From assembly GCA_963709585.1 (NCBI GenBank), contig CAVPXI010000015.1, positions 32,001 through 96,000 on the forward strand: DNA of 64,000 nt. Reading direction: 5' to 3'. How positions within the stretch are numbered: the stretch's first letter is position 1; every line of letters begins with the position of its first letter. The notes below the pieces were generated by a model. The model saw nothing but the letters and a program-made list of their open reading frames with translations, had not been told where the DNA came from and did not search any database. Origin of the DNA: Candidatus Dormiibacterota bacterium (GTDB lineage Bacteria > Chloroflexota > Dormibacteria > Aeolococcales > Aeolococcaceae). Made by a program: the position numbers and the translations under genes. Shown one piece after another: positions 1-64,000 of this stretch.

Positions 1-1128
1 CACGCGAATCGCCCGCGCCTCGGGGCCGAGCACGATCTCCTGTGCGAGCTCGCTTCGCTCGGCGCCGTCGCCGCTCGCAAGGGTCGCGAGTGCGCTCGCG
101 ACCTCTATAGGCGTTGGATCGCGCCGCAGCACGTCGTCGTAGAGCCGTATGACGAAGCCGAGCGGTCTGGAGCCGGCATCCGCGTAGTACTCCTTGGAGG
201 CGAGCAGGTCGATCTGGATGGATGTGCCGTCTGCACCCGCAGCAAGCTGCGATGTGTAGGCGGCGAGTTCCCCTTGGGTGGGACGGCGTCCGTAGCCGCC
301 CGAGCATGCAGCCCCTCCCTCGGGTGGCCCACCGCCCAACTCAGTCGGGCCTGGGCCGACGATGAACGGAGGTGGGGTCGGCAGTGGTGGCGGCGCAGGC
401 GGTGGGATCGATCCCTTGGACGAGGATGAAGACGAGGTGGGGTGATTCGACGTTCCCGTTGCAGTTGGGCCCGACGTCGCGGGAGGGCCAGGGGAACCCG
501 TGCCTGTCGGTGTGGAAGCTGGGCTGCCAGTAGTCGTCGGCGTCGGATTCGGCGTGAAGGTTGGGGTTGGGGTCGGCGTTGGCGTTGGCGTTGGTGTGGG
601 CGTGGGCGTCGATGTGGGCGTCGGCGTCGGTGTGGGCGTGGGCGTCGGTGTGGGCGTCGGTGTGGGCGTCGGTGTGGGCGTAGGCGTCGGGGTCGGCGTG
701 GGTATCGACGTGACGGTGAACCCGCCGCCATCGGTTGCCGAGCTTCCCGTGACCGGACAGATCGCCGTGGTGTCATCGCAAAGCACAGCAGTCACGCTGA
801 TCGGACCCGGGTTCGCATCAGTCGGGACGATGCCGGAGACGATGCCCGAGCAACTGGTCGGAACGGCGGCCCCAGGGGGCATGGTCGTGGCGCCCGGATC
901 GACCCAGGTGGCGTCAATCTCGAGTGCGTCGGTGCTCGCGACCCCGCAGTCCGGTTGATCCCAGGTGTAGTCGTAGATGACCGCGGTGCCAGGAGGTCCC
1001 GAGCTCGCGCTGGCACCGTCGAGCGAGAGATTCGGTGACGTCTGCGCCGCCACCGCCCTCGCGGTTGCCGTCGGCACCACGAGTGCGCAGACCACGACCA
1101 AGATCGCGAGGCCCGCCCCCTTGCGCAT
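1..1128 (-). CDS. Secreted Pro-Thr-linker surface protein with DUF4214-like C-terminal region (3'-partial, runs off the window)
   Basis: Absent from the ORF track because no stop falls in the window. Manual translation from ATG 1128: signal peptide [18 protein letters not shown], Cys-containing N-domain, long (PT)n tract, then ...LLASKEYY...[16 protein letters not shown]..., which resembles DUF4214/S-layer-associated helices. Confidence 0.75.
530..702 (-). repeat. Pro-Thr coding 6-bp microsatellite
   Basis: ggcgtc/ggtgtg/ggcgtt hexamer array, read as (PT)n on the minus strand. Confidence 0.9.
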
Positions 1129-1242
1129 GCGCCGAGTCTAATCGACGGCGCGGGGTCAGCTGGACGCGACCGAAGGGCCGTAGGGTGACTTCATCACTGA
1201 CGATCTGGGGCAGTTGAGCTCGCTCGTCCTCCCAGTGGCGAC

Positions 1243-1464
1243 CCCAATCGCGACGATCCCACCTAGTCTGACCGGCCGGCTATCGGCGCCAAGCCGATTT
1301 GAACTCTAATGCACGAGGTCTTCTGCCCAAAAACTAAAAAGTTCATGACAAAGGCGTGGTGATTTCGCTTCCAACGAAAGCCCTTGCACAGCAAGGCACA
1401 TTGCCTGATTCTAGGTTGATGGTCGGGGCGACTGGATTCGAACCAGCGACCCCCTGCTCCCAAA
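1243..1464. repeat. Diverged ~220-bp direct repeat, copy 2 (copy 1 at 8480-8702)
   Basis: Manual alignment: about 30 differences over 178 bp of flank, followed by the 45-bp tRNA core. Confidence 0.92.
1420..1464 (-). repeat. att-type copy of the tRNA-Pro 3' half (anticodon loop to CCA)
   Basis: 44/45 identity to 8658-8702. The single mismatch (1437) is at variable T-loop position 59. Confidence 0.95.
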
Positions 1465-1571
1465 ATAACAGGGGCAATGTGGATCTCAACTAGGCGATAT
1501 CGACCATTTTGCAAGGGATTTCGCGAGTGGGGTAAAGGGGCCCTGATCGTCCCCGTCCGCGTTCATCTGAG

Positions 1572-2133
1572 CTAGGAGAGCGCGAGCATCGCCGCCGCGA
1601 CCTCACCGGCGTCCGCATCGCGGATCGCCGTCGCGGCCCGTTCGAGCACCAGCAGCCGCGCGCCGGAGATCTCGCGTGCGAGCGCTTCGCCATTGCCGAC
1701 CGGGAAGAACGGGTCGCGGCGACCGTGCACCACCAATGCCGGGATCGCGAGTTCGGACAGCCGCTCGCGCCAGCGCGGGTTGCAGTCGAGCTTGGCGAAC
1801 ACCATGCCCAGCTGGTTGGCCATCTGCACCGCCGACGCCGATGCCCGCCAGGTGCGCCGGCAGGCCGTCGAGTTCGCGGGCGAGCGCTGCGGCATCGGCT
1901 GCAAGATCGCGCAACGTGTACGCGGGAGCCTCCGGATCGATCGTGGTTGACGCACCGGAATCGCGCAGGTCGTACCGTACGACGTGGCGCCCGCCGCGCG
2001 CGATCGCCTCGCAGAGCGCGTCGGGCCAGGACATCATTGTCGTGCCGCCCGCGAGCAGAACGAGCGGTGCCTCAGCATCACCGAAGAACTCGACCCCGAG
2101 CGTGACTCCGTCAGTCTTGACGGTCGTCATCAA
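1572..2133 (-). pseudogene. Alpha/beta hydrolase with out-of-frame internal deletion
   Basis: N-half (HVVRYDLRDSG...AHLAGIGVGG) in ORF 1603-2133. C-terminus (PALVVHGRRDPFFP...ARLLVLE) in ORF 1572-1955. The cap region appears missing at the junction near 1825. Confidence 0.8.
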
Positions 2134-2290
2134 GATTCCGCCGTCGAAATGACGCGGCCGGACGTGCGAAATGAGTGGATCATCGGGTACATGGTGAACC
2201 TCCAGTGGCGCAGGGACGGCGGCACAAGCTACGCGTCCCCGTCGGTCGTATAGGTCGCATCGAACGTCCGCGGCTGAGCTTGACTCTCAG

Positions 2291-2378
2291 AGATGGACGA
2301 CTGGCGGGGCAAAAACTTATCGAACCCCAGACCGCAACGGAACCATGAGCGGGCATTCGTCGACTGCCTCTGGGCGCG
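2291..2378 (+). promoter_or_regulatory. Candidate ZMP/ZTP (pfl)-like riboswitch
   Basis: GACTGGCG at 2299-2306 and GTCGACTGCC(TC)TGGGCG at 2359-2376, upstream of a folate gene. The middle part is atypical. Confidence 0.35.
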
Positions 2379-2407
2379 ATCGCCGCTGCCTGCGCGAAGA
2401 TCCGTCG

Positions 2408-3244
2408 ATGCCACACCGGGCGCTGACCTCAGCCGAGATCTCCTTACCCATGCACCCCGACACTGCACGTGTCACAGAGCGGATCGCACAGCTGGCGCGG
2501 GACGTCGAACTGGTCGTGCTCACCGACAATCACGCTGGGCAGCCCCGGATGTCGCCACTTGCGGCGGTGGCCCTGGCGAGAGAGCAGGGCGTCCGGACCG
2601 TGGTCCATATCTCGGCGCGGGATCGCAACCGACTAGCGCTCCAGAGCGAGGTGATTGGCGCTGCCGCCCTCGGCTGCGACGGAATCGTCTGCCTCCACGG
2701 CGACGACGTTCCCGGGATTGCCCGGGTCGGCGACATGACCGGGACGCAGCTGCTCGCTGCTGCCGGGGAATGGCTGGCCCCGCTGCCAATCGTACGGGGC
2801 TGCGTATTGAACCCGTTTGCCACCGACCCCGACAGAGAGCTGCGGCTGCTCCGACGCAAGCTTGAGTGCGGTGCAACCTTCGCTCATACCCAGATGTGTT
2901 TCAGCATCCCCGCTCTGATCGGGTTCTTGGATCGCGCTGGCGAGGCGGGGCTGCTGAAGCAATTGCGCGTTTACGTGACCGTAGGAGTCCTGCGGAGTCG
3001 CGCCATGGCTGATCGTGCCCGCTCCCTGCCTGGCTGCGACCTGCCTGACTCGGCCTATGCCCAGGTGTGCGCCGGGGGAGGACGCGAGTTGGCCCTTGAG
3101 ATGGCACAGCGCCTAGCCGATCTTCCGGTGGTGGACGCGCTTCATGTCATGCCCTTGGGCGACGAGCCCACCGCCGCCCAAGTGGCAGCCACCTTCCGCC
3201 GTGCCCGGCAGGTCGTCCCGAGGCATGGGGTCGCGGGCCCTTGA
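2408..3244 (+). CDS. metF: Methylenetetrahydrofolate reductase family protein
   Basis: Motifs AEISLP, VVLTDN, HISARDRNRLALQS, LHGDD, RKLECGATFAHTQ. Start uncertain (2345 or 2408). Confidence 0.85.
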   Translation: MPHRALTSAEISLPMHPDTARVTERIAQLARDVELVVLTDNHAGQPRMSPLAAVALAREQGVRTVVHISARDRNRLALQSEVIGAAALGCDGIVCLHGDDVPGIARVGDMTGTQLLAAAGEWLAPLPIVRGCVLNPFATDPDRELRLLRRKLECGATFAHTQMCFSIPALIGFLDRAGEAGLLKQLRVYVTVGVLRSRAMADRARSLPGCDLPDSAYAQVCAGGGRELALEMAQRLADLPVVDALHVMPLGDEPTAAQVAATFRRARQVVPRHGVAGP

Positions 3245-3479
3245 CTGGCCCCCATGCAAGCGAAGGGTCGACCCTCCGCTCAACGATCCGTGGCCGCACG
3301 TCCGCGCCCGATGAGCCGCCAGTGCCTGGACCGCGACCGGGGATGGGGACGTCCTTTAGGGACAGTCCGTTAGACGCTTAACACGGACTTTTTTGACCCG
3401 CCTAGCAGCCGCTGGCTCTCCGACACGACCCGCCCGAAACGCCTTTTGTGTCAACGATAATCCGGCGCTAGCTGGTCGA

Positions 3480-3524
3480 TGGTCGGGGCGACTGGACTCG
3501 AACCAGCGACCCCCTGCTCCCAAA
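3480..3524 (-). repeat. att-type copy of the tRNA-Pro 3' half
   Basis: 45/45 identity to 8658-8702. Identity ends at the first base of the anticodon loop. Confidence 0.95.
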
Positions 3525-3737
3525 CTACCGAAGGCTATTTCGATCTCCAGGGGGCGTCGAGGCAATTTTGCGAGCGAATTTGCCCTTCGCATGTTGACGG
3601 CTGAAATATGTTTGGGCCTAATGCAGGTCCCGCGCAGTGCGTCAGCCGCGGTCACTGAGCTTCCCCTCCCCGTCTGAGAACAGGACGCTCGGGTGACCGA
3701 GGGTGATGCCCTTCGGTGCGTGCTGGATATCTTCCCG

Positions 3738-4142
3738 TCATCGGACTATCGTTCGCCCAGGCGCCCGGGCATCTGGAGCGGCGATCTCCGAGCTGTTGCT
3801 CGCAGTGGGTACGACCATGGTTAGAAAGCAAATCAAGCGCGTCCGTTGAGTGCTGCCATTGCTGGCAATCGGCGTGGTGCTCGCCGATACGGAGGGGACG
3901 GTGACCGCCTCCACGCCCCCACGATTTGTGGTGAGTCCGCTCGTACGGCGATGCTTCCTGCCGCTGCGACGACGGACGGTCCCACTGTCGGGTAGTCGAA
4001 GAGCCACTGCCCGGCTCGCTCGCGGCGTGCAGCGCGCATTCAGGAGCGTCGACGCGGAGGGCTGGGAGCTACTCTGCCCTTGCGCCGTAAGTCGAAGCCC
4101 ATACCAGGAGACGACGACGATGATGATCACCACCGCGACCAC
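3738..4142 (-). CDS. Small hypothetical membrane-anchored protein (possibly degraded)
   Basis: Hydrophobic N-terminus VAVVIIIVVVSWYG. The remainder is not recognised. Confidence 0.3.
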   Translation of the reverse strand: MVAVVIIIVVVSWYGLRLTAQGQSSSQPSASTLLNARCTPRASRAVALRLPDSGTVRRRSGRKHRRTSGLTTNRGGVEAVTVPSVSASTTPIASNGSTQRTRLICFLTMVVPTASNSSEIAAPDARAPGRTIVR

Positions 4143-4393
4143 GTAGACAGCGACTTCCTTGACGCCGAACTCTCTTCTTTTCGATTCTCATGGCCCCCAT
4201 AGCCCGCCGTGAGCACCTCGGACCCCGGCCCAAACTCACCTACTTACCGCCGGCGGAAGAGGCGCTTGTTACCGGAGCCGCGACGGCGTATCTTTCAACA
4301 CCCCGGATCTGTGGTGATCTCTGACCAGAGGATCAGCTGAGTCAGCCACCGCGGTGACCGGAGAGCATCGGAACCCTGGGGAGGGTCTGAGCA

Positions 4394-7300
4394 ATGGGAA
4401 GGCGCTACCGCCGCCGGCACCTGGGCGGACGATGGACGGCCATTTTCCTCAGCGGTCTGCTGTGCTTCGTTGTGGCGGGTAGCCTGCCCGCTCAAGGGGC
4501 CGGTTCCGGAGTCAGCGTGACATCGTTCGGTGCTGCATCCGGCCCGGCGCTCTCGGTCTCGTCGTTTGGGGCGGCCAACAGCACGCTGAGCCTGACCCAG
4601 CAAGCAATCCCGATCACGGCCACCGCCACCGGCGATCTGCTCGTCGCGACCATCCGCACCCGCACCACCAGCGGCGCGCCGGCCACGGTCAGCACCGTCA
4701 CCGATTCGGCGAACAACAAGTGGCTCCCGGCGGTGCAGTTCCCCTCGGGCAGCCAGAATGATGAGGAGATCTGGTATGCGCCAGGGGCGGCTGGCCTCAG
4801 CACTTCGGGAGCCGTCACCGTCACGGTGAGCGCCAGCGCTGCGATCGCCGTCACCGTGCTGGACGTCGCCGGCACCTCCTCGGCGTCGCTCGACGTGATC
4901 GCCCACAACTCGGGGAGCAGCACCGGCGCTTCGACGGGAACCACGCCAACAACCGCGACCGCATACGAGCTCGCGGTTGCCGACATCGGCTGGAGCGCCG
5001 CGGTCACCACGAGTTCGCCGACCGCCGGATACGCCCCGACCGCCCTGGAGCAGTCCTCGGTGAGCGGCGACAAGGCAGGGGAGCAAGCGGCTTGGCAGGA
5101 GCTCGCCACCACCGGGACGGAGAGCTATGCGGTCACCCTGAGCGGTTCCTACGCCTGGACGGGAGCGATCGCGATCTTTGAGATCGGAGCGTCGGGCACC
5201 CCGAGCCCCACACCGAGCCCGACCCCGACGGCCACCCCGACCCCAAGCCCATCGACGACACCCAGCCCCACCCCCTCAGCGACGCCTCCGCACATCATGG
5301 TGATCGTGGAGGAGAACCAGGAGTACGGCAGCATCATCGGCAACACCAACGGCGCTCCGTACATCAACGGCCTGGCGAGCACCAACACCGTGGCCACCAA
5401 CTGGTACGGGGTCGAGCACAACAGTCCCACCGACTACATGGACCTTATCTCGGGGTCCGACCAGGGATACGCCGGGACGACGAAGAAGAGCCCGCCCTTT
5501 TCCGGCACGACCCTGGTGGACGAGCTGGATGCCGCCAGGATTCCCTGGCAGGCATACATGGAGACAATGCCCTCCGCCTGCTACACGGGAAATCCCACCT
5601 CGACCGGGCTCTACGTGCCCAAGCACAACCCCTTCCACTTTTTCAGCAATTACAAGAACTGGTGCGGAAACCTCACCGTCCAGGGAGTCGTGCCCTACCC
5701 TGGCGCCAGCTCGCTGGTCAGCGCTCTAGATAGCAGCAACCCACCCGACTTCACCTGGATCACGCCCAACGAGTGCGATGACATGGAGGGCGACACGGTG
5801 AGCGGCAGCCCGTGCGGAGGCGAAAGTACCGCGCAACTGATCACGGCTGGCGATACCTGGCTGAAGAATAACCTCGGGCCCATCCTCAGCTCCACATGGT
5901 TCCAGGACAACGGCGTCGTGATCCTCACCTGGGACGAGGGCACGAGCAGCGCCGGGTTGGCGGGGGCCAGCCCGCCAGATGACGGCGGCTGCACTGCGCC
6001 CCACGTGCCCGAGTGCGGAGGCCACATCGCCACCCTGGTGATCGCCTCCAAGTCCGCCGGGAGCTTCAGCGCCGGCGGAGACCACTTTGGGGCCCTGCGC
6101 GGAATCGAGGAAGCCTACGGGGTCGGCCTGCTGGGGCACTCGGGCGGCACGAACGATGGCGATCTAGAGCCCGCCTTCGGCCTGCAAACGCCGACGCCGA
6201 CCCCGAGCCCGACGCCAACGCCGACGCCAACGCCAACGCCGACCCCCACTCCTACGCCCACGCCGACGCCGACACCAACGCCAACGCCAACGCCAACGCC
6301 AACGCCTACCCCCACGCCAACCCCGACACCGACGCCGACGCCCACCCCGACGCCGACGCCCACCCCCACGCCAACCCCGACACCGACGCCGACGCCCACC
6401 CCGACGCCGACGCCCACCCCCACGCCAACCCCGACACCGACGCCGACGCCCACCCCCACGCCAACCCCGACACCGACGCCGAGCCCAACACCCACTCCCG
6501 GGTCCTCGGGCTCCTTCGGTGCAGGGGGCAGCGCGCTGGCGGCGACGCTATCGGCCAACGCCGGCATTCCCACCCATGGTGGCGACCTCCTGGTGGTCAC
6601 CATCAAGCTGCGCAACACCACCGCCTCACCGAGCGTGAGCAGCGTCTCCAACTCCACCAGCGGTCAGAACGTGTGGCAGCGAGCGTTGTCCGTCAAGAGC
6701 GGGACCCAGGCTGAGGAGGAGATCTGGTATGCCTCCAACACCCAGAGCGTCACCAGCGTCACTGTCACCGCGACTGCGAGCTCGGCGATCGCCTTTACCG
6801 TGCTCGACGTCAACGGCGTGTCGTCGCCCGATGCCACGGCGACGGGTTTCGGGAGCGGGACGGCGGCATCGACCGGGACGGCCCTCGCCACCGCGGCTCC
6901 GGAGGTGACGGTAGCCGCCATCGGCTGGAATGCCGGCGTCACGCCTAGTGGTCAGTCCCCCGGATACACTCTGACCGTTCCTGAGCAGTCGACGGCGAGC
7001 GGAAGCGCTACCGGCGAGCAGGCCGCGTACGAGGTGCTGACCGCCACCGGCCCACAGTCATATGCCGCGACCCTCAGCGGGTCGGTGGTGTGGACGGCAG
7101 GCCTGGTCACCTTCAAGGGAACCATCACCGCCCCGCCAACGCCAACGCCGACTCCGACGACCACCCCGACGTCCACCCCAACGCCCACGTCGTCACCATC
7201 GCCGACGCCCACGCCTGGCACCACGCCCATCAAGCACATCGTCGTTTTCTACCAAGAGAATCACAGCTTCGACAACGTGCTCGGCGCTCTCTGCGCCGCC

Positions 7301-8503
7301 AACACCCGGGCGACGCCTTGCGACGGAGCGACCAGCGGGCTGCTGCCGAACGGTACGGTTCAGCCGCTGGGCCAGGCAGCGGATGTGATCCCCGACGTCG
7401 ATCACAGCGTGGCCGGGCAGACGACCGCGATGGATGGCGGGAAGATGGATGGGTTCGCCAACATCGGCGGCTGCGGGGCGCCCAGCTACGCCTGCTACAC
7501 CGAGTTCGAGCCGAGCCAGATCCCGAACCTCGCCGCCTTGGCGACCACGTTCACGGTCTCCGACAGGACCTTCGAGTTTGGTGCGGTGCCCAGCTGGGGA
7601 GGTCACCTCACCCTGGTGGCGCAGACCCTTGACGGTTTCCTCGGCGACAATCCCTTCTACAACACCGCCGCGTCCCCCCCGCCTCAGGGGAATGGATGGG
7701 GGTGCGATTCCAACAACGACGAGTACTGGTCCGCGCCCGGGTCCTCCACCCTGGTCCCGGAACCAGCCTGCATCCCCGATCCCTCGCTCAACCCCATCCA
7801 GTACCCCTATGGCGGCGCCTACCGCTCAACCCCCGTGCAGCACGTGGACACGATCATGGACCGCCTCGACGCCGCTGGGCTGAGCTGGAAGCTGTACACG
7901 AGCCAGGGCGGCGTCTACACCTGGTCGATCTGCCCATCGTTTGCGGACTGCCTGGACACCAGCCAGGCCGCCAACATGGTGCCCCCCAGCCAGTTCATCA
8001 CCGACGCCCAGGCGGGGACCCTGCCCAGCTTTTCCGTCCTCCTTCCTCAGGGCGACTCCGGGTCAACCTCGCAGCACAACGGCACATCGATGTTGGAGGG
8101 CGACAACTGGATCGGCTCAGCGGTGAGCGCTGTGGAGAATGGTCCCGACTGGGCATCGACGGTGATCTTCATCACCTACGACGACTGCGGCTGCTTCTAC
8201 GATCACGTGGCGCCCCCACCCGGCCTGGGGATTCGGGTGCCGATGGTAATCGTCAGCCCCTACGCCAAGCCCGGCTACACCAACTCGAACATCGCCTCCT
8301 ACGCCTCCTTGCTCGCCTACACCGAGCACACCCTGGGGCTCGCGCCCCTGGGTGCCAACGATGCCGGCGCCTACGACTTCAGCAACGCGTTCGACTATCA
8401 GCAGACGCCGCTCAGCGGTGCGGCGATGATCCAGCGGCCCATCCCTCCGCAGGAGCAGGCGTACTTGGCCGCCCATCCGCCCAATCCCGACGATCCGACC
8501 TAG
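4394..8503 (+). CDS. Secreted 1369-aa tandem phosphoesterase (acid phosphatase-like plus phospholipase C-like domains) with Pro-Thr linkers
   Basis: Signal peptide. [26 protein letters not shown] mark domain 1. [43 protein letters not shown] mark domain 2. Two homologous Ser/Thr-rich beta modules (GDLLV...EEIWYA...GEQAA). Confidence 0.9.
6188..6500 (+). repeat. (Pro-Thr) x ~50 linker with higher-order 36/54-bp units
   Basis: Hexamer array. The block acgcccacccccacgccaaccccgacaccgacgccg recurs four times near-identically from about 6302. Confidence 0.92.
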
Positions 8504-8702
8504 TCTGATCGGCCGGCTGTCGGCGCCAAGCCGATTTGAACACTTTTGCACGAGGTTTTTTGCCCCAAAAACTAAAAAGGTCACCACAAATGCGTGGTGG
8601 TTTCGTGTCCAACAAAAGTCCTTGCACACCAAGGACTTGTTCATGATTTCGGGTTGATGGTCGGGGCGACTGGACTCGAACCAGCGACCCCCTGCTCCCA
8701 AA
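8480..8702. repeat. Diverged ~220-bp direct repeat, copy 1
   Basis: Homologous to 1243-1464. Includes the last 7 codons and stop of the phosphoesterase, the AT-rich trailer and the tRNA 3' half. Confidence 0.92.
8612..8638 (-). terminator. Probable intrinsic terminator downstream of tRNA-Pro
   Basis: Perfect 9-bp stem AAGTCCTTG/CAAGGACTT (8616-8638) running into TTTTGTT on the minus strand. Confidence 0.6.
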
Positions 8703-8732
8703 GCAGGTGCGCTACCACTGCGCCACGCCCCG
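8658..8732 (-). tRNA. tRNA-Pro(TGG)
   Basis: CGGGGCG acceptor stem, TGGTAG D-loop, CCTGC-TTTGGGA-GCAGG anticodon arm, TTCGAGT T-loop, encoded CCA, 75 nt. Confidence 0.98.
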
Positions 8733-8932
8733 ACGCTTTCTGGTCTCAGTTACCGCATCTGCTTGGGTGATTGTGCGGTGGTGTCGCACTTTTCTCATGC
8801 GGCCGATGTGGCCAAAACCAGGCTCGAAAGGTAGCACGGGCTAGGGAGTTGTCTCCGAGAGAGAGGATCGTTCGACGCATTTGGCGCGGCTGTAACCGTG
8901 GATGACATGTTCCCGTTGACCGGGTAGCCGCC

Positions 8933-9874
8933 ATGAAACTCACAGCCATCGTCAGCTCTGCGATCGCCGCCGTTGGCCTCGCAGCTTGTGGATCGACCGC
9001 AGTTACGCCGCCTTCTGCGCGACCAACGCTCTCGTTAGCAGCCGCTCCGACAGTAGCGTCGACACCCACCGGGTCGCCCAGCCCGACCGCAAGCCCGAGC
9101 GAGTCGCCCAGCCCGTGCGTTGTGACTACTGAAGGCCCGCCTGGGACTGGTAGTTGCGAGACGCCGCCTGTGGTCACCGTGACCGCTTGCGACAGCGGCT
9201 ACGGCTTTGCAGCGGGCGGTGGCGAAATCTCGTGGAGTGGCGCTGATGCCGCTGACGAGTTCACTATCTTCCAGGCTGTCAACGGCAACATCACCATATA
9301 CCCCGGAGCAGCAGACCCCAGCAACCCCACACCTGCATCTGGCTCGTATGGACCGCTACCGGCTGGCTACTACACGTACCAGTTCTCAGACAACACGAAC
9401 GAGTTCGGTGGGCCATTCAGCGGCTCGTTTACGATCCTCAACTGCCCGGTGGTGCCAACACCAACACCAACACCGAGCGCAAGCCCGAGCGCGTCGCCCA
9501 GCCCGACCGCCTGCGTTCCCAACCCCGAGCGGGGCTACACCGGTAGCTGCGAAACGCCGCCTGTGGTCACTGTGACTGCGTGTGACAGTGGTGGCTACGG
9601 CTCAGCGAGTGGCGGCGCAATCTCATGGAGTGGCGCAGACGCCGCTGATGAGTTCACGCTCTTTCTACCCGATGGCGGTGGCAGCATCCAGTTGTATCCC
9701 GGCATCGTAGACCCCGGCAACCCCACTCCTGCATCCGGCTCGTACGGCCCATTGACGGCAGGCGCGTACACCTACCAGTTCGTAGACAACACGGACGAGA
9801 TCTTCAACGGCTCGTTCACGATACTCACGTGCGACGTGCCCTACGCCTCCACCGACACCTTCCCTCACGCGTAA
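8933..9874 (+). CDS. Lipoprotein with two tandem ~120-aa Cys-containing repeats
   Basis: Lipobox GLAAC. The block GSCETPPVVTVTACDSG...SWSGADAADEFT...PTPASGSYGPL.AG.YTYQF.DNT.E...GSFTIL.C occurs twice. Confidence 0.8.
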   Translation: MKLTAIVSSAIAAVGLAACGSTAVTPPSARPTLSLAAAPTVASTPTGSPSPTASPSESPSPCVVTTEGPPGTGSCETPPVVTVTACDSGYGFAAGGGEISWSGADAADEFTIFQAVNGNITIYPGAADPSNPTPASGSYGPLPAGYYTYQFSDNTNEFGGPFSGSFTILNCPVVPTPTPTPSASPSASPSPTACVPNPERGYTGSCETPPVVTVTACDSGGYGSASGGAISWSGADAADEFTLFLPDGGGSIQLYPGIVDPGNPTPASGSYGPLTAGAYTYQFVDNTDEIFNGSFTILTCDVPYASTDTFPHA

Positions 9875-10016
9875 GCGCTCACCCCGACGCCAACTCTTAC
9901 AGTGCGTCGCCTGCTTCACCTCTGATCGTAAGTCGAGTAGATCGGGAGCATCAAGGCGTACTGGGTGTTGGTGAGCGCGACGGCAGCAGTATCGACGTCA
10001 GGTCTACGCTGCGTGC

Positions 10017-10400
10017 ATGAGTACCGCTGCCAGCCAGGGGCAAAGAGGGCTCGATCTCTTTCTTCGGCCGACCGCGTTCTGGCTCTGGTGTCTCCCGGGC
10101 TGCGCCGCGATTGCCGCGGCTGTTCTTGAGGGAAATCACCGACTCTCGCTGACGGCGACCGGGATCATCTGGATGCTCGCGACCCTGTGGATCGGTGTCG
10201 GTTGCGCGTGGAACGCACTGCGCTGCGGCCGCATCCACTGCATCATCCACGGCACGATGTTGCCCCTACTTGCGCTCGTTGGCATTCTCCACGTCATGGG
10301 CGTCCTAGCCATCAGTTGGAACATCTACTGGGCGGCGTTTGGGGCCATCCTCATCGCGGGATTCATCCCCGAAATCCTGGGAAAACGGCACTACATCTAG
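10017..10400 (+). CDS. Small 4-TM membrane protein with RCGRIHC motif
   Basis: Four hydrophobic segments. TACGCT -10-like hexamer 6 nt before the ATG. Confidence 0.7.
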   Translation: MSTAASQGQRGLDLFLRPTAFWLWCLPGCAAIAAAVLEGNHRLSLTATGIIWMLATLWIGVGCAWNALRCGRIHCIIHGTMLPLLALVGILHVMGVLAISWNIYWAAFGAILIAGFIPEILGKRHYI

Positions 10401-10905
10401 GACTGTGGCGCCGCAGGCGTCTTCGGTAGCGACAATCCGCGGTGGCAGGCCCATGCGCCGCCGATCACCTCGCCCTCGGTGGTGAGCAGTGCCGCAATCC
10501 GGCCGCGCCCGTCCGTGTAGTGCTCCGGATAGGTCGTCCCGTCCTCAGCGCGACACGGCCACAGGCTCCAGTCGCCCTCCCGCGGGGCATGGATCGACGG
10601 CGCCACCTTCACCCACTCGGCGGCGGATGCGCCCTGGTCCGGGAGGTGGTCATCGAAGCCGAGCGCGGGCGATGAAGAGCCGTTCCCAGGCGCCGGCCTC
10701 GATGGCCTCGAGCCGGGCGTCCTCATCAGCGGTGAGGTCGTGCCTGTGCTGGCCCGTAGAACGCGTGGTGAGCGCGTCGTCCACTGCCCGCGCAGCCTCG
10801 AGATAGCGTTTGCAGGCGGCGACGGCCAGATGCAGCTGCGATCGCGCTCGGCCGTCGGGCGGCCATTCGGTACGTCGCTGGTAGGCTCGGCCGGATGGGG
10901 AACGG

Positions 10906-11258
10906 TGACTGAGCGAGCGATCCCTCCAACGACGCGCGAGCGCGCGGCGTTCGATGCCGCAACCACCGGGGGACCTCGGGATTTCGTTCGGGTGTGCCAG
11001 GAGCTCGGCAGGGAGCCGGAGCAGATGCTCGACGAATTCGAGGCAGCGCCGTGGCGCTGGTTGACGTATTTCTCGCCGGGAGACCCGGTCACTGACGAAG
11101 TGCGGCATCGGCCAATCCAACCTGCGATGCAGGCACGCCTCGACGCCGTTCGCGAGTACATCGAGGCCCCCTGGTGGCGCCGCGTCTTCGGCCACCGCGA
11201 GGCATTCCAGGAGGTGACGGGACGGTCCTATACGAGGACACGTCTGCCAGGCCGGTGA
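10906..11258 (+). CDS. Hypothetical protein
   Basis: 3' part of ORF 10740-11258 has protein-like composition. GTG start is inferred. Confidence 0.45.
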
Positions 11259-11338
11259 GCCGCCCTCGAGAGCGGAATTCGCTCCCGGCTAACTCGGTCG
11301 CGACCCGGCGACGGCCGCCCATCGCAAACTCTTCGCCC

Positions 11339-12517
11339 GTGGACCTCCTCGACGTCGTCATCGCCGTCTTCCTGATCGTTTTCGCGGTGTCCGGCCTGCG
11401 TCGCGGACTGAGCGGCGTCGCCCTGGCACTCGCGGGGCTCCTCGCCGGCCTCTTCCTCGGGGCCGTGATCGCCCCGCCGATCGCGAGAGCGATCACCGCG
11501 GACCGGTCCACACAGCCGCTCTTCGCGATCGGCATCTTCATCGGCGTCACGTTGCTCATCGAGGGGATCGGCGCCGGAATCGGCTTTCGCGTCCGCCAGC
11601 GGACCGAGCACACCGCTCTGCTGGGCAAGGCCAACTCCGCGGCGGGCGCCGTGCTCGGCGTGGTGTCCGCGCTCGCGGCCGCCTGGTATCTCGGGCTCAT
11701 CTTCTCGCCGAGCTCCTGGGTCAGCCTGGACAAGCAGATCAGCAACTCGGCCATCGAGCGATCGCTCGACCGCTTCATGCCGCGGCCCCCAGGGTTCCTC
11801 GCGACCATCGGCAACCTGTTCGTGCCTGGCGACTTCCCGAACCCCTTCTCCACGATCCTGAACACATCGCCCGCGCCGGTAGCGATCCCGCGACTGGTCG
11901 ACACGACAGGCATCCGCCAGGCGGTCGGCGCGACGTCGAAGGTCATCGCCTCGGGGTGTGGTGGCGGGGCCGAGGCCGGGTCATCCTGGCCGCTCGGCGC
12001 CGGGTACTTCGCGACCAACGCCCATGTCGTCGCCGGCTCGAACGGCGTGGTGATCGACACGCCGAACAACGGCCAGCACACCGCCCGGGTCGTGCTCTTC
12101 GACCCGAACACCGACCTCGCTGTCCTCTACTCCCCGGGACTGGCGCTCCGCCCGCTCGTGCTCGTCGACAGCGACCCGGTGCGTGGCACGGGCGGCGCGG
12201 TCATCGGCTACCCGGGCGGCGGTTCAGAGCAGGTCGTCCCCGCCGCTGTCAGCGGCACCGAATCGGCACGCGGCTACAACATCTACGGCGACACGCTCGT
12301 GACCCGCGACATCGAAGTGCTGGCCGCGCAGGTCATCCCGGGCAACTCGGGCGGCCCGATCGTCAACGACAGCGGTCAGGTCATCGGCGTGGTGTTCGCG
12401 GCGAGCACCACCGAGCCGAACGTCGGCTACGCCCTGACGATTCCCCAGGTCTTCCCGGACCTTCAGGCCGGAGAGCACCGGACGGCGGCAGTCTCCACCG
12501 AGGCGTGCGCCGGCTGA
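11339..12517 (+). CDS. marP: MarP-family serine protease (CvpA membrane domain plus trypsin-like domain)
   Basis: N-terminal TM helices (LLDVVI...SGLRRG), TNAHVV, DLAVL, PGNSGGP catalytic motifs. Confidence 0.9.
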   Translation: MDLLDVVIAVFLIVFAVSGLRRGLSGVALALAGLLAGLFLGAVIAPPIARAITADRSTQPLFAIGIFIGVTLLIEGIGAGIGFRVRQRTEHTALLGKANSAAGAVLGVVSALAAAWYLGLIFSPSSWVSLDKQISNSAIERSLDRFMPRPPGFLATIGNLFVPGDFPNPFSTILNTSPAPVAIPRLVDTTGIRQAVGATSKVIASGCGGGAEAGSSWPLGAGYFATNAHVVAGSNGVVIDTPNNGQHTARVVLFDPNTDLAVLYSPGLALRPLVLVDSDPVRGTGGAVIGYPGGGSEQVVPAAVSGTESARGYNIYGDTLVTRDIEVLAAQVIPGNSGGPIVNDSGQVIGVVFAASTTEPNVGYALTIPQVFPDLQAGEHRTAAVSTEACAG

Positions 12518-12539
12518 GCGAACCCCGCTCAGCCGGCGC
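12507..12539. terminator. Hairpin between convergent genes
   Basis: Perfect 14-bp stem GCGCCGGCTGAGCG/CGCTCAGCCGGCGC. Confidence 0.7.
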
Positions 12540-12558
12540 CCTGCGGCCTATCCCGGGA

Positions 12559-13539
12559 TCAGCTCGAGAGGAACCCGTTCTGCACGAGCCAGGCGTGCGC
12601 GACGGCGGTCACGGTCTGGCCCTGAACCTCGACCATGGCGTTGAGTGAGAGCATCACCGGGGTGGTCCACTTGGCCGCCACCGGGGCCATCCAGGCACCG
12701 ATCGACGGGTGCTGCTGGAGCACGCTCGAGCGGACCACGAGCCCCGCGTTGTCGGGCGGGAACAGGTTCTTGTCGTCGGTCAGCGTCACCTCGTTGTTCA
12801 CCTGGATTGCAAAGTCGGTGGTGAACACCTCGCCCGCATCGCACTGGCCTTTCGCGATTGCCTTCTCAGCAGTGGTGCCGATCTGGGTGTAATGGAAGCT
12901 GGCGGGCGAGGGCCAGCCATACGTGCTCACGAGCCCCGGCAGACCATCAGGGCGGGTGAGGAATTCGGAGAGGACGCAGACCTTGGTGCTCGCATGCGAG
13001 GTCAGGTACGAGCCGAACGCCGCGAGCGAGGTCCCGAAGGTGGACGTCTGACTCGACTTGATTGCGATGCCGTTTGTGTCGTCGAACTGTGTCGGCGCGA
13101 CCCAGCACAGCTGCTTCGCCTCGTCGAGCGCTTTCACCTTGGCGAAGGCCCCGGGGAGGTCCGTCGGGAACTGTCCTGCGGTCAGGTTGAGGTAACCCGG
13201 GTCCGTCAACTCCGTACCCGTGTACTGCCAGTACATATCGATGATTCCGCTGGACAGCGCCTTTCCGAGCGCCGGATCGGCTGCGCTGAATGTGTTCGTG
13301 ATGGTGAAGCCATGTGCACCGAGCACGTCGGCAGTCATCTGGGCCATCAACTGCTCTTCCGCAAATGACTTGCTGCCAATCGATAGCGTGGCACCACCGC
13401 CACTCGCCTGAGAACCCGTCGGGCACGTCGACGCCGCCGCAGTGCCGGACGGCGGGTTGCTACCGGAGTTGCCTCCCCCGCACGCAGCAAGGGTCCCGGG
13501 TATCGCGATTGCGATGACCGCGAGTAGCTTGCGCTTCAT
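12559..13539 (-). CDS. Glycine betaine/osmoprotectant ABC substrate-binding lipoprotein
   Basis: Lipobox LAAC, IGSKSFAEEQL, YWQYTGT, LTDDKNLFPP. Confidence 0.92.
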   Translation of the reverse strand: MKRKLLAVIAIAIPGTLAACGGGNSGSNPPSGTAAASTCPTGSQASGGGATLSIGSKSFAEEQLMAQMTADVLGAHGFTITNTFSAADPALGKALSSGIIDMYWQYTGTELTDPGYLNLTAGQFPTDLPGAFAKVKALDEAKQLCWVAPTQFDDTNGIAIKSSQTSTFGTSLAAFGSYLTSHASTKVCVLSEFLTRPDGLPGLVSTYGWPSPASFHYTQIGTTAEKAIAKGQCDAGEVFTTDFAIQVNNEVTLTDDKNLFPPDNAGLVVRSSVLQQHPSIGAWMAPVAAKWTTPVMLSLNAMVEVQGQTVTAVAHAWLVQNGFLSS

Positions 13540-13577
13540 GGATGTGTTCCTCCACATGTTCCAACTGCTGACATGTC

Positions 13578-14318
13578 TTAACCGTTGACCTGTTTTGGGA
13601 CGGCGATGCGCTCAATCATTGAGAGCCCCCAGTCGGCGAGCAAGGCGAGTGAAGCCACCATCACGGCACCGACGAAAACCACCTGATCACTGTTGTTGAT
13701 ACCAGCGGCGATCACGTCCCCGAGGCCGCCTCCACCGATGAAGTTTCCGAGTGTAGCGGTTCCAATGATCAGGACGAGTGCAGTGCGCAGCCCCGCAAAG
13801 ACCAGTGGTGAGGCAAGCGGCAACTGCACTCGCACCAAAGCCTGCCAACGCGTCATTCCCATTCCGCGTGCGGCGTCGACCGTGGCAGGGTCGACACTTT
13901 GAATGCCGGCAACCGTGTTGCGCAGGACAGGGAGCAACCCGTACACCACCAGCGCGATGACGGTGGGGGTGACCCCGAGGCCGAGAAAGGCGAACAGCAG
14001 CACCAGGAGTCCGATCCCGGGGATAGCCTGCCCGAGATTCGCTAGCACGAACACCGGCACTCGGACAGCCCTCCCCGCCTGGGCGATCAGCGCCCCGATG
14101 GGCACGCCGATCGCGGCGACCAGCGCGAAGGAGACGCCCGACACGAAGACATGCTGGATGGTCTCGCTCATCAGGTTGGGCGCGTTGAGCACTTCGGAGT
14201 CGAACCGCCTGCCGACCAGCGTCTGATAGACACCGACCGAGACGAGGATGCCGATCGCGACCCAGATCGGAACGGCGAACGGGCGCAGGCGGTGCATCCA
14301 GCGCGGCAGGGTTGGCAT
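13578..14318 (-). CDS. Osmoprotectant ABC permease
   Basis: LPVLRNT, DAARGMGMT (EAA loop), GGGGLG. Confidence 0.92.
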   Translation of the reverse strand: MPTLPRWMHRLRPFAVPIWVAIGILVSVGVYQTLVGRRFDSEVLNAPNLMSETIQHVFVSGVSFALVAAIGVPIGALIAQAGRAVRVPVFVLANLGQAIPGIGLLVLLFAFLGLGVTPTVIALVVYGLLPVLRNTVAGIQSVDPATVDAARGMGMTRWQALVRVQLPLASPLVFAGLRTALVLIIGTATLGNFIGGGGLGDVIAAGINNSDQVVFVGAVMVASLALLADWGLSMIERIAVPKQVNG

Positions 14319-15263
14319 CTATCGCGACCTCATCGACGCCGCACGAATGACGTCGGCGTCCACGATGCCGAGGGTCTGGTCGCCATGGATCACGCGGACC
14401 CGCCCGTCGGACGAGCGAAGCACCGCGTCGAGCGCGTCGCGAAGGGTTCCGCCGGCGTCGACTGTGGCCTCCGGCGCAGCGCCGTTCACCGGCGTCAGTT
14501 CCACCTCGCTGATGTGGATCAGTGCAAGGCGGCGCACAAGGGGCCCCTCGCCGAGAAATCCGGTGACGAACGCGGACTGCGGGTGGGCCAGCAGGTCCTC
14601 CGGGGTCGCGAACTGCTCGAGAACACCGCCCTTGGAGAGGAGCGCCACGCGGTCGCCGAGCTTGACCGCCTCGTCGATGTCATGGGTCACGAAAACGATG
14701 GTCTTGCGCACCACGCTCTGGAGCCGCAGCAACTCGTTCTGGAGGCGCTCCCGGGCGATCGGGTCGATGGCCCCGAAGGGCTCGTCCATCAGCAGGATGT
14801 TCGGGTCCGCCCCGAGCGCCCGGGCGACGCCGACCCGCTGACGCTCGCCACCACTCAGCTCGGAGGGCAGGCGTCGTCGGTAGTCGGCAGCCGGAAGCCC
14901 GATGAGGTCGAGCAACTCCTCCACCCGCGCCTGGGTCCGCTGCTTCGACCACCCCAGCAGGCGTGGCACTGTCGCGATGTTGTCGGCGACCGTCTGGTGC
15001 GGAAACAGCCCCACCTGCTGGATGACATAGCCGATCGAGCGGCGGAGGTCGTTGACGTCGTATGTCCGGGTGTCGCGGTCGTCGATGCTGATCGTCCCTT
15101 CGGTCGGCTCGATCAACCGGTTGATCATCTTCAGCGACGTGGTCTTCCCACACCCGGAGGGGCCGACCAGGATGACCGTCTCGCCTGACTTGATCTCGAG
15201 CGAGAGGTGGTCGACCGCCAGCGAGGTCCCGTAGCGCTTGACGACGCGATCGAATCTGATCAC
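14319..15263 (-). CDS. Osmoprotectant ABC ATP-binding protein
   Basis: GPSGCGKTT, LSGGERQR, LLMDEPFGA, VTHD. Confidence 0.95.
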   Translation of the reverse strand: MIRFDRVVKRYGTSLAVDHLSLEIKSGETVILVGPSGCGKTTSLKMINRLIEPTEGTISIDDRDTRTYDVNDLRRSIGYVIQQVGLFPHQTVADNIATVPRLLGWSKQRTQARVEELLDLIGLPAADYRRRLPSELSGGERQRVGVARALGADPNILLMDEPFGAIDPIARERLQNELLRLQSVVRKTIVFVTHDIDEAVKLGDRVALLSKGGVLEQFATPEDLLAHPQSAFVTGFLGEGPLVRRLALIHISEVELTPVNGAAPEATVDAGGTLRDALDAVLRSSDGRVRVIHGDQTLGIVDADVIRAASMRSR

Positions 15264-15910
15264 GTCGCCGCCACCGAGACGCGCCCGCGAGACAGTGCCC
15301 GCTGGACGCCAGCCAGGATGAAGTCGGCGAGGATGCCGATGGCCGCCACCGGGATGATCCCGGCGAGCACTGCGTCGAGCGTTCCGGTGGAGCGTCCGAT
15401 CGCCGAGAGGATCGTCTGGCCGAGGTCGTCGACCCCGACCGTCGCGCCGACGGTGGCAATCGCGACGATCATCACCGTCGACTGCCGGATGCCCCCAAGC
15501 ACGACCGGCACCGCAAGCGGGAGCTCAACCTTCAGGAGCACCTGGCGTGGGTTCATCCCCATGCCGCGCGCCGACTCCACCACTGCGGGGTCCACCGCCT
15601 TGATACCGGCGCGCGTGTTCCGGGTCACGGGCAGCAGGCCGTAGAGGATGAGCCCGACGATGACCGGCGGATTGGCCAGACCGAACCAGATCGAGAGCAG
15701 ACCGAAGAGGGCGAAGCTCGGCACCGTCAGGATCGTGCTGGTAACCGCCAAGATCACTGTGGACAGGTTCTCGGAGCGCGCAGCGGCTATGCCCAGCCCG
15801 AGCCCGATCGCGCTCGTGATGGCGATGCACTCGCCGACGATCTCGAGGTGGGTGACGATCTGGGGCTCGACCGAGCTCCAGTTTTCAGAGATGTATTGAA
15901 AAACGCTCAC
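15260..15910 (-). CDS. Osmoprotectant ABC permease
   Basis: LLPVTRNT, ESARGMGM. 4-bp overlap with the ATPase gene. Confidence 0.92.
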   Translation of the reverse strand: MSVFQYISENWSSVEPQIVTHLEIVGECIAITSAIGLGLGIAAARSENLSTVILAVTSTILTVPSFALFGLLSIWFGLANPPVIVGLILYGLLPVTRNTRAGIKAVDPAVVESARGMGMNPRQVLLKVELPLAVPVVLGGIRQSTVMIVAIATVGATVGVDDLGQTILSAIGRSTGTLDAVLAGIIPVAAIGILADFILAGVQRALSRGRVSVAAT

Positions 15911-15922
15911 ATTTGTGAGGCG

Positions 15923-16444
15923 TCAGTATCCATAACCTCCAGGGGTCGGTGTGGGGGTCGATCCCGAGCCGGTCGTCCCACCCGTGGACGTGGAGGTCGT
16001 GCCCGGCATCGCGGCGAACCACATGCCCGAGATCCCGTTGCCGTTCGTCTGGCCGGCGGCCGTGTCACTGGCAAATGTGTGCAGCGGCCAGCCGTTGTAG
16101 GTGACCTCGGTGGCTGCAGCCCCGTTCACCATGACCGAGACTGTGGCGAGCGTCCCGGTGGCGCCCGATGCCGCGGTAGGCGTTCCCGTTACCACCAGCG
16201 GCGGCCAGGTGGTCAGGCATCCGCCGGTGCAGGCGCCGATCGTCGAGTTCTTCTCGGGCAGGAAGTAGTACAGGGTGAAGCCCCTGGAGTTGGTCAGCAC
16301 CGTGCCGAGCGATGTGGTCGCGGTGGCGATGGTCGAGCCCGACGAGGCGGCGCCGCCGGTGCCGTTCGAAGACGTGGTGGTGCCGGCCGCCCCGCAGGCG
16401 GCGAGCACCCCTGCGCCGGCCAGGGTCAGGACGATTCTCTGCAT
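15923..16444 (-). CDS. Secreted-repeat lipoprotein (COG4315/Lipoprotein_15-like)
   Basis: LAAC lipobox, GFTLYYF, CTGGCLTTWPP, VTYNGWPLHTF. Confidence 0.85.
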   Translation of the reverse strand: MQRIVLTLAGAGVLAACGAAGTTTSSNGTGGAASSGSTIATATTSLGTVLTNSRGFTLYYFLPEKNSTIGACTGGCLTTWPPLVVTGTPTAASGATGTLATVSVMVNGAAATEVTYNGWPLHTFASDTAAGQTNGNGISGMWFAAMPGTTSTSTGGTTGSGSTPTPTPGGYGY

Positions 16445-16523
16445 GGTGATCCTCCGCTGTGGTCGATGCAATGAGTACGCCACGGTGTTACGTGGCTCGA
16501 GCTCGGCCGCGTATTCTCGACGC

Positions 16524-16727
16524 ATGTGCCGAAGCATCAAGACCCTCCGTGGTGCGGAACCCCCGGCGGATGACGACGACGCTCACGCGGCTGCGCTCCA
16601 GTTCGTGCGCAAGATCAGCGGCTACCGAGCGCCGTCCAGGGCGAACCAGCAGGCCTTCGACGCGGCCGTGCACGAGGTGACCGCCGCGACCACACGGCTG
16701 CTCGAAGGTCTGCAGAAGCCCGCCTGA
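16524..16727 (+). CDS. DUF2277 family small protein
   Basis: MCRSIKTLR...AAALQFVRKISG signature. Confidence 0.85.
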   Translation: MCRSIKTLRGAEPPADDDDAHAAALQFVRKISGYRAPSRANQQAFDAAVHEVTAATTRLLEGLQKPA

Positions 16728-16780
16728 AGCGGCGATCATCGAACAGCGGATAATTCGCCGATGCGATCAGGCCGGATGCA

Positions 16781-17176
16781 CTACTCCGAGTTGTCCGCTC
16801 GCATGGTGATGCTGCCGTTGACAGTCCCGCCATCGTCGACCCGAAGCCGTGAGGCACGAACATCACCGAGCACAATGCCGCTACCGGCAACCGTGAGCCG
16901 TCCGTGCGCGACCACGTCGCCGGTCACATTGCCGCGGACGGTGACGTTGCGTCCATCGATGCGTGCGCGCACCGTGGCCGAAGCCTCGACATCGACGTCG
17001 CCCGACGCGTTGATCTCACCCTCGGCAGTCCCCTCGATGTGGAGATCGCCTTCGAGTGTGAGCGACCCGTTGAGGACATCGCGTGGCCCCAGGGTGACTC
17101 CCTTGGCACCCGACGCGCCGTTTCGGTGACCCCCGCGTGGAATGGATGCCTCCTCGACTTCAGTGATGTTCTCCAT
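16781..17176 (-). CDS. Bactofilin (polymer-forming cytoskeletal protein)
   Basis: LGPRDVLNGSLTLEGDLHIEG...VLGDVRASRLRVDDGGTVNGSITM. GGAGAGG RBS upstream. Confidence 0.88.
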   Translation of the reverse strand: MENITEVEEASIPRGGHRNGASGAKGVTLGPRDVLNGSLTLEGDLHIEGTAEGEINASGDVDVEASATVRARIDGRNVTVRGNVTGDVVAHGRLTVAGSGIVLGDVRASRLRVDDGGTVNGSITMRADNSE

Positions 17177-17225
17177 GGATGTGTCCTCTCCTTCTCGTCC
17201 GCTGCTCGACACATATCCTACTGAT

Positions 17226-18206
17226 ATGGCGGCTCCTTCGCGGGCCGTACCGACGTACGATTCCGTGACGGCGGTCGGCACCCCGGACACGTTCCGGCAG
17301 CTGCAACTCGACTTCTACCGCGAAGCAGCGCATCGATACAACTCGTGGGCGGGTGGCGCAAACGTTCGTGCCGCCGAACGTCTTGCGGCGTTTGCCGACC
17401 TTGATCCTGACGAACGAGTGATCGACGTTGGTTGCGGAACCGGCCTGGTGAGCAGGTCACTCGGAATCGGCGGTTCGACCCTCGACCACATGGCCATCGA
17501 TCTCTCTCCCGACATGATCACTTACGCTCGCGAGCAGGCGAGCGGTGCGCGGGGCGTGCATTACTCGGTGATGGACGCGCACGACCTCGTCTTCAATGAC
17601 GACATGTTCGATGTGGCGATCCTCGGCCAGTCGCTCGCGTGCCTCGAGGATCCGTGGCGGGCATTTTCGGAGATTCGCCGCGTGCTGAAACCGAACGGGC
17701 GGATCGCGGTGTCGTGCCGGTGCAGGAGCCTGTCGACACCCGCGCAGGGAGTGTTCTTCGAGCGCCTCGAACGGCTTGCCATCCGGCGTGCGCGGACGCC
17801 GTCGCATCACGCGCTCTTCGGTGAACCATGGGTGCTCACGAACATGCTGGAGATTGCTGGGTTCGCCGATATTCGCGTCACCCAGTTGCTCGTCGGTGTG
17901 CACGCCGCCGACGTGCACGAATGGACCGAGATGATGCGCTGGTCAGGTCCTTGGCCGCACGCGATGATCGGGTTGTTGAGCCCCGGCGCTCGCACGACGT
18001 TCGAGGAGGAGCTCGACCGCACCATGCACCGCCTGGGCGAAGGTGACTACGCGTTTCACGGCGCATTCACCCTCGCTACCGGGCGGCTTCGCGACCAGTC
18101 CCCGGCTCAGCCCACTTCTGAGTCCGAACCTGAGGAGACGCCCGATGTCTCCGCGGTGCGCTCGTCGCTATACGCATCGAACTCCGAGCCTCCGTCCTCG
18201 CCGTAG
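17226..18206 (+). CDS. Class I SAM-dependent methyltransferase (UbiE-like)
   Basis: VIDVGCGTG, IDLSPDM, RRVLKPNGRI. Start uncertain. Confidence 0.85.
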   Translation: MAAPSRAVPTYDSVTAVGTPDTFRQLQLDFYREAAHRYNSWAGGANVRAAERLAAFADLDPDERVIDVGCGTGLVSRSLGIGGSTLDHMAIDLSPDMITYAREQASGARGVHYSVMDAHDLVFNDDMFDVAILGQSLACLEDPWRAFSEIRRVLKPNGRIAVSCRCRSLSTPAQGVFFERLERLAIRRARTPSHHALFGEPWVLTNMLEIAGFADIRVTQLLVGVHAADVHEWTEMMRWSGPWPHAMIGLLSPGARTTFEEELDRTMHRLGEGDYAFHGAFTLATGRLRDQSPAQPTSESEPEETPDVSAVRSSLYASNSEPPSSP

Positions 18207-18709
18207 GCTCCGTGCTCGCCCTCGTTGACCGATGACCCGGTGACGTCAACCGAGACGTCGACATCGTGCACTTCGTTGCGCCGCGCCGGTGGCGCGTCCC
18301 CGGCCGGGGCCATCGTGATGGTGCCGTTCAGCGTCGCACCCTCATCCACCCGCAGTCGCGCGGCGCGGACCTCGCCGGCGAACGACGCGCTCTCGTCGAG
18401 TGTCACGAGTTCGCGCGCGACGATGTTGCCTTCGACAATGCCGCTGACAACGATATCCCGAGCCGAAATCTGCGCGCGTGCGGTACCGGTCGAGTGAACG
18501 TTGACCTCACCGGTTGCCGACACCTCGCCCTCGAGGGTGCCCTCGATGCGGACGTCTCCATCGACGGTCAGCGTGCCGACGAGTGAATCGCGCGGTCCGA
18601 GGACGACGATGCCGGGTGCCGCCGGGGTCGCCGGCGCTGCGGGGGTCGCCGCGCCACGGCGCGGGCGCGCTCGGCTCGATGTCGATCTTCCGGTGTCGCT
18701 CGCGTCCAT
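18107..18709 (-). CDS. Bactofilin paralog 2
   Basis: LGPRDSLVGTLTVDGDVRIEG...RLRVDEGATLNGTITM. AAGGAG RBS upstream. Confidence 0.88.
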   Translation of the reverse strand: MDASDTGRSTSSRARPRRGAATPAAPATPAAPGIVVLGPRDSLVGTLTVDGDVRIEGTLEGEVSATGEVNVHSTGTARAQISARDIVVSGIVEGNIVARELVTLDESASFAGEVRAARLRVDEGATLNGTITMAPAGDAPPARRNEVHDVDVSVDVTGSSVNEGEHGAYGEDGGSEFDAYSDERTAETSGVSSGSDSEVG

Positions 18710-18836
18710 GGCGGCTCCTTCGCTACGGCTCGGCGGACTGGGGAGGGGCGTAATCGTACGAGTTCGTCCCGGTCCCGAGTCAGGCGTCGAGGTTACGAAT
18801 TGCGAAACGTCACTGAGGATGTCTGCCAGCGAGGCG

Positions 18837-19641
18837 TCAACCGGAGGGCGGTGTCGGCGGCGGGAGCGGCTGGTAGGCATTCGTCGGGATTATCGGCGTC
18901 GCGATGCCTGCCACGATGGCGCCCGAGCACTGGGTCAGCTGGACCAGCTGCTCCCCGGGGGCTCCGATCCGGTAGGTGATGGCGCGACAGGTGTATGAGG
19001 TCGCCTGCGCTCCGGGATACGACTGGGGGCCGTAGGTCACCCCGTCGGTGAAATGGCAGTGCGCATTGCTTTCCGCGACGACTCGATAGTGGTGCGTCGC
19101 GATCTCGTCGGGTCCGGTCTCACTCATGGTGAGCGTTCGCGGCATACAGACCTCCGCCGAGCTCACGAAGCACTGACCCGCCTCGGCCGAGCCTGGCGTG
19201 GTGGCCCCCCCGGGACCGACGCTCGCCGTGCCACACGACGGCACCGGTTCGAGCGCGGCCGTGATCGCCGATGCGCCGGTGGCCACACCGAGGGTCGCGA
19301 GGATGATGAGCAGATTGCGGGTAGCCCTGCGGAACGACCCTCGTCCCTTCGCCAGCACCAGCGCGCTGCAGACGAGCGTGTCCACGGCGAGCATGCCCGC
19401 GAGCGTGATACCCGCGGCCGCGAGGGCGGTGATAGCCCAGACGGTCGCTCCTGCGATCAGCGCCACGATCTCGGCCATCACGTACCAGCGATTGACGTAG
19501 CGATGCCCCGCGAACAATGCCACCGAGATGAAGTCCGGCGAGGAGCAGGACAGAGGCCACCAACGCGAAACTCAGCCCGGCCCAGAAGCAGAATGCCGCC
19601 CAGCAGAGCAGCAGGATGCCGAAGACGAGCGGCGGGTACAC
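18837..19641 (-). CDS. Membrane protein with Cys-rich extracellular domain (apparent +1 frameshift near 19532)
   Basis: TM helices begin in one frame (VYPPLVFGILLL...) and continue in ORF 18837-19523. Confidence 0.6.
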
Positions 19642-19649
19642 CCGCGAGT

Positions 19650-20846
19650 CTATTGCGGCGGCGGGGCGGCGGCGAGCGTGACCTTGGCCTGATGCTCCCG
19701 GCCGGAGGTGTCGAGCCACACCACGATCACGGATTGGCCCGAATGATCGCCCTGGAGGATCACCGTGAGCGAGGACTTGGAGTCCACAGGCATCCCGCCC
19801 AGGGAGGTGATCACGTCGCCGGCGGCGAGCGCGGTCGTGGATGCGGGCGACCCGCTCGCGACACCGGTCGCGCACCCGTCCGAGCCCGCGATGAGGAGCG
19901 CCCCGGGGGGTGACGTGCTGTCCACGACGCAGACACCAAGCATCGCCGGCGCCGGTGGCGTCGACGGTTGCGCCAGGATCTGATGGGCGTAGTTGAGCGC
20001 GGTGTCGATCGGGATCGCGAACGCCTCGACCGCGCCCGATCCGAGGCCTCTGCGACTTCCGCTGGCCGCCGTGTCGATGCCGATGACCTTGCCGTCGCCG
20101 TTGACGAGCGGGCCGCCGGAGTTGCCAGGCTGGATCGGGGCGTTGGTCTGAATCATCCCGCTCAGGTTCTCCGCGTTCTGGCCGGTCTGATCGGACGCCG
20201 TGATCTGCTGTCCGAGCGCCGTCACCGTGCCCGGCGCCGCAACCGGCGCGACCCCGCGCCCCTGGGCATTGCCGAACGCGGTGACACTGTCCCCAACCTG
20301 CACGCTCGAGGAATCGCCGATCGGCGCTGTCGCGAGGCCGCTGGCCCCTTGGAGCTGGAGCACGGCGATGTCGTGAGTGGCGTCCTGGCCGATCAGGACG
20401 GCGGGAAACGTGGCGCCGGTCGAGGTGAGCCGGACGCTGATCGCCTGCCATCCTTCGACGACGTGGTTGTTGGTCAGCACGACCCCGGATGAGGTGAGCA
20501 CGATACCCGTTCCCGCCGCCGCCGCACCGTCGACAAGCGTCGTGTCGATGTCAACGACGGCTGCCTCGACGCCGGCGTTGTTCCCGGAGCCGCCGATGCC
20601 GCGGGTTGCGATGACCGCGGTCGCGGCTGCGCTCGCGGCAAAAACAAAGATGACCAGAAAAACGCCGAGCATGACGAGCCGTGACGTACGCCTCGGTGGC
20701 GGCGGAGGCTCGTAGACGTAGTACTGCTGCGGCCACCATCCGGGCGTCGGAGGCGGCGACGTCCATCCGGCGCCGCCCCACGGGTCGCTCGAATGTCCTC
20801 CCCCAGGCCACGCCGGCGCTCCGGCGGGGACCTCCTCCTCGCTCAT
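19650..20846 (-). CDS. HtrA/DegP-like trypsin serine protease with PDZ domain
   Basis: TM anchor, LTNNHVV, DIAVL, IQTNAPIQPGNSGGP, C-terminal GDVITSLGG. Confidence 0.92.
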   Translation of the reverse strand: MSEEEVPAGAPAWPGGGHSSDPWGGAGWTSPPPTPGWWPQQYYVYEPPPPPRRTSRLVMLGVFLVIFVFAASAAATAVIATRGIGGSGNNAGVEAAVVDIDTTLVDGAAAAGTGIVLTSSGVVLTNNHVVEGWQAISVRLTSTGATFPAVLIGQDATHDIAVLQLQGASGLATAPIGDSSSVQVGDSVTAFGNAQGRGVAPVAAPGTVTALGQQITASDQTGQNAENLSGMIQTNAPIQPGNSGGPLVNGDGKVIGIDTAASGSRRGLGSGAVEAFAIPIDTALNYAHQILAQPSTPPAPAMLGVCVVDSTSPPGALLIAGSDGCATGVASGSPASTTALAAGDVITSLGGMPVDSKSSLTVILQGDHSGQSVIVVWLDTSGREHQAKVTLAAAPPPQ

Positions 20847-20966
20847 GCTGCCTTATTGTCGCCATTTCGGCCTGTCGAGTGCATGACGGGAGACTCCCCG
20901 CGCACCGCGCCGGCACGGCGCGTGCGCGGGGGTCCGTGGTCGAACCGGCAGCCCGGTCCGACGCGA

Positions 20967-21284
20967 CTACATGACGTTGAAGGTTTCCGCGACCTCGATG
21001 CTTGCGCCGCCACCGAGCACCGGGCATCCCTTGGCGAGCGCGACGGCCGCGTCGATGCCGTCCGCCTCGATGAGGCTGTAGCCCGTCGCCGGGTTTGCGC
21101 CACCTCCGTCCGAAACCGACCCGTCACTCGCGATTGTCTTCGTCTGCGACGTCGGGTTGCCGCCGTCGGCGAGCGCCGGTCCGAGGTTCTGGAACCACGT
21201 TCCCCAGGCGGCCATCACCTTCGCCTGAGCCTCCTCGCCCTCGGGCATGCCTCCGCCGTGGTAGACGAGCAGATATTTCGCCAT
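20967..21284 (-). CDS. YCII-related protein
   Basis: MAKYLLVYHGG, TGYSLIEA, AKGCP, IEVAE. Confidence 0.8.
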   Translation of the reverse strand: MAKYLLVYHGGGMPEGEEAQAKVMAAWGTWFQNLGPALADGGNPTSQTKTIASDGSVSDGGGANPATGYSLIEADGIDAAVALAKGCPVLGGGASIEVAETFNVM

Positions 21285-21304
21285 GTCGTGCCTCCTTGTC
21301 CTGG

Positions 21305-22557
21305 TCAGCTGTTGTTCGCGCCGATGGCGCGGATGACGGTGGGTTCGAGGCGCGTCTCGAGCAGCGCGCGCTCCGACGGGTTGTCGGTCAGCTCGATGGC
21401 GCGCCGATCCGCATCGGCCGCCTCGTCGAGCCTGCCGAAGCGGCGAAGCAACTCCGCACGCGTCGCCCAGTACAGGTGGTAGCCGTCCAGGTCGGCGCGC
21501 AACGCGTCGAGCTCCTCCATCGCGGGGACCGGCCCGGCCACGTGCTCGAGGGCGATCGCGCGATTCAGGCGCACCACCGGCCCCGGATTGAGCCGCACGA
21601 GTGCGCCATACAGCGCGAGGATCTGCGGCCAGTCGGTTTCCTCGAATGTGGGTGCCTCCGCATGGCAGGCGGCGATGGCGGCCTGCAGCCAGTAGGACCC
21701 GGGCCGGCCGTAGACGCCGGGCCCGCTCGAGCAGCGCGCCGGCCTCGGCGATCGCGGTGTGATCCCAGCGGGTGCGGTCCTGGTCGCGCAGCAGGACGAG
21801 TGCGCCGCGATCGTCGAAACGCGTCGCCCGGCGCGAACTCGTGGAGGCGCATCAGAGCGAGCAGGGCGAGCACCTCGGGCTCCTCCGGCAGCATTCGGGC
21901 GACCAGCCCGCAGAGCCAGAGGGCATCGACGCAGAGGTCGCGGCTCGTCGAGACGTCGGGGCCGCTGCCGAGGTAGCCCTCGTTGAAGACGATGTACAGC
22001 GAGGCGAGCACCTCGGCGAGCCGATCAGGCAGCTCGTCCGCGCCAGGCACCCGGTACGGGATGTGCGCGCCGACGATCTTGCGCTTGGCACGCACGATGC
22101 GCTGCGCCATGGTCGCTTCGGATACCAGAAACGCATGCGCGATCTGGCCCGTGGTCATGCCCATGACCGCGCGGAGCGTCAGCGCCACCTGGGCGTCGCG
22201 GGCCAGGGCGGGATGGCAGCAGGTGAAGATGAGCCGGAGGCGATCGTCGGGATCGGAGCGCACGTCCGGCGCCCAGCCGTCGGTCAGCAACTGGAGCTTG
22301 GCGCGGTAGGTCGAATCGCGGCGCAGGCGATCGATCGCGCGTCGCCGCGCGGTCTGGAGGAGCCAGGCGGCGGGGCGCTCGGGGACCCCGTCCACCGGCC
22401 ATCGCTGCAGGGCCACGACCACCGCGTCCTGGACGAGGTCCTCGGCGAGGTCGAAGTCACCGGTGATCCGCACCAGCGATCCGCAGATGAGGCCGACCTC
22501 GGCACGGAAGACGGCATTCATCGCCTCGCTGGTCGGGTCGTTCGCCATGGTGCCCAC
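21305..22557 (-). CDS. ECF sigma factor with C-terminal TPR-like extension (ECF42-type); two apparent frameshifts near 21837 and 21712
   Basis: AEDLVQDA, DDRLRLIFTCCHPAL, MAQRIVRAKRKI, FNEGY, VVRLNRAIA. Flanked by YCII/DGPF genes. Confidence 0.88.
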
Positions 22558-22570
22558 GAGGCCGGGTGGG

Positions 22571-22936
22571 TCAGCCGACCGGGTGGTGAGGCATTTGGTC
22601 GTGGCTCACGACGGGGCGGATCTCGACGGCCTGGTCCTTTGGCGGCCACTGCTTTGCTATGGCGATCGCCTCGTCCAGGTCGGCGACGTCGATGGTCACG
22701 AAGCCCGCGACGTTCTCCTTGCTCTCCATGAACGGCCCGTCGGTGACGAGCGGCCGGCCTTCCTCGAAGCGAATCGTGGTCGCCGTGTTCGAGGGCTGCA
22801 ACTCCTCACCACCGCGAAGCTTCCCATCGCGGCCGATCGTGGCAAACCACTCGTCGATCGCCGCGTAGTGCGCGCTTTGAGCCGCGTCGTCGAGAATCGA
22901 TTCCTCGTTCCTGATGAACAGCAGCATGTATTTCAC
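22571..22936 (-). CDS. YCII/DGPF family protein
   Basis: MKYMLL, VTDGPFMESKE, VEIRP. Confidence 0.9.
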   Translation of the reverse strand: MKYMLLFIRNEESILDDAAQSAHYAAIDEWFATIGRDGKLRGGEELQPSNTATTIRFEEGRPLVTDGPFMESKENVAGFVTIDVADLDEAIAIAKQWPPKDQAVEIRPVVSHDQMPHHPVG

Positions 22937-23057
22937 TGAGTGAGCTCCTTGGCGTCCGGATGAGTCATCCCAATCATGACGACGAACGGGAACGGCCCAA
23001 ATCGACAGGTCGATTCCGGCGAACCGGCCATCCTCGCGCCTGTCAGGCTATCTCGCC

Positions 23058-23887
23058 GTGGCTGACTGGAGCGTCACGGGGCGGGCTCGCCTCGGCAGCG
23101 GGGATCGATCGAGCGTCGATCACCTTCGCCGGGCGTGCGAGGCAGCCGACCGTCTCGACCTGAAGGTCGAGCTCGACGAAGCCGACGACCTCGAGCGCCC
23201 GATTCACTTTCTCGCCGAGACCGGGGATGATGTGATCGGATACGCCGGCCTCACATCGGGCGACGAGTTCGAAGTCTGCGGGATGGTCCACCCATCGTGG
23301 CGACGTCGCGGGGTGGGCAGCGCGCTGCTCGCTGGGGTGCGCGACGCCGCGACCAGCCTCGGGCGGGACAGCATCCTCGTCATCTGCGAGGATGCGGGGC
23401 CTCAGGCGCTCGCCTGGATGCGCCGCATCGGCGCGACCCTCGAGTCAGCGGAGCGGCGCATGGTCGTCCGGCTCTCGACGCCGGCCGTCCGGTCACCTCT
23501 GATCCAGTGCTGGAGGTACGCCCAGCATCCGACGCCGATCACGACGCGGTCGTCGCTGTGCTGGGTGAGGAGTTCAGCGATCGCCCGCCCGACCGGCGGC
23601 TCGTCGGAGTTGAAGGCGCCACCGTGGTCGGAACCCTTCGCCTGATCGACGCTTCGCACCGCACGATGGTCTATGGGTTCGTGATCGACGAGCGCCGCAG
23701 GGGCCAACGGCTCGGGTCGCGCATGCTCGAAGCGGTGATGGCGCAGCTCCGAGCCGAAGGGGTCGGTGACGTGGGTCTCGAGGTTGATCCGAGCAACACC
23801 CCCGCGATCCGGCTCTACGAGCGGTTCGGCTTCGAGACCGTCACCACCTATCGGTACATGCGCCTGTCACTGCTCACGGAGCGGTGA
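23058..23887 (+). CDS. Tandem GNAT acetyltransferase (apparent frameshift near 23490)
   Basis: VHPSWRRRGVGSALL in the first frame. RRGQRLG and NTPAIRLYERFGF in the second. Confidence 0.8.
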
Positions 23888-24820
23888 CGAGGGCGCCGGC
23901 CGACCGATGTTGAGGACGACCTTGCCGGTGACCTTGCGCGCCAGCAGATCTCGAGCAAGCTCCCCACCTCGGGTCCAGTCTGCCTCCACGTCGATGTGCG
24001 GCTTGAGCAGACCCGCTGCGGTCAGCGCGAACAGTGAGCGGAGATCCGACGTCGCACTCTGCGTGTGCCGGAGCTCGACGAAGATCAACATCGAGCGCAC
24101 CGTCGCGCCGACGTGAGCGCCGAACCAGCGCGGGCCGAGCGCGGCGGGCTCCATGAGTGTCGATGCGTAGGAGACAACCGTGCCGCCCGGCGCGACGGCA
24201 TCGAGACATTGGGTGAGGACCTCGCCGCCGACTCCGTCAAGGATGTGGTCGTACGGCCCGCGCGCGTCCCGGATGTCGCGAACCACGTGGTAGCAGGCTG
24301 CCGCGGCGGCGACGTTCATCTCGGGGTTGCGGATCAAACCCGTCACGGTCATCTGCGCGGCCCGCGCCAGTTGGACGGCCAGGTGCCCCACGCCGCCGGA
24401 AGCACCGGTGATCAGCACGCTCTTGCCCACCGGGAATCCGCCGAGGGCAAGCGCCCGGAATGCGGTCATCCCGGCGAGCGGCATGCAGGCGGCTTGCGCA
24501 GGCGTCACGCCCTCTGGCACGGCCGTGAGGTAATCCACCGGGACCGCGACCAGCTCTGCCCAGGCTCTGTTGTCGACAAGGCCGGCCACTCTGGTCCCGG
24601 CCGGCGGACCGACCCCGCCTTGCGCGGCGCACTCGACGATGCCGCAGACATCCCAGCCGACCTGCTGACCCGCCGGTGAGCTCTTCGCGCGCGACACCTC
24701 GCCGCGGTTCAGGCTCGTCGTCTCCACGCGCACGAGCACCTCGGTAGCTCCGGGCGCGGGGTCGGGCAATTCGGTGACGCGCAGCAGGTCATCGTCGCCG
24801 GTCGTGGTGAGGGCAAGCAT
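23867..24820 (-). CDS. MDR-family quinone oxidoreductase/zinc-binding dehydrogenase
   Basis: SLNRGE, VLITGASGGVG, VTGKVVL. Confidence 0.88.
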   Translation of the reverse strand: MLALTTTGDDDLLRVTELPDPAPGATEVLVRVETTSLNRGEVSRAKSSPAGQQVGWDVCGIVECAAQGGVGPPAGTRVAGLVDNRAWAELVAVPVDYLTAVPEGVTPAQAACMPLAGMTAFRALALGGFPVGKSVLITGASGGVGHLAVQLARAAQMTVTGLIRNPEMNVAAAAACYHVVRDIRDARGPYDHILDGVGGEVLTQCLDAVAPGGTVVSYASTLMEPAALGPRWFGAHVGATVRSMLIFVELRHTQSATSDLRSLFALTAAGLLKPHIDVEADWTRGGELARDLLARKVTGKVVLNIGRPAPSSPLREQ

Positions 24821-24914
24821 CTCGGGAATCTCCAGGTCTTGTCGAACCGTGGAAAGATTAGGCTGCGATGGTGCGCCTGCAGGCGCGAATATCGCAGGAG
24901 TGACAGCGCCAGGC

Positions 24915-25970
24915 ATGCTCGAGATCACGGCTGCGGCGAGGGCACTTCATGGGCGGTCGATCGTCGTCGACACCCACAACGACCTGCTCATGCTCTGCGC
25001 GCGCCGGAAACCCTCCGAGCAGGGCTCCTACTTCCGGAGCGCCTGGCTACCACAGCTGCGCGCCGGTGGCGTGAACATTCAGGTGCTGCCGGTCTTCATC
25101 GACGACGACTTCCGCCCCGAGGCCGCGTTGCGACAGACGATGCGGATGCTCGAAGCCGGTTGGCGCATCGCGGCCGAGAACCCCGATGCGGTGCGGATCT
25201 GCCTCACAGGCCCGGACGTCGACGCCGCCCTTGCTGACGGATTGATCGCCCTCATCCTGGCGCTGGAGGGGTGCGAGGCCGTCGGCGCCGACGTTGCCCT
25301 CTTCGGACCGCTCCATCTGCTCGGGGTTCGGATCGCCTCGTTCACCCATTTCGGCCGGACCATGCTGGCCGACGGATCCGCCGAGGACGCAACCGGCAGC
25401 CGGCTCACCCGAGCCGGTATCGAAGCGCTTGCGACCTGCGAGAGCGTCGGCATCATGCTGGACGTCTCGCACCTCGGCGCAACCTGCACCGATCACCTGC
25501 TCGAGCTCGCAACCCGCCCGGTCATCGCGTCGCACTCCTCGGCGTTCGCGCTCCGCCGGCACCATCGCAATCTGACCGATGAGCGCCTGCGCGGGATCGC
25601 GGCGACGGGCGGTGTTGTCGGCGTCAACGTGCTCGGGACCTTCATCGATGAGGACGCGCCGAGCGTCGCACGCGTCGTCGATCACGTCGAGCATGTCGCG
25701 TCGATCGTCGGTGCCGGGCATGTCGGGCTGGGGCCGGACTTTTTCAAGGAGATATCCGACGAGATCCACGGGCCAGAGGCGCAGTCCATGGACGGGGCCG
25801 GGGCGATGATCACCTACGTCCCCGGCCTCGAGGGGCCGGCCGGACTGCCGCTGATCACGGATGAGCTTCTGCGTCGTGGTTGGTCCGAGGATGACATCCG
25901 CCAGGTGCTGGGTGGCGGGTTTCACGAACTGTTCAGGCGCGAACTTGGAGTCCGCGCTCCACTGCGATAG
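24915..25970 (+). CDS. Membrane/renal dipeptidase (peptidase M19)
   Basis: VDTHND, LALEG, DVSHL, IASHS, RNLTDE, HVGLGPDF. Confidence 0.9.
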   Translation: MLEITAAARALHGRSIVVDTHNDLLMLCARRKPSEQGSYFRSAWLPQLRAGGVNIQVLPVFIDDDFRPEAALRQTMRMLEAGWRIAAENPDAVRICLTGPDVDAALADGLIALILALEGCEAVGADVALFGPLHLLGVRIASFTHFGRTMLADGSAEDATGSRLTRAGIEALATCESVGIMLDVSHLGATCTDHLLELATRPVIASHSSAFALRRHHRNLTDERLRGIAATGGVVGVNVLGTFIDEDAPSVARVVDHVEHVASIVGAGHVGLGPDFFKEISDEIHGPEAQSMDGAGAMITYVPGLEGPAGLPLITDELLRRGWSEDDIRQVLGGGFHELFRRELGVRAPLR

Positions 25971-25988
25971 GCCGAGATATCCGGCGTC

Positions 25989-26690
25989 TTACAGCGCGCA
26001 ACTCTCGTCGGTGCACGTGGTATCGACGTCGCGAGCGCCGACCATCTGCAGGGGGTGAGCAGCGGTCCACGCCTGTTGCAGGGCGCCGAGGATCAAATCC
26101 GACGGCTGTGCGCCGGAGACACCGTAGGCGCGATCGAGCACGAAGAAGGGGACGCCGGTGATTCCCAATTGGCGCGCCTCCAGTTCGTCATGACGAACGT
26201 CGTCGGCGTATGCGTCGCCGTCGAGCACCGCGCGAGTGCCGGATGCGTCCAGCCCGACCTCGACCGCGAGCCGCGCCAGGACGTCGGGCTCGCCGATCGC
26301 TGCTCCCTCGACGAAGTAGGCCGCCATCAGACGTTCTTTGAGCGCGTCCTGCTTTCCGGCCGAGTGCGCGTAGTGGATCAGGCGGTGGGCGTCGAACGTG
26401 TTGCCGGACCGGGCCCGGTCGAGGTGGAAGTCCAGCCCCTCGGTCGCCGCGTTGGCCGTGACCCGGGCCTGCGCGGCCTCCGCGGTGGCGCGGCTCATGC
26501 CGTATTTGGCGGCAAGGCGCTCCACGGGATCACCCTCCGACGTGGGCGGCGCGCTCGGATCGAGCTGGAAGCTACGCCAGGTGACCGTGACCTCCTCGCG
26601 ATGATCGAAGGCGGCCAGAGCGTGCTCGAAACGGCGCTTGCCGATGTAGCACCAGGGACAAACGACGTCGGACCAGATCTCAACATCCAT
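25989..26690 (-). CDS. DsbA/FrnE-family oxidoreductase
   Basis: WSDVVCPWCYIGKRR, GITGVPFF, VSGAQP. Confidence 0.92.
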   Translation of the reverse strand: MDVEIWSDVVCPWCYIGKRRFEHALAAFDHREEVTVTWRSFQLDPSAPPTSEGDPVERLAAKYGMSRATAEAAQARVTANAATEGLDFHLDRARSGNTFDAHRLIHYAHSAGKQDALKERLMAAYFVEGAAIGEPDVLARLAVEVGLDASGTRAVLDGDAYADDVRHDELEARQLGITGVPFFVLDRAYGVSGAQPSDLILGALQQAWTAAHPLQMVGARDVDTTCTDESCAL

Positions 26691-26820
26691 GGTTCGGTTG
26701 TACCCGATCTCCCGCCGATTACGCGTCCGGTGCGCGGATTCGGAATACCCGGCGGCGGGTACAACAAGCGCCAGAAACCCACGAGCCGATCGTTCCGACG
26801 GCCGGCCATAGAGACTGAAC

Positions 26821-29152
26821 ATGCCAGAACTGACCTCCGAACTCCTTCCCATCCTGCAGCTCGACGACGTCGTCGTCCTGCCCGGCATGACCGCCACACT
26901 GGCGGTCGAGAGTGACCAGCAGCGGGCCGCCATGACGGCCGCGCAGAACGGCAACCGCCTGATCCTGCTGGTCCCGCATGTCGGCGGCCGGTTCTCCGCG
27001 ATCGGCACCGTCGCCCAGGTCGTCGAGTTCGGGTCAGCTGCCCTCAGGGGCAGAGGTCTCGATCCTCAAGGGGCTGCACCGCGCCCGCCTCGGTGGCGGC
27101 CAGTCCGACATCGGTGGGGCGCTCTGGGTCCAGGTCGAGCCACTCCCCGACGGCGACCCCAGCGACGCAGCGCGCGAGCTGGCGCGTGAATATCGCGCCC
27201 TCATCGAGAACCTCCTCGAGCTGCGTGGCGCCGGCCGCGCCATCGAGGCGGTCCGCTCCGTTCGGCATCCGGGCCACCTCGCCGATCTGGCCGGATACTC
27301 GCCCGACTTCAGCATCGAGCAGAAGGTCGAGGTGCTCGAGACGCTCGACATCGAGCAGCAACTCTCCCGGCTCATCGCCTGGACCAAGGACGTGCTCGCT
27401 GACGCGTCGGTGCGCGAGAAGGTTCGCACCGAGGTCAACGAAGGGATGGAGAAGACGCAGCGAGACTTCCTGCTGCGCCAGCAGCTCGAGGCGATCAAGA
27501 AGCAACTCGGCGAAGGCGGCGACGACGTCGCGGCCGGTTACCGGGCTCGCCTCGAGAGCGCCGGCATGCCCGAGAACGTCCGCGCCGAGGTCGAGCGCGA
27601 GCTGGACCGTTTCGAGCGGACCAGCGAGCAGAGCCCGGAGCACGGCTGGATCAGGACGTACCTCGATTGGATGTTCGAGATCCCGTGGAACGTCCGCTCG
27701 GAGGACAACCTCGATCTCGGCGAGGCGCGACGCATCCTCGATGAGGACCACACCGGCCTCGAGGACGTCAAGCAACGCATCATCGAGTTCCTGGCCGTCC
27801 GCAAGCTCCGCAGCGAGCGCGGCATCACCGTGCTCGGCGGCGGATCGGGAGCGATCATCACGCTGGTCGGACCTCCGGGCGTCGGCAAGACGTCGCTCGG
27901 CGAGTTGGTTGCCCGGGCGCTGGGCCGGAAGTTCGCGCGCATCTCTCTCGGTGGGATCCACGACGAGGCCGACATCCGCGGGCACCGGCGCACGTACGTC
28001 GGCGCGCTCCCCGGGCGAATCGTGCGCGCCCTCAAGGAGGCCGGTACCAAGAACCCGGTGATCATGCTCGACGAGATCGACAAGGTCGGTAGCGACTGGC
28101 GTGGCGACCCCTCCTCGGCGTTGCTCGAGGTGCTCGATCCCGCGCAGAACAACACCTTCCGCGACCACTACCTCGAGGTCGACCTCGACCTCTCCGAAGT
28201 GCTCTTCATCCCGACAGCAAACGTCTGGGAGACGATCCCCGCGCCGCTGCTCGACCGCATGGAGCTGATCCGTCTCGATGGATACACCGAGAACGAGAAG
28301 GTCGCGATCGCGCGCGATCACCTCCTCCGGCGGCAGGTCGAACATGCGGGGCTCCGGCCCGAGGAGATCAGCGTCACAGACGCTGCCATCCTCGCGGTCA
28401 TCACCGACCACACGCGCGAGGCGGGTGTCCGTAACCTCGAGCGAGAGCTCGGCAAGATGACCCGCAAGGTCGCGACGCGTATCGCCGGAGGAGACCTGGT
28501 CGCTCCGTTCGAGATCACACCGGAGCAGGTGCGAGAGCTCCTGGGCAAGCCCAAGTTCGACAACGAGGTGGCCGAGCGCACCGCCGTCCCAGGCGTTGCA
28601 ACCGGCCTCGCGGTCACCGGCACCGGCGGTGATGTCCTCTTCATCGAAGCCGCCAATGCCCCCGGTGACGGGAAGCTCACGCTGACTGGCCAGCTTGGCG
28701 ACGTGATGAAGGAGTTGGCGCAGATTGCGTTGTCGTACGTCCGCGCCCATGCCGTGGCGCTGGGGATCGACCCCGAGGCCGCACGGCAGAGCTTCCACAT
28801 CCATGTCCCGGCCGGCGCCGTGCCCAAGGATGGGCCGTCGGCGGGCGTCGCGATGACGACGGCGATGGTGAGCCTGCTGACTGGACGGCCGATGCGCAGC
28901 AGTGTGGCGATGACCGGTGAGGTGACACTCCAGGGACTCGTGCTCCCGATCGGAGGCGTCAAGCAGAAGGTGCTCGCCGCCCATCGGATGGGTCTGCGCG
29001 AGGTGATCCTCCCGCGGCGCAACGAGAAGGACATCGAAGACGTGCCCGAGAGCGTGCGCGAGGTGATGACGTTCCACCTGGCGAGCCGCGTCGAGGAGGC
29101 CATTGACGTGGCGCTCGAACCGGCCGAGACCAAGGTGTTCGCTGCCGCGTAA
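26821..29152 (+). CDS. lon: Lon (La) ATP-dependent protease (apparent +1 frameshift near 27028)
   Basis: Lon N-domain, [38 protein letters not shown]. Confidence 0.95.
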
Positions 29153-29165
29153 GTGCCGCAACACG

Positions 29166-29193
29166 CGGTGCGCTGTACCCGCGCAGCGCACCG
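29166..29193. terminator. Hairpin between convergent lon and cydB
   Basis: 10-bp stem CGGTGCGCTG/CAGCGCACCG. Confidence 0.55.
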
Positions 29194-29206
29194 GCTGCGC
29201 ACACCG

Positions 29207-30226
29207 CTACCGCGGTGAGGATGGCGCTGGAACCTCCGACTGAAACGCGAAGAGCAGCAGCAGCGCTGGAATCAGCAGGGCCGAACCGATCGCCAAAGCC
29301 ACGACGAGCGGAAGCAGCGTCTGCTCCGGGGCGGCGGCGCCGCTCACCGTGATCACCCCGGCGAGAACGTCGGGATATTGCGCCGCTCCCCATGCCCAGA
29401 GCACGGCCACCACGGCGAGTGCAGCGGTGACACGCACGGCGACATAGCGCCGCTGCAGAAGTAGGGCGAGCGACAATACGCCGAACACGATGCTGGCCAC
29501 GACAAGTGCAAGGCCACGCTGGGTCAGGCCGTTGAAGAGACGGGGTGCGTCTGCATGCAGAATGGCGATACCCACCATCGCGGTCACTCCCGTCACCACG
29601 CCCATGACCATGGCGCGAAGTCGGAACTGCAGCGCAAGTGTCTGCTCGTTGTGTCGCTGGCAATCCCGCGTCAAGTAGACCGCCGCGAGGTAGGCGGAGA
29701 CCTCCACCGCCAGCACACCGCCCAGAATCGATGTCGGATTCAACCAGCTGGTGATTACGTCGCCTCGAGCGATTCCCAGTGGGACGCGCCCGGACGCGAT
29801 CGCGCCGGCAATCGTTCCCAGAAAGAACGGCGTCACCACCGACGATATGGCGAAGGCGGCGCCGAATGCTCGCCGCAGCTGAAGTTCCGACACGGCGCCA
29901 CGAAATGCGAACGCTGAGCCTCTGAGGATCACGCCGAACGCGGTCGCGATGAGTGGGATGTACAGCGTCGACGCGATCGCGGCGAAGACCGTGGGGAACC
30001 CGGTCCAGGTCACGACCAGCGCGAAGATCAACCAGACGTGGTTGGCCTCCCAGACCGGCCCGATCGACTCCGCGATGCGATTGCGCTGCGCGGCGCCGGC
30101 CGTCGCCGACCCCGCGAGAAGGTCCCAGAATCCAGCGCCGAAGTCGGCGCCGGCGAGGAGCACGTACGCGGTGATGCCGCCCCAGAGAAAGACGAGTACG
30201 ACGTTGGCGAGCAGGCTGCCGCTCAC
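29207..30226 (-). CDS. cydB: Cytochrome bd ubiquinol oxidase subunit II
   Basis: GADFGAGFWDL, GPVWEANHVWLI, LRGSAFAFR. GTGA overlap with cydA. Confidence 0.93.
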   Translation of the reverse strand: MSGSLLANVVLVFLWGGITAYVLLAGADFGAGFWDLLAGSATAGAAQRNRIAESIGPVWEANHVWLIFALVVTWTGFPTVFAAIASTLYIPLIATAFGVILRGSAFAFRGAVSELQLRRAFGAAFAISSVVTPFFLGTIAGAIASGRVPLGIARGDVITSWLNPTSILGGVLAVEVSAYLAAVYLTRDCQRHNEQTLALQFRLRAMVMGVVTGVTAMVGIAILHADAPRLFNGLTQRGLALVVASIVFGVLSLALLLQRRYVAVRVTAALAVVAVLWAWGAAQYPDVLAGVITVSGAAAPEQTLLPLVVALAIGSALLIPALLLLFAFQSEVPAPSSPR

Positions 30227-31530
30227 GGGTCGGCCCGCCGGATGCGGCGCAGCACCAGCAGCGTCGTCGCGGTCAGTCCTGTGTAGACGATCACCAGCAC
30301 GACCAGACCCCAGTACAACCCCGGCGCGGGATTCACCGCGTCCGACGTGCGCATCACCTGGTACACGATCCAGGGCTGCCGCCCCACTTCTGTTGTGATC
30401 CAGCCGCACTCCATCGCAATCACGGCCCCTGGGCCGGCGACGAGAGCAGCACGAAGGAACCACCGGGAACCCGGCGGCCCCCGTCGCCGGATCCAGCGGA
30501 TCAACAGCCAGGCACCAAGCCCGAGAAGGAGAAAACCGATCCCCACCATGGTGTCGAAGGCGAGGTGGATGAGCGTGACCGACTGGGGCCGATCGTCGGC
30601 CGGGACGCTGTCGAGACCGACGACGGTCGCATTGACATCACCCTTCGCGAGGAACGCGAGCACATGAGGCAACACGATGGCGAAGCGCAGTTGCCCGTCG
30701 ATGAAGAGGCCGCCAATGTGCTCGCCGGCTCCAGCCTCGGTGTGTGCAAGCCCCTCCATGGCCGCGAGCTTGATGGGCTGGGTGTCGGCGACCTCGCGTG
30801 CGGCGATGTCACCCACGACGATCTGGGCCGGCGTGATCACGGTTGCGACGATCAGAGGAAGCAAGAGTCCGATCCGGTGGTAGCGGTCATTCCTGCCACG
30901 CAGCCGCGCCGCGGCGTACACGCTGGCGACCAGAAAGCCGGTCACCATGAACGCGGCGAGGATCATGTGCACCGTTTCCACGAAAGTCGCGGGATTGAAC
31001 ATCGCGACCAGTGGCTGAGGATTGGTGACCCGCCCAGCGACGAGTGTGAATCCCTGCGGGTCGTTCATCCACGCATTGGCGGTGACCACGAAGAAAGCGG
31101 ACGCGACGCCGGCCACCGCCACGGGAATGCCACTCGCGAGGTGGCGCATCGGGCTCAGCCGATCCCACGCGTGGAGATAGATCCCGAGAAAGATCGCCTC
31201 GATGAAAAACGCGAATCCTTCGAGCGCGAACGGGAGGCCGAAAACCGCGCCGAACTCGCCCATCAGGCGGGGCCACAGCAGGCCCATCTCGAAGGAAAGA
31301 ATGGTTCCGGAGACGGCACCGACCGCGAAGAGCACACCGGCAACCTTCGCCCAGGTGCGGGCGAGCCGAGCGGCGTCGGCATCCCCGTGGATTCCGCGCC
31401 ACTCAGCGATCAGGATCAGTGCTGGAAATCCGACGCCAAGGCAGGCGAAGATGATGTGCCAGCCGAGCGACAAGCCCATCTGGGCGCGCGCCGCTCCGAG
31501 GTTGGAGGCGGCGTCTCCAAGCAGGCTCAC
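30223..31530 (-). CDS. cydA: Cytochrome bd ubiquinol oxidase subunit I
   Basis: HIIF, EGFAFFIEAIF, QPIKLAAMEG, GWITTEVGRQPW. Confidence 0.95.
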   Translation of the reverse strand: MSLLGDAASNLGAARAQMGLSLGWHIIFACLGVGFPALILIAEWRGIHGDADAARLARTWAKVAGVLFAVGAVSGTILSFEMGLLWPRLMGEFGAVFGLPFALEGFAFFIEAIFLGIYLHAWDRLSPMRHLASGIPVAVAGVASAFFVVTANAWMNDPQGFTLVAGRVTNPQPLVAMFNPATFVETVHMILAAFMVTGFLVASVYAAARLRGRNDRYHRIGLLLPLIVATVITPAQIVVGDIAAREVADTQPIKLAAMEGLAHTEAGAGEHIGGLFIDGQLRFAIVLPHVLAFLAKGDVNATVVGLDSVPADDRPQSVTLIHLAFDTMVGIGFLLLGLGAWLLIRWIRRRGPPGSRWFLRAALVAGPGAVIAMECGWITTEVGRQPWIVYQVMRTSDAVNPAPGLYWGLVVLVIVYTGLTATTLLVLRRIRRADP

Positions 31531-31829
31531 GACTGACCGGGGCGCGCAAGCACGCGCGGTAGCTTACGCTCGCCCGCGCGCCGGGACCCCACCCGTCGTC
31601 ACCCTTGCGCCTGCGGTAGAGAATGCAGGCTACAGGAAACGGCGACCCGCGTTGATGGTGGAACATCCTTCGCGGGTCGCCTCCTCGAATCATCCAGGGT
31701 GCGGCGCTTCAGGATCAGTACGGAAGCGAACCGTGGTCGCCGAATGCCGTCCCTTTCGTGTTGATGAGGGTCGCACCCGTACCTCCGTTCCACTAGCACA
31801 GTGGGCGGGACGCTACTTACCGAGACTGC

Positions 31830-34800
31830 TCATCGCACACCGGTCATGCTCTCGCCCCGTGCGGCAAGCGATTTCGATGACGCACTTGCGAGCAGCCGAT
31901 CAACCCGATCGAGCCATGGGCGTGCCCCGAGCGGCTCGAACAGCGCACGCGACTCCAGGGCGAACGTTGCCGCGTCTTCGTGGCGGCCCAGGCGGTCGAG
32001 CCATTCGGCGAGCTCCACCAGCGTCACACCCAGATCGAATGGCATCCGGAGATCGCGAAACTCCGCGATGGCCGCCGTGAAGCCCGCCTCGACCGAATCG
32101 AGGTCACCACGGCGTGCACGGACGCGTGCCCCAAGGCGTGCGACCTGACCGCGAAGCGAGGGCGTGACCAGCCCGGGACTGGCCCGGTGCACCACTCCCA
32201 GCATCGCTTCAGCGGCTTCGAGGTCACCGACTTCGAGCGCCGCGTCGACACCCTGCACGATGGCCCGCTTGATACCGATGTCCGTCAACCCAAGGACGGG
32301 AAGATGGTCGAGGACCTGCTGGGCCACGGAGAGCGCTTCGCCGCGCTCGCCTTCGGCGTTGAGCAACTCGGCTTCCACACAACCCACCCGGGCCCGGATC
32401 TCATCGTTGTGCTCATCGGTGCGCGCCTTCGCCACGTCTAATACCTGGTGGGCAGTCTCGAGGTCGCCTCGGCGGACGTGGATGGGCACCAACTCGCCAA
32501 CCCGAACAGACGCCCACTGCATCGCCTCCAGCTCTTCGGCAGCCACAGCCTCATCCGCGAATGCGAGTGCCTCCTCCCAACGGCCCAGCGCGACGAGCGG
32601 GGTGACGTTCCCAAGGAGTGCCGTGAGTTCGCTGGCGCGGTCGCCCTTTCGGCGAGCCAGTTCGAGCATCGTCCCGGTCAGCTCGACCACCTCGCGGTAG
32701 CGGTCTGAAGCTTCGAGCGACACAGCCAGGTTGTTCCAGGCGCGAAATGCAGCAGTCGTGAAGTCGCCCTCGATCGCCACCGCGAGGGCACGGCGAAGCA
32801 AGGTCACCGCCTCATCGGTCCTTCCCTCTCGCGAGATCCAGACTGCCCGGCTGCTCAAGGCCTGGGAGTACACCTCGTGGAGCTCCAGCTGCTCGGCGAG
32901 GCGCAGCGCCTCTTCGAGCACCGGGACCGCCTCCTGATTGCCGGCAAGCGCCAGGAACCGCCCGAACTGACCGGCGACCAGAGCATAGGCAGCGTCCGGT
33001 TCGTCGCCGGCGAGCACATGGTGGGCATGTCGCGCACTCTCGATGGCCTGATCGAGGTGGCCCTGTTCGAAGGCGATCGCAGCTATACCCGCCTCCGCGC
33101 GCGCAGCCGGATGGGACTGACCGGCCTCTTCAAAGAGTCGCTTCGCCTCCGTGACGAGCGCCGTCGCCCGTTCCAGGTGCCCCAGCTGGAGTGCCATGCT
33201 GCCGGCGCGTTCCAGCAGCGCAGCGCGTTCTGTCGACGCGACGCTGAGTTCGGCGGCGCGCTCGAAGTACGCGCCGGCCTCGCCGGCGCCGCGAGCGAGG
33301 CGGCTCGCTCACCGGCGCGAACGAGCATTCCGTGGGCAAGGTCGCGGATCTGGGGCGCGTCCTCCGCATCGGGCGCAAGGCGGTGAGCCTCGAGATAATG
33401 CGACGCCACCACCTCGACCACCTCGTCCCCGTCCTCCGATCCCCATGCCACCTGCAGGAACGAGGCAACCCTGAGGTGCATCGCTTTGCGGTCCTTCTTC
33501 GGCAGCGTCTCGTAGGCGACGGTTCGCACCAGGTCCTGCAGGAACCCGTACTGGCCCCGCTCCGGCGAACGGGGGTCCGCCTGGACCGTGAGGACCTCCT
33601 TGGCCACGAGCGCAGCCAGTACGGGCTCGATCTCGCGCTCTGAAAGCCCGGACACCGCAGCGAGCGCCGCCGGCGTGCAGGTCTTGCCGAGCACGGATGC
33701 CTCCTGGGTCAGACGCCGCTCGGTTGCGGTCAGGCCGTCGAGCCGCGCCGCGATCAGGGCGTGGAGCGTCTCCGGGACCTCGAGATCGTCGACCGGACCG
33801 GTGGGGCGATACACCGTGCCCTCCTGGACGAGCAGGTTGCGGTCGATGAGCATGCGAACGGTCTCGACGGCATAGAGCGGCACACCCTCAGCTCGGTCGA
33901 GGATCTTCGCGGTGAGTTCCGCGGGCAATCCGGGCACGAGTCCGGTCAACAGCAGTTGCATGGCGCGTGCGGGCAGCGGTTCCAGTGAGATTGAGGTTGT
34001 GTTGCGCTTTGAGCCCGCTCCCTTCTCGTGGCCGGGGCGCGCCAGCGTCATCACGAAGATCGGAAAGGCGCGCGACCAATTCAGCAGATATTCGATGAAT
34101 TCCAGCAACGACGGGTCCGCCCACTGCAGGTCTTCGAACACCATGACCACAGGGTCGCTGGCGGCCAGGCGCTCGAAGAAGAGACGCCACCCGGCGAATA
34201 GGTCCGACTTGTCGGACGCGGTGCGCTCCTCGAGGCCGAGCAGGTGCGCGAGCCGGGGCTCGACGAATCTCCGGTCGGTCGCGTCCGCCACCGCGTGCTC
34301 CACGGCCTCGCGAAGCTTGATCATGGCCGAGCTCCGGTCCTCACCCTCGGTGATACCCGCACGTCCACGCACCATTTCGGCGAGTGCCCAGTAGGTGACG
34401 CCCTCCCCGTATGCGAGGCAGCGACCGCGATGCCAGCGGAACAGGCGCTGGAGTCCGTCCATGTACTTGAAGAACTCCCAGCTCAACCTGGACTTGCCGA
34501 TGCCGGCGATCCCCGTCACTTGAACGAGATGCGCCCGGCCATCGTCAGCGCTCGCGTGGAAGAGGTCCTTGACCAGCTTGAGCTCCCGCTCGCGCCCGAC
34601 GAAGGGCGGCTCAAGCCCCTCCGATTTCATGAGGCCGCCCACGCCGGCCACGACGCGGTTGGCCTGCCACAGATGCACGGGTTCGGCTTTTCCCTTCAGT
34701 GGATGGACGCCGGCGTCGCGGTACGCGATCGCGGCATCGGTCGCGCGCTTCGTGGACTCGCCGACGAACACGCTGCCCGGCTCTGCCGCGGACTGGATGC

Positions 34801-35425
34801 GGGAGGCTGTGTTGACGAGGTCCCCGGCCACCATCCCCTGTCCGATTGCGCCCACGTTGACCGTGGCTTCCCCGGTGAGGACGCCGGCCCTCGCGCGGAG
34901 TTCCGGTGCGCCCGTTTCACGTCCGAGCTGGGTCACCGCATCAACGACCTCGAGCGCGGCGCGGACCGCGCGCTCCGGATCGTCCTCCCGTGCCACCGGG
35001 GTTCCCCATACCGCCATCACCGCGTCGCCGATGAATTTCTCAACAACGCCGCCGTAACGACCCACGACCGTCTGGCAGGCCTCGAAATACCTGGTGAGAA
35101 GTTCGCGCACCTCCTCGGAATCGCGCGTCTCCGATAGCGTCGTGAAGCCGACGAGGTCGGCAAAGAGCACGGACACATGGCGGCGCTCCGTGCGCGAAGG
35201 GATGGCCGTGGCTGCAGGGCTTGCGGCGGACGTGGCATGCGGTTGCAGACCCACGATTGCGGGAGGCGCCATCGCCGCAAGTGGACCTCCGCAATCGCCA
35301 CAGAACCGCGCCCGAGGTGAGTTGGCAGCCGCGCATGCAGGACACGTCACAGCAAGCGGCGCTCCGCAGTCGCCGCAGAACCGCCGCCCAGTCTCGTTTT
35401 CACCGCCACAGTTGGCGCAGATCAC
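31830..35425 (-). CDS. Double zinc ribbon-adenylate/guanylate cyclase-AAA ATPase-TPR protein (apparent frameshift near 33285)
   Basis: Four CxxC motifs, VLFADLVGFT, KFIGDAVM, GDLVNTASRIQ, GIAGIGKSRL, FEDLQWAD. TPR-like tail in ORF 31830-33197. Confidence 0.9.
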
Positions 35426-35595
35426 CGGCGGCTCCTCTCAATTGACTAGCTGGGTCGAAGCCTACGACTTCGCGTCTTGTCGCGCCATTGTCGCCTGTCG
35501 TGGGTCTCTTTCCCGACAGGCCGCGGATACCGCCGCCCCGGAATACGGCAGAATTCGGTGACCCCCAACTTGCGCGACGAAGACTGGGAAACCAC

Positions 35596-36126
35596 ATGAA
35601 CCTTCGGGAAGTCCAGAAACCCCTCAAGGATCACTATCGGGAGGATCCGGCTTCGTCGCGGATCACGCTCGTCGCGCGGGGCGGTCAGGGCGATGCGCCG
35701 ATTGCCTGCTCAGTCGACCTCGGCCGGACGATTTATGAAGCACAGGCGCACGCTGGGGTGGGTGGCGCCGGGACGGCCGCCTGTTCCGGCGACCTGCTCC
35801 TCGGCGCACTGGCCGCGTGTGCCCAGATCACGTGTCAGATGGTTGCGGCGTCGATGGAGCTGCCGGTCGAGCAGGTCCTCGTCACCGTTGAAGGCGATCT
35901 CGACCTCAGGGGGACGCTCGGTCTGGTGCGCGATGTCCCTGTCGGATTCGAAGCGATCCGGGTTCGCTTCGATATCACCGCGCCGGCTGCGAGCCAGTCG
36001 CAGGTGGACGCGCTGATTGAAAAGACGGAGCGCTACTGCGTCGTACTGCAGACACTCACGACTCCCCCCTCGATCGAGGCAAGCGTCGTGACTAGCGTTG
36101 CCGGAGCGAGTACTGTCGGTGCGTGA
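35596..36126 (+). CDS. OsmC-like family protein
   Basis: CSGDLLLGALAAC, EGDLDLRG, TERYCVVLQTL. Confidence 0.88.
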   Translation: MNLREVQKPLKDHYREDPASSRITLVARGGQGDAPIACSVDLGRTIYEAQAHAGVGGAGTAACSGDLLLGALAACAQITCQMVAASMELPVEQVLVTVEGDLDLRGTLGLVRDVPVGFEAIRVRFDITAPAASQSQVDALIEKTERYCVVLQTLTTPPSIEASVVTSVAGASTVGA

Positions 36127-36238
36127 TTCGGGGGCGATATCGGAGGAGCACTCATGCCGGGCGCGTCCTCCCGGAGGAGCTATTGGCCCAGTACTGGCCC
36201 AGCGAAATCGAAATTGACGCCACAGCAACGAAGTCGAG

Positions 36239-36322
36239 TGCCGAGGAAGGGAATCGAACCCTTACGCCCTTACGAGCACAGCGCCCTGAACGCTGCGTGT
36301 CTACCAGTTCCACCACCTCGGC
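36239..36322 (-). tRNA. tRNA-Leu(CAG)
   Basis: GCCGAGG acceptor stem, CAGCG-TTCAGGG-CGCTG anticodon arm, long variable arm, TTCGATT T-loop. CCA is not encoded. Confidence 0.96.
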
Positions 36323-36368
36323 AAGGTGCTCGGAGATGGTATCAGCGGCTGCAGCCAGTGCCCACCGG

Positions 36369-37976
36369 CTACGGCAGTTGCCAAGAGGCGATGTCGTCAT
36401 ATCGCGCGGCCTCAGGTCCGATCGAGGGCAGCGGGGCGGTCGGAGCGGGTGATCTGAAGACGACCGAGACCCTGGGCGTGTACAGGAAGACAGCCGGGGC
36501 ATCGTCGGCAATGAGCGCCGCGACCTGTGCAGCAGCGGCGATCCGAACGGCTCGATCCGGAGACTCGGCGAGCATATCCAGTGCCGCATCAAGGAACGGG
36601 TCGGCGGTGCCGCCTGATACGTAGTAGCCGTGCGGCGGCGCGGCGTTGGATCGCCAGAAGGCGCTGATATCGGGATCCGGCACCGGGTTCCACTCATCGA
36701 TCGCCAGCTGGAACTGGCCGCTGTACAAGGTGCCGCTCAGAAAGCTCTGCGGTGGCGCGGTGGTCACGGTGACCGCGACGCCGACTGCTGCCAGCTGCGA
36801 TGCGACCTCGCGCGCGACCAGGGGCAGAGGGTTGATGTCCGGCACGGTCAGCGTGAACGCGAGTTGGGTCGGCCCGCGGTGGCGGACGCCACCCGGACCG
36901 GCAACCCATCCGTTGGCCTGCAGCACCGACGCCGCCACAGTCGGCGAGCTCACGTCGACGGTCGGGGAGGCCACCCACGGGATACCCGCCGAGAACGGAC
37001 CGGTCTGGATCGTGCCGTCCCGGCCGTCGAGCGCGCCGGCAACGACCGCGGAGCGATTGACGGCGACGTCGATGGCGTGACGCACGACCGAGTTGGCCAG
37101 GGCCGGGTCGCGCTCGTTGAACATCAGGTCGACGAACTCGGGGGTGGTCATGCTCTCCGCTTGCGCGCCCTTGACGGTCAGGAGAGTCGACAGCTCGGCG
37201 GGCGTCGTGGCGAGGAGCGCGTCGATGCTCCCGTGCGAAAACGCATAGGCTGCATCGGCAAACGTGACGAAGAGACGCAACTCGTAGCTCTTGATGCTCG
37301 GCCTGGCGGGCGCGTGAGCGTTGGGCTGCAGCACGATCGCCAGGGCCGCGGTCGACTCCACGTCGTACGGACCCGAGGTCGGCAGCGGCACAGTGGGATG
37401 CGTCGCCGCTGCGAGCAGTGCCGGTCCGCTCATCGCACCCAACGGAAGAATCGGCATCTGGGTCAGCGTCGCCGCAAATGACGCCCGGGGTGCCGGCAAC
37501 GTGAACGCGATCGTGGATTGCCCGGCGGCGATCTTGACGCCGCGGAGCGCTGCCGCCAGGGTTGTGTCGCTCGCCTCGGTCGAGAGCGCGAAATGTTCCG
37601 TGGCCGCGACGTCGGCGACCGTGATCGGTGCGCCGTTGGACCACTCGAGGTTCGCGGGGAGGACCACCGTATACACGAGTCCGCTCGGACTCACCGTGTA
37701 CGAACTCGGCGAGATCGGCCGTCGGGTACCCGGTGCGGTCGAGTTTGAGCAGTGAGCGGTACAGCAGGTGGCCGACATCGACGACCGCCGGATCGGATGC
37801 GCCGATGAGTGGGTTCAGCGACATCGGGCGCTCGCTCACCACCAGGCCCTCGGTGAACTGCGGGCCGCCGATCAGCCCGAAATGCAGCGAGAGCGCAAAC
37901 CCAAGTGCGCCAACCCCGAGCAGCCCGAGCGTCGTCCCGGCGACAACCTCAATCGGCCGGTGCCGACGGAGCCACC
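36369..37976 (-). CDS. Peptide ABC transporter substrate-binding protein, family 5 (apparent +1 frameshift near 37704; start uncertain)
   Basis: SLNPL...LLYRSLLKLD in one frame. WSNGAPITVADV, TSGPY, VRHAIDVAVNR, DAPAVFLY in the next. Confidence 0.85.
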
Positions 37977-38210
37977 TTACTTGGTGACGTAAGTGGCGAG
38001 AACCGAGACGACGACGAACAGCGCGATCATCGCTGCCGAGAACCGCAGCAGGCTGGCTTCCAACCCGCGCCGGCGCCGGTACCCGCCGCCCGAGTCTCCT
38101 CCACCACCGATCGTTCCGCCGAGACCGGTCGACTTCGGGGTCTGGAGAAGGATGCCAAGGATCGCGAGGACCCCGATCACCACCTGGACCACGGCGAGAA
38201 CCGTCTTCAC
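37977..38210 (-). CDS. secG: Preprotein translocase subunit SecG
   Basis: ILLQTPKSTGLGGTIGG...RRGLE, two TM helices, AAGGAGG RBS. Confidence 0.9.
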   Translation of the reverse strand: MKTVLAVVQVVIGVLAILGILLQTPKSTGLGGTIGGGGDSGGGYRRRRGLEASLLRFSAAMIALFVVVSVLATYVTK

Positions 38211-38348
38211 GCAACAACGCCTCCTTGCCAATGCATCGGGCCGAGTATAGGTGGATCGGCGCGATCGGTTCCCCGGTGGCACTCCGCGACGCCCACTCCT
38301 ATCTACGCTGTCGTGTGGTACTGTGTCCACGAAATGTACGGATTGCGT

Positions 38349-39398
38349 ATGTCATCGGGGTCGCTCTGGCGCTGCGCGCTCGCTGCGCTGGCGGCCGCCG
38401 TGGTGGTGGTCGGATGTGCGCAGATCCAGGCATCGGCCGTGCCGCCGCCGACCCCGGCACCCCTTCTCGGACCCGCACCCCCGGTCCTGGTCGGAGCCGA
38501 TGAGGTGGTCTTGCTCCGCAGCGGGCCGGCGACGTTTGCCCGCCTCGAGTTGCTGATCAATGCAGCCCGCGTGAGCGTCCACGTCGAGATCTACGAGTTC
38601 GGCCGGCGAGGGCTCGCGGATGCACTCATCGCAGCGAAATCGAGGGGTGTTTCGGTGACCGTCATCGACGATCCTTCCGAGTTGAGCAGCGTCGCGACTG
38701 CCGCCCTGCTGCGCGCCGCCGGCATCGACGTCGTCGACTACCCGGTCCGCAAGATGATGATCGACCACGTCAAGCTCCTCGTCGTCGACGCGGCTGTTGC
38801 GGTCGTCGGTGGCATCAACTGGGGGGTGAGCTCGCCGGCCAATCACGACTACGACGCAGAGGTGCGCGGTCCGGTGGTGCACAACCTGGATCGTGTCTTC
38901 GCTCGCGACCTGGTCACCTGCGGACGCACCGTGCGAGTGCCGGATCGGGTCGCCGATGCATCGATCGATGTGGCGGCGACCCTGCCGGGCGCCGAAATTC
39001 GCCCGCTCGCCATGGGGCTCATCGATGCCGCCCAGCACACCCTCGACCTCGAGCTGTTCGTCCTCACCGACACCGGGGTCGTTCACGCACTCGAGGCGGC
39101 CGCGCTCCGTGGTGTCGCGGTCCGGGTGCTGCTCGACCCGTCGCAGCCCTCGAGCGACCCCTCCTACGCCGCGCTGCGCAGCGACGGGATCCAGATCCGG
39201 TGGTATCGGAGTCGCGGCGAGCTGCTCCACGCCAAGGCGATCGTCGCCGACGCGACCTCGATCCTCTTCGGGAGCGCCAACTGGTCCGGGGGCGGCTTCG
39301 CGCGCAACCACGAACTCGATATCGACCTGATCTCGGCGCCGGTCGTCGCCGGCGAGATGCTCGCCCAGATGAACCTTGATTGGGCTGCAAGCGCCTGA
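38349..39398 (+). CDS. Phospholipase D-family lipoprotein
   Basis: Two HKD motifs: HVKLLVVD...GGIN and HAKAIVAD...GSAN. Confidence 0.9.
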   Translation: MSSGSLWRCALAALAAAVVVVGCAQIQASAVPPPTPAPLLGPAPPVLVGADEVVLLRSGPATFARLELLINAARVSVHVEIYEFGRRGLADALIAAKSRGVSVTVIDDPSELSSVATAALLRAAGIDVVDYPVRKMMIDHVKLLVVDAAVAVVGGINWGVSSPANHDYDAEVRGPVVHNLDRVFARDLVTCGRTVRVPDRVADASIDVAATLPGAEIRPLAMGLIDAAQHTLDLELFVLTDTGVVHALEAAALRGVAVRVLLDPSQPSSDPSYAALRSDGIQIRWYRSRGELLHAKAIVADATSILFGSANWSGGGFARNHELDIDLISAPVVAGEMLAQMNLDWAASA

Positions 39399-39406
39399 AG
39401 CCCCAT

Positions 39407-39435
39407 TTGACAAGCGACCGGTCTCGATATATCGT
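39407..39435 (+). promoter_or_regulatory. Sigma-70 promoter of padR with overlapping palindrome
   Basis: TTGACA (39407-39412), 17-bp spacer, TATCGT (39430-39435). Palindrome CGATATATCG at 39425-39434. Confidence 0.75.
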
Positions 39436-39456
39436 TGGTGCATCGAATCAGCCGCA

Positions 39457-40155
39457 ATGGAGCGAACCGACATGACCCGAGAACGATCCCGTCCAATCCC
39501 CCACGACGAGTGGGCGCACACCGGCCATGATGCCGCCGCGCGCTTCCACCACCACGTCCGCGAGCACCTCGAGCAGGGCGGTCGGAACCGTCACCGCCGG
39601 GGATGGCCGCCATTCGACGCCCCTGACTTCGCGGCCGGCTTCGGGGGTCCCGGAGGCTTCGGTCAGCCGTTCGGACCCGGCAGGCGCGCCGCACGTGGTG
39701 ACGTGCGAGCTGCGATCCTCGTCCTCCTGGCGGAGAAGCCATCGCACGGCTACCAGATCATCCAGGAGCTCGAGCGTCGCAGCGACGGCGCCTGGCGAGC
39801 GAGTCCCGGCTCCGTGTACCCAACCCTCCAGCAGCTCGAGGACGAAGGCCTCGTCCGTGCCGTCGAGGCTGATGGCGGTCGCCGCGTCTTCGAGCTCACC
39901 GACACCGGCCGCGAGGAGTTGGCCAAGCTCGCCGCCGGCCCCGCACCCTGGGCGGAGGCAGCGGGTTCGATGGGCGGCGGTCATCGGGATCTCCGTGATC
40001 AGGCCTTCCAATTGCTCGCGGCCACCTGGCAGGTCAGCCGCACCGGAGATGCAGCCCACATCGCCCAGGCGCACACCATCCTTCGCGACGCCCGCCGCAA
40101 GCTCTATCTGCTCCTGGCGGGGAGCGAATCGCCGTCCGAAAAGACCGAGGACTGA
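39457..40155 (+). CDS. PadR-family transcriptional regulator
   Basis: RGDVRAAIL, HGYQIIQEL, SPGSVYPTLQQLEDEG. Confidence 0.93.
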   Translation: MERTDMTRERSRPIPHDEWAHTGHDAAARFHHHVREHLEQGGRNRHRRGWPPFDAPDFAAGFGGPGGFGQPFGPGRRAARGDVRAAILVLLAEKPSHGYQIIQELERRSDGAWRASPGSVYPTLQQLEDEGLVRAVEADGGRRVFELTDTGREELAKLAAGPAPWAEAAGSMGGGHRDLRDQAFQLLAATWQVSRTGDAAHIAQAHTILRDARRKLYLLLAGSESPSEKTED

Positions 40156-40194
40156 CGACAGGCACCTGTCGCCGCGGTCATCGACGATGGGCAC

Positions 40195-40400
40195 ATGCCA
40201 CAGCAGGCGATCATCGACGCCGCGACACGCTTCCTCCGGAGCAACCCCGAGCTGCTCGAGGTTGCTCGTCGCGGTGCCGGTGAGACGGGGCGCGGAGTTC
40301 GAGGAGCTCCTGACCGACGCGGTCCGCCGGATCCGGAGGTCAGGTTTCGAAGCGGTAACGAAGGAACAGGTGATCGTCGGACCGCCGCACCGACTCGACC
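40195..40400 (+). CDS. Small hypothetical protein (apparent frameshift near 40294; end uncertain)
   Basis: MPQQAIIDAATRFLRSNPELLEVARR continues plausibly as EFEELLTDAVRRIRR in the neighbouring frame. Confidence 0.35.
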
Positions 40401-41050
40401 GCCGCCCTGCGCAGTTCGGCGGGAGCCGCCGCCCACCCGTCGACGACGCCAGGCCGCGGCTGGTCGTGGTCTCGCCCGGCCACCCGAGGGGAGACGGTCA
40501 GGAACAGCTCCTGCACCGCTCGATCCGCGAGCAGGCGGCCGAACAGTGACGGCCCGCCCTCGCAGAGGAGCAGCCCCGGGCCGAGCGCGGAGCTCACTGC
40601 CGCCACGATGCCGGCCCCGCTGATCCCGCCCGCTTCGCCGGCCTCGATCACGGTCACTCGCGGATGCTCGGCGCGAACCTTGACCGCTCCCTGAGCCGAG
40701 GTGACCACCGCGACACTGGTCGCCGGGCGGTCGAGGGCGACGTGCGCGGGGAGATCTCCACCCGCCGACACCACAACCAACGGCGCCGGCTCGGTGGCAC
40801 CGCTTCGTTGAAAGCGAAATGCTTCGATCGCCGGAGCATCGTCACCGGCCACCGCGGCGGGCGTCCACTGGTGACCTGGGGTGGCTCGCAGATTGCCGGC
40901 GCCAATGACCACGGCGTCGGCGCTGGCGCGGAGCAAAGCCATGAGGTATCGATCGGCCCGCGACCTCCCGCTCAGAGTCGTCGAATCGGTCCCGTCGGTC
41001 AGCCCCAGCGAGGTGACGCCGTCGATGGAGGCGACGAAGTTCGCGACCAC
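40340..41050 (-). CDS. RibD C-terminal/pyrimidine reductase family protein (may start ~100 bp upstream)
   Basis: VANFVASIDG, LRASADAVVIGAG, LCEGGPSL, ELFLTVSP. Confidence 0.88.
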   Translation of the reverse strand: MVANFVASIDGVTSLGLTDGTDSTTLSGRSRADRYLMALLRASADAVVIGAGNLRATPGHQWTPAAVAGDDAPAIEAFRFQRSGATEPAPLVVVSAGGDLPAHVALDRPATSVAVVTSAQGAVKVRAEHPRVTVIEAGEAGGISGAGIVAAVSSALGPGLLLCEGGPSLFGRLLADRAVQELFLTVSPRVAGRDHDQPRPGVVDGWAAAPAELRRAAVESVRRSDDHLFLRYRFET

Positions 41051-41168
41051 GTACGGCCGCGGCGACGCCGGGAATCGCAGCGCTCCGCCGTAGGCTATTT
41101 CGGCGTCCAGCGGTGCACCGGCACGCGCGTCGCTCAGGACCTCGAAGACAGGCGACAGGGTCAGCTCC

Positions 41169-43819
41169 TCAACCTGGGCTGACCGGAATGCTGTTGAGCA
41201 CCTCGTCGAGCATGCGCAGAAACCGTTGAACTTTCACGGGTTTCGTCAAGTATGCGTACGCTCCCGCGGCGAGCAGCTGTTTGCGACGGCGCTCGGTGGC
41301 GTCTGCGCTGCACATGACGACCGGCACGCCGGCGGTTCGCGGATCGGCTCGGAGTTGGGCGAGCACATCATCGCCCTGGATGTCCGGGAGGTGCAGGTCG
41401 AGCACGATCAGATCGGGATGATGCTCGCGCGCGAGCTCCAGGGTGAGGCCCCCTTGCATCGCGGTGATCAGACGAATCTGCGGACGCATCGCGAACACCT
41501 CCTCCATCAACCCGACGGTCGCGAGGTTGTCCTCGACGTAGAGCACCGTGCGCCTGCCGGTGACGACCGGGACGGCAAGCGGAGGTCTGCGGCGTGGTCG
41601 CGTCTTGACAACCGAAGCCGGCGAGCGGTTGAGCCTGATCCAGAAACTGCTCCCAACGCCGCGCTCGCTGTCGACACCGATGGTTCCGTGCATGCCCTGG
41701 ACGAGCTTGCGGGTCAAGGCGAGACCGAGACCGGTGCCGGGAACCGTGGTTCGCTCCGCGCCAAGTCGCTCGAAGGGCTGAAACAGCCGTGCCTTCTCAT
41801 CTGCGGTGAAGCCGGGTCCTGTGTCGCGAACCACCAGGCGGATGAACTCGCCGGCGGAGCCGTTCGCTCTCCCGGGTCCGGCGGCACCAGCCGCCTCCGT
41901 CTCGCGCGCCGCCTCGACGTGGATGTGCGCGTCGTTGCCCGAGTACTTCACTGCGTTGGACAGCAGGTTCAGCAGAGCCTGCACGAGCCGCTGCCGATCC
42001 GCGAGCACGTGATCCGCCGCGCAGTCCCCAAGCGAGCGCGTGATCTTGATGTGGCGGCTCAGCGCGGAGGGGGCCACCAGCCGGACGCACTCCTCCACCG
42101 TCGCCTCGAGCGCCACCGGCTCGAGTGCGAACGTCTCCCGTCCGGACTCGATGCGGGCGATATCGAGGACGTCGTTCACCAGGCTGAGCAGGTGGCCGCC
42201 TGCCTCCTGCACGGCGGCGATCGCCTCGGTCTGGTCGTCGCGCGGCTCGCGCATCTCGAGCAGATCGCTGTAGCCGAGAATCGCGGTGAGCGGGGTGCGC
42301 AGCTCATGGCTCATGCGCGAGAGGTACTCGCTCTTGGCCTGCGACGCCTGCTCGGCCACATCGCGAGCCTCGCGCAATGCTGCTGCCGCCACCTTATCGG
42401 CGGTGACGTCGCGGCCGATCTCGATGACCGCGTCCGGCCGGCCGGCGCCATCCTTCTGCAACGCCCATCGCACCGCGACATTGATGCGGTCTCCCGCCTT
42501 CGTCGTCTGGATGATCTCGCCTTCCCAGCGCCCGACCGACTGGAGGACGTCGAGGATCGCCTCGCGGCTTTCCAGCAGCTCGGAGCGCAGCAGCTCGGCC
42601 GGGTCGCGACCGATTGCCTCGTCGCTGCCCCACCCGTACAGCTCCTCAGCCCCCTTGTTCCAGAAGGTGATCAGCTGGGTGCGCACGCTCCAGGTGGTCA
42701 CGGCGTCGTACGCCAGATCGAGGAGCTGCGAGCTGCGTCGCATCCGCTCCACGAGCAGCACCCGGTCGAGCGCGGGCGTCAGCGCGGTCGCGTACTGGGT
42801 CAGGCGGAGCGCCTCATCGTCGCCGAACAGGGGCGTGAGCGGCCCGGACTTGACCGCCATGATGCCGCGGCTGAGCTGCGCCTCGAGCACGACCCGCATG
42901 ACTCCTCGCGACCGTGTCGGATGCCGGGTAACCAACCTCACCCCGGCGTCGTCGCTCGTGTCGGAGACGAGATTCCAGGCCGCGGAACGGTCGAGCCCGT
43001 GCATCGCCAGCACCTCGCCGTCGTCGGTGGCGATCACCGCCGCGTCGGCGCCGACCAGACGCGCCGCCCACTCGACGGCGCGCTCGGCGAGACGTTGGCG
43101 GTCGGGCGAGTACATGACCAGCTCGGTGAATGCCTCGCGGAAGTCCCCCTCCTCTCCCTGGCTCCAGAGCCCGCGCAGCCAACGGGGCGGCTCGAAGCCG
43201 ACGTAGAAGAACGGCAGCACGGCCAGCGCCGGGATCGCAATGGTGATCTCGGGAAATTCACGTCGGAGAACGACTTCCGCGCCGACCGCGAGACAGAGCG
43301 CGGCGATCACCCCGGCGTACGCGAGGGTGATCGAGCGAAGCCTCGCGCGTTGGACACGGGGCATCGCCGCGGACATCCCCCACAGCCTGATCGCGGGCTC
43401 CACCACGCACCCGAGCCAGACAAGCGCGAGCACCACGACGACCAGACGCTGCTGAGTCGATTGCGCTCCCGCGACGGAGATCCCTGCGATGCAGACGAGA
43501 ACGATGGTTGCGAGCGCCACGCGCTGACCCCGAACGTGACCACGGCGGTCAGCCGGGTCATCGCCGCGCGAAAACCGAAGAACGCCCAGCCGGACGCGAG
43601 GAACAGGGTCAGGAAGACGTCGCTCGTCCACGTGGCCCTCTCCCCGGTGAGCATTGCGGCGGTGGCCGCAACACCGCACGCACACAGCAGCACGATCGAC
43701 AGCGCGAGAAATCCGCGCGTGAGATCGCGCTGGCGCAGCCACCCGTCGACGGTGAATGTGCCCAGGAGGATGCAGGCGCCCCCCAAAGCCCACGACAGGA
43801 CCAAGGTCGCAGTGCTCAA
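41169..43819 (-). CDS. Membrane hybrid sensor histidine kinase (PAS-HisKA-HATPase-REC; apparent frameshift near 43520)
   Basis: WNKGAEELYGW, MSHELRTPL, NLLSNAVKY, DTGPG, GTGLGL, LDLHLPD. Confidence 0.92.
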
Positions 43820-43889
43820 GGCACCGTTCAGTATCAGCCCGGATTCGGGAATTGGCCCGACTTCACCGTTTTGTGAAGTCCGGACGCCG

Positions 43890-44445
43890 CTACGCGCCTG
43901 CCTCGGTACCACCCGACGCGTAGAGAGGATGGTCGCGAAAGACCGACATGATCTCGAGGTCCACCAACCGGCCTCCGAGCCAGTAGTGACGGCGAAGAAT
44001 CCCTTCGGTCGCGAATCCGGCTTTCTCGTACGCGCGCCTCGCTCGTTCATTGCCCTCGTAGACATCGAGCGACACCTTCTCCATCGCCATATGGTCGAAG
44101 GCATATCCGACGGCGAGCCGGCATGCTTCGGTGCCGAAACCCTGGTTCCAGCGCTCGGGAGGTCCGATCCAGATCCCCCACTGGCAATTTCGATTGCGAT
44201 GATTGATCTGGTGCAGCCCGGTCGAACCGATCGGCTGGCCGTCGCTCAGGCATTCGATCGTCCAGCCGACCGTGTCCGGATGCGTGGTCCGCACCCACTC
44301 CAGCGCCTCGCGGTGTCCATAGGGAACCCACGCCCAGGATGGCCAGGAAGCGCACGACCTCCGGGTCGACGAGCGTCGCCGCGAAGAAGTCGGCGTCGGC
44401 CTCGGTGGTGGCGCGAAGCCGGACCTTTGCCCCAGTCAGATCCAT
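43890..44445 (-). CDS. RimJ/RimL-type GNAT acetyltransferase (apparent frameshift near 44341)
   Basis: LTGAKVRLR, WNQGFGTEA, NERARRAYEKAGF. Confidence 0.85.
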
Positions 44446-44448
44446 CGG

Positions 44449-45562
44449 CTACGTCAGCCGTGCTGCACCGTTTGGTGATGACCCCATCACCTCGATCACC
44501 GCGTCGGCGACCTGTGAGGTGCCGACGGCAGTCGGGTCGTCGCGCTCGGGCTTCATGTCATAGGTGACGCTGCGACCCTCCGCGATCACGCGCGCGATCG
44601 CCTGCTCGAGGCGGTCGCCCGCGACCGCCCTCACCGATGTGACGCAACATGAGCACGCCGCTGAGCATCATCGCCATGGGGTTCGCCTTGTTCTGCCCCG
44701 CGTATTTCGGCGCGCTGCCGTGCGTCGCCTCGAACACCGCGACCTCGTCGCCGATGTTCGCGCCGGGTGCGAGACCGAGCCCACCGGTGAGGCCGGCGCA
44801 CAGGTCGCTGAGAATGTCGCCGAAAAGATTCGGCATCACCATGACGTCGTACAACTCGGGCTTCTGCACGAGTTGCATCGCCATATTGTCGACGATGCGA
44901 TCCTCGAACGCGATCTGCGGAAACTCGCGGCTCACCTCCTCGGCGACCCGCAGCCAGAGTCCCTCCGTGTATTTCATGATGTTTGCCTTGTGCACGGCAG
45001 TCACCTTGTGGCGTCCGTTGTCGATCGCCCACTGGAAGCCGAAGCGGAACACGCGCCGCGTGCCGAAGATGGACGCCGGCTTGATGCTGATGCCCGAGTC
45101 GGCACGGATCTTGCGTCCGCCGAGCCGTTCGATGTCAGCGATCAGCTCGAGGGTTTCCGGCTCTCCTTCGGCAAACTCGATGCCGGCATACAGGTCTTCG
45201 GTGTTCTCCCGTATGACCACGAGGTCGACGTTCTCGTAGCGGCTGCGCACGCCGGGATATGACTTGCACGGGCGTATCAACGCGAAGAGGTCGAGCTCGC
45301 GTCGCAGTGCGACGTTGACCGACCTGATCCCCTTGCCGATCGGAGTCGTCAGCGGACCTTTGATCGCGACCTTGTTGCGACGGATCAACTCGAGCACATG
45401 CGCCGGCAATGGATCGCCGTACTCCTCCATCACACCGAGTCCGGCGTCGTGCACCTCCCAGTCGATGGCGACGCCGGTGGCGTCGATGACTCGGCGCGCG
45501 GCGTCGCTCACCTCCGGCCCGACGCCATCGCCGGGTATCAACGTGATCGTGTGTCGCGCCAT
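44449..45562 (-). CDS. Isocitrate/isopropylmalate dehydrogenase family protein (apparent frameshift near 44629)
   Basis: [45 protein letters not shown]. Confidence 0.93.
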
Positions 45563-45615
45563 GCTCGTGCTCTCCTCAAGATGGTGGAAGCGCCAAGTCT
45601 GACAAACTGCGCCGG

Positions 45616-46476
45616 GTGTGGACCCGCGGGCTCGCGCGCTGGTACGACGTGCATGGGCGGCATGACCTGCCGTGGCGGGCGACCGCCGACCCCTGGGCGA
45701 TCCTTGTCAGCGAGGTGATGCTCCAGCAGACGCAGGTCACGCGGGTTGCGGGCAGGTGGGAGTCATTCCTCGCTCGCTGGCCGACGCCGGGCGCATGCGC
45801 GTCAACCCCACTCCCGGTGGTATTGCGCGAATGGCAGGGGCTCGGCTACCCGCGTCGCGCTCGAGCCATGCACGACACGGCAGGAGTCGTCGCCGGCGGC
45901 GGATGGCCGGACACCGAAGCCGGCCTGCGCTTGCTCCCAGGAGTCGGTGCGTACACGGCGAGGGCGCTGCGCGTCCTCGCATTTGGAGCGTCGACGGTCC
46001 CACCCCAGGACGTCAATATCGCCCGGGTGACGGCTCGGGCGGCGCTCGGCAGAGAGCCGCATGAAGTCCGTCGAGGGTCACTTGAAGAACAGCTCGCGGC
46101 CGGAAGACCTCGGGGCATGAGCGCGCGGGCCTACACATACGCGCTCTTCGACGCGGGCGCGCTGCACTGCCGTGCACGACCGTCCTGTCAACGCTGCCCG
46201 CTCGCCGCGACGTGCTCATCGCGCAGCCGCCTCGCCGCAGCGCCTCCCGAACCGCGGCGACGTTCGCCTCGGTATCACGGCAGCACGCGCGAACTCCGCG
46301 GAGCCGTTCTCCAGGCGATGCTCGCCGACCCCCCGCCCGCGACCATCGACGAGCTGCGCTCCCGAGCCGGGGCGGCGGCCGCAAGACGCCCCCCGGCCGA
46401 TACTGCCGTGGTGCTCGACACGCTCATCCACGAGGGATTGGTTCGTCAGACCCCGCGCGTGGTTAGGATCAATTGA
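45616..46476 (+). CDS. mutY: A/G-specific adenine glycosylase
   Basis: [34 protein letters not shown]-x6-C-x2-C-x5-C FeS motif. Confidence 0.9.
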
Positions 46477-46477
46477 C

Positions 46478-47479
46478 GTGTCCACATCTTCCGGTTACCT
46501 CGACATGGTCGGTCGCGACCTCTGGGCGCGAGACGTTTTCACCTTCATCCCCGATCGCGACCTGCCTCCCCCGCCGGACACGATCACGCCCGGGACCGGT
46601 CCAAGGGTGGCGTTCGCCGGATTCCCGTCGGACTTCAGCCTGGCCTTCCTGCTCCGGGTGCTCCAGCTCGACGTCCACCCGGTGGCCATCATCACGTCGC
46701 CAGGCGCACACCCGGCCATCCTCGGCGACAACGCGCTGAGCCGTATCGCCGACCATCTCGGCATCCCACTCATTCGCGCGTGGCGCATCAACGACGAACA
46801 CTCCCGGTTCGAGCTCGACGAACTCGGTCTCGATGCGGTGGTGATGGCGAGCTTCGATCAGATCGTAGGGGCGAGAGCGCTGGCGCTCCCGAAGCACGGC
46901 TGGCTCAACGTGCACCCGAGCCTCCTCCCTGCGTACCGCGGCCCGGAGCCCGTGTACTGGGCGATCGCGGACGGCGCACCGGTGACCGGCATCTCGATGC
47001 ACAAGGCCGTGGCCAAGGTCGATTCGGGGCCGATCCTCGCCCAGGCCGAGGTGCCGATCCTGCCCAGTGACACGGCGGGCACGCTGACCCGGCGGCTGGT
47101 CGAAGCCGGCATGACGCTGCTGCCCGAGGCGGTCGACGGCCTGCTCCATGACGCGCCCGGGATCGCGATCGACATGTCGACCTCGTCGTATCGCACCTCG
47201 ATCGGACACCGGCCACTCGACGAGGCGGGGTCGGCAGAGGAGGCCGAGCGCATGGTCCGAGCGGGCGCTCCGAACATGCTCCCCTGGGTGATGCGCGACG
47301 GCCGTGCGGTCTACGTCAGGGCGGCACGCGTGGCGAACGGCGCCTCCGTGGACGGCGTGCCGGTCATGCACTTCCCCGCCGGGGATCTCGTGCTCCTCGA
47401 GACCATGGACACGTGCGGCTGTCACCACAACACCAATGACTGCGCTCACCGCCGGTCGCAAACCGTGACGGGTCGATGA
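46478..47479 (+). CDS. Formyltransferase (Fmt-like) family protein
   Basis: NVHPSLLPAYRGPEP, VDSGPIL. Confidence 0.85.
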   Translation: MSTSSGYLDMVGRDLWARDVFTFIPDRDLPPPPDTITPGTGPRVAFAGFPSDFSLAFLLRVLQLDVHPVAIITSPGAHPAILGDNALSRIADHLGIPLIRAWRINDEHSRFELDELGLDAVVMASFDQIVGARALALPKHGWLNVHPSLLPAYRGPEPVYWAIADGAPVTGISMHKAVAKVDSGPILAQAEVPILPSDTAGTLTRRLVEAGMTLLPEAVDGLLHDAPGIAIDMSTSSYRTSIGHRPLDEAGSAEEAERMVRAGAPNMLPWVMRDGRAVYVRAARVANGASVDGVPVMHFPAGDLVLLETMDTCGCHHNTNDCAHRRSQTVTGR

Positions 47480-47535
47480 AAGGTGTGCGCTGAACGGGCA
47501 TATGCGAAGAGGACGCCGGTTATGATCCAGCCGCG

Positions 47536-47982
47536 ATGGTCGAAAACGGTCTCCCTGCTGTGCTCGTCGTCGAGGACGACGACGCTGTCCGCGGATTTCT
47601 GACCTATGCCCTGCAGAGCGGCGGCCATGCGACGCTCGGTGTTCGCACCGGCGAGGAGGCGATGGCGGTACTCCGGACCACTCCGGCGGCAGTCATCCTC
47701 ATCGACGGCATCCTCCCCGACATGCACGGCATCCGCCTTGCCCGGGCGATCCTCGAGGATCCGAAGCTCAAGCGCGTCGCAATCAGTTTCGTGACCGGCG
47801 CGATCCGCGACGGCAGGCCCGCGACCGCAGGTGTCGGCGCTCTCAGCAAGCCGCTCCGGGCGCGGGACCTCGTCGAGTCGGTCAATGGCCTCCTGCGCTG
47901 GCGCGCGGCAGGGGGAAGCCCGCAGTCTCAACGCCGGGCAGCGCTTGCCGAGCTCGAGCACCTGTTCCTCGTCGGCGCGTGA
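47536..47982 (+). CDS. Stand-alone response regulator receiver
   Basis: VLVVEDD, IDGILPDMHG, LSKP. Confidence 0.85.
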   Translation: MVENGLPAVLVVEDDDAVRGFLTYALQSGGHATLGVRTGEEAMAVLRTTPAAVILIDGILPDMHGIRLARAILEDPKLKRVAISFVTGAIRDGRPATAGVGALSKPLRARDLVESVNGLLRWRAAGGSPQSQRRAALAELEHLFLVGA

Positions 47983-48015
47983 GCGCCGAGGTCACCCACG
48001 TGGGACGATCGTGGC

Positions 48016-48429
48016 ATGAATGAGTCGCGAACGCTGTCACTCCTGCCCTGGCAGGTCACGCTGACGGAGTTCACTCGGAAAGCCGGCGAGGCGGGCGAGG
48101 ATGGCGCCTGCTGCGCGTTCGTCGTCGATCCCTCGATTCCGCAGTCCGCCCGCGGCGGCTACGCGTCGCTTGTGATGGCCTACTCGCGAGCCGACGAGCC
48201 GGTTTGCGTGCTCGACGACGGTGCCGCGCTGGTCCTTGTCGGGGATGGTGGGATCGCATCCGGGAAGGCGCTTGCCGAGCGGGTGCTGGCGCAGATGCGC
48301 CGCCTGGCGCTGGACAAGACCCTCACCGCGGGTGTGGCCCTGATCGGCGATGACCCGAGCCATGCGGTGACTGCGGCGCGAGCCGCTGCCGGATCGGTGT
48401 CCGCGGGCAAGGTCGGAACCCAGGACTGA
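48016..48429 (+). CDS. Hypothetical protein, possibly degenerate GGDEF-like fold
   Basis: SRADEPVCVLDDGAALVL...LAERVL...LTAGVA pattern, with no GGDEF motif. Confidence 0.55.
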   Translation: MNESRTLSLLPWQVTLTEFTRKAGEAGEDGACCAFVVDPSIPQSARGGYASLVMAYSRADEPVCVLDDGAALVLVGDGGIASGKALAERVLAQMRRLALDKTLTAGVALIGDDPSHAVTAARAAAGSVSAGKVGTQD

Positions 48430-48442
48430 CGTCGGACCTCAG

Positions 48443-50257
48443 TCAGCGGCGGTTGAGGACTGTGGCGATGCGCCGTGGCAGCGGGTCGCGTCGCAGCTGC
48501 TCGAGCGTCCTTGGCAGCGGGATGGACCAGTTCGGCCGGTCGAGCTCACCGGGTAGATTCGGCCGGCGTTCCGCCAGGCTCGCGTCGTCGAGCGTCGCCA
48601 CGATCAGCCTGCTGGGAGCGCGACCGAGCGCGGCGTAGGCGCGCTCGACCACCAGCGACGCCGGATCACCTTCGGACGCACCGGCGAGACGCTGCAGCCG
48701 GCGGTGTACGCCGAGCTCGGCTCTGCGATTGATGGATCTGCCGCTGGACTCCATCTCGGCGAGATCCGCGCCGGTCCACACGCCGGCTGCGGTCGGCAGA
48801 TCGTGCGTCGTCAACGCGGCGAGCGCCTGGGTCGGGTATTGCTCGGGCGGTTTGGTCTCGAACCACGCGAGCCGGTAGGAGAGCAGACCGCGCCGGCGCA
48901 ACTCCGGGCGGACCCCGGATTCCACGGTGCCGAGGTCCTCGCCGACGACCCCGCATCCTGTCCGGACACTTTCGAGCGCGAGGATGTCGAGCAACTCGCT
49001 CGCCGGATAGCGGACGTAGGCGCCTGCCGAGGGGTCGCCCGACCCGAGCGGCACCCACCACAGGCGGAACATGCCCATCACATGGTCGATGCGCACCCCG
49101 ATGCCGGCACGCATCATCCGGCGCATCGTCGCGACCAGGGGAGCGTATCCGCCCGCGCGCAGCCGGCCTGGGTCGAACGGCGGGACACCCCAGTCCTGGC
49201 CCGCTGGATTGAAGTCATCGGGCGGAGCTCCGATCCGGGCGCCCGAGGCGGTGACGTCCTGCCACAGCCACGAGTCCGCGCCGTCGGGTGCGAAGCCGAC
49301 AGCAAGGTCGTGGACCAGGGGCAGCTCACGTCCGGCACTGGCGAGCTGGGTGTCGAGCGACCACTGCAGCCAGCGGTGGAAGTCGACCCTCGAACGATCG
49401 GTCTCGAGCAGAGCGCGAACGGCGCGACCGTCAGCCCGTCGATACCGCGCCGGCCACGAGCTCCAGGAGCCGGCGTGGCGCTCGGCGAGGACGCAGAAGC
49501 AGGCGTAGCGCTCGAGCAGGAGGCCCTCGCGTGCGACGTAGGCGTCGAAGCCGGGATCGCCACGGAAGCGCGACCAGAGCGCGTCGAGCGCGCGCAGCTT
49601 CAGTGGCATGACCAGGTCGCGATCGATGAGCGGCGCGCCCCGCAAGCGCTCCGCGTCCCGCATGAGCCCACGGACGACGGGGTCATCGCGTGCGCCGGGG
49701 AGGTCCTGAATCCGGAGGTACAGAGGGTTTCGATAGAGGCGGCTGGACGGGAAGTACGGGCTCGCCTCCTGGGGCGTGCCCGGGCGCACGGCGTGCAGCG
49801 GGTTGACCAGGAGCATCGCGGCGCCATTCCTGCGCGACCACGACCCGAGCGCGCGAAGATCGCCGAGATCGCCGACCCCCCATCCGTCGCGGGACCGCAC
49901 CGCATAGAGCTGCGCGGCCCAGCCCCACCCACGCAGCGCGTCCGGAATCGCGCACCTCCCCGGGCTGGTGACCATCGGCACGCGGCGGCCGTCGCGCATC
50001 ACGAGCCGGTGGTATCCGCATGGCGCGTCGCGGCTGAGGAAGCTGCCGCCCGAAAGCTCGGCGCCGCCCTCCAGCTCGACGCTACGGACCCCGCGCGGCA
50101 GCCGGGCTCCTGGGCGAACGAACGCGGGCTCGGTCTCACCACCGTCGACGGGGCGCATGCACGCTGCAACCGCGCGCGCATGCCCGGTGCTCACCCTCCG
50201 GCGAGCGCCCGTCGCATCCACGTACTCTCTCTGGACTCCCCAGACGGCGCCGGTCAC
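48443..50257 (-). CDS. malQ: 4-alpha-glucanotransferase (GH77)
   Basis: GVGDLGDL, SPYFPSSR, DLAVG, GAPPD, RIDHVMG, GEDLG, TTHDLPT. Confidence 0.93.
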   Translation of the reverse strand: MTGAVWGVQREYVDATGARRRVSTGHARAVAACMRPVDGGETEPAFVRPGARLPRGVRSVELEGGAELSGGSFLSRDAPCGYHRLVMRDGRRVPMVTSPGRCAIPDALRGWGWAAQLYAVRSRDGWGVGDLGDLRALGSWSRRNGAAMLLVNPLHAVRPGTPQEASPYFPSSRLYRNPLYLRIQDLPGARDDPVVRGLMRDAERLRGAPLIDRDLVMPLKLRALDALWSRFRGDPGFDAYVAREGLLLERYACFCVLAERHAGSWSSWPARYRRADGRAVRALLETDRSRVDFHRWLQWSLDTQLASAGRELPLVHDLAVGFAPDGADSWLWQDVTASGARIGAPPDDFNPAGQDWGVPPFDPGRLRAGGYAPLVATMRRMMRAGIGVRIDHVMGMFRLWWVPLGSGDPSAGAYVRYPASELLDILALESVRTGCGVVGEDLGTVESGVRPELRRRGLLSYRLAWFETKPPEQYPTQALAALTTHDLPTAAGVWTGADLAEMESSGRSINRRAELGVHRRLQRLAGASEGDPASLVVERAYAALGRAPSRLIVATLDDASLAERRPNLPGELDRPNWSIPLPRTLEQLRRDPLPRRIATVLNRR

Positions 50258-50292
50258 GTCGGGAGCCCCAGATCAGCCAAACGAGTGGAGCC

Positions 50293-52437
50293 ATGACTGT
50301 TCCAGAGCTTTCCGCCGCCGGACGCGCGCCCAGCAGCCGCGCCGCATGGCCAGGTGCCGACGCCCCGCTCGGCGCAACCTGGGACGGATCGGGCACCAAC
50401 TTCGCGATCTTCTCGGAGAGCGCGGAGGCGGTCGACCTCATCCTCTTCGACGAGCGAGGGGCCGAGCTCGCCACCCATCCGCTCGTCGAGCGGACCGACC
50501 TCGTCTGGCACGGATACATCGCCAACATCGGGCCCGGTCAGCGCTATGGATTCCGAGTTCACGGGCGCTACGCGCCCCATGAGGGGTTGCGTCACAACCC
50601 CGCCAAGCTGCTGCTCGATCCGTACGCTCGTGCCATCGCCGGCCGGTTTCGCCACGGCCGCTCGCTTTTTGGATATCGCCTCGGCAGCGACGACCTGCGC
50701 ATCAGCGGCGTCGATTCCGCGCCGGCCATGCCGCGCTGCGTGATCGTCGACCAGTCGTTTCCATGGGGCGATGACCGCCGCCCCAACACACCGTGGTCGG
50801 ACACGATCATCTACGAGTTGCACGTCAAGGGCTTCACCAAGCGCCACCCGGACATCCCCGAGGCGCTGCGGGGCACGTACGCCGGCCTGGCGCATCCCGC
50901 CGCGATCGAGCATCTCATGCGGGTCGGCGCCACTGCGGTGGAGTTGATGCCCGTGCACCACTTCTACAACTCCGCGCAGCTCGTGGAACGCGACCTCGTG
51001 AACTACTGGGGCTACAACTCCATCGGCTACTTCGCTCCCGAAGGACGCTACTCGTCCTCCGGCACCAACGGCGAGCAGGTGCGCGAGTTCAAGGCCATGG
51101 TGCGCGCGCTTCACGCCGCGGGACTCGAGGTGATCCTCGACGTGGTCTACAACCATACCGGCGAGGGGAATCACCTGGGTCCGACGCTCAGCTTTCGCGG
51201 CATCGACAACGCCGCCTACTACCGGCTCAACGACGAGGACCCTCGCTTCTACTTCGATGTGACCGGCACCGGGAACAGTCTCAACGTCAGGAACCCGCAC
51301 ACCCTGCAACTGATCATGGACAGTCTTCGCTACTGGGTCATCGAGATGCACGTCGACGGGTTCCGTTTCGATCTCGCCTCCGCTCTGGCGCGCCAGTTCT
51401 ACGATGTCGACCGGCTGTCGGCATTCTTCGACATCATCCATCAGGATCCGGTGCTGTCGCGAGTGAAGCTGGTCGCGGAACCGTGGGACGTCGGCGCGGG
51501 TGGCTACCAGGTCGGCAACTTCCCGGTTCGCTGGGCGGAATGGAACGGGGCGTTCCGCGACACGGTGCGCGACTTCTGGCGCGGCGCCACCGGCATTCGC
51601 GACCTTGCGTACCGGCTCACCGGATCGAGCGACCTGTACCAGGGGGACGGCCGTCAACCGTCGGCGAGCGTCAACTTCGTCACCGCGCACGACGGCTTCA
51701 CGCTGTCCGACCTCGTCGCATACAACGAGAAGCACAACCTGGTGAATGGGGAGAACAACCAGGATGGCACCGACGACAATCGCTCATGGAACTGCGGCGT
51801 CGAGGGCGACACCGACGACCCGGAGATCCTCGAGTTGCGCGCGCGCCAGCGCCGCAATCTCATCGCCACGGTTCTGCTTTCCGAGGGATGTCCGATGTTG
51901 CTCGGGGGCGACGAGATCGGACGCACCCAGCACGGCAACAACAACGCGTACTGCCAGGACAACGAGATGTCATGGTTCGACTGGGAGCATCTCGACGAGC
52001 CGATGCTCGGGTTCGTTGCGCGGATCGTCGCACTGCGCCGGAGTGACCCGGTGCTGCGCCGGCGAAACTTCTTCTCGGGTCAGGCCGTGCATGGGTCCGG
52101 CCGCAAGGACATCGCCTGGTTCCTGCCCTCGGGACGCGAGGTGAGCGACCACGAGTGGTTCGACGACGGGCAGCGCTCGCTCGGGATGATCCTCAACGGC
52201 GACGAGATTCCCGACCGCGATCCGCGCGGCCGGCGGATCCGCGGCGGCACGCTCATGGTGCTGCTCCATGCAGGGGAAGAGCAGGTCGGATGGATTATCC
52301 CGAGTGGCTGGGGCGATTTGTGGTCGGTGTTCGCCGACACCGGCGAGCGTGACGTGACCCCGTCGACCCGTCACCACCACCCGGGCGAGGAGGTGACCGT
52401 GGCCGGGCGGTCGTTGGTCGCGCTCCTCCGCGTCTGA
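50293..52437 (+). CDS. glgX: Glycogen debranching enzyme (GH13 isoamylase)
   Basis: NYWGYN, DVVYNHTGEG, DGFRFDLA, AEPWD, NFVTAHDGFTL, GNNNAYCQDN. Confidence 0.97.
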   Translation: MTVPELSAAGRAPSSRAAWPGADAPLGATWDGSGTNFAIFSESAEAVDLILFDERGAELATHPLVERTDLVWHGYIANIGPGQRYGFRVHGRYAPHEGLRHNPAKLLLDPYARAIAGRFRHGRSLFGYRLGSDDLRISGVDSAPAMPRCVIVDQSFPWGDDRRPNTPWSDTIIYELHVKGFTKRHPDIPEALRGTYAGLAHPAAIEHLMRVGATAVELMPVHHFYNSAQLVERDLVNYWGYNSIGYFAPEGRYSSSGTNGEQVREFKAMVRALHAAGLEVILDVVYNHTGEGNHLGPTLSFRGIDNAAYYRLNDEDPRFYFDVTGTGNSLNVRNPHTLQLIMDSLRYWVIEMHVDGFRFDLASALARQFYDVDRLSAFFDIIHQDPVLSRVKLVAEPWDVGAGGYQVGNFPVRWAEWNGAFRDTVRDFWRGATGIRDLAYRLTGSSDLYQGDGRQPSASVNFVTAHDGFTLSDLVAYNEKHNLVNGENNQDGTDDNRSWNCGVEGDTDDPEILELRARQRRNLIATVLLSEGCPMLLGGDEIGRTQHGNNNAYCQDNEMSWFDWEHLDEPMLGFVARIVALRRSDPVLRRRNFFSGQAVHGSGRKDIAWFLPSGREVSDHEWFDDGQRSLGMILNGDEIPDRDPRGRRIRGGTLMVLLHAGEEQVGWIIPSGWGDLWSVFADTGERDVTPSTRHHHPGEEVTVAGRSLVALLRV

Positions 52438-52440
52438 CCT

Positions 52441-53529
52441 TCAGCCCCGATGGGCGCGCTGCCAGTCGATGAAGTCGGCGGTGGTGGCCCGTTCCATCGT
52501 GCGCGACGCGACCTTGAGCCAGTCCGGTGATCGGCCGGCGAGGTCTCCGCTGACCGCGGCGATCCGCCGCGCACCGGATCCGGTATGGACGTTTGCGGTC
52601 TCGGCGCCCATCGCATGGAGCAGCTCGGTCTGTTCGGCGGCAAGGCGGGCCACCGTGAACTCGATCCGGCTGCAGTCGGGCGCGAGCCGGCGAAGCACCC
52701 AGCGCCCGCGAATCTCAAGGAAGGGATCGGCGCACCGCACCGCGCGCCGGACGATCGTCGGATAGTGAATCGGGACGGTCCCGGCAGCGCCCTCCGCCCA
52801 GGCGACGCCTGAGGCGACGAGCGCCTTGGCCTCTCGCGCGATCCAGCCGCCGGAATGCTCGGCGATCGCGACGAAGCGTGGATGTCCCAGGCTCCCGAGC
52901 CCCGCGCGCCGGGTGACGTAGCGCGGATCCTCCCGAGCACCGAACTGGCGGCGCAGGAGTGAGACCGCCGCGGCCAGCGGGCGGCGAGCCGGCGGGAGAT
53001 CCCCCATCGCGGTCCAGAACCTGACCGGGTCTCGCAGCTCCGACTGCGCGTCGCGGCGGAGCACCGGATGCTTCTCGGCAAGAACGAACGGCCTGCCTCC
53101 GCGTTCGATGGAGGTGCGATAGCCCTCGAGGATCGCATTGCAGGCAGCCCGGGGCGTCAGGACCAGGGTTCCGGCCGAGATCGAGAGGCGCGCAGAGGTC
53201 GCCAGCCGCACCAGGTCGTTCGTGTATGCCATCGGGAATGCTTCATCGAAGTCGTTGATGCCCCATATCAACCGACCCTCGGTGTCGCGCCACGTTCCGA
53301 AGTTCTCGGTGTGCAGGTCGCCCACGGCCAGGACCCTGGGTGCGCGCGCCAGCTCAGGGCACCTCGACGCCCAGACCTGGACCCAGCGATAGAAGGTCGA
53401 CCGCAGGAACGGGAACGGGGCGAGCGCCATCTGCTCGTGTTTGAACGCCAGGTCGGATCGAACCACAGTGACCTGGCTGCTGACCCACGATTCGTAGCTT
53501 CGAGTAGCTGCGACCACGGACTGGGGCAT
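52441..53529 (-). CDS. DUF2252 family protein (kinase-like fold)
   Basis: PFPFLRSTFY, VGDLHTENFG, WGINDFDEA, AGLGSLG. Confidence 0.85.
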   Translation of the reverse strand: MPQSVVAATRSYESWVSSQVTVVRSDLAFKHEQMALAPFPFLRSTFYRWVQVWASRCPELARAPRVLAVGDLHTENFGTWRDTEGRLIWGINDFDEAFPMAYTNDLVRLATSARLSISAGTLVLTPRAACNAILEGYRTSIERGGRPFVLAEKHPVLRRDAQSELRDPVRFWTAMGDLPPARRPLAAAVSLLRRQFGAREDPRYVTRRAGLGSLGHPRFVAIAEHSGGWIAREAKALVASGVAWAEGAAGTVPIHYPTIVRRAVRCADPFLEIRGRWVLRRLAPDCSRIEFTVARLAAEQTELLHAMGAETANVHTGSGARRIAAVSGDLAGRSPDWLKVASRTMERATTADFIDWQRAHRG

Positions 53530-53538
53530 GATCGCGCG

Positions 53539-54723
53539 ATGTTCGCGCAGCTCACCATCCTCGTGCTTGCCGGACTTGCCGGCCCGCTGCTCGCGTTCGG
53601 GCGTCGCGGGCTGATTCCAGTCGTCATCGGTGAGCTTGTCGCCGGTTTCGTCCTCGGTCATACCGGGTTCGGCGTTGTCAACTCGGCGGCCCAGCCCCTC
53701 CCGGTGCTGAGCGCCATCGGCTTCGCAATGCTCATGTTCGGTGCCGGGACTCGCGTGGATATCGCCTCCCCCGCGATCCGCCAGGGGTTCGCGCGCGGGC
53801 TTCTCGCCCTCGCGGTCGTCGCGGTCACCGCGGTGCCGATCGGGCTGCTGCTCGATCACGCTCTGGGGGTTGGCCACCCGGCATTGCTCGCCGTCATCAT
53901 CACCGGGAGCTCGGCGGCGATCGCATTCCCGATCCTCCAGGAGCGCAACCTCTCGGGCCCGAATGTCGCGTTCCTGATCGCGTGGGTCGCGCTCGCCGAT
54001 TCGGTGACGGTGGTGATCATGCCGCTGACGATCGCCAAGTCGGCCAACCCACTCGAGGCGCTCGCCGGCGACGCGGCGATCATCGCCGCCGGGGTCATCA
54101 CCCTCCTGCTCGCGGCTCGAGCACGGCGCAGGGGCTTCGTGCGGCAGATGCGCGGCGAATCATTGCAGCGTGGGTGGGCATGGCAGGTGCGCATCTCTCT
54201 GGTGCTCTTGCTCGGGCTTTCGGCGATCGCCCAGGAGACCGGAGCGAGCACGCTGGTGGCGGGTTTCCTCGCGGGGATGGTGCTGGTCCGGTTGCACGAG
54301 TCGGATCACCTCGCGGTGCAGTTCACCGGAGTGGCCAACGGCTTCTTCGTCCCGCTGTTCTTCGTGCTGCTCGGTGCGGAGCTCAACCTCCGGGCCCTCC
54401 TCACCTCGCCCTCACGAATCCTTCTCGCGATCGGTCTCGCGCTCGCCGCGGTGATCACCCACGTCATCGCGGCACGTGCCGCCGGCCACGAGCGGTTCTT
54501 CGCCACGGGTCTGGCCGCGTCGGCGCAGCTGGGAATGCCCGCGGCGGCGGCCAGCCTCGGCCTGAGCACCGGTCTGTTGGGGCCGGCCGAGGCTGCGGCG
54601 CTGGTTGCGGGGGGCTGCTTGACGCTCATCCCCGCCACTGTCGGATCAGTCCTCCTCGCTCGCGGTGCGCCCGCCGCGCCGTCCGCGCCCAGCGCAGGAA
54701 GCGCCCCTGCGACGTCTACCTAA
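53539..54723 (+). CDS. Cation:proton antiporter (CPA2-like)
   Basis: About 12 TM segments, VIGELVAG, GFFVPLFFVLLG. Confidence 0.88.
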   Translation: MFAQLTILVLAGLAGPLLAFGRRGLIPVVIGELVAGFVLGHTGFGVVNSAAQPLPVLSAIGFAMLMFGAGTRVDIASPAIRQGFARGLLALAVVAVTAVPIGLLLDHALGVGHPALLAVIITGSSAAIAFPILQERNLSGPNVAFLIAWVALADSVTVVIMPLTIAKSANPLEALAGDAAIIAAGVITLLLAARARRRGFVRQMRGESLQRGWAWQVRISLVLLLGLSAIAQETGASTLVAGFLAGMVLVRLHESDHLAVQFTGVANGFFVPLFFVLLGAELNLRALLTSPSRILLAIGLALAAVITHVIAARAAGHERFFATGLAASAQLGMPAAAASLGLSTGLLGPAEAAALVAGGCLTLIPATVGSVLLARGAPAAPSAPSAGSAPATST

Positions 54724-54760
54724 AGGATCAAGCCGACGTGCTCAGCCTCATCAGCCCCGG

Positions 54761-54910
54761 TCAGGTGCCCTCGCGCGAACGCCGCCCCGCCTCGTCGGCG
54801 CGATCGCGTTCGAGCTTCTCGGTCTCGTCTTTACGGCGCCGGTCGTCCGCCTGACCCTGCTCCCTGCTCGGCTGTTCCTCGCGCTTGGGATCCTGCTGCT
54901 GATCACTCAT
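54761..54910 (-). CDS. Small highly charged hypothetical peptide
   Basis: MSDQQQDPKREEQ... 49 aa, hydrophilin-like composition. Confidence 0.4.
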   Translation of the reverse strand: MSDQQQDPKREEQPSREQGQADDRRRKDETEKLERDRADEAGRRSREGT

Positions 54911-54973
54911 CGTCCAATCAGCATAAGCCGGTGCTCGAGCGTCGTGCCGAAAGTCACGCCCTGCACGCATCCG

Positions 54974-57040
54974 CTACGACCACAGCCCTTCGAGTGCCAC
55001 CCCGACCCGCTCGCTTGCATCGACATGCGGCATGGTGGGCAATGAGTCCGAGCGGTGGCTCTGCTCCGTGAGCTCGTCGCAGCGCGAGCGCACGCGCTCA
55101 GAGAGAAAGCGCGAAGGCTGTGCCCAACTGTGACGATCGTCTCGCCCGTTCGGGTGGTGGTGATAACGCTCGGGCACATACAGGTGCAACGCGTTCCGGG
55201 CGCGGGTCAAGGCGACATAGAACACGCGTCGCTCCTCCTCGAGGCCGGCAGGCGAGCTCAGCGCCATGTCCGAAGGAATGTTGCCGTCGGTGACGTGCAG
55301 GAGATGGACGACGTCCCACTCGAGTCCCTTGGCGGAATGGATCGTCGAGATGACCAGCCAGTCCTCATCGATCAAAGGCGGCCCGGCGAGGTTCGCCGTC
55401 GACCGCGGCGGCTCGAGGACGTGATCGACTGCCACGTCCGAGAGGCGCGCGACCTTCGCGCTGGCGGCGACCAGGGTGTCCAGGTCGGCGAGCCGCGCAG
55501 GCGCCGCGGGATACGCCGCCTCGACCAGTGGCGCGACGGCTACCCGGAGCCGCTCGGCGTGCGTGGCAACCGACTCCTTCGGCCGCGTCATGAGCGCCGA
55601 AACAAGATCTCCGGCCACCGGCCGCGCCACCTCGGGCAGGTGGGATGAGGCGTGTGGCCACGATGCGAGGACGTCACGGTCTGTCGGGGTGTCAGCGGAG
55701 TTCAACAACCCGAGTGCGGCCACGACGCGATGGGCGGTCGCCGGACCTACACCGACCAGCAGCTGCAGGAGCCGGAACCACGCGACAACGTCATTCGGGT
55801 TGTCCGCGAGGCGAAAAGCCGCGAGCATGTCCTTGACGTGCGCCGCCTCGACAAAGCGCAACCCTCCGTACTTGACATACGGAATGCGCCGCGCTCCCAG
55901 CTCGAGCTCCAGCAGCGCCGAATGGTGTGCAGCTCGTACCAGCACCGCCTGGTCGTGGAGCGCGACGCCTGCTTCGCGATGCGCCAGGATGCGGTCGCAG
56001 ACCGCGTCCGTCTGAGTGTCCTCATCGGCGCAGCGCACCAGTTGAGGACCCACACCGGGAGCCGTCCTGGCCGCGCGAAGCACCGCCGAGAAGCCGGCGG
56101 TGGCGTCGGCGCCGACCGCGTTGGCGACGTCGAGGATCTGCTGGCTCGAGCGGTAGTTGGTCTCCAGAATAACCGTCGTCGATCCGGGAAAGACCCGATC
56201 GAACTCGAGGATGTGCCGCGGCTCCGCCGCGCGGAACGAGTAGAGCGCCTGTGCGTCGTCGCCGACCACCGTGATGCGCGGATCCGCCCGGCGCAGCCCG
56301 GTCAGGATGTCGACCTGGAGTTCGTTGACGTCCTGGTACTCGTCGACCAGCACATGGTCGAGGGCACCCGCAAGACGCGGACCGAGACGATCGTCCTGTA
56401 CGGCTGCGCGCCAGAACAGGAGGAGGTCGTCGAGGTCGACCAGGCCGGCCGATCGCTTGCGCCGCACATAGCCCCGGCAGATCTCCGCGATCGCCTCGAC
56501 GCAGTCCTCCGCCCACGGCGCCATCTCCGCGACGACGGAGGACAGCGGCCGCCCGGTGTTGACCGCGGCCGAGTACAGGTCGACGAGCAACGCCTTGCGG
56601 GGGAAGCGCCGCCGTGTCGATGCGGCGTGACCCTCCTCGTCGCGAACCATGTCGATGACGTCGGCAGCATCGGCCGCGTCGAGGACCGAGAACCCCTCCG
56701 GAATCCCGAGTGTGGCCGCGTAGCGGCGGAGGGTGCGATGCGCGATCGCATGAAAGGTGCCCCCGGTCACCCGGCCTGCCGGTGAACCGGATGCCCGGTC
56801 GAAACCGGCAGCCGTCATGCGCGACGACGTGCGCGCGAGCATCTGGCGCGCAGCCCGCCGGGTGAAGGTGAGCAGAAGAAGCCGTTCCGGCGGTGCCCCG
56901 GTCGCGAGGAGCCAGGCGACCCGGGCGGACAGCGTCGTGGTCTTGCCGGTGCCGGCGCCCGCCAGGATCCGCAGGGGACCGCCGTCGTGGGTCACGGCAT
57001 TCCGCTGCGCATCGGTCAGATCGCCCAGCCACTCGAACAT
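54974..57040 (-). CDS. UvrD/REP-family ATP-dependent helicase
   Basis: AGAGTGKT, LVDEYQD, VGDDAQ, NYRS, TIHSAKGLEW, YVALTRA. Confidence 0.95.
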   Translation of the reverse strand: MFEWLGDLTDAQRNAVTHDGGPLRILAGAGTGKTTTLSARVAWLLATGAPPERLLLLTFTRRAARQMLARTSSRMTAAGFDRASGSPAGRVTGGTFHAIAHRTLRRYAATLGIPEGFSVLDAADAADVIDMVRDEEGHAASTRRRFPRKALLVDLYSAAVNTGRPLSSVVAEMAPWAEDCVEAIAEICRGYVRRKRSAGLVDLDDLLLFWRAAVQDDRLGPRLAGALDHVLVDEYQDVNELQVDILTGLRRADPRITVVGDDAQALYSFRAAEPRHILEFDRVFPGSTTVILETNYRSSQQILDVANAVGADATAGFSAVLRAARTAPGVGPQLVRCADEDTQTDAVCDRILAHREAGVALHDQAVLVRAAHHSALLELELGARRIPYVKYGGLRFVEAAHVKDMLAAFRLADNPNDVVAWFRLLQLLVGVGPATAHRVVAALGLLNSADTPTDRDVLASWPHASSHLPEVARPVAGDLVSALMTRPKESVATHAERLRVAVAPLVEAAYPAAPARLADLDTLVAASAKVARLSDVAVDHVLEPPRSTANLAGPPLIDEDWLVISTIHSAKGLEWDVVHLLHVTDGNIPSDMALSSPAGLEEERRVFYVALTRARNALHLYVPERYHHHPNGRDDRHSWAQPSRFLSERVRSRCDELTEQSHRSDSLPTMPHVDASERVGVALEGLWS

Positions 57041-57048
57041 TCGTTCGA
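57033..57048. promoter_or_regulatory. LexA (SOS/Cheo) box overlapping the helicase start codon
   Basis: TCGAAC-ATTC-GTTCGA perfectly matches the Gram-positive-type CGAAC-N4-GTTCG consensus. TACCAT -10 lies 7 nt upstream of the ATG on the minus strand. Confidence 0.85.
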
Positions 57049-57290
57049 TGGTAGCGCCGGAAGGCGGGCCGTGCTTGCGACTGGAGCATGCTGGCGTCAG
57101 CCGATCTCACCTACGCGAGGAGCGAGCGAACACGCGGTACCGCATCCTCCTGTCGACGGCCGCGGCTCGCGCGATACGTCGCGCGTGGATAGGTCCTTCG
57201 CCGCATCGGCCGACTGAGCGGCGTCGCTCGGCGACCTCCGAGACGGACGGGCTTCGGGCGCTGCCCGCCGCAGAGCCGATCCAGCCGCGC

Positions 57291-57914
57291 CTACTTGGTC
57301 AGGAGGGTGGCGATGACGTTGATCGTGGTCGAAACGACCACGACTCCGAACAGATAGGACAGCAGCGCGTGGCGGAGCGCCGCCATCCGAATCACCTTGG
57401 CGTTGAGGTCAGTATCGGAGACCTGGAACGTCATCCCAATGGTCAGCGCAACGTATAGGAAATCCTTGAAATCAGGCGCGACGCCGGAATGGAAATCGAT
57501 GCCACCATCCTGTGCGTAGTACAGGCGCGCATACCGCAATGTGAACACGACGTGGACGGCAGCCCAGGAAAGGACGACGCTGAGCACCACGAGTGCGGTG
57601 ATCCCCGATTTGACGATGCCGTGCGTCGAGCTCGCGGCGATCAGCGCAAAGGCAACGCTCACAAGGCTCGCAATGTTCGCGCCGACGAGAATTGCATCGG
57701 ACGCCGCGCGTGAATCGTCTTCGATCAGGGCCGCCCGCTTTGTGGCGCTGCCGTCCTTTCCCCGGATACCGAGACCCACGAGCCCTATGAATGCTGCCGA
57801 CGTCACGTCCCAACCAGCCAGGAGCGCCACCTGCCATTCGCTGAGCGGCAACGCGACCGCAAAGCCGACCGCTCCGAGGGCCACGCAGAGCGCCAGCCGG
57901 CTTCGCGCGTCCAT
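57291..57914 (-). CDS. DUF1345 membrane protein
   Basis: FTLRYARLYY, DFLYVALTIGMTFQVSDT, HALLSYLFG. Confidence 0.88.
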   Translation of the reverse strand: MDARSRLALCVALGAVGFAVALPLSEWQVALLAGWDVTSAAFIGLVGLGIRGKDGSATKRAALIEDDSRAASDAILVGANIASLVSVAFALIAASSTHGIVKSGITALVVLSVVLSWAAVHVVFTLRYARLYYAQDGGIDFHSGVAPDFKDFLYVALTIGMTFQVSDTDLNAKVIRMAALRHALLSYLFGVVVVSTTINVIATLLTK

Positions 57915-57950
57915 GCGACCGAGTGTCGCATGCCGCACGGCGGCGTGAGG

Positions 57951-58277
57951 TCAGCGCCCCAGAGCACGCTCCAACTGCGCCTTGCTCATCTTCGATCGAC
58001 CTTTGATGTTGCGCTCCCCCGCCTCGTTGCGAAGCTGCGCGTATGTGCGGCCGCGAGAACCACAGTGGGACCGCAGCCCGCCGCGCCGGCCGGACGACAT
58101 GTCCTGAAGCGACGTCTGGCTCGCCTCTCTGGACTCGCCGGCCCGCGCACGTTCCTTGTTGACGGTGCTGGCGGCGATCTCCTGAGTGGTGTCCTCGTCG
58201 GTGCCGCGATCTTCGAGGCCTTCCTTGATGTGTTCGTACTGACGCTCGCGTTTCGGCGACCACGCTTTCACTGGCAT
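57951..58277 (-). CDS. Conserved small basic protein (family often labelled 'plasmid stabilization protein')
   Basis: WSPKRERQYEHIK, VNKERARAGE, IKGRSKMSKAQLERALG. GGAGG RBS. Confidence 0.85.
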   Translation of the reverse strand: MPVKAWSPKRERQYEHIKEGLEDRGTDEDTTQEIAASTVNKERARAGESREASQTSLQDMSSGRRGGLRSHCGSRGRTYAQLRNEAGERNIKGRSKMSKAQLERALGR

Positions 58278-58473
58278 TGCTGGCCCTCCTGGGAGGCGAT
58301 GATCAGCTCGCCCTTCGGTGCTTCCTGAACCATTCAGGATCCGGTCACTTCGTGATAGTCAGACTATCACTACGGTCCGGGTTGGCACGGGCCCCCGCGG
58401 CGGCCGGCGCGCCCCTGGTACGCGGAATGTAGGCTTGTCCGGCAGTGACGTTGGATCAGCGACTGTCATCAAC

Positions 58474-59343
58474 GTGATCAAGAAGCCGGAACGGACCCAG
58501 CCGCCATACACCCAGATCATCGCGGCGATCGAGGAGATACCCGGTCTGGAGAGCCTCAGCGAGTGGCTGGTCAAGGTGCTCGCGCCGGTCACGCGGCGGC
58601 GGACCCTCATGGACCTGCTCCATGGTCGCTGGCTCGGGCACGCGCTGCATCCAGCTCTGAGCGACGTGCCGCTCGGCATGTGGACGAGCGTGCCCGTTCT
58701 CGATTTGATCGGCGACGGCACCGGGGCAACGATGCTGACCGCTGTCGGTTGCATCGCGGCCGGCGCAACCGCCGCGACCGGAACCGCAGACTGGTCGGTC
58801 ACCGTCGGCCGCGATCGTCGCCTCGCGCTCGTGCACGGTCTCGCCAACACCGCGGTGCTCGGCCTGCAACTCGGCTCCCTCAGCGCCCGCCTGCGCGGGC
58901 GGACCGTCCGCGGGCGGTGGCTCTCACTCGCTGGGCTCGCCGCCGGCGCGGGCGCCGCCTACCTCGGTGGCGAGCTCGTGCTCGGCCGGGCGCTCATGGT
59001 GGATCACGACGCGTGGATATCGGGCCCATCGGAATGGACGGACGCGGCAGCAGACGCAGATGTGTCGGAGGGAGCGCTGACCGTTGTCGACGTCGAGAAT
59101 CGCAAGGTCCTGCTGACCCGCGTGGCCGGCAGGGTCTGCGCACTCGAGAACACCTGCACTCACGCTGGTGGGCCACTCAACGAAGGCACCGTCGAAGACG
59201 GCGGTGTCGTCTGTCCCTGGCACGGCTCGCGATTCCGGCTCAGTGACGGCGCGGTTCTGGGTGGTCCGGCGACGTTCCCCGTGCCGCAGCTGGAAACGCG
59301 CAAGAACGGCGGCCGCGTACAGATACGAGGTCGCGAGGGCTAG
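58474..59343 (+). CDS. DUF2231-Rieske [2Fe-2S] fusion protein
   Basis: LHGRWLGHALHP, CTHAGGPL, CPWHGSRF. Start uncertain. Confidence 0.88.
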   Translation: MIKKPERTQPPYTQIIAAIEEIPGLESLSEWLVKVLAPVTRRRTLMDLLHGRWLGHALHPALSDVPLGMWTSVPVLDLIGDGTGATMLTAVGCIAAGATAATGTADWSVTVGRDRRLALVHGLANTAVLGLQLGSLSARLRGRTVRGRWLSLAGLAAGAGAAYLGGELVLGRALMVDHDAWISGPSEWTDAAADADVSEGALTVVDVENRKVLLTRVAGRVCALENTCTHAGGPLNEGTVEDGGVVCPWHGSRFRLSDGAVLGGPATFPVPQLETRKNGGRVQIRGREG

Positions 59344-59360
59344 GTCGAGGAGATGCAGTC

Positions 59361-60329
59361 TTGACCCCGTCCATTGGGTCCGCCCCGGGTCCCATCGCGC
59401 AACCGGTACTCACCCCGCTCACCGGGGCAGCGATCTTCCTCGTCGTCACCATCGATCCAGGTGGCGAAGCCGCGGCTCGATCACTGCTCACCGACTGCGC
59501 GGGACTGCAGCGATCGGTCGGCTTCCGGATCCCGGACGGCGGCCTGAGCTGCGTCGCCGGCGTGGGATCCGTCGCATGGGATCGGTTGTTCAGCGGACCC
59601 CGGCCGGCTGAGTTGCATCCCTTCCCTGAGATCGTCGGAGCCAGGCACCGCGCGGCTTCCACGCCGGGCGACCTGCTGTTTCACATCCGTGCTGTGCAGA
59701 TGGATCTCTGCTTCGAGCTCGCCGGTCAGATCGTGAACCGGCTGAGTGGCAACGCCAGCGTCGTTGACGAGGTCCACGGCTTCAAGTACTTCGACGAACG
59801 CGACCTGCTCGGCTTCGTAGACGGGACCGAGAATCCCACCGGCCAGGCCGCGTTCGACGCCGTGACCGTCGGCAGCGCTGACACGGCTTTCGCCGGGGGG
59901 AGCTATGTGGTCGTGCAGAAGTACCTGCACGACCTCGACGCATGGAATGCCCTGCCGGTCGAAGCGCAGGAAAAGGTTGTGGGGCGCACCAAGCTGGCGG
60001 ACATCGAGCTCCCCGACGACCTCAAACCGAGCAACTCCCACGTCGCGCTCAATGTGATCACCGACCCCGACGGCATCGAGCTCAAGATACTGCGCGACAA
60101 CATGCCGTTCGGCCGCGTCGGTCTCGGCGAGTTCGGCACCTATTACATCGCCTACGCGAGCACACCGCAGATCACCGAGCGGATGCTCACCAACATGTTC
60201 ATCGGCGACCCGCCGGGCAACTACGATCGAATTCTCGACTTCTCCACCGCAGTCACCGGCACGCTGTTCTTCGTGCCGTCGCAGGATCTCCTCGACAGCC
60301 TGCCGGCCCCTCCCGTGGGGATGCGATAG
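59361..60329 (+). CDS. Dye-decolorizing (DyP-type) peroxidase
   Basis: LGFVDGTENP, SHV, ILRDNMPFG. Confidence 0.93.
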   Translation: MTPSIGSAPGPIAQPVLTPLTGAAIFLVVTIDPGGEAAARSLLTDCAGLQRSVGFRIPDGGLSCVAGVGSVAWDRLFSGPRPAELHPFPEIVGARHRAASTPGDLLFHIRAVQMDLCFELAGQIVNRLSGNASVVDEVHGFKYFDERDLLGFVDGTENPTGQAAFDAVTVGSADTAFAGGSYVVVQKYLHDLDAWNALPVEAQEKVVGRTKLADIELPDDLKPSNSHVALNVITDPDGIELKILRDNMPFGRVGLGEFGTYYIAYASTPQITERMLTNMFIGDPPGNYDRILDFSTAVTGTLFFVPSQDLLDSLPAPPVGMR

Positions 60330-60406
60330 CACCGCACGCTCGATTCTGGTTCACGCGCAGCTCGCGTCCGACCTGACCCGCCACGACAGTCTCGCGCTGT
60401 GGCCGC

Positions 60407-61618
60407 CTACCGAATCCGCACGTGATGGCGACCGAGTTCCGACACAGTGCGCACCCCCAGGAGCTGCATGGTTCGGCGCATCTCGCGAGAGAGGATGGTG
60501 GTGGCCCGTTCGACGCCGCGTTCGCCGCCGGCCATGAGCCCATACAGGTAGGCGCGCCCGACAAGCACGGTCCGCGCACCGAGCGCCACCGCCGCCACGA
60601 TGTCGGCGCCGCTCATCACGCCGGTATCCACCCAGACCTCAGTTCGATCGGCGACCGCATCGACGACGTCGGCGACGAGCCCCAGGGGAACCGGCGCGCG
60701 GTCCAGCTGCCGGCCGCCGTGGTTGGAGAGCACGATCGCCTCGACGCCTGCGTCCGCCATGCGCCGTGCGTCGTCCAGCGACTGGATGCCCTTGACGATG
60801 AGCGGCCCCCGCCAGCAGGACCGGACCCACTCGAGGTCTTGCATGGTCATGGTGGGGTCGAACAGCTCATCGATGAGCTCGGCGATGGTGCGATGCCATC
60901 CGCTCAGCGACGCGAACGCCAGCGGCGCCGTGGTGAGCAGGTTCGCCCACCACGCCGGGTGCGTGGCAATGTCGGCCACGGTCTTGACCGTGAGCGTCGG
61001 TGGTATCGAGAAGCCGTTGCGGGCGTCGCGGAGGCGGCTCCCTGCGACGGGGACATCGACCGTCAATATCAGCGCTTCGAAGCCGGCTTCACTGGCACGC
61101 ATCATCAACGCCTCTCCGGCGCCGCGGTCCTTCCACACGTACAGTTGAAACCACTTGCGCGCCTGGGGCGCCGCGGCCGCCACATCTTCAATCGACGTCG
61201 TCCCCATCGTGGAAAGCGCATAGGGGACGCCGTGCCGCTCGGCGACGCGAGCGACTGCACACTCGCCCTCGTGGTGCATCAGTCGCGTAAATCCGGTGGG
61301 GGCGAACGCGAATGGAAAGGCTGATGTGCGACCGAGCACGGTGGTGCTGGTGTCAACGGCGGACACGTCGTGGAGCACTGATGGCGAAAACTCCAGTGTC
61401 TGGAACATCCGCCGAGCACGCAGAAGACTGAGCTCCCCTTCCGCCGCACCATCCGTGTAATCGAACACTGCGCGCGGAACGCGACCCCGCGCCACGGTGC
61501 GCAGGTCGGCAATCGTCATGGCCTTCGCGAGGCGACGGCTCGTCGCATTGAGCTCGACGGGTCGCGCCCGCAACAGCGGCTTGATCTCGGACCATTTCGG
61601 AAGCTGGCGCTTGGACAT
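60407..61618 (-). CDS. lldD: FMN-dependent alpha-hydroxy acid (L-lactate) dehydrogenase
   Basis: FDYTDG, WFQLY, LTVDVP, SNHGGRQLD, VGRAYLYGL. Confidence 0.9.
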   Translation of the reverse strand: MSKRQLPKWSEIKPLLRARPVELNATSRRLAKAMTIADLRTVARGRVPRAVFDYTDGAAEGELSLLRARRMFQTLEFSPSVLHDVSAVDTSTTVLGRTSAFPFAFAPTGFTRLMHHEGECAVARVAERHGVPYALSTMGTTSIEDVAAAAPQARKWFQLYVWKDRGAGEALMMRASEAGFEALILTVDVPVAGSRLRDARNGFSIPPTLTVKTVADIATHPAWWANLLTTAPLAFASLSGWHRTIAELIDELFDPTMTMQDLEWVRSCWRGPLIVKGIQSLDDARRMADAGVEAIVLSNHGGRQLDRAPVPLGLVADVVDAVADRTEVWVDTGVMSGADIVAAVALGARTVLVGRAYLYGLMAGGERGVERATTILSREMRRTMQLLGVRTVSELGRHHVRIR

Positions 61619-61711
61619 GTGCTGGTGTCGGTATTCTGATGTATGGCCAATCGGACGTTCCTGGCGATCGTCACCTACCGTCCGATACGGTGAGCCCGCA
61701 GCTTCTGGACT

Positions 61712-62080
61712 TATTGGGGCGAAGTATTCGGGGGACCCCCGCGATACTCATCGGCGTATGGCGGACATGCAGGGATGCTCGTCGTCCACGCCGGCCAGGG
61801 CGCGGATGATGACCTCGGAGACCGCTTCCTCAGCTGCTTCGTTCAGGCTGCGGATGATGCCGCCCTTCCTCGGGATCCAGCTTTCCGGGCCAGCCTGCGC
61901 GCGTACATGGAGTGGGCCGTTCACGGGGTGCTCAGCTACTCGCCGCGCGGCTCCGAGGTTCCGCCGAGCATGCCGCTTCCGCACTGGTCGTGGAGCGGCT
62001 TGGAGGGGAACCATCCCCAGCCAAAAGTAGCCGGTGGTTCAGTGCTACGATTGACGCGAAGGGAGCAGACATTGCAATGA
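61712..62080 (+). pseudogene. 5'-truncated globin (group II truncated hemoglobin-like) fragment
   Basis: In-frame YWGEVFGGPPRYS...HAG...RFLSCFVQAADDA...YMEWA...PHWSW. A stop lies just upstream and the N-terminal helices are absent. Confidence 0.6.
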
Positions 62081-62397
62081 AGTCATTTGCCTCGGGACGC
62101 GATGCTCGAGACGAGCGGAGCGTCTCTCTGATCGGGAGAGCGCATCGCCGGCAGGTTCGACCGAGCCGCAGCCTCCAGCCCCTGTGGAAACCGTCCACCG
62201 GCTGGAGCCGCGTTGACGATGGACCAAGTTGGAGCCTCCCGCCACTCTGGGAAGCGCCACTCGGCGGTGAGGGCGAATTCTTGGGTGTTCGGGCTAAGCC
62301 GGCTGGTCTTCCAGCGTACAAACGCGCATGGCAACAGCCGGCACTCTTTTAGCTTCTCGCGCGTCGGCCGACCGCGGCACGCAGTACGCTCACTGAT

Positions 62398-62997
62398 ATG
62401 ACGTATTGGTGGGAGGCATCTACCGTCGGTGCCGCGGTGCTCGTAAGCGCCTTGATCGGCATCTTCATCGGCGTACGGATGGCGCGACGAGAAAACGGCG
62501 GCTGGGCCGAGCCGGCGGTCTCGACTCGTCATCTCGAGCGTCGGGCGGTTGCGTACCTCGAGGTATCGATGGGCTGGCACGCGTACTTCGAGTCGGTCCG
62601 ACCCCTCGCCTTCCCGGCGGAAGGATTCCTCTCCGACCAGCCCCGGGACCTGGCGGGAGTCATCCGCTCACGGGCTCAACTCGCACAATTCGGCACCTTA
62701 TCGGCGCAGCAACTCCACGACGACGCCCTCGAGGCGGCAGTCGCGCTCATCAATGTTTTGCGATCGCTGCCGCCGACACCGGGCTCGGGCGAGCCCGACC
62801 TGAGCGCAGGACGCGACGCCCTGCGAGCCGCGCTCCGAGAGCTTGCCACGAAAGTGGACCAGCTCGAACGCCAGATGCGCTGGGAGCTTCAGCCTGGGCC
62901 GGCGCCGCCGGAGCGCCAGATCGAGGCAATCGGACGGGCAGGCGCCGCGCGCCGTCAGGGCACCCCCGCTCGGAGTGGAACAAAGCCGCTCCGCTAG
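62398..62997 (+). CDS. Hypothetical membrane-anchored protein
   Basis: N-terminal TM helix followed by a helical soluble region. Confidence 0.65.
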   Translation: MTYWWEASTVGAAVLVSALIGIFIGVRMARRENGGWAEPAVSTRHLERRAVAYLEVSMGWHAYFESVRPLAFPAEGFLSDQPRDLAGVIRSRAQLAQFGTLSAQQLHDDALEAAVALINVLRSLPPTPGSGEPDLSAGRDALRAALRELATKVDQLERQMRWELQPGPAPPERQIEAIGRAGAARRQGTPARSGTKPLR

Positions 62998-63015
62998 GGC
63001 TCCTAAGAGGTCCAG

Positions 63016-63462
63016 CTACGCCTGGGTCATCGACTGCTCGGCTGCCGCTTTCAGGCCATCGAGCACCGGGCCCCAGTTCTGCTCCGCCATGGTGTTCGCC
63101 GCTTCCTGGCTGGGATTGTTGTCCTGCTCGACCGTGAGGATCGTCTCCTGCCCATGCTCGGCAAGCTCGTAGGTCACCGTGTGGTAGTTCTCAGGCTTGT
63201 CCTCACTGCCACCCATCGGGCTCCAGTGCGTGACCTTGAGCAGCTTCTTCGGGTCCACCGCGACGACGGTTCCCTTGTCCTCGTAGGCCTGCCCCTGCCA
63301 TTCGCCTTTCCAGGTGATCGGGTTGCCCACAGTCCAGTCGGTCTCCAGATTGGTGCCATACATGTACTGGCGGACCATGGCCGGATCGGTCAGCGCCCGC
63401 CAGACCACATCCGGCGGAGCGCTGACGGTGATTCGCTTCTTGGCGACGAAATTCGCAGTCAA
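63016..63462 (-). CDS. SRPBCC/Aha1 domain protein
   Basis: VWRALTDP, TDWTVG, NWGPVLDGLK. GGAGG RBS before a TTG start. Confidence 0.88.
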   Translation of the reverse strand: MTANFVAKKRITVSAPPDVVWRALTDPAMVRQYMYGTNLETDWTVGNPITWKGEWQGQAYEDKGTVVAVDPKKLLKVTHWSPMGGSEDKPENYHTVTYELAEHGQETILTVEQDNNPSQEAANTMAEQNWGPVLDGLKAAAEQSMTQA

Positions 63463-63739
63463 AGTTTTGCGTCCTCCATGGTCGGCTAGAATCGGTTGCT
63501 ACGGGAGCCTGTATTCGTACCTTAAGCAGGTTGGACCCCCGTCCGGCGCTGGGCTCAGGGGCTGCTCGTGACGTTCCGCCTATGCCGCCGTGATGCGGCG
63601 TCTATTCCGATGCGCCCGGTGGCCTTCCACACTGACAGGAAATGCTGCGCGTCAGGAACGGGATTGGTGCGGTCCACGGATCAGCGCCATCGATGGTGGC
63701 GGCCTGAGTACAGGCGACACAGTCGGATGGCCTCACCGT

Positions 63740-64000
63740 GAGAACCGGATTCTCGGTGCTCTTCCCCCTGCGGAGCGAGCGATGGTGTTGGAGGCGACGC
63801 ACACCGTAACCCTCGATGTGAGAGTGGTGCTGTTCGAGCCAGGCGACACCGTCGATGCGGTCTACTTCCCTACGGACGGGGTGATCTCATTGGTGACCCC
63901 ACTGCACGATGGTGCCATCGTCGAGGTGGCCACAGTCGGCAACGAGGGGATCGTCGGGATCCCCCTGGTGCCACTCGGAGGCCTCGCCGTGCGTGCCATC
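63740..64000 (+). CDS. Crp/Fnr-family regulator, cNMP-binding domain (3'-partial; start uncertain)
   Basis: Manual translation ENRILGALP...VYFPTDGVISLV...VEVATVGNEGIVG, open to the window end. Confidence 0.85.

Follow-up and report, generated by a model that had tools for sequence, protein, structure and literature searches.

How does an intact tRNA gene come to be followed by a row of its own displaced 3' halves, and can the DNA between those halves still move? The question is raised by a 64,000-nucleotide stretch (here called the window) of a genome of the uncultured bacterial group Candidatus Dormiibacterota, assembled from a metagenome and referred to below as G000. In this stretch a tRNA-Pro(TGG) gene is accompanied by two further copies of its 3' part. 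A preliminary description read the locus as an integron-like array of integrase-less cargo cassettes, added one after another at the regenerated tRNA by an integrase acting in trans.

The half-tRNA copies and the units between them

ARAGORN, repeat analysis (family D8) and alignment all place the intact gene and the two copies of its 3' 45 nt where the preliminary description had them (Table 1), with start-to-start distances of 5178 and 2060 bp. Within the intact gene, these 45 nt (8658-8702) are the regenerated core, equivalent to attL. As had been claimed, identity in both copies begins with the first base of the anticodon loop (TTTGGGA) and continues past CCA into TC(A/G)ACC, and the single core mismatch, located at window position 1437, indeed falls in the T loop at position 59 (counted from the tRNA 3' end). 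An intact tRNA gene together with displaced 3' fragments that share its orientation constitutes the signature used by Islander. In the displaced halves of relatives, too, the att identity block begins within the anticodon loop, and strand exchange thus probably occurs there.

A whole-genome pattern search tolerating up to 3 mismatches, for which a reversed control pattern gave 0 matches, finds the core at exactly 3 sites, all on one strand of contig C15. A search of C15:12001-41000 with up to 11 mismatches tolerated found no more decayed cores. The hunt for extra copies that had been proposed, extended here to the whole genome, yielded none beyond the three. In positions 1-10000, Rfam reports nothing besides the tRNA. 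Terminator-like hairpins 3' of the tRNA and of copy 1 show no excess (4, versus 4.0 +/- 2.4 in shuffled sequences), and in GC content the units (0.63-0.68) are no different from the window as a whole (0.67). The idea that 3480-3524 is the remainder of a second tRNA gene was rejected, since an element-type arm precedes it and there is no tRNA 5' half.

Table 1. Features of the tRNA-Pro(TGG) locus, in window coordinates
Feature	Position	Strand	Remarks
Flanking gene: secreted Pro/Thr-rich DUF4214 protein	1..1128	-	89% identical in G033, 77.5% in G003
Second C-type trailer copy, intergenic stretch, and last 24 nt and stop of a phosphoesterase gene	1243..1419	-	
Half-tRNA copy 1	1420..1464	-	44/45; mismatch at tRNA position 59
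Unit 1, B-type distal (P) arm	1465..1542	-	93% identical to G009; conserved motif AAAATGGTCGATATCG
Unit 1, broken alpha/beta-hydrolase gene	1572..2133	-	
Unit 1 cargo, MTHFR-like gene	2345..3244	+	PF02219
Unit 1, B-type proximal (P') arm	3355..3479	-	89% identical to the G009 tRNA-integrase stretch
Half-tRNA copy 2, boundary of units 2 and 1	3480..3524	-	45/45, 0 mismatches
Unit 2, distal non-coding part	3525..4393		0.87 kb
Unit 2 cargo, 1369-aa secreted protein	4394..8503	+	Two phosphoesterase (PF04185) domains, long Pro/Thr linkers
C-type sequence directly after the tRNA	8589..8657	-	Hairpins; 86% identical to G016
Intact tRNA-Pro(TGG)	8658..8732	-	ARAGORN and Rfam, 68.8 bits

Unit 1 (1465-3479) contains two genes on opposite strands. 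Its MTHFR-like gene is inverted with respect to its position in G019, G012, G010, G009, and G017. In the hydrolase gene, residues 1-107 and 182-272 of the intact 280-aa protein of G016 fall in two frames, and the RibD_C gene present in the G016 counterpart is absent. The broken hydrolase and the deleted RibD_C gene indicate that the cargo is decaying.

Unit 2 (3525-8657) is dominated by the phosphoesterase gene, which is internally duplicated according to repeat analysis and 95% identical in G033. The sequence from 3525 to about 3585 represents a degenerate distal (P) arm, whose conserved motif is mutated or lost; further along, the sequence at 3813-3943 recurs on contig C8. The C-type sequence directly after the tRNA (8589-8657) is either the P' arm of an element or the tRNA trailer. 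A 222-bp repeat that the preliminary description missed (1243-1464 versus 8480-8702, about 87% identical) holds the leftmost core and spans the last 24 nt of the phosphoesterase gene, its stop codon, and the entire intergenic trailer; the junction between trailer and phosphoesterase end thus occurs twice in the window. The sequence at 1243-1419 represents the stump of a third unit or, alternatively, native flank and trailer.

Integrases and integrase-less units at the same site

Neither unit encodes a recombinase, replication, or transfer gene, as the preliminary description had stated: none was found by Pfam in the main ORFs or by Pfam and PHROGs in the 1369-aa ORF and 48 stop-to-stop frames of at least 45 aa in 1130-4420. 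The recombinase itself was sought more widely, with PF00589 across the 247-kb contig C15 (0 matches) and with the integrases of relatives; none lies on the contig, and no cognate integrase was found in the assembly, from which 11% of the genome is missing and of which all but C23:56001-64000 was covered. Split integrase fragments lie 2 kb from that stretch of C23.

Relatives do carry such genes. An integrase gene lies immediately after the tRNA in G016, G014, and G009, and in both G016 and G062 the C-type sequence seen in the window is followed by an integrase gene. The integrases of G009 and G016 share 75% identity, and each has 32% identity with that of G014. Integrases reaching at least 75% identity with the G016 protein are present in 3 of 42 genomes and adjoin tRNA-Pro(TGG) in all 3; this tyrosine-integrase clade is named Int-BC here. 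Paralogues with 44-51% identity lie at tRNA-Thr(GGT) (5 loci) or tRNA-Gly(GCC) (6 loci), and no tRNA was found at the other 4. Both arms of unit 1 match those of the G009 element (Table 1), the homology of the tRNA-proximal arm ending about 20 nt ahead of the integrase ATG. The unit 1 cargo is absent from this element, as far as the short contigs of G009 show. An 88-kb integrase-bearing relative has no visible conjugation module, only a NikA-like protein.

The preliminary description had held that integrase-bearing islands in relatives, with integrase pseudogene fragments detectable by tblastn, would speak against its reading. Islands with the same ends are indeed found in G009, G016, and G062, but the window yields no pseudogene fragment with the relatives' integrases (best tblastn E-value 0.38), and no integrase remnant is detectable after the B-type arm (local DNA score 18, versus 19.8 +/- 3.2 in shuffles).

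The second element family, to which the G014 element belongs, has its integrase in 1 of 42 genomes and its arm motif in 8 of 42. Relative to G014, the G027 element lacks about 1.4 kb, so that an HTH gene is gone and the integrase gene is largely removed, with both arms kept. This pair shows the decay of the second family directly.

The core is present in 27 of 41 same-genus relatives (24/36 and 3/5 in two sets) and is 100% conserved throughout the genus. Six relatives have 2-3 copies, and G031 has a further decayed one. The displaced halves of G014, G027, and G031 terminate in CTT or CAT rather than CCA, and six genomes with a single copy have the same endings on their intact tRNA, indicating that insertion was precise. 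The comparison of relatives that had been suggested does reveal variable unit content: G033, with a flank identity of 97.5%, lacks unit 1 and has an additional 2.5-kb unit. The difference between G000 and G033 at unit 1 is not a clean core-to-core excision. For a soil phylum about which little is known, these comparisons chart the principal flexible hotspot and put a name to the integrase clade acting there.

In the genus, 7 of 11 core-bounded units have no integrase. Between genomes with a backbone identity of 75-84%, integrase-less units reach 97-98% identity, the units concerned being unit 1, common to G000 and G016, and a sigma-factor unit, common to G033 and G003. MTHFR and RibD_C genes from genomes in which their contexts differ share 92-97% identity. 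The smallest unit, 0.95 kb in G016, consists of one RibD_C-like gene flanked by both arms. A scan of the genus for the 16-nt motif found 7 sites, the one in G023 lying off its tRNA-Pro contig; in G000, a scan for arm motif and core gives a spacer of 30 nt.

In metagenomes, a wider scan for the distal arm plus core found 6 contigs, of which 4 have a C-type trailer after the core and 2 a CTT/CAT type. No Int-BC or G014-type integrase was found within their 4-kb flanks. Metagenome contig L109 is 88% identical over 1349-1537. In four public runs, the matches are short unitig-style contigs that end at cores; among the matches listed, none bridges a core and neither core-to-core joints nor circles nor empty sites occur, which weighs neither way.

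Probable accretion and decay, and the alternatives

The locus is probably a tandem array that arose by site-specific integration at tRNA-Pro(TGG) and then decayed, leaving remnants like the cis-mobilizable elements (CIMEs) discussed below. Elements with an Int-BC tyrosine integrase would recombine at the anticodon loop. An incoming element would swap the tRNA 3' half for its own version, CCA and a short trailer included, and the displaced old half would move outward, so that one boundary is gained per integration. The preliminary description was thus right to take the half-tRNAs as unit boundaries, which appear to be scars left when tyrosine-integrase elements recombined site-specifically, with the anticodon loop as the junction. 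Unit 1 would be an element that kept both arms and lost its integrase, and unit 2 one that kept its sequence on the tRNA side, along with a distal arm that is now degenerate. Because no integrase fragment is detectable, we infer, rather than see, that the gene was deleted in place; the order of insertion and any mobilization are likewise reconstructed.

With no cognate integrase in the assembly, the units are now most likely immobile, and would move only upon the arrival of an Int-BC element. The 97-98% identity across diverged genomes, the lack of an integrase in 7 of 11 units, and the doubled trailer/phosphoesterase junction suggest that pure decay in place fails to account for the data. Judged from these sequence comparisons, units probably spread after the integrase was lost, by an unspecified route.

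Such spread could be pictured in a stronger form. It seems unlikely, though, that tRNA-Pro(TGG) is a dock shared throughout the genus by mostly integrase-less, arm-bounded units, which rare integrases (3/42 and 1/42) move between species. Distinctly unlikely is the proposal that the units entered as non-autonomous cassettes, already integrase-less and one after another, with a few integrases inserting and excising them in trans in a tRNA-anchored, integron-like exchange. The preponderance of integrase-less units and their near identity among diverged genomes are compatible with it, as are the second family's single integrase beside eight occurrences of its arm motif, the single-gene G016 unit between both arms, and the well-kept arms of unit 1. 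However, G000 has no cognate integrase, its cargo is pseudogenized, the unit 2 arm is degenerate, and G027 lost its integrase through deletion; moreover, units are multi-gene, with both orientations and long non-coding stretches. A free circle of the unit-1 type, or a B-B tandem, is expected to contain a joined site of P arm, core, and B-type P' arm, and this site gave 0 matches in the metagenome collection.

The likeness to integrons also ends at the general plan, in which imported units line up at one fixed site of insertion. An integron has an intI gene, an attI site, and a common promoter, and most of its cassettes comprise one promoterless ORF with attC at the end. Here, as judged from the ORFs and the unit boundaries, a platform integrase, attI, attC, and common promoter are all lacking, and multi-gene units with genes on opposite strands are bounded by tRNA halves and arms. 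The integron-like reading therefore fails on every defining feature, and the unit ends instead match the arms of integrase-bearing islands. Should the units indeed be moved by borrowed integrases, the site would let uncultured bacteria exchange single genes and small operons, for example those for phosphoesterases, folate enzymes, and sigma-factor modules; such tRNA-anchored cassette exchange would be distinct from integrons in both site and enzyme.

It is very unlikely that homologous recombination, following one or a few integrations, drove both the array and its spread with no need of an integrase, through unequal crossing-over at cores of 45-51 nt and through an exchange among relatives that is anchored by tRNA and cores. 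The fully conserved core, the 222-bp module duplicated along with its flank, the internal duplication of the phosphoesterase gene, and the near identity of MTHFR and RibD_C genes in differing contexts are all consistent with such events, but the 222-bp copies are just 87% identical, so their duplication is not recent, and element-type arms at unit ends are beyond what homologous exchange alone provides. Finally, an assembly artefact, in which strain variants of the locus were fused head to tail via the core, is hardly credible: the genome is metagenome-assembled and the public contigs break at cores, but the core (about 51 nt) is shorter than an ordinary read and has unique flanks at each copy, the 247-kb contig belongs to an assembly of 24 contigs, and like junctions occur in the independent assemblies of G033 (C38 and C128) and G016 and in metagenome contig L109.

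Relation to known elements

Integrase-less island remnants stacked at a tRNA are a kind of structure already known, and accretion followed by decay at this locus adds one more example. The primary papers on CIME/ICE accretion are reportedly those of Pavlovic 2004 and Bellanger 2011. As outlined in the relevant part of PMC5704250, CIMEs keep their att sites, have lost integration genes, and accrete in tandem with ICEs or IMEs, as described for Streptococcus ICESt1-related elements. Since att sites are kept and integration genes are missing, the units fit this definition. Unit 1 has both cores (45/45 and 44/45) and arms 89-93% identical to those of G009, unit 2 has both cores and a mutated distal arm motif, and neither unit has integration or transfer genes. 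As with CIMEs in that account, the units lie in tandem at a tRNA 3' end and integrase-encoding kin exist. The arms shared with these kin and the deletion seen in the G014/G027 pair suggest that the units may have arisen by decay, but the window holds no detectable integrase remnant and its cargo does not overlap that of G009, as far as the short G009 contigs show. Unlike the CIMEs described there, they reside in an uncultured Dormiibacterota host whose genome lacks the integrase-bearing partner.

A literature search on Dormibacterota genomic islands found nothing related. Prochlorococcus tycheposons, as presented in part of 10.1101/2020.12.28.424599 and compared in architecture alone, differ in host and habitat, and the units here are mostly integrase-less. 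The relevant part of the Islander report (PMC4383910) gives 2083 of 3919 islands with an anticodon-centred site, 125 tandems of at least two, and 4 of at least three. Those islands resemble the present units in having an intact tRNA followed by 3' fragments in the same orientation, with identity from the anticodon loop. In that description, however, each island needs a tyrosine integrase gene, so the present units would go uncalled; integrase-requiring island finders would thus miss most att-bounded units of the genus, including those that are nearly identical across diverged genomes.

Three tRNA-Pro cores and the units between them

The genome under study, G000, carries in the window, which corresponds to C15:32001-96000, an intact tRNA-Pro(TGG) gene and two displaced copies of its 3' 45 nt (the core), here called half-tRNAs, which bound two units (Table). 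Repeat search and alignment space the three copies by 5178 and 2060 bp. In both half-tRNAs, the aligned identity runs from the first base of the anticodon loop, past CCA, into TC(A/G)ACC; the lone core mismatch, at window position 1437, falls at tRNA position 59, counting from the 3' end. The preliminary description was right on all of these points: positions, strand, spacings, the anticodon-loop start and the position-59 mismatch. It had also called for a search beyond the window, and a whole-genome pattern search found the core at these three sites only (0 matches for the reversed pattern), with no extra decayed copy in C15:12001-41000 of the same contig when up to 11 mismatches were allowed. 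What it overlooked is that the leftmost core belongs to a 222-bp repeat (1243-1464 versus 8480-8702, 87% identity) that takes in the final 24 nt and stop codon of the phosphoesterase gene, the intergenic DNA and the trailer.

Positions of the tRNA-Pro copies, the units and their genes in the window
Feature	Position	Strand	Basis or content
Intact tRNA-Pro(TGG)	8658-8732	minus	ARAGORN; Rfam agrees, 68.8 bits
Half-tRNA, tRNA 3' 45 nt	3480-3524	minus, as tRNA	0 mismatches
Half-tRNA, tRNA 3' 45 nt	1420-1464	minus, as tRNA	1 mismatch
Unit 1	1465-3479
Alpha/beta-hydrolase in two frames, unit 1	1572-2133	minus	Pfam
MTHFR-like gene, unit 1	2345-3244	plus	Pfam
Unit 2	3525-8657
Gene for 1369-aa protein, the one gene of unit 2	4394-8503	plus	two PF04185 phosphoesterase domains, Pro/Thr linkers

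Relative to an intact 280-aa protein of the same-genus genome G016, the unit 1 hydrolase retains residues 1-107 and 182-272, in different frames. Unit 2 includes 0.87 kb without any family match. The earlier claim that the units lack a recombinase is borne out: Pfam and PHROGs yielded no further family in all 48 stop-to-stop frames of at least 45 aa in 1130-4420, and PF00589 is matched 13 times across the genome, 11 of these above the cut-off, and nowhere on C15.

The phosphoesterase gene is itself an internal tandem duplication, in which the N-terminal domain, linker and PF04185 domain each occur twice. Its long Pro/Thr-coding repeats lie at 5186-5300, 6134-6547 and 7109-7240, and contigs of the relative G033 end in the same repeats. 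At the non-coding end of unit 2, 3813-3943 resembles G000 C8:74721-74851 and G033 C286:31692-31896 (~130-200 nt, ~80% identity). On the other side of the tRNA, a 313-aa lipoprotein-like ORF (8933-9874) has no Pfam match and contains a 393-nt tandem duplication (repeat families D12, D16 and D18).

tRNA-Pro as an insertion site in the genus

The core is present in 24 of 36 same-genus genomes and in three of five further members, and is absent from the 24 sister-family genomes. It is single in 19 genomes of the first set and two of the second, double in G009, G014, G027 and G062, and triple in G016 and G033; G031 has an additional copy with 4 mismatches. The flank towards 8733-14000 is syntenic in the 16 other genomes compared (73-84% identity; 97.5% in G033), and the 3' side of the tRNA differs in nearly every genome compared. 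In six single-copy genomes, the tRNA-Pro gene ends in CAT or CTT, not CCA. The displaced halves of G014, G027 and G031 have the same ends, as expected if integration was precise and the element supplied its own CCA-bearing half. Since CCA is encoded in island-bearing genomes and CAT or CTT is found at apparently unoccupied sites, integration alters how the tRNA 3' end is made. The apparently unoccupied sites with such ends are those of G006, G004, G010, G012, G023 and G024.

To the left of the array, C15:12001-32000 (L049) holds ~15 kb of extra genes before the backbone in common with relatives resumes at Y_phosphatase3, a gene ~19 kb off in G000 and 3.5-3.9 kb off in unoccupied genomes. These genes, which include a second ECF sigma/anti-sigma pair, MarR, RibD_C, patatin and a LuxR-type regulator, contain no half-tRNA and may be older island material. 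A 55-nt stretch ending anti-sigma-like genes recurs at 85-91% identity (C15:27297-27351, equivalent to L049 15297-15351; L046 8516-8570; L054 9623-9677; L103 2643-2697), with one copy directly adjoining the terminal half-tRNA of G033.

Element families and integrases

Elements were grouped into families by their end sequences. The proximal arm of family A, beside the tRNA, is CGTCAATCTGACC...GAATACGAGCTGAATTCACGCGGCGT, and its distal arm matches. In G014, the 5.9-kb element encodes a 369-aa integrase, an HTH_3 protein and a WapI-like protein. Both A arms without integrase occur in G027 (5.2 kb), in G033 (2.5 kb; ECF sigma factor and cupredoxin) and in a 0.95-kb unit of G016 with a single RibD_C-like gene. 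The last (L047 6572-7604) lies between two half-tRNAs and is the most cassette-like unit observed. G027 lacks ~1.4 kb of the G014 element, a segment that covers most of the integrase gene as well as the HTH gene, and its integrase was thus lost by deletion.

Family B is defined by G009, where a 125-nt arm separates the tRNA from an integrase, and another of its contigs carries a distal arm ahead of a half-tRNA and native flank. Unit 1 carries both B arms (89% and 93% identity to G009), and the homology ends ~20 nt ahead of the G009 integrase start codon. The C-type sequence directly after the window tRNA (8589-8657) has an 86% identical counterpart in G016, lying between the tRNA and a 319-aa integrase, and G062 is arranged likewise. 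The G016 island extends over 88 kb, with the integrase, a NikA-like protein, polysaccharide-synthesis clusters, a sortase and an IS1595 transposase, and terminates in a B-like distal arm and half-tRNA. Unit 2 combines this C-type start with a distal arm whose conserved motif, AAAATGGTCGATATCG, is mutated. The C-type sequence is ambiguous. It has hairpins and T runs as tRNA trailers do (the hairpins are not above chance), and in four of six metagenome contigs it lies behind a distal arm and half-tRNA with no integrase nearby, but in G016 and G062 it lies within the element and precedes the integrase. Therefore, 1243-1419 may be native trailer together with what is left of a native phosphoesterase gene, or else the truncated remnant of a third unit.

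The integrases of G009 and G016 share 75% identity with each other, against 32% with the G014 enzyme. With the G016 protein as query (E <= 1e-40), 14 of 42 genomes matched. The matches of at least 75% identity (G016, G062, G009) all adjoin tRNA-Pro(TGG); 15 others, at 44-51%, lie by tRNA-Thr(GGT) (five), by tRNA-Gly(GCC) (six) or without a tRNA in the available stretch (four). At this threshold G000 has no G016-type integrase in its assembly, which is 88.8% complete and was searched outside C23:56001-64000; its best tblastn matches to relatives' integrases reach 25-31% identity. The G014-type integrase occurs in one of 42 genomes and its arm motif in eight; the B/C distal-arm motif has 7 sites in six of 42.

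The 44-51% paralogues stand beside tRNA-Thr(GGT) or tRNA-Gly(GCC) in many genus members (L080-L091). In seven genomes, the tRNA-Pro contig itself bears one, 58-75 kb from tRNA-Pro, with tRNA-Gly beside it in five. Two neighbouring (split) integrase fragments lie at G000 C23:66178-66680, 2 kb from C23:56001-64000.

Probable accretion, decay and spread

Across the genus, seven of 11 observed core-bounded units lack an integrase (G000 units 1 and 2, G027, the G033 A and phosphoesterase units, the G016 0.95-kb unit and G031) and four have one (G014, the 88-kb G016 island, G009 and G062), a count in which the G033 phosphoesterase unit and two others span separate contigs. Unit 1 matches a G016 segment at 97% in three pieces (321, 375 and 1151 nt), and the flank genes of these genomes are 75-84% identical. 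The G016 counterpart has an intact hydrolase and a RibD_C gene between hydrolase and MTHFR, and is without distal arm and terminal half-tRNA. Similarly, the G033 A unit is 97.9% identical to G003 over 2560 nt, on backbones at 79-80.5%. In G033, the phosphoesterase unit stands second, behind the A unit, and unit 1 is absent; its contig C128 runs from the phosphoesterase gene through 347 nt of unrelated sequence to a half-tRNA whose loop is altered (CTTGAGA), then to the trailer and the DUF4214 gene. Unit content is therefore variable among close relatives, but G000 and G033 do not differ by a clean excision from core to core.

The simplest account of the array is that tyrosine-integrase elements would have accreted at the tRNA gene and then decayed into integrase-less units that kept their att sites. 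Such units fit the definition of CIMEs (cis-mobilizable elements) in PMC5704250, namely att sites kept and integration genes lost. Tycheposons of Prochlorococcus, as described in a preprint (10.1101/2020.12.28.424599), likewise form arrays with partial tRNAs between them and decayed remnants. Islander, as described in PMC4383910, has anticodon-centred sites as the commonest class (2083 of 3919 islands) and 125 tandems of two or more. The locus is a further case of a known type of structure.

Decay purely in place is opposed by three points: tblastn with relatives' integrases and DNA alignment after the arm found no integrase fragment in the window, diverged genomes share these integrase-less structures, and the trailer-to-phosphoesterase junction is present twice in the window. 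Such units have therefore probably spread after integrase loss. They could have done so inside composite islands, by borrowing integrases in trans, or by homologous exchange with the invariant core as its anchor, three routes that the data do not distinguish. The original reading, cassettes added in trans in an integron-like array, is partly supported: the integrase-less units and variable content stand. The integron likeness does not go beyond units lined up at one site; there is no platform integrase, attI, attC or single-ORF cassettes.

The MTHFR-like segment (~1 kb, window 2381-3245; L051, L061, L059, L105, L104, L047) occurs in opposite orientations in different genomes. In one orientation, that of G019, G012, G010, G009 and G017, it begins 18-130 nt past the tRNA or half-tRNA, and it and a RibD_C gene converge; in the other, that of G000 and G016, it comes after RibD_C in an operon-like order. 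Gene identity is 93-97% among genomes with backbones at 74-84%.
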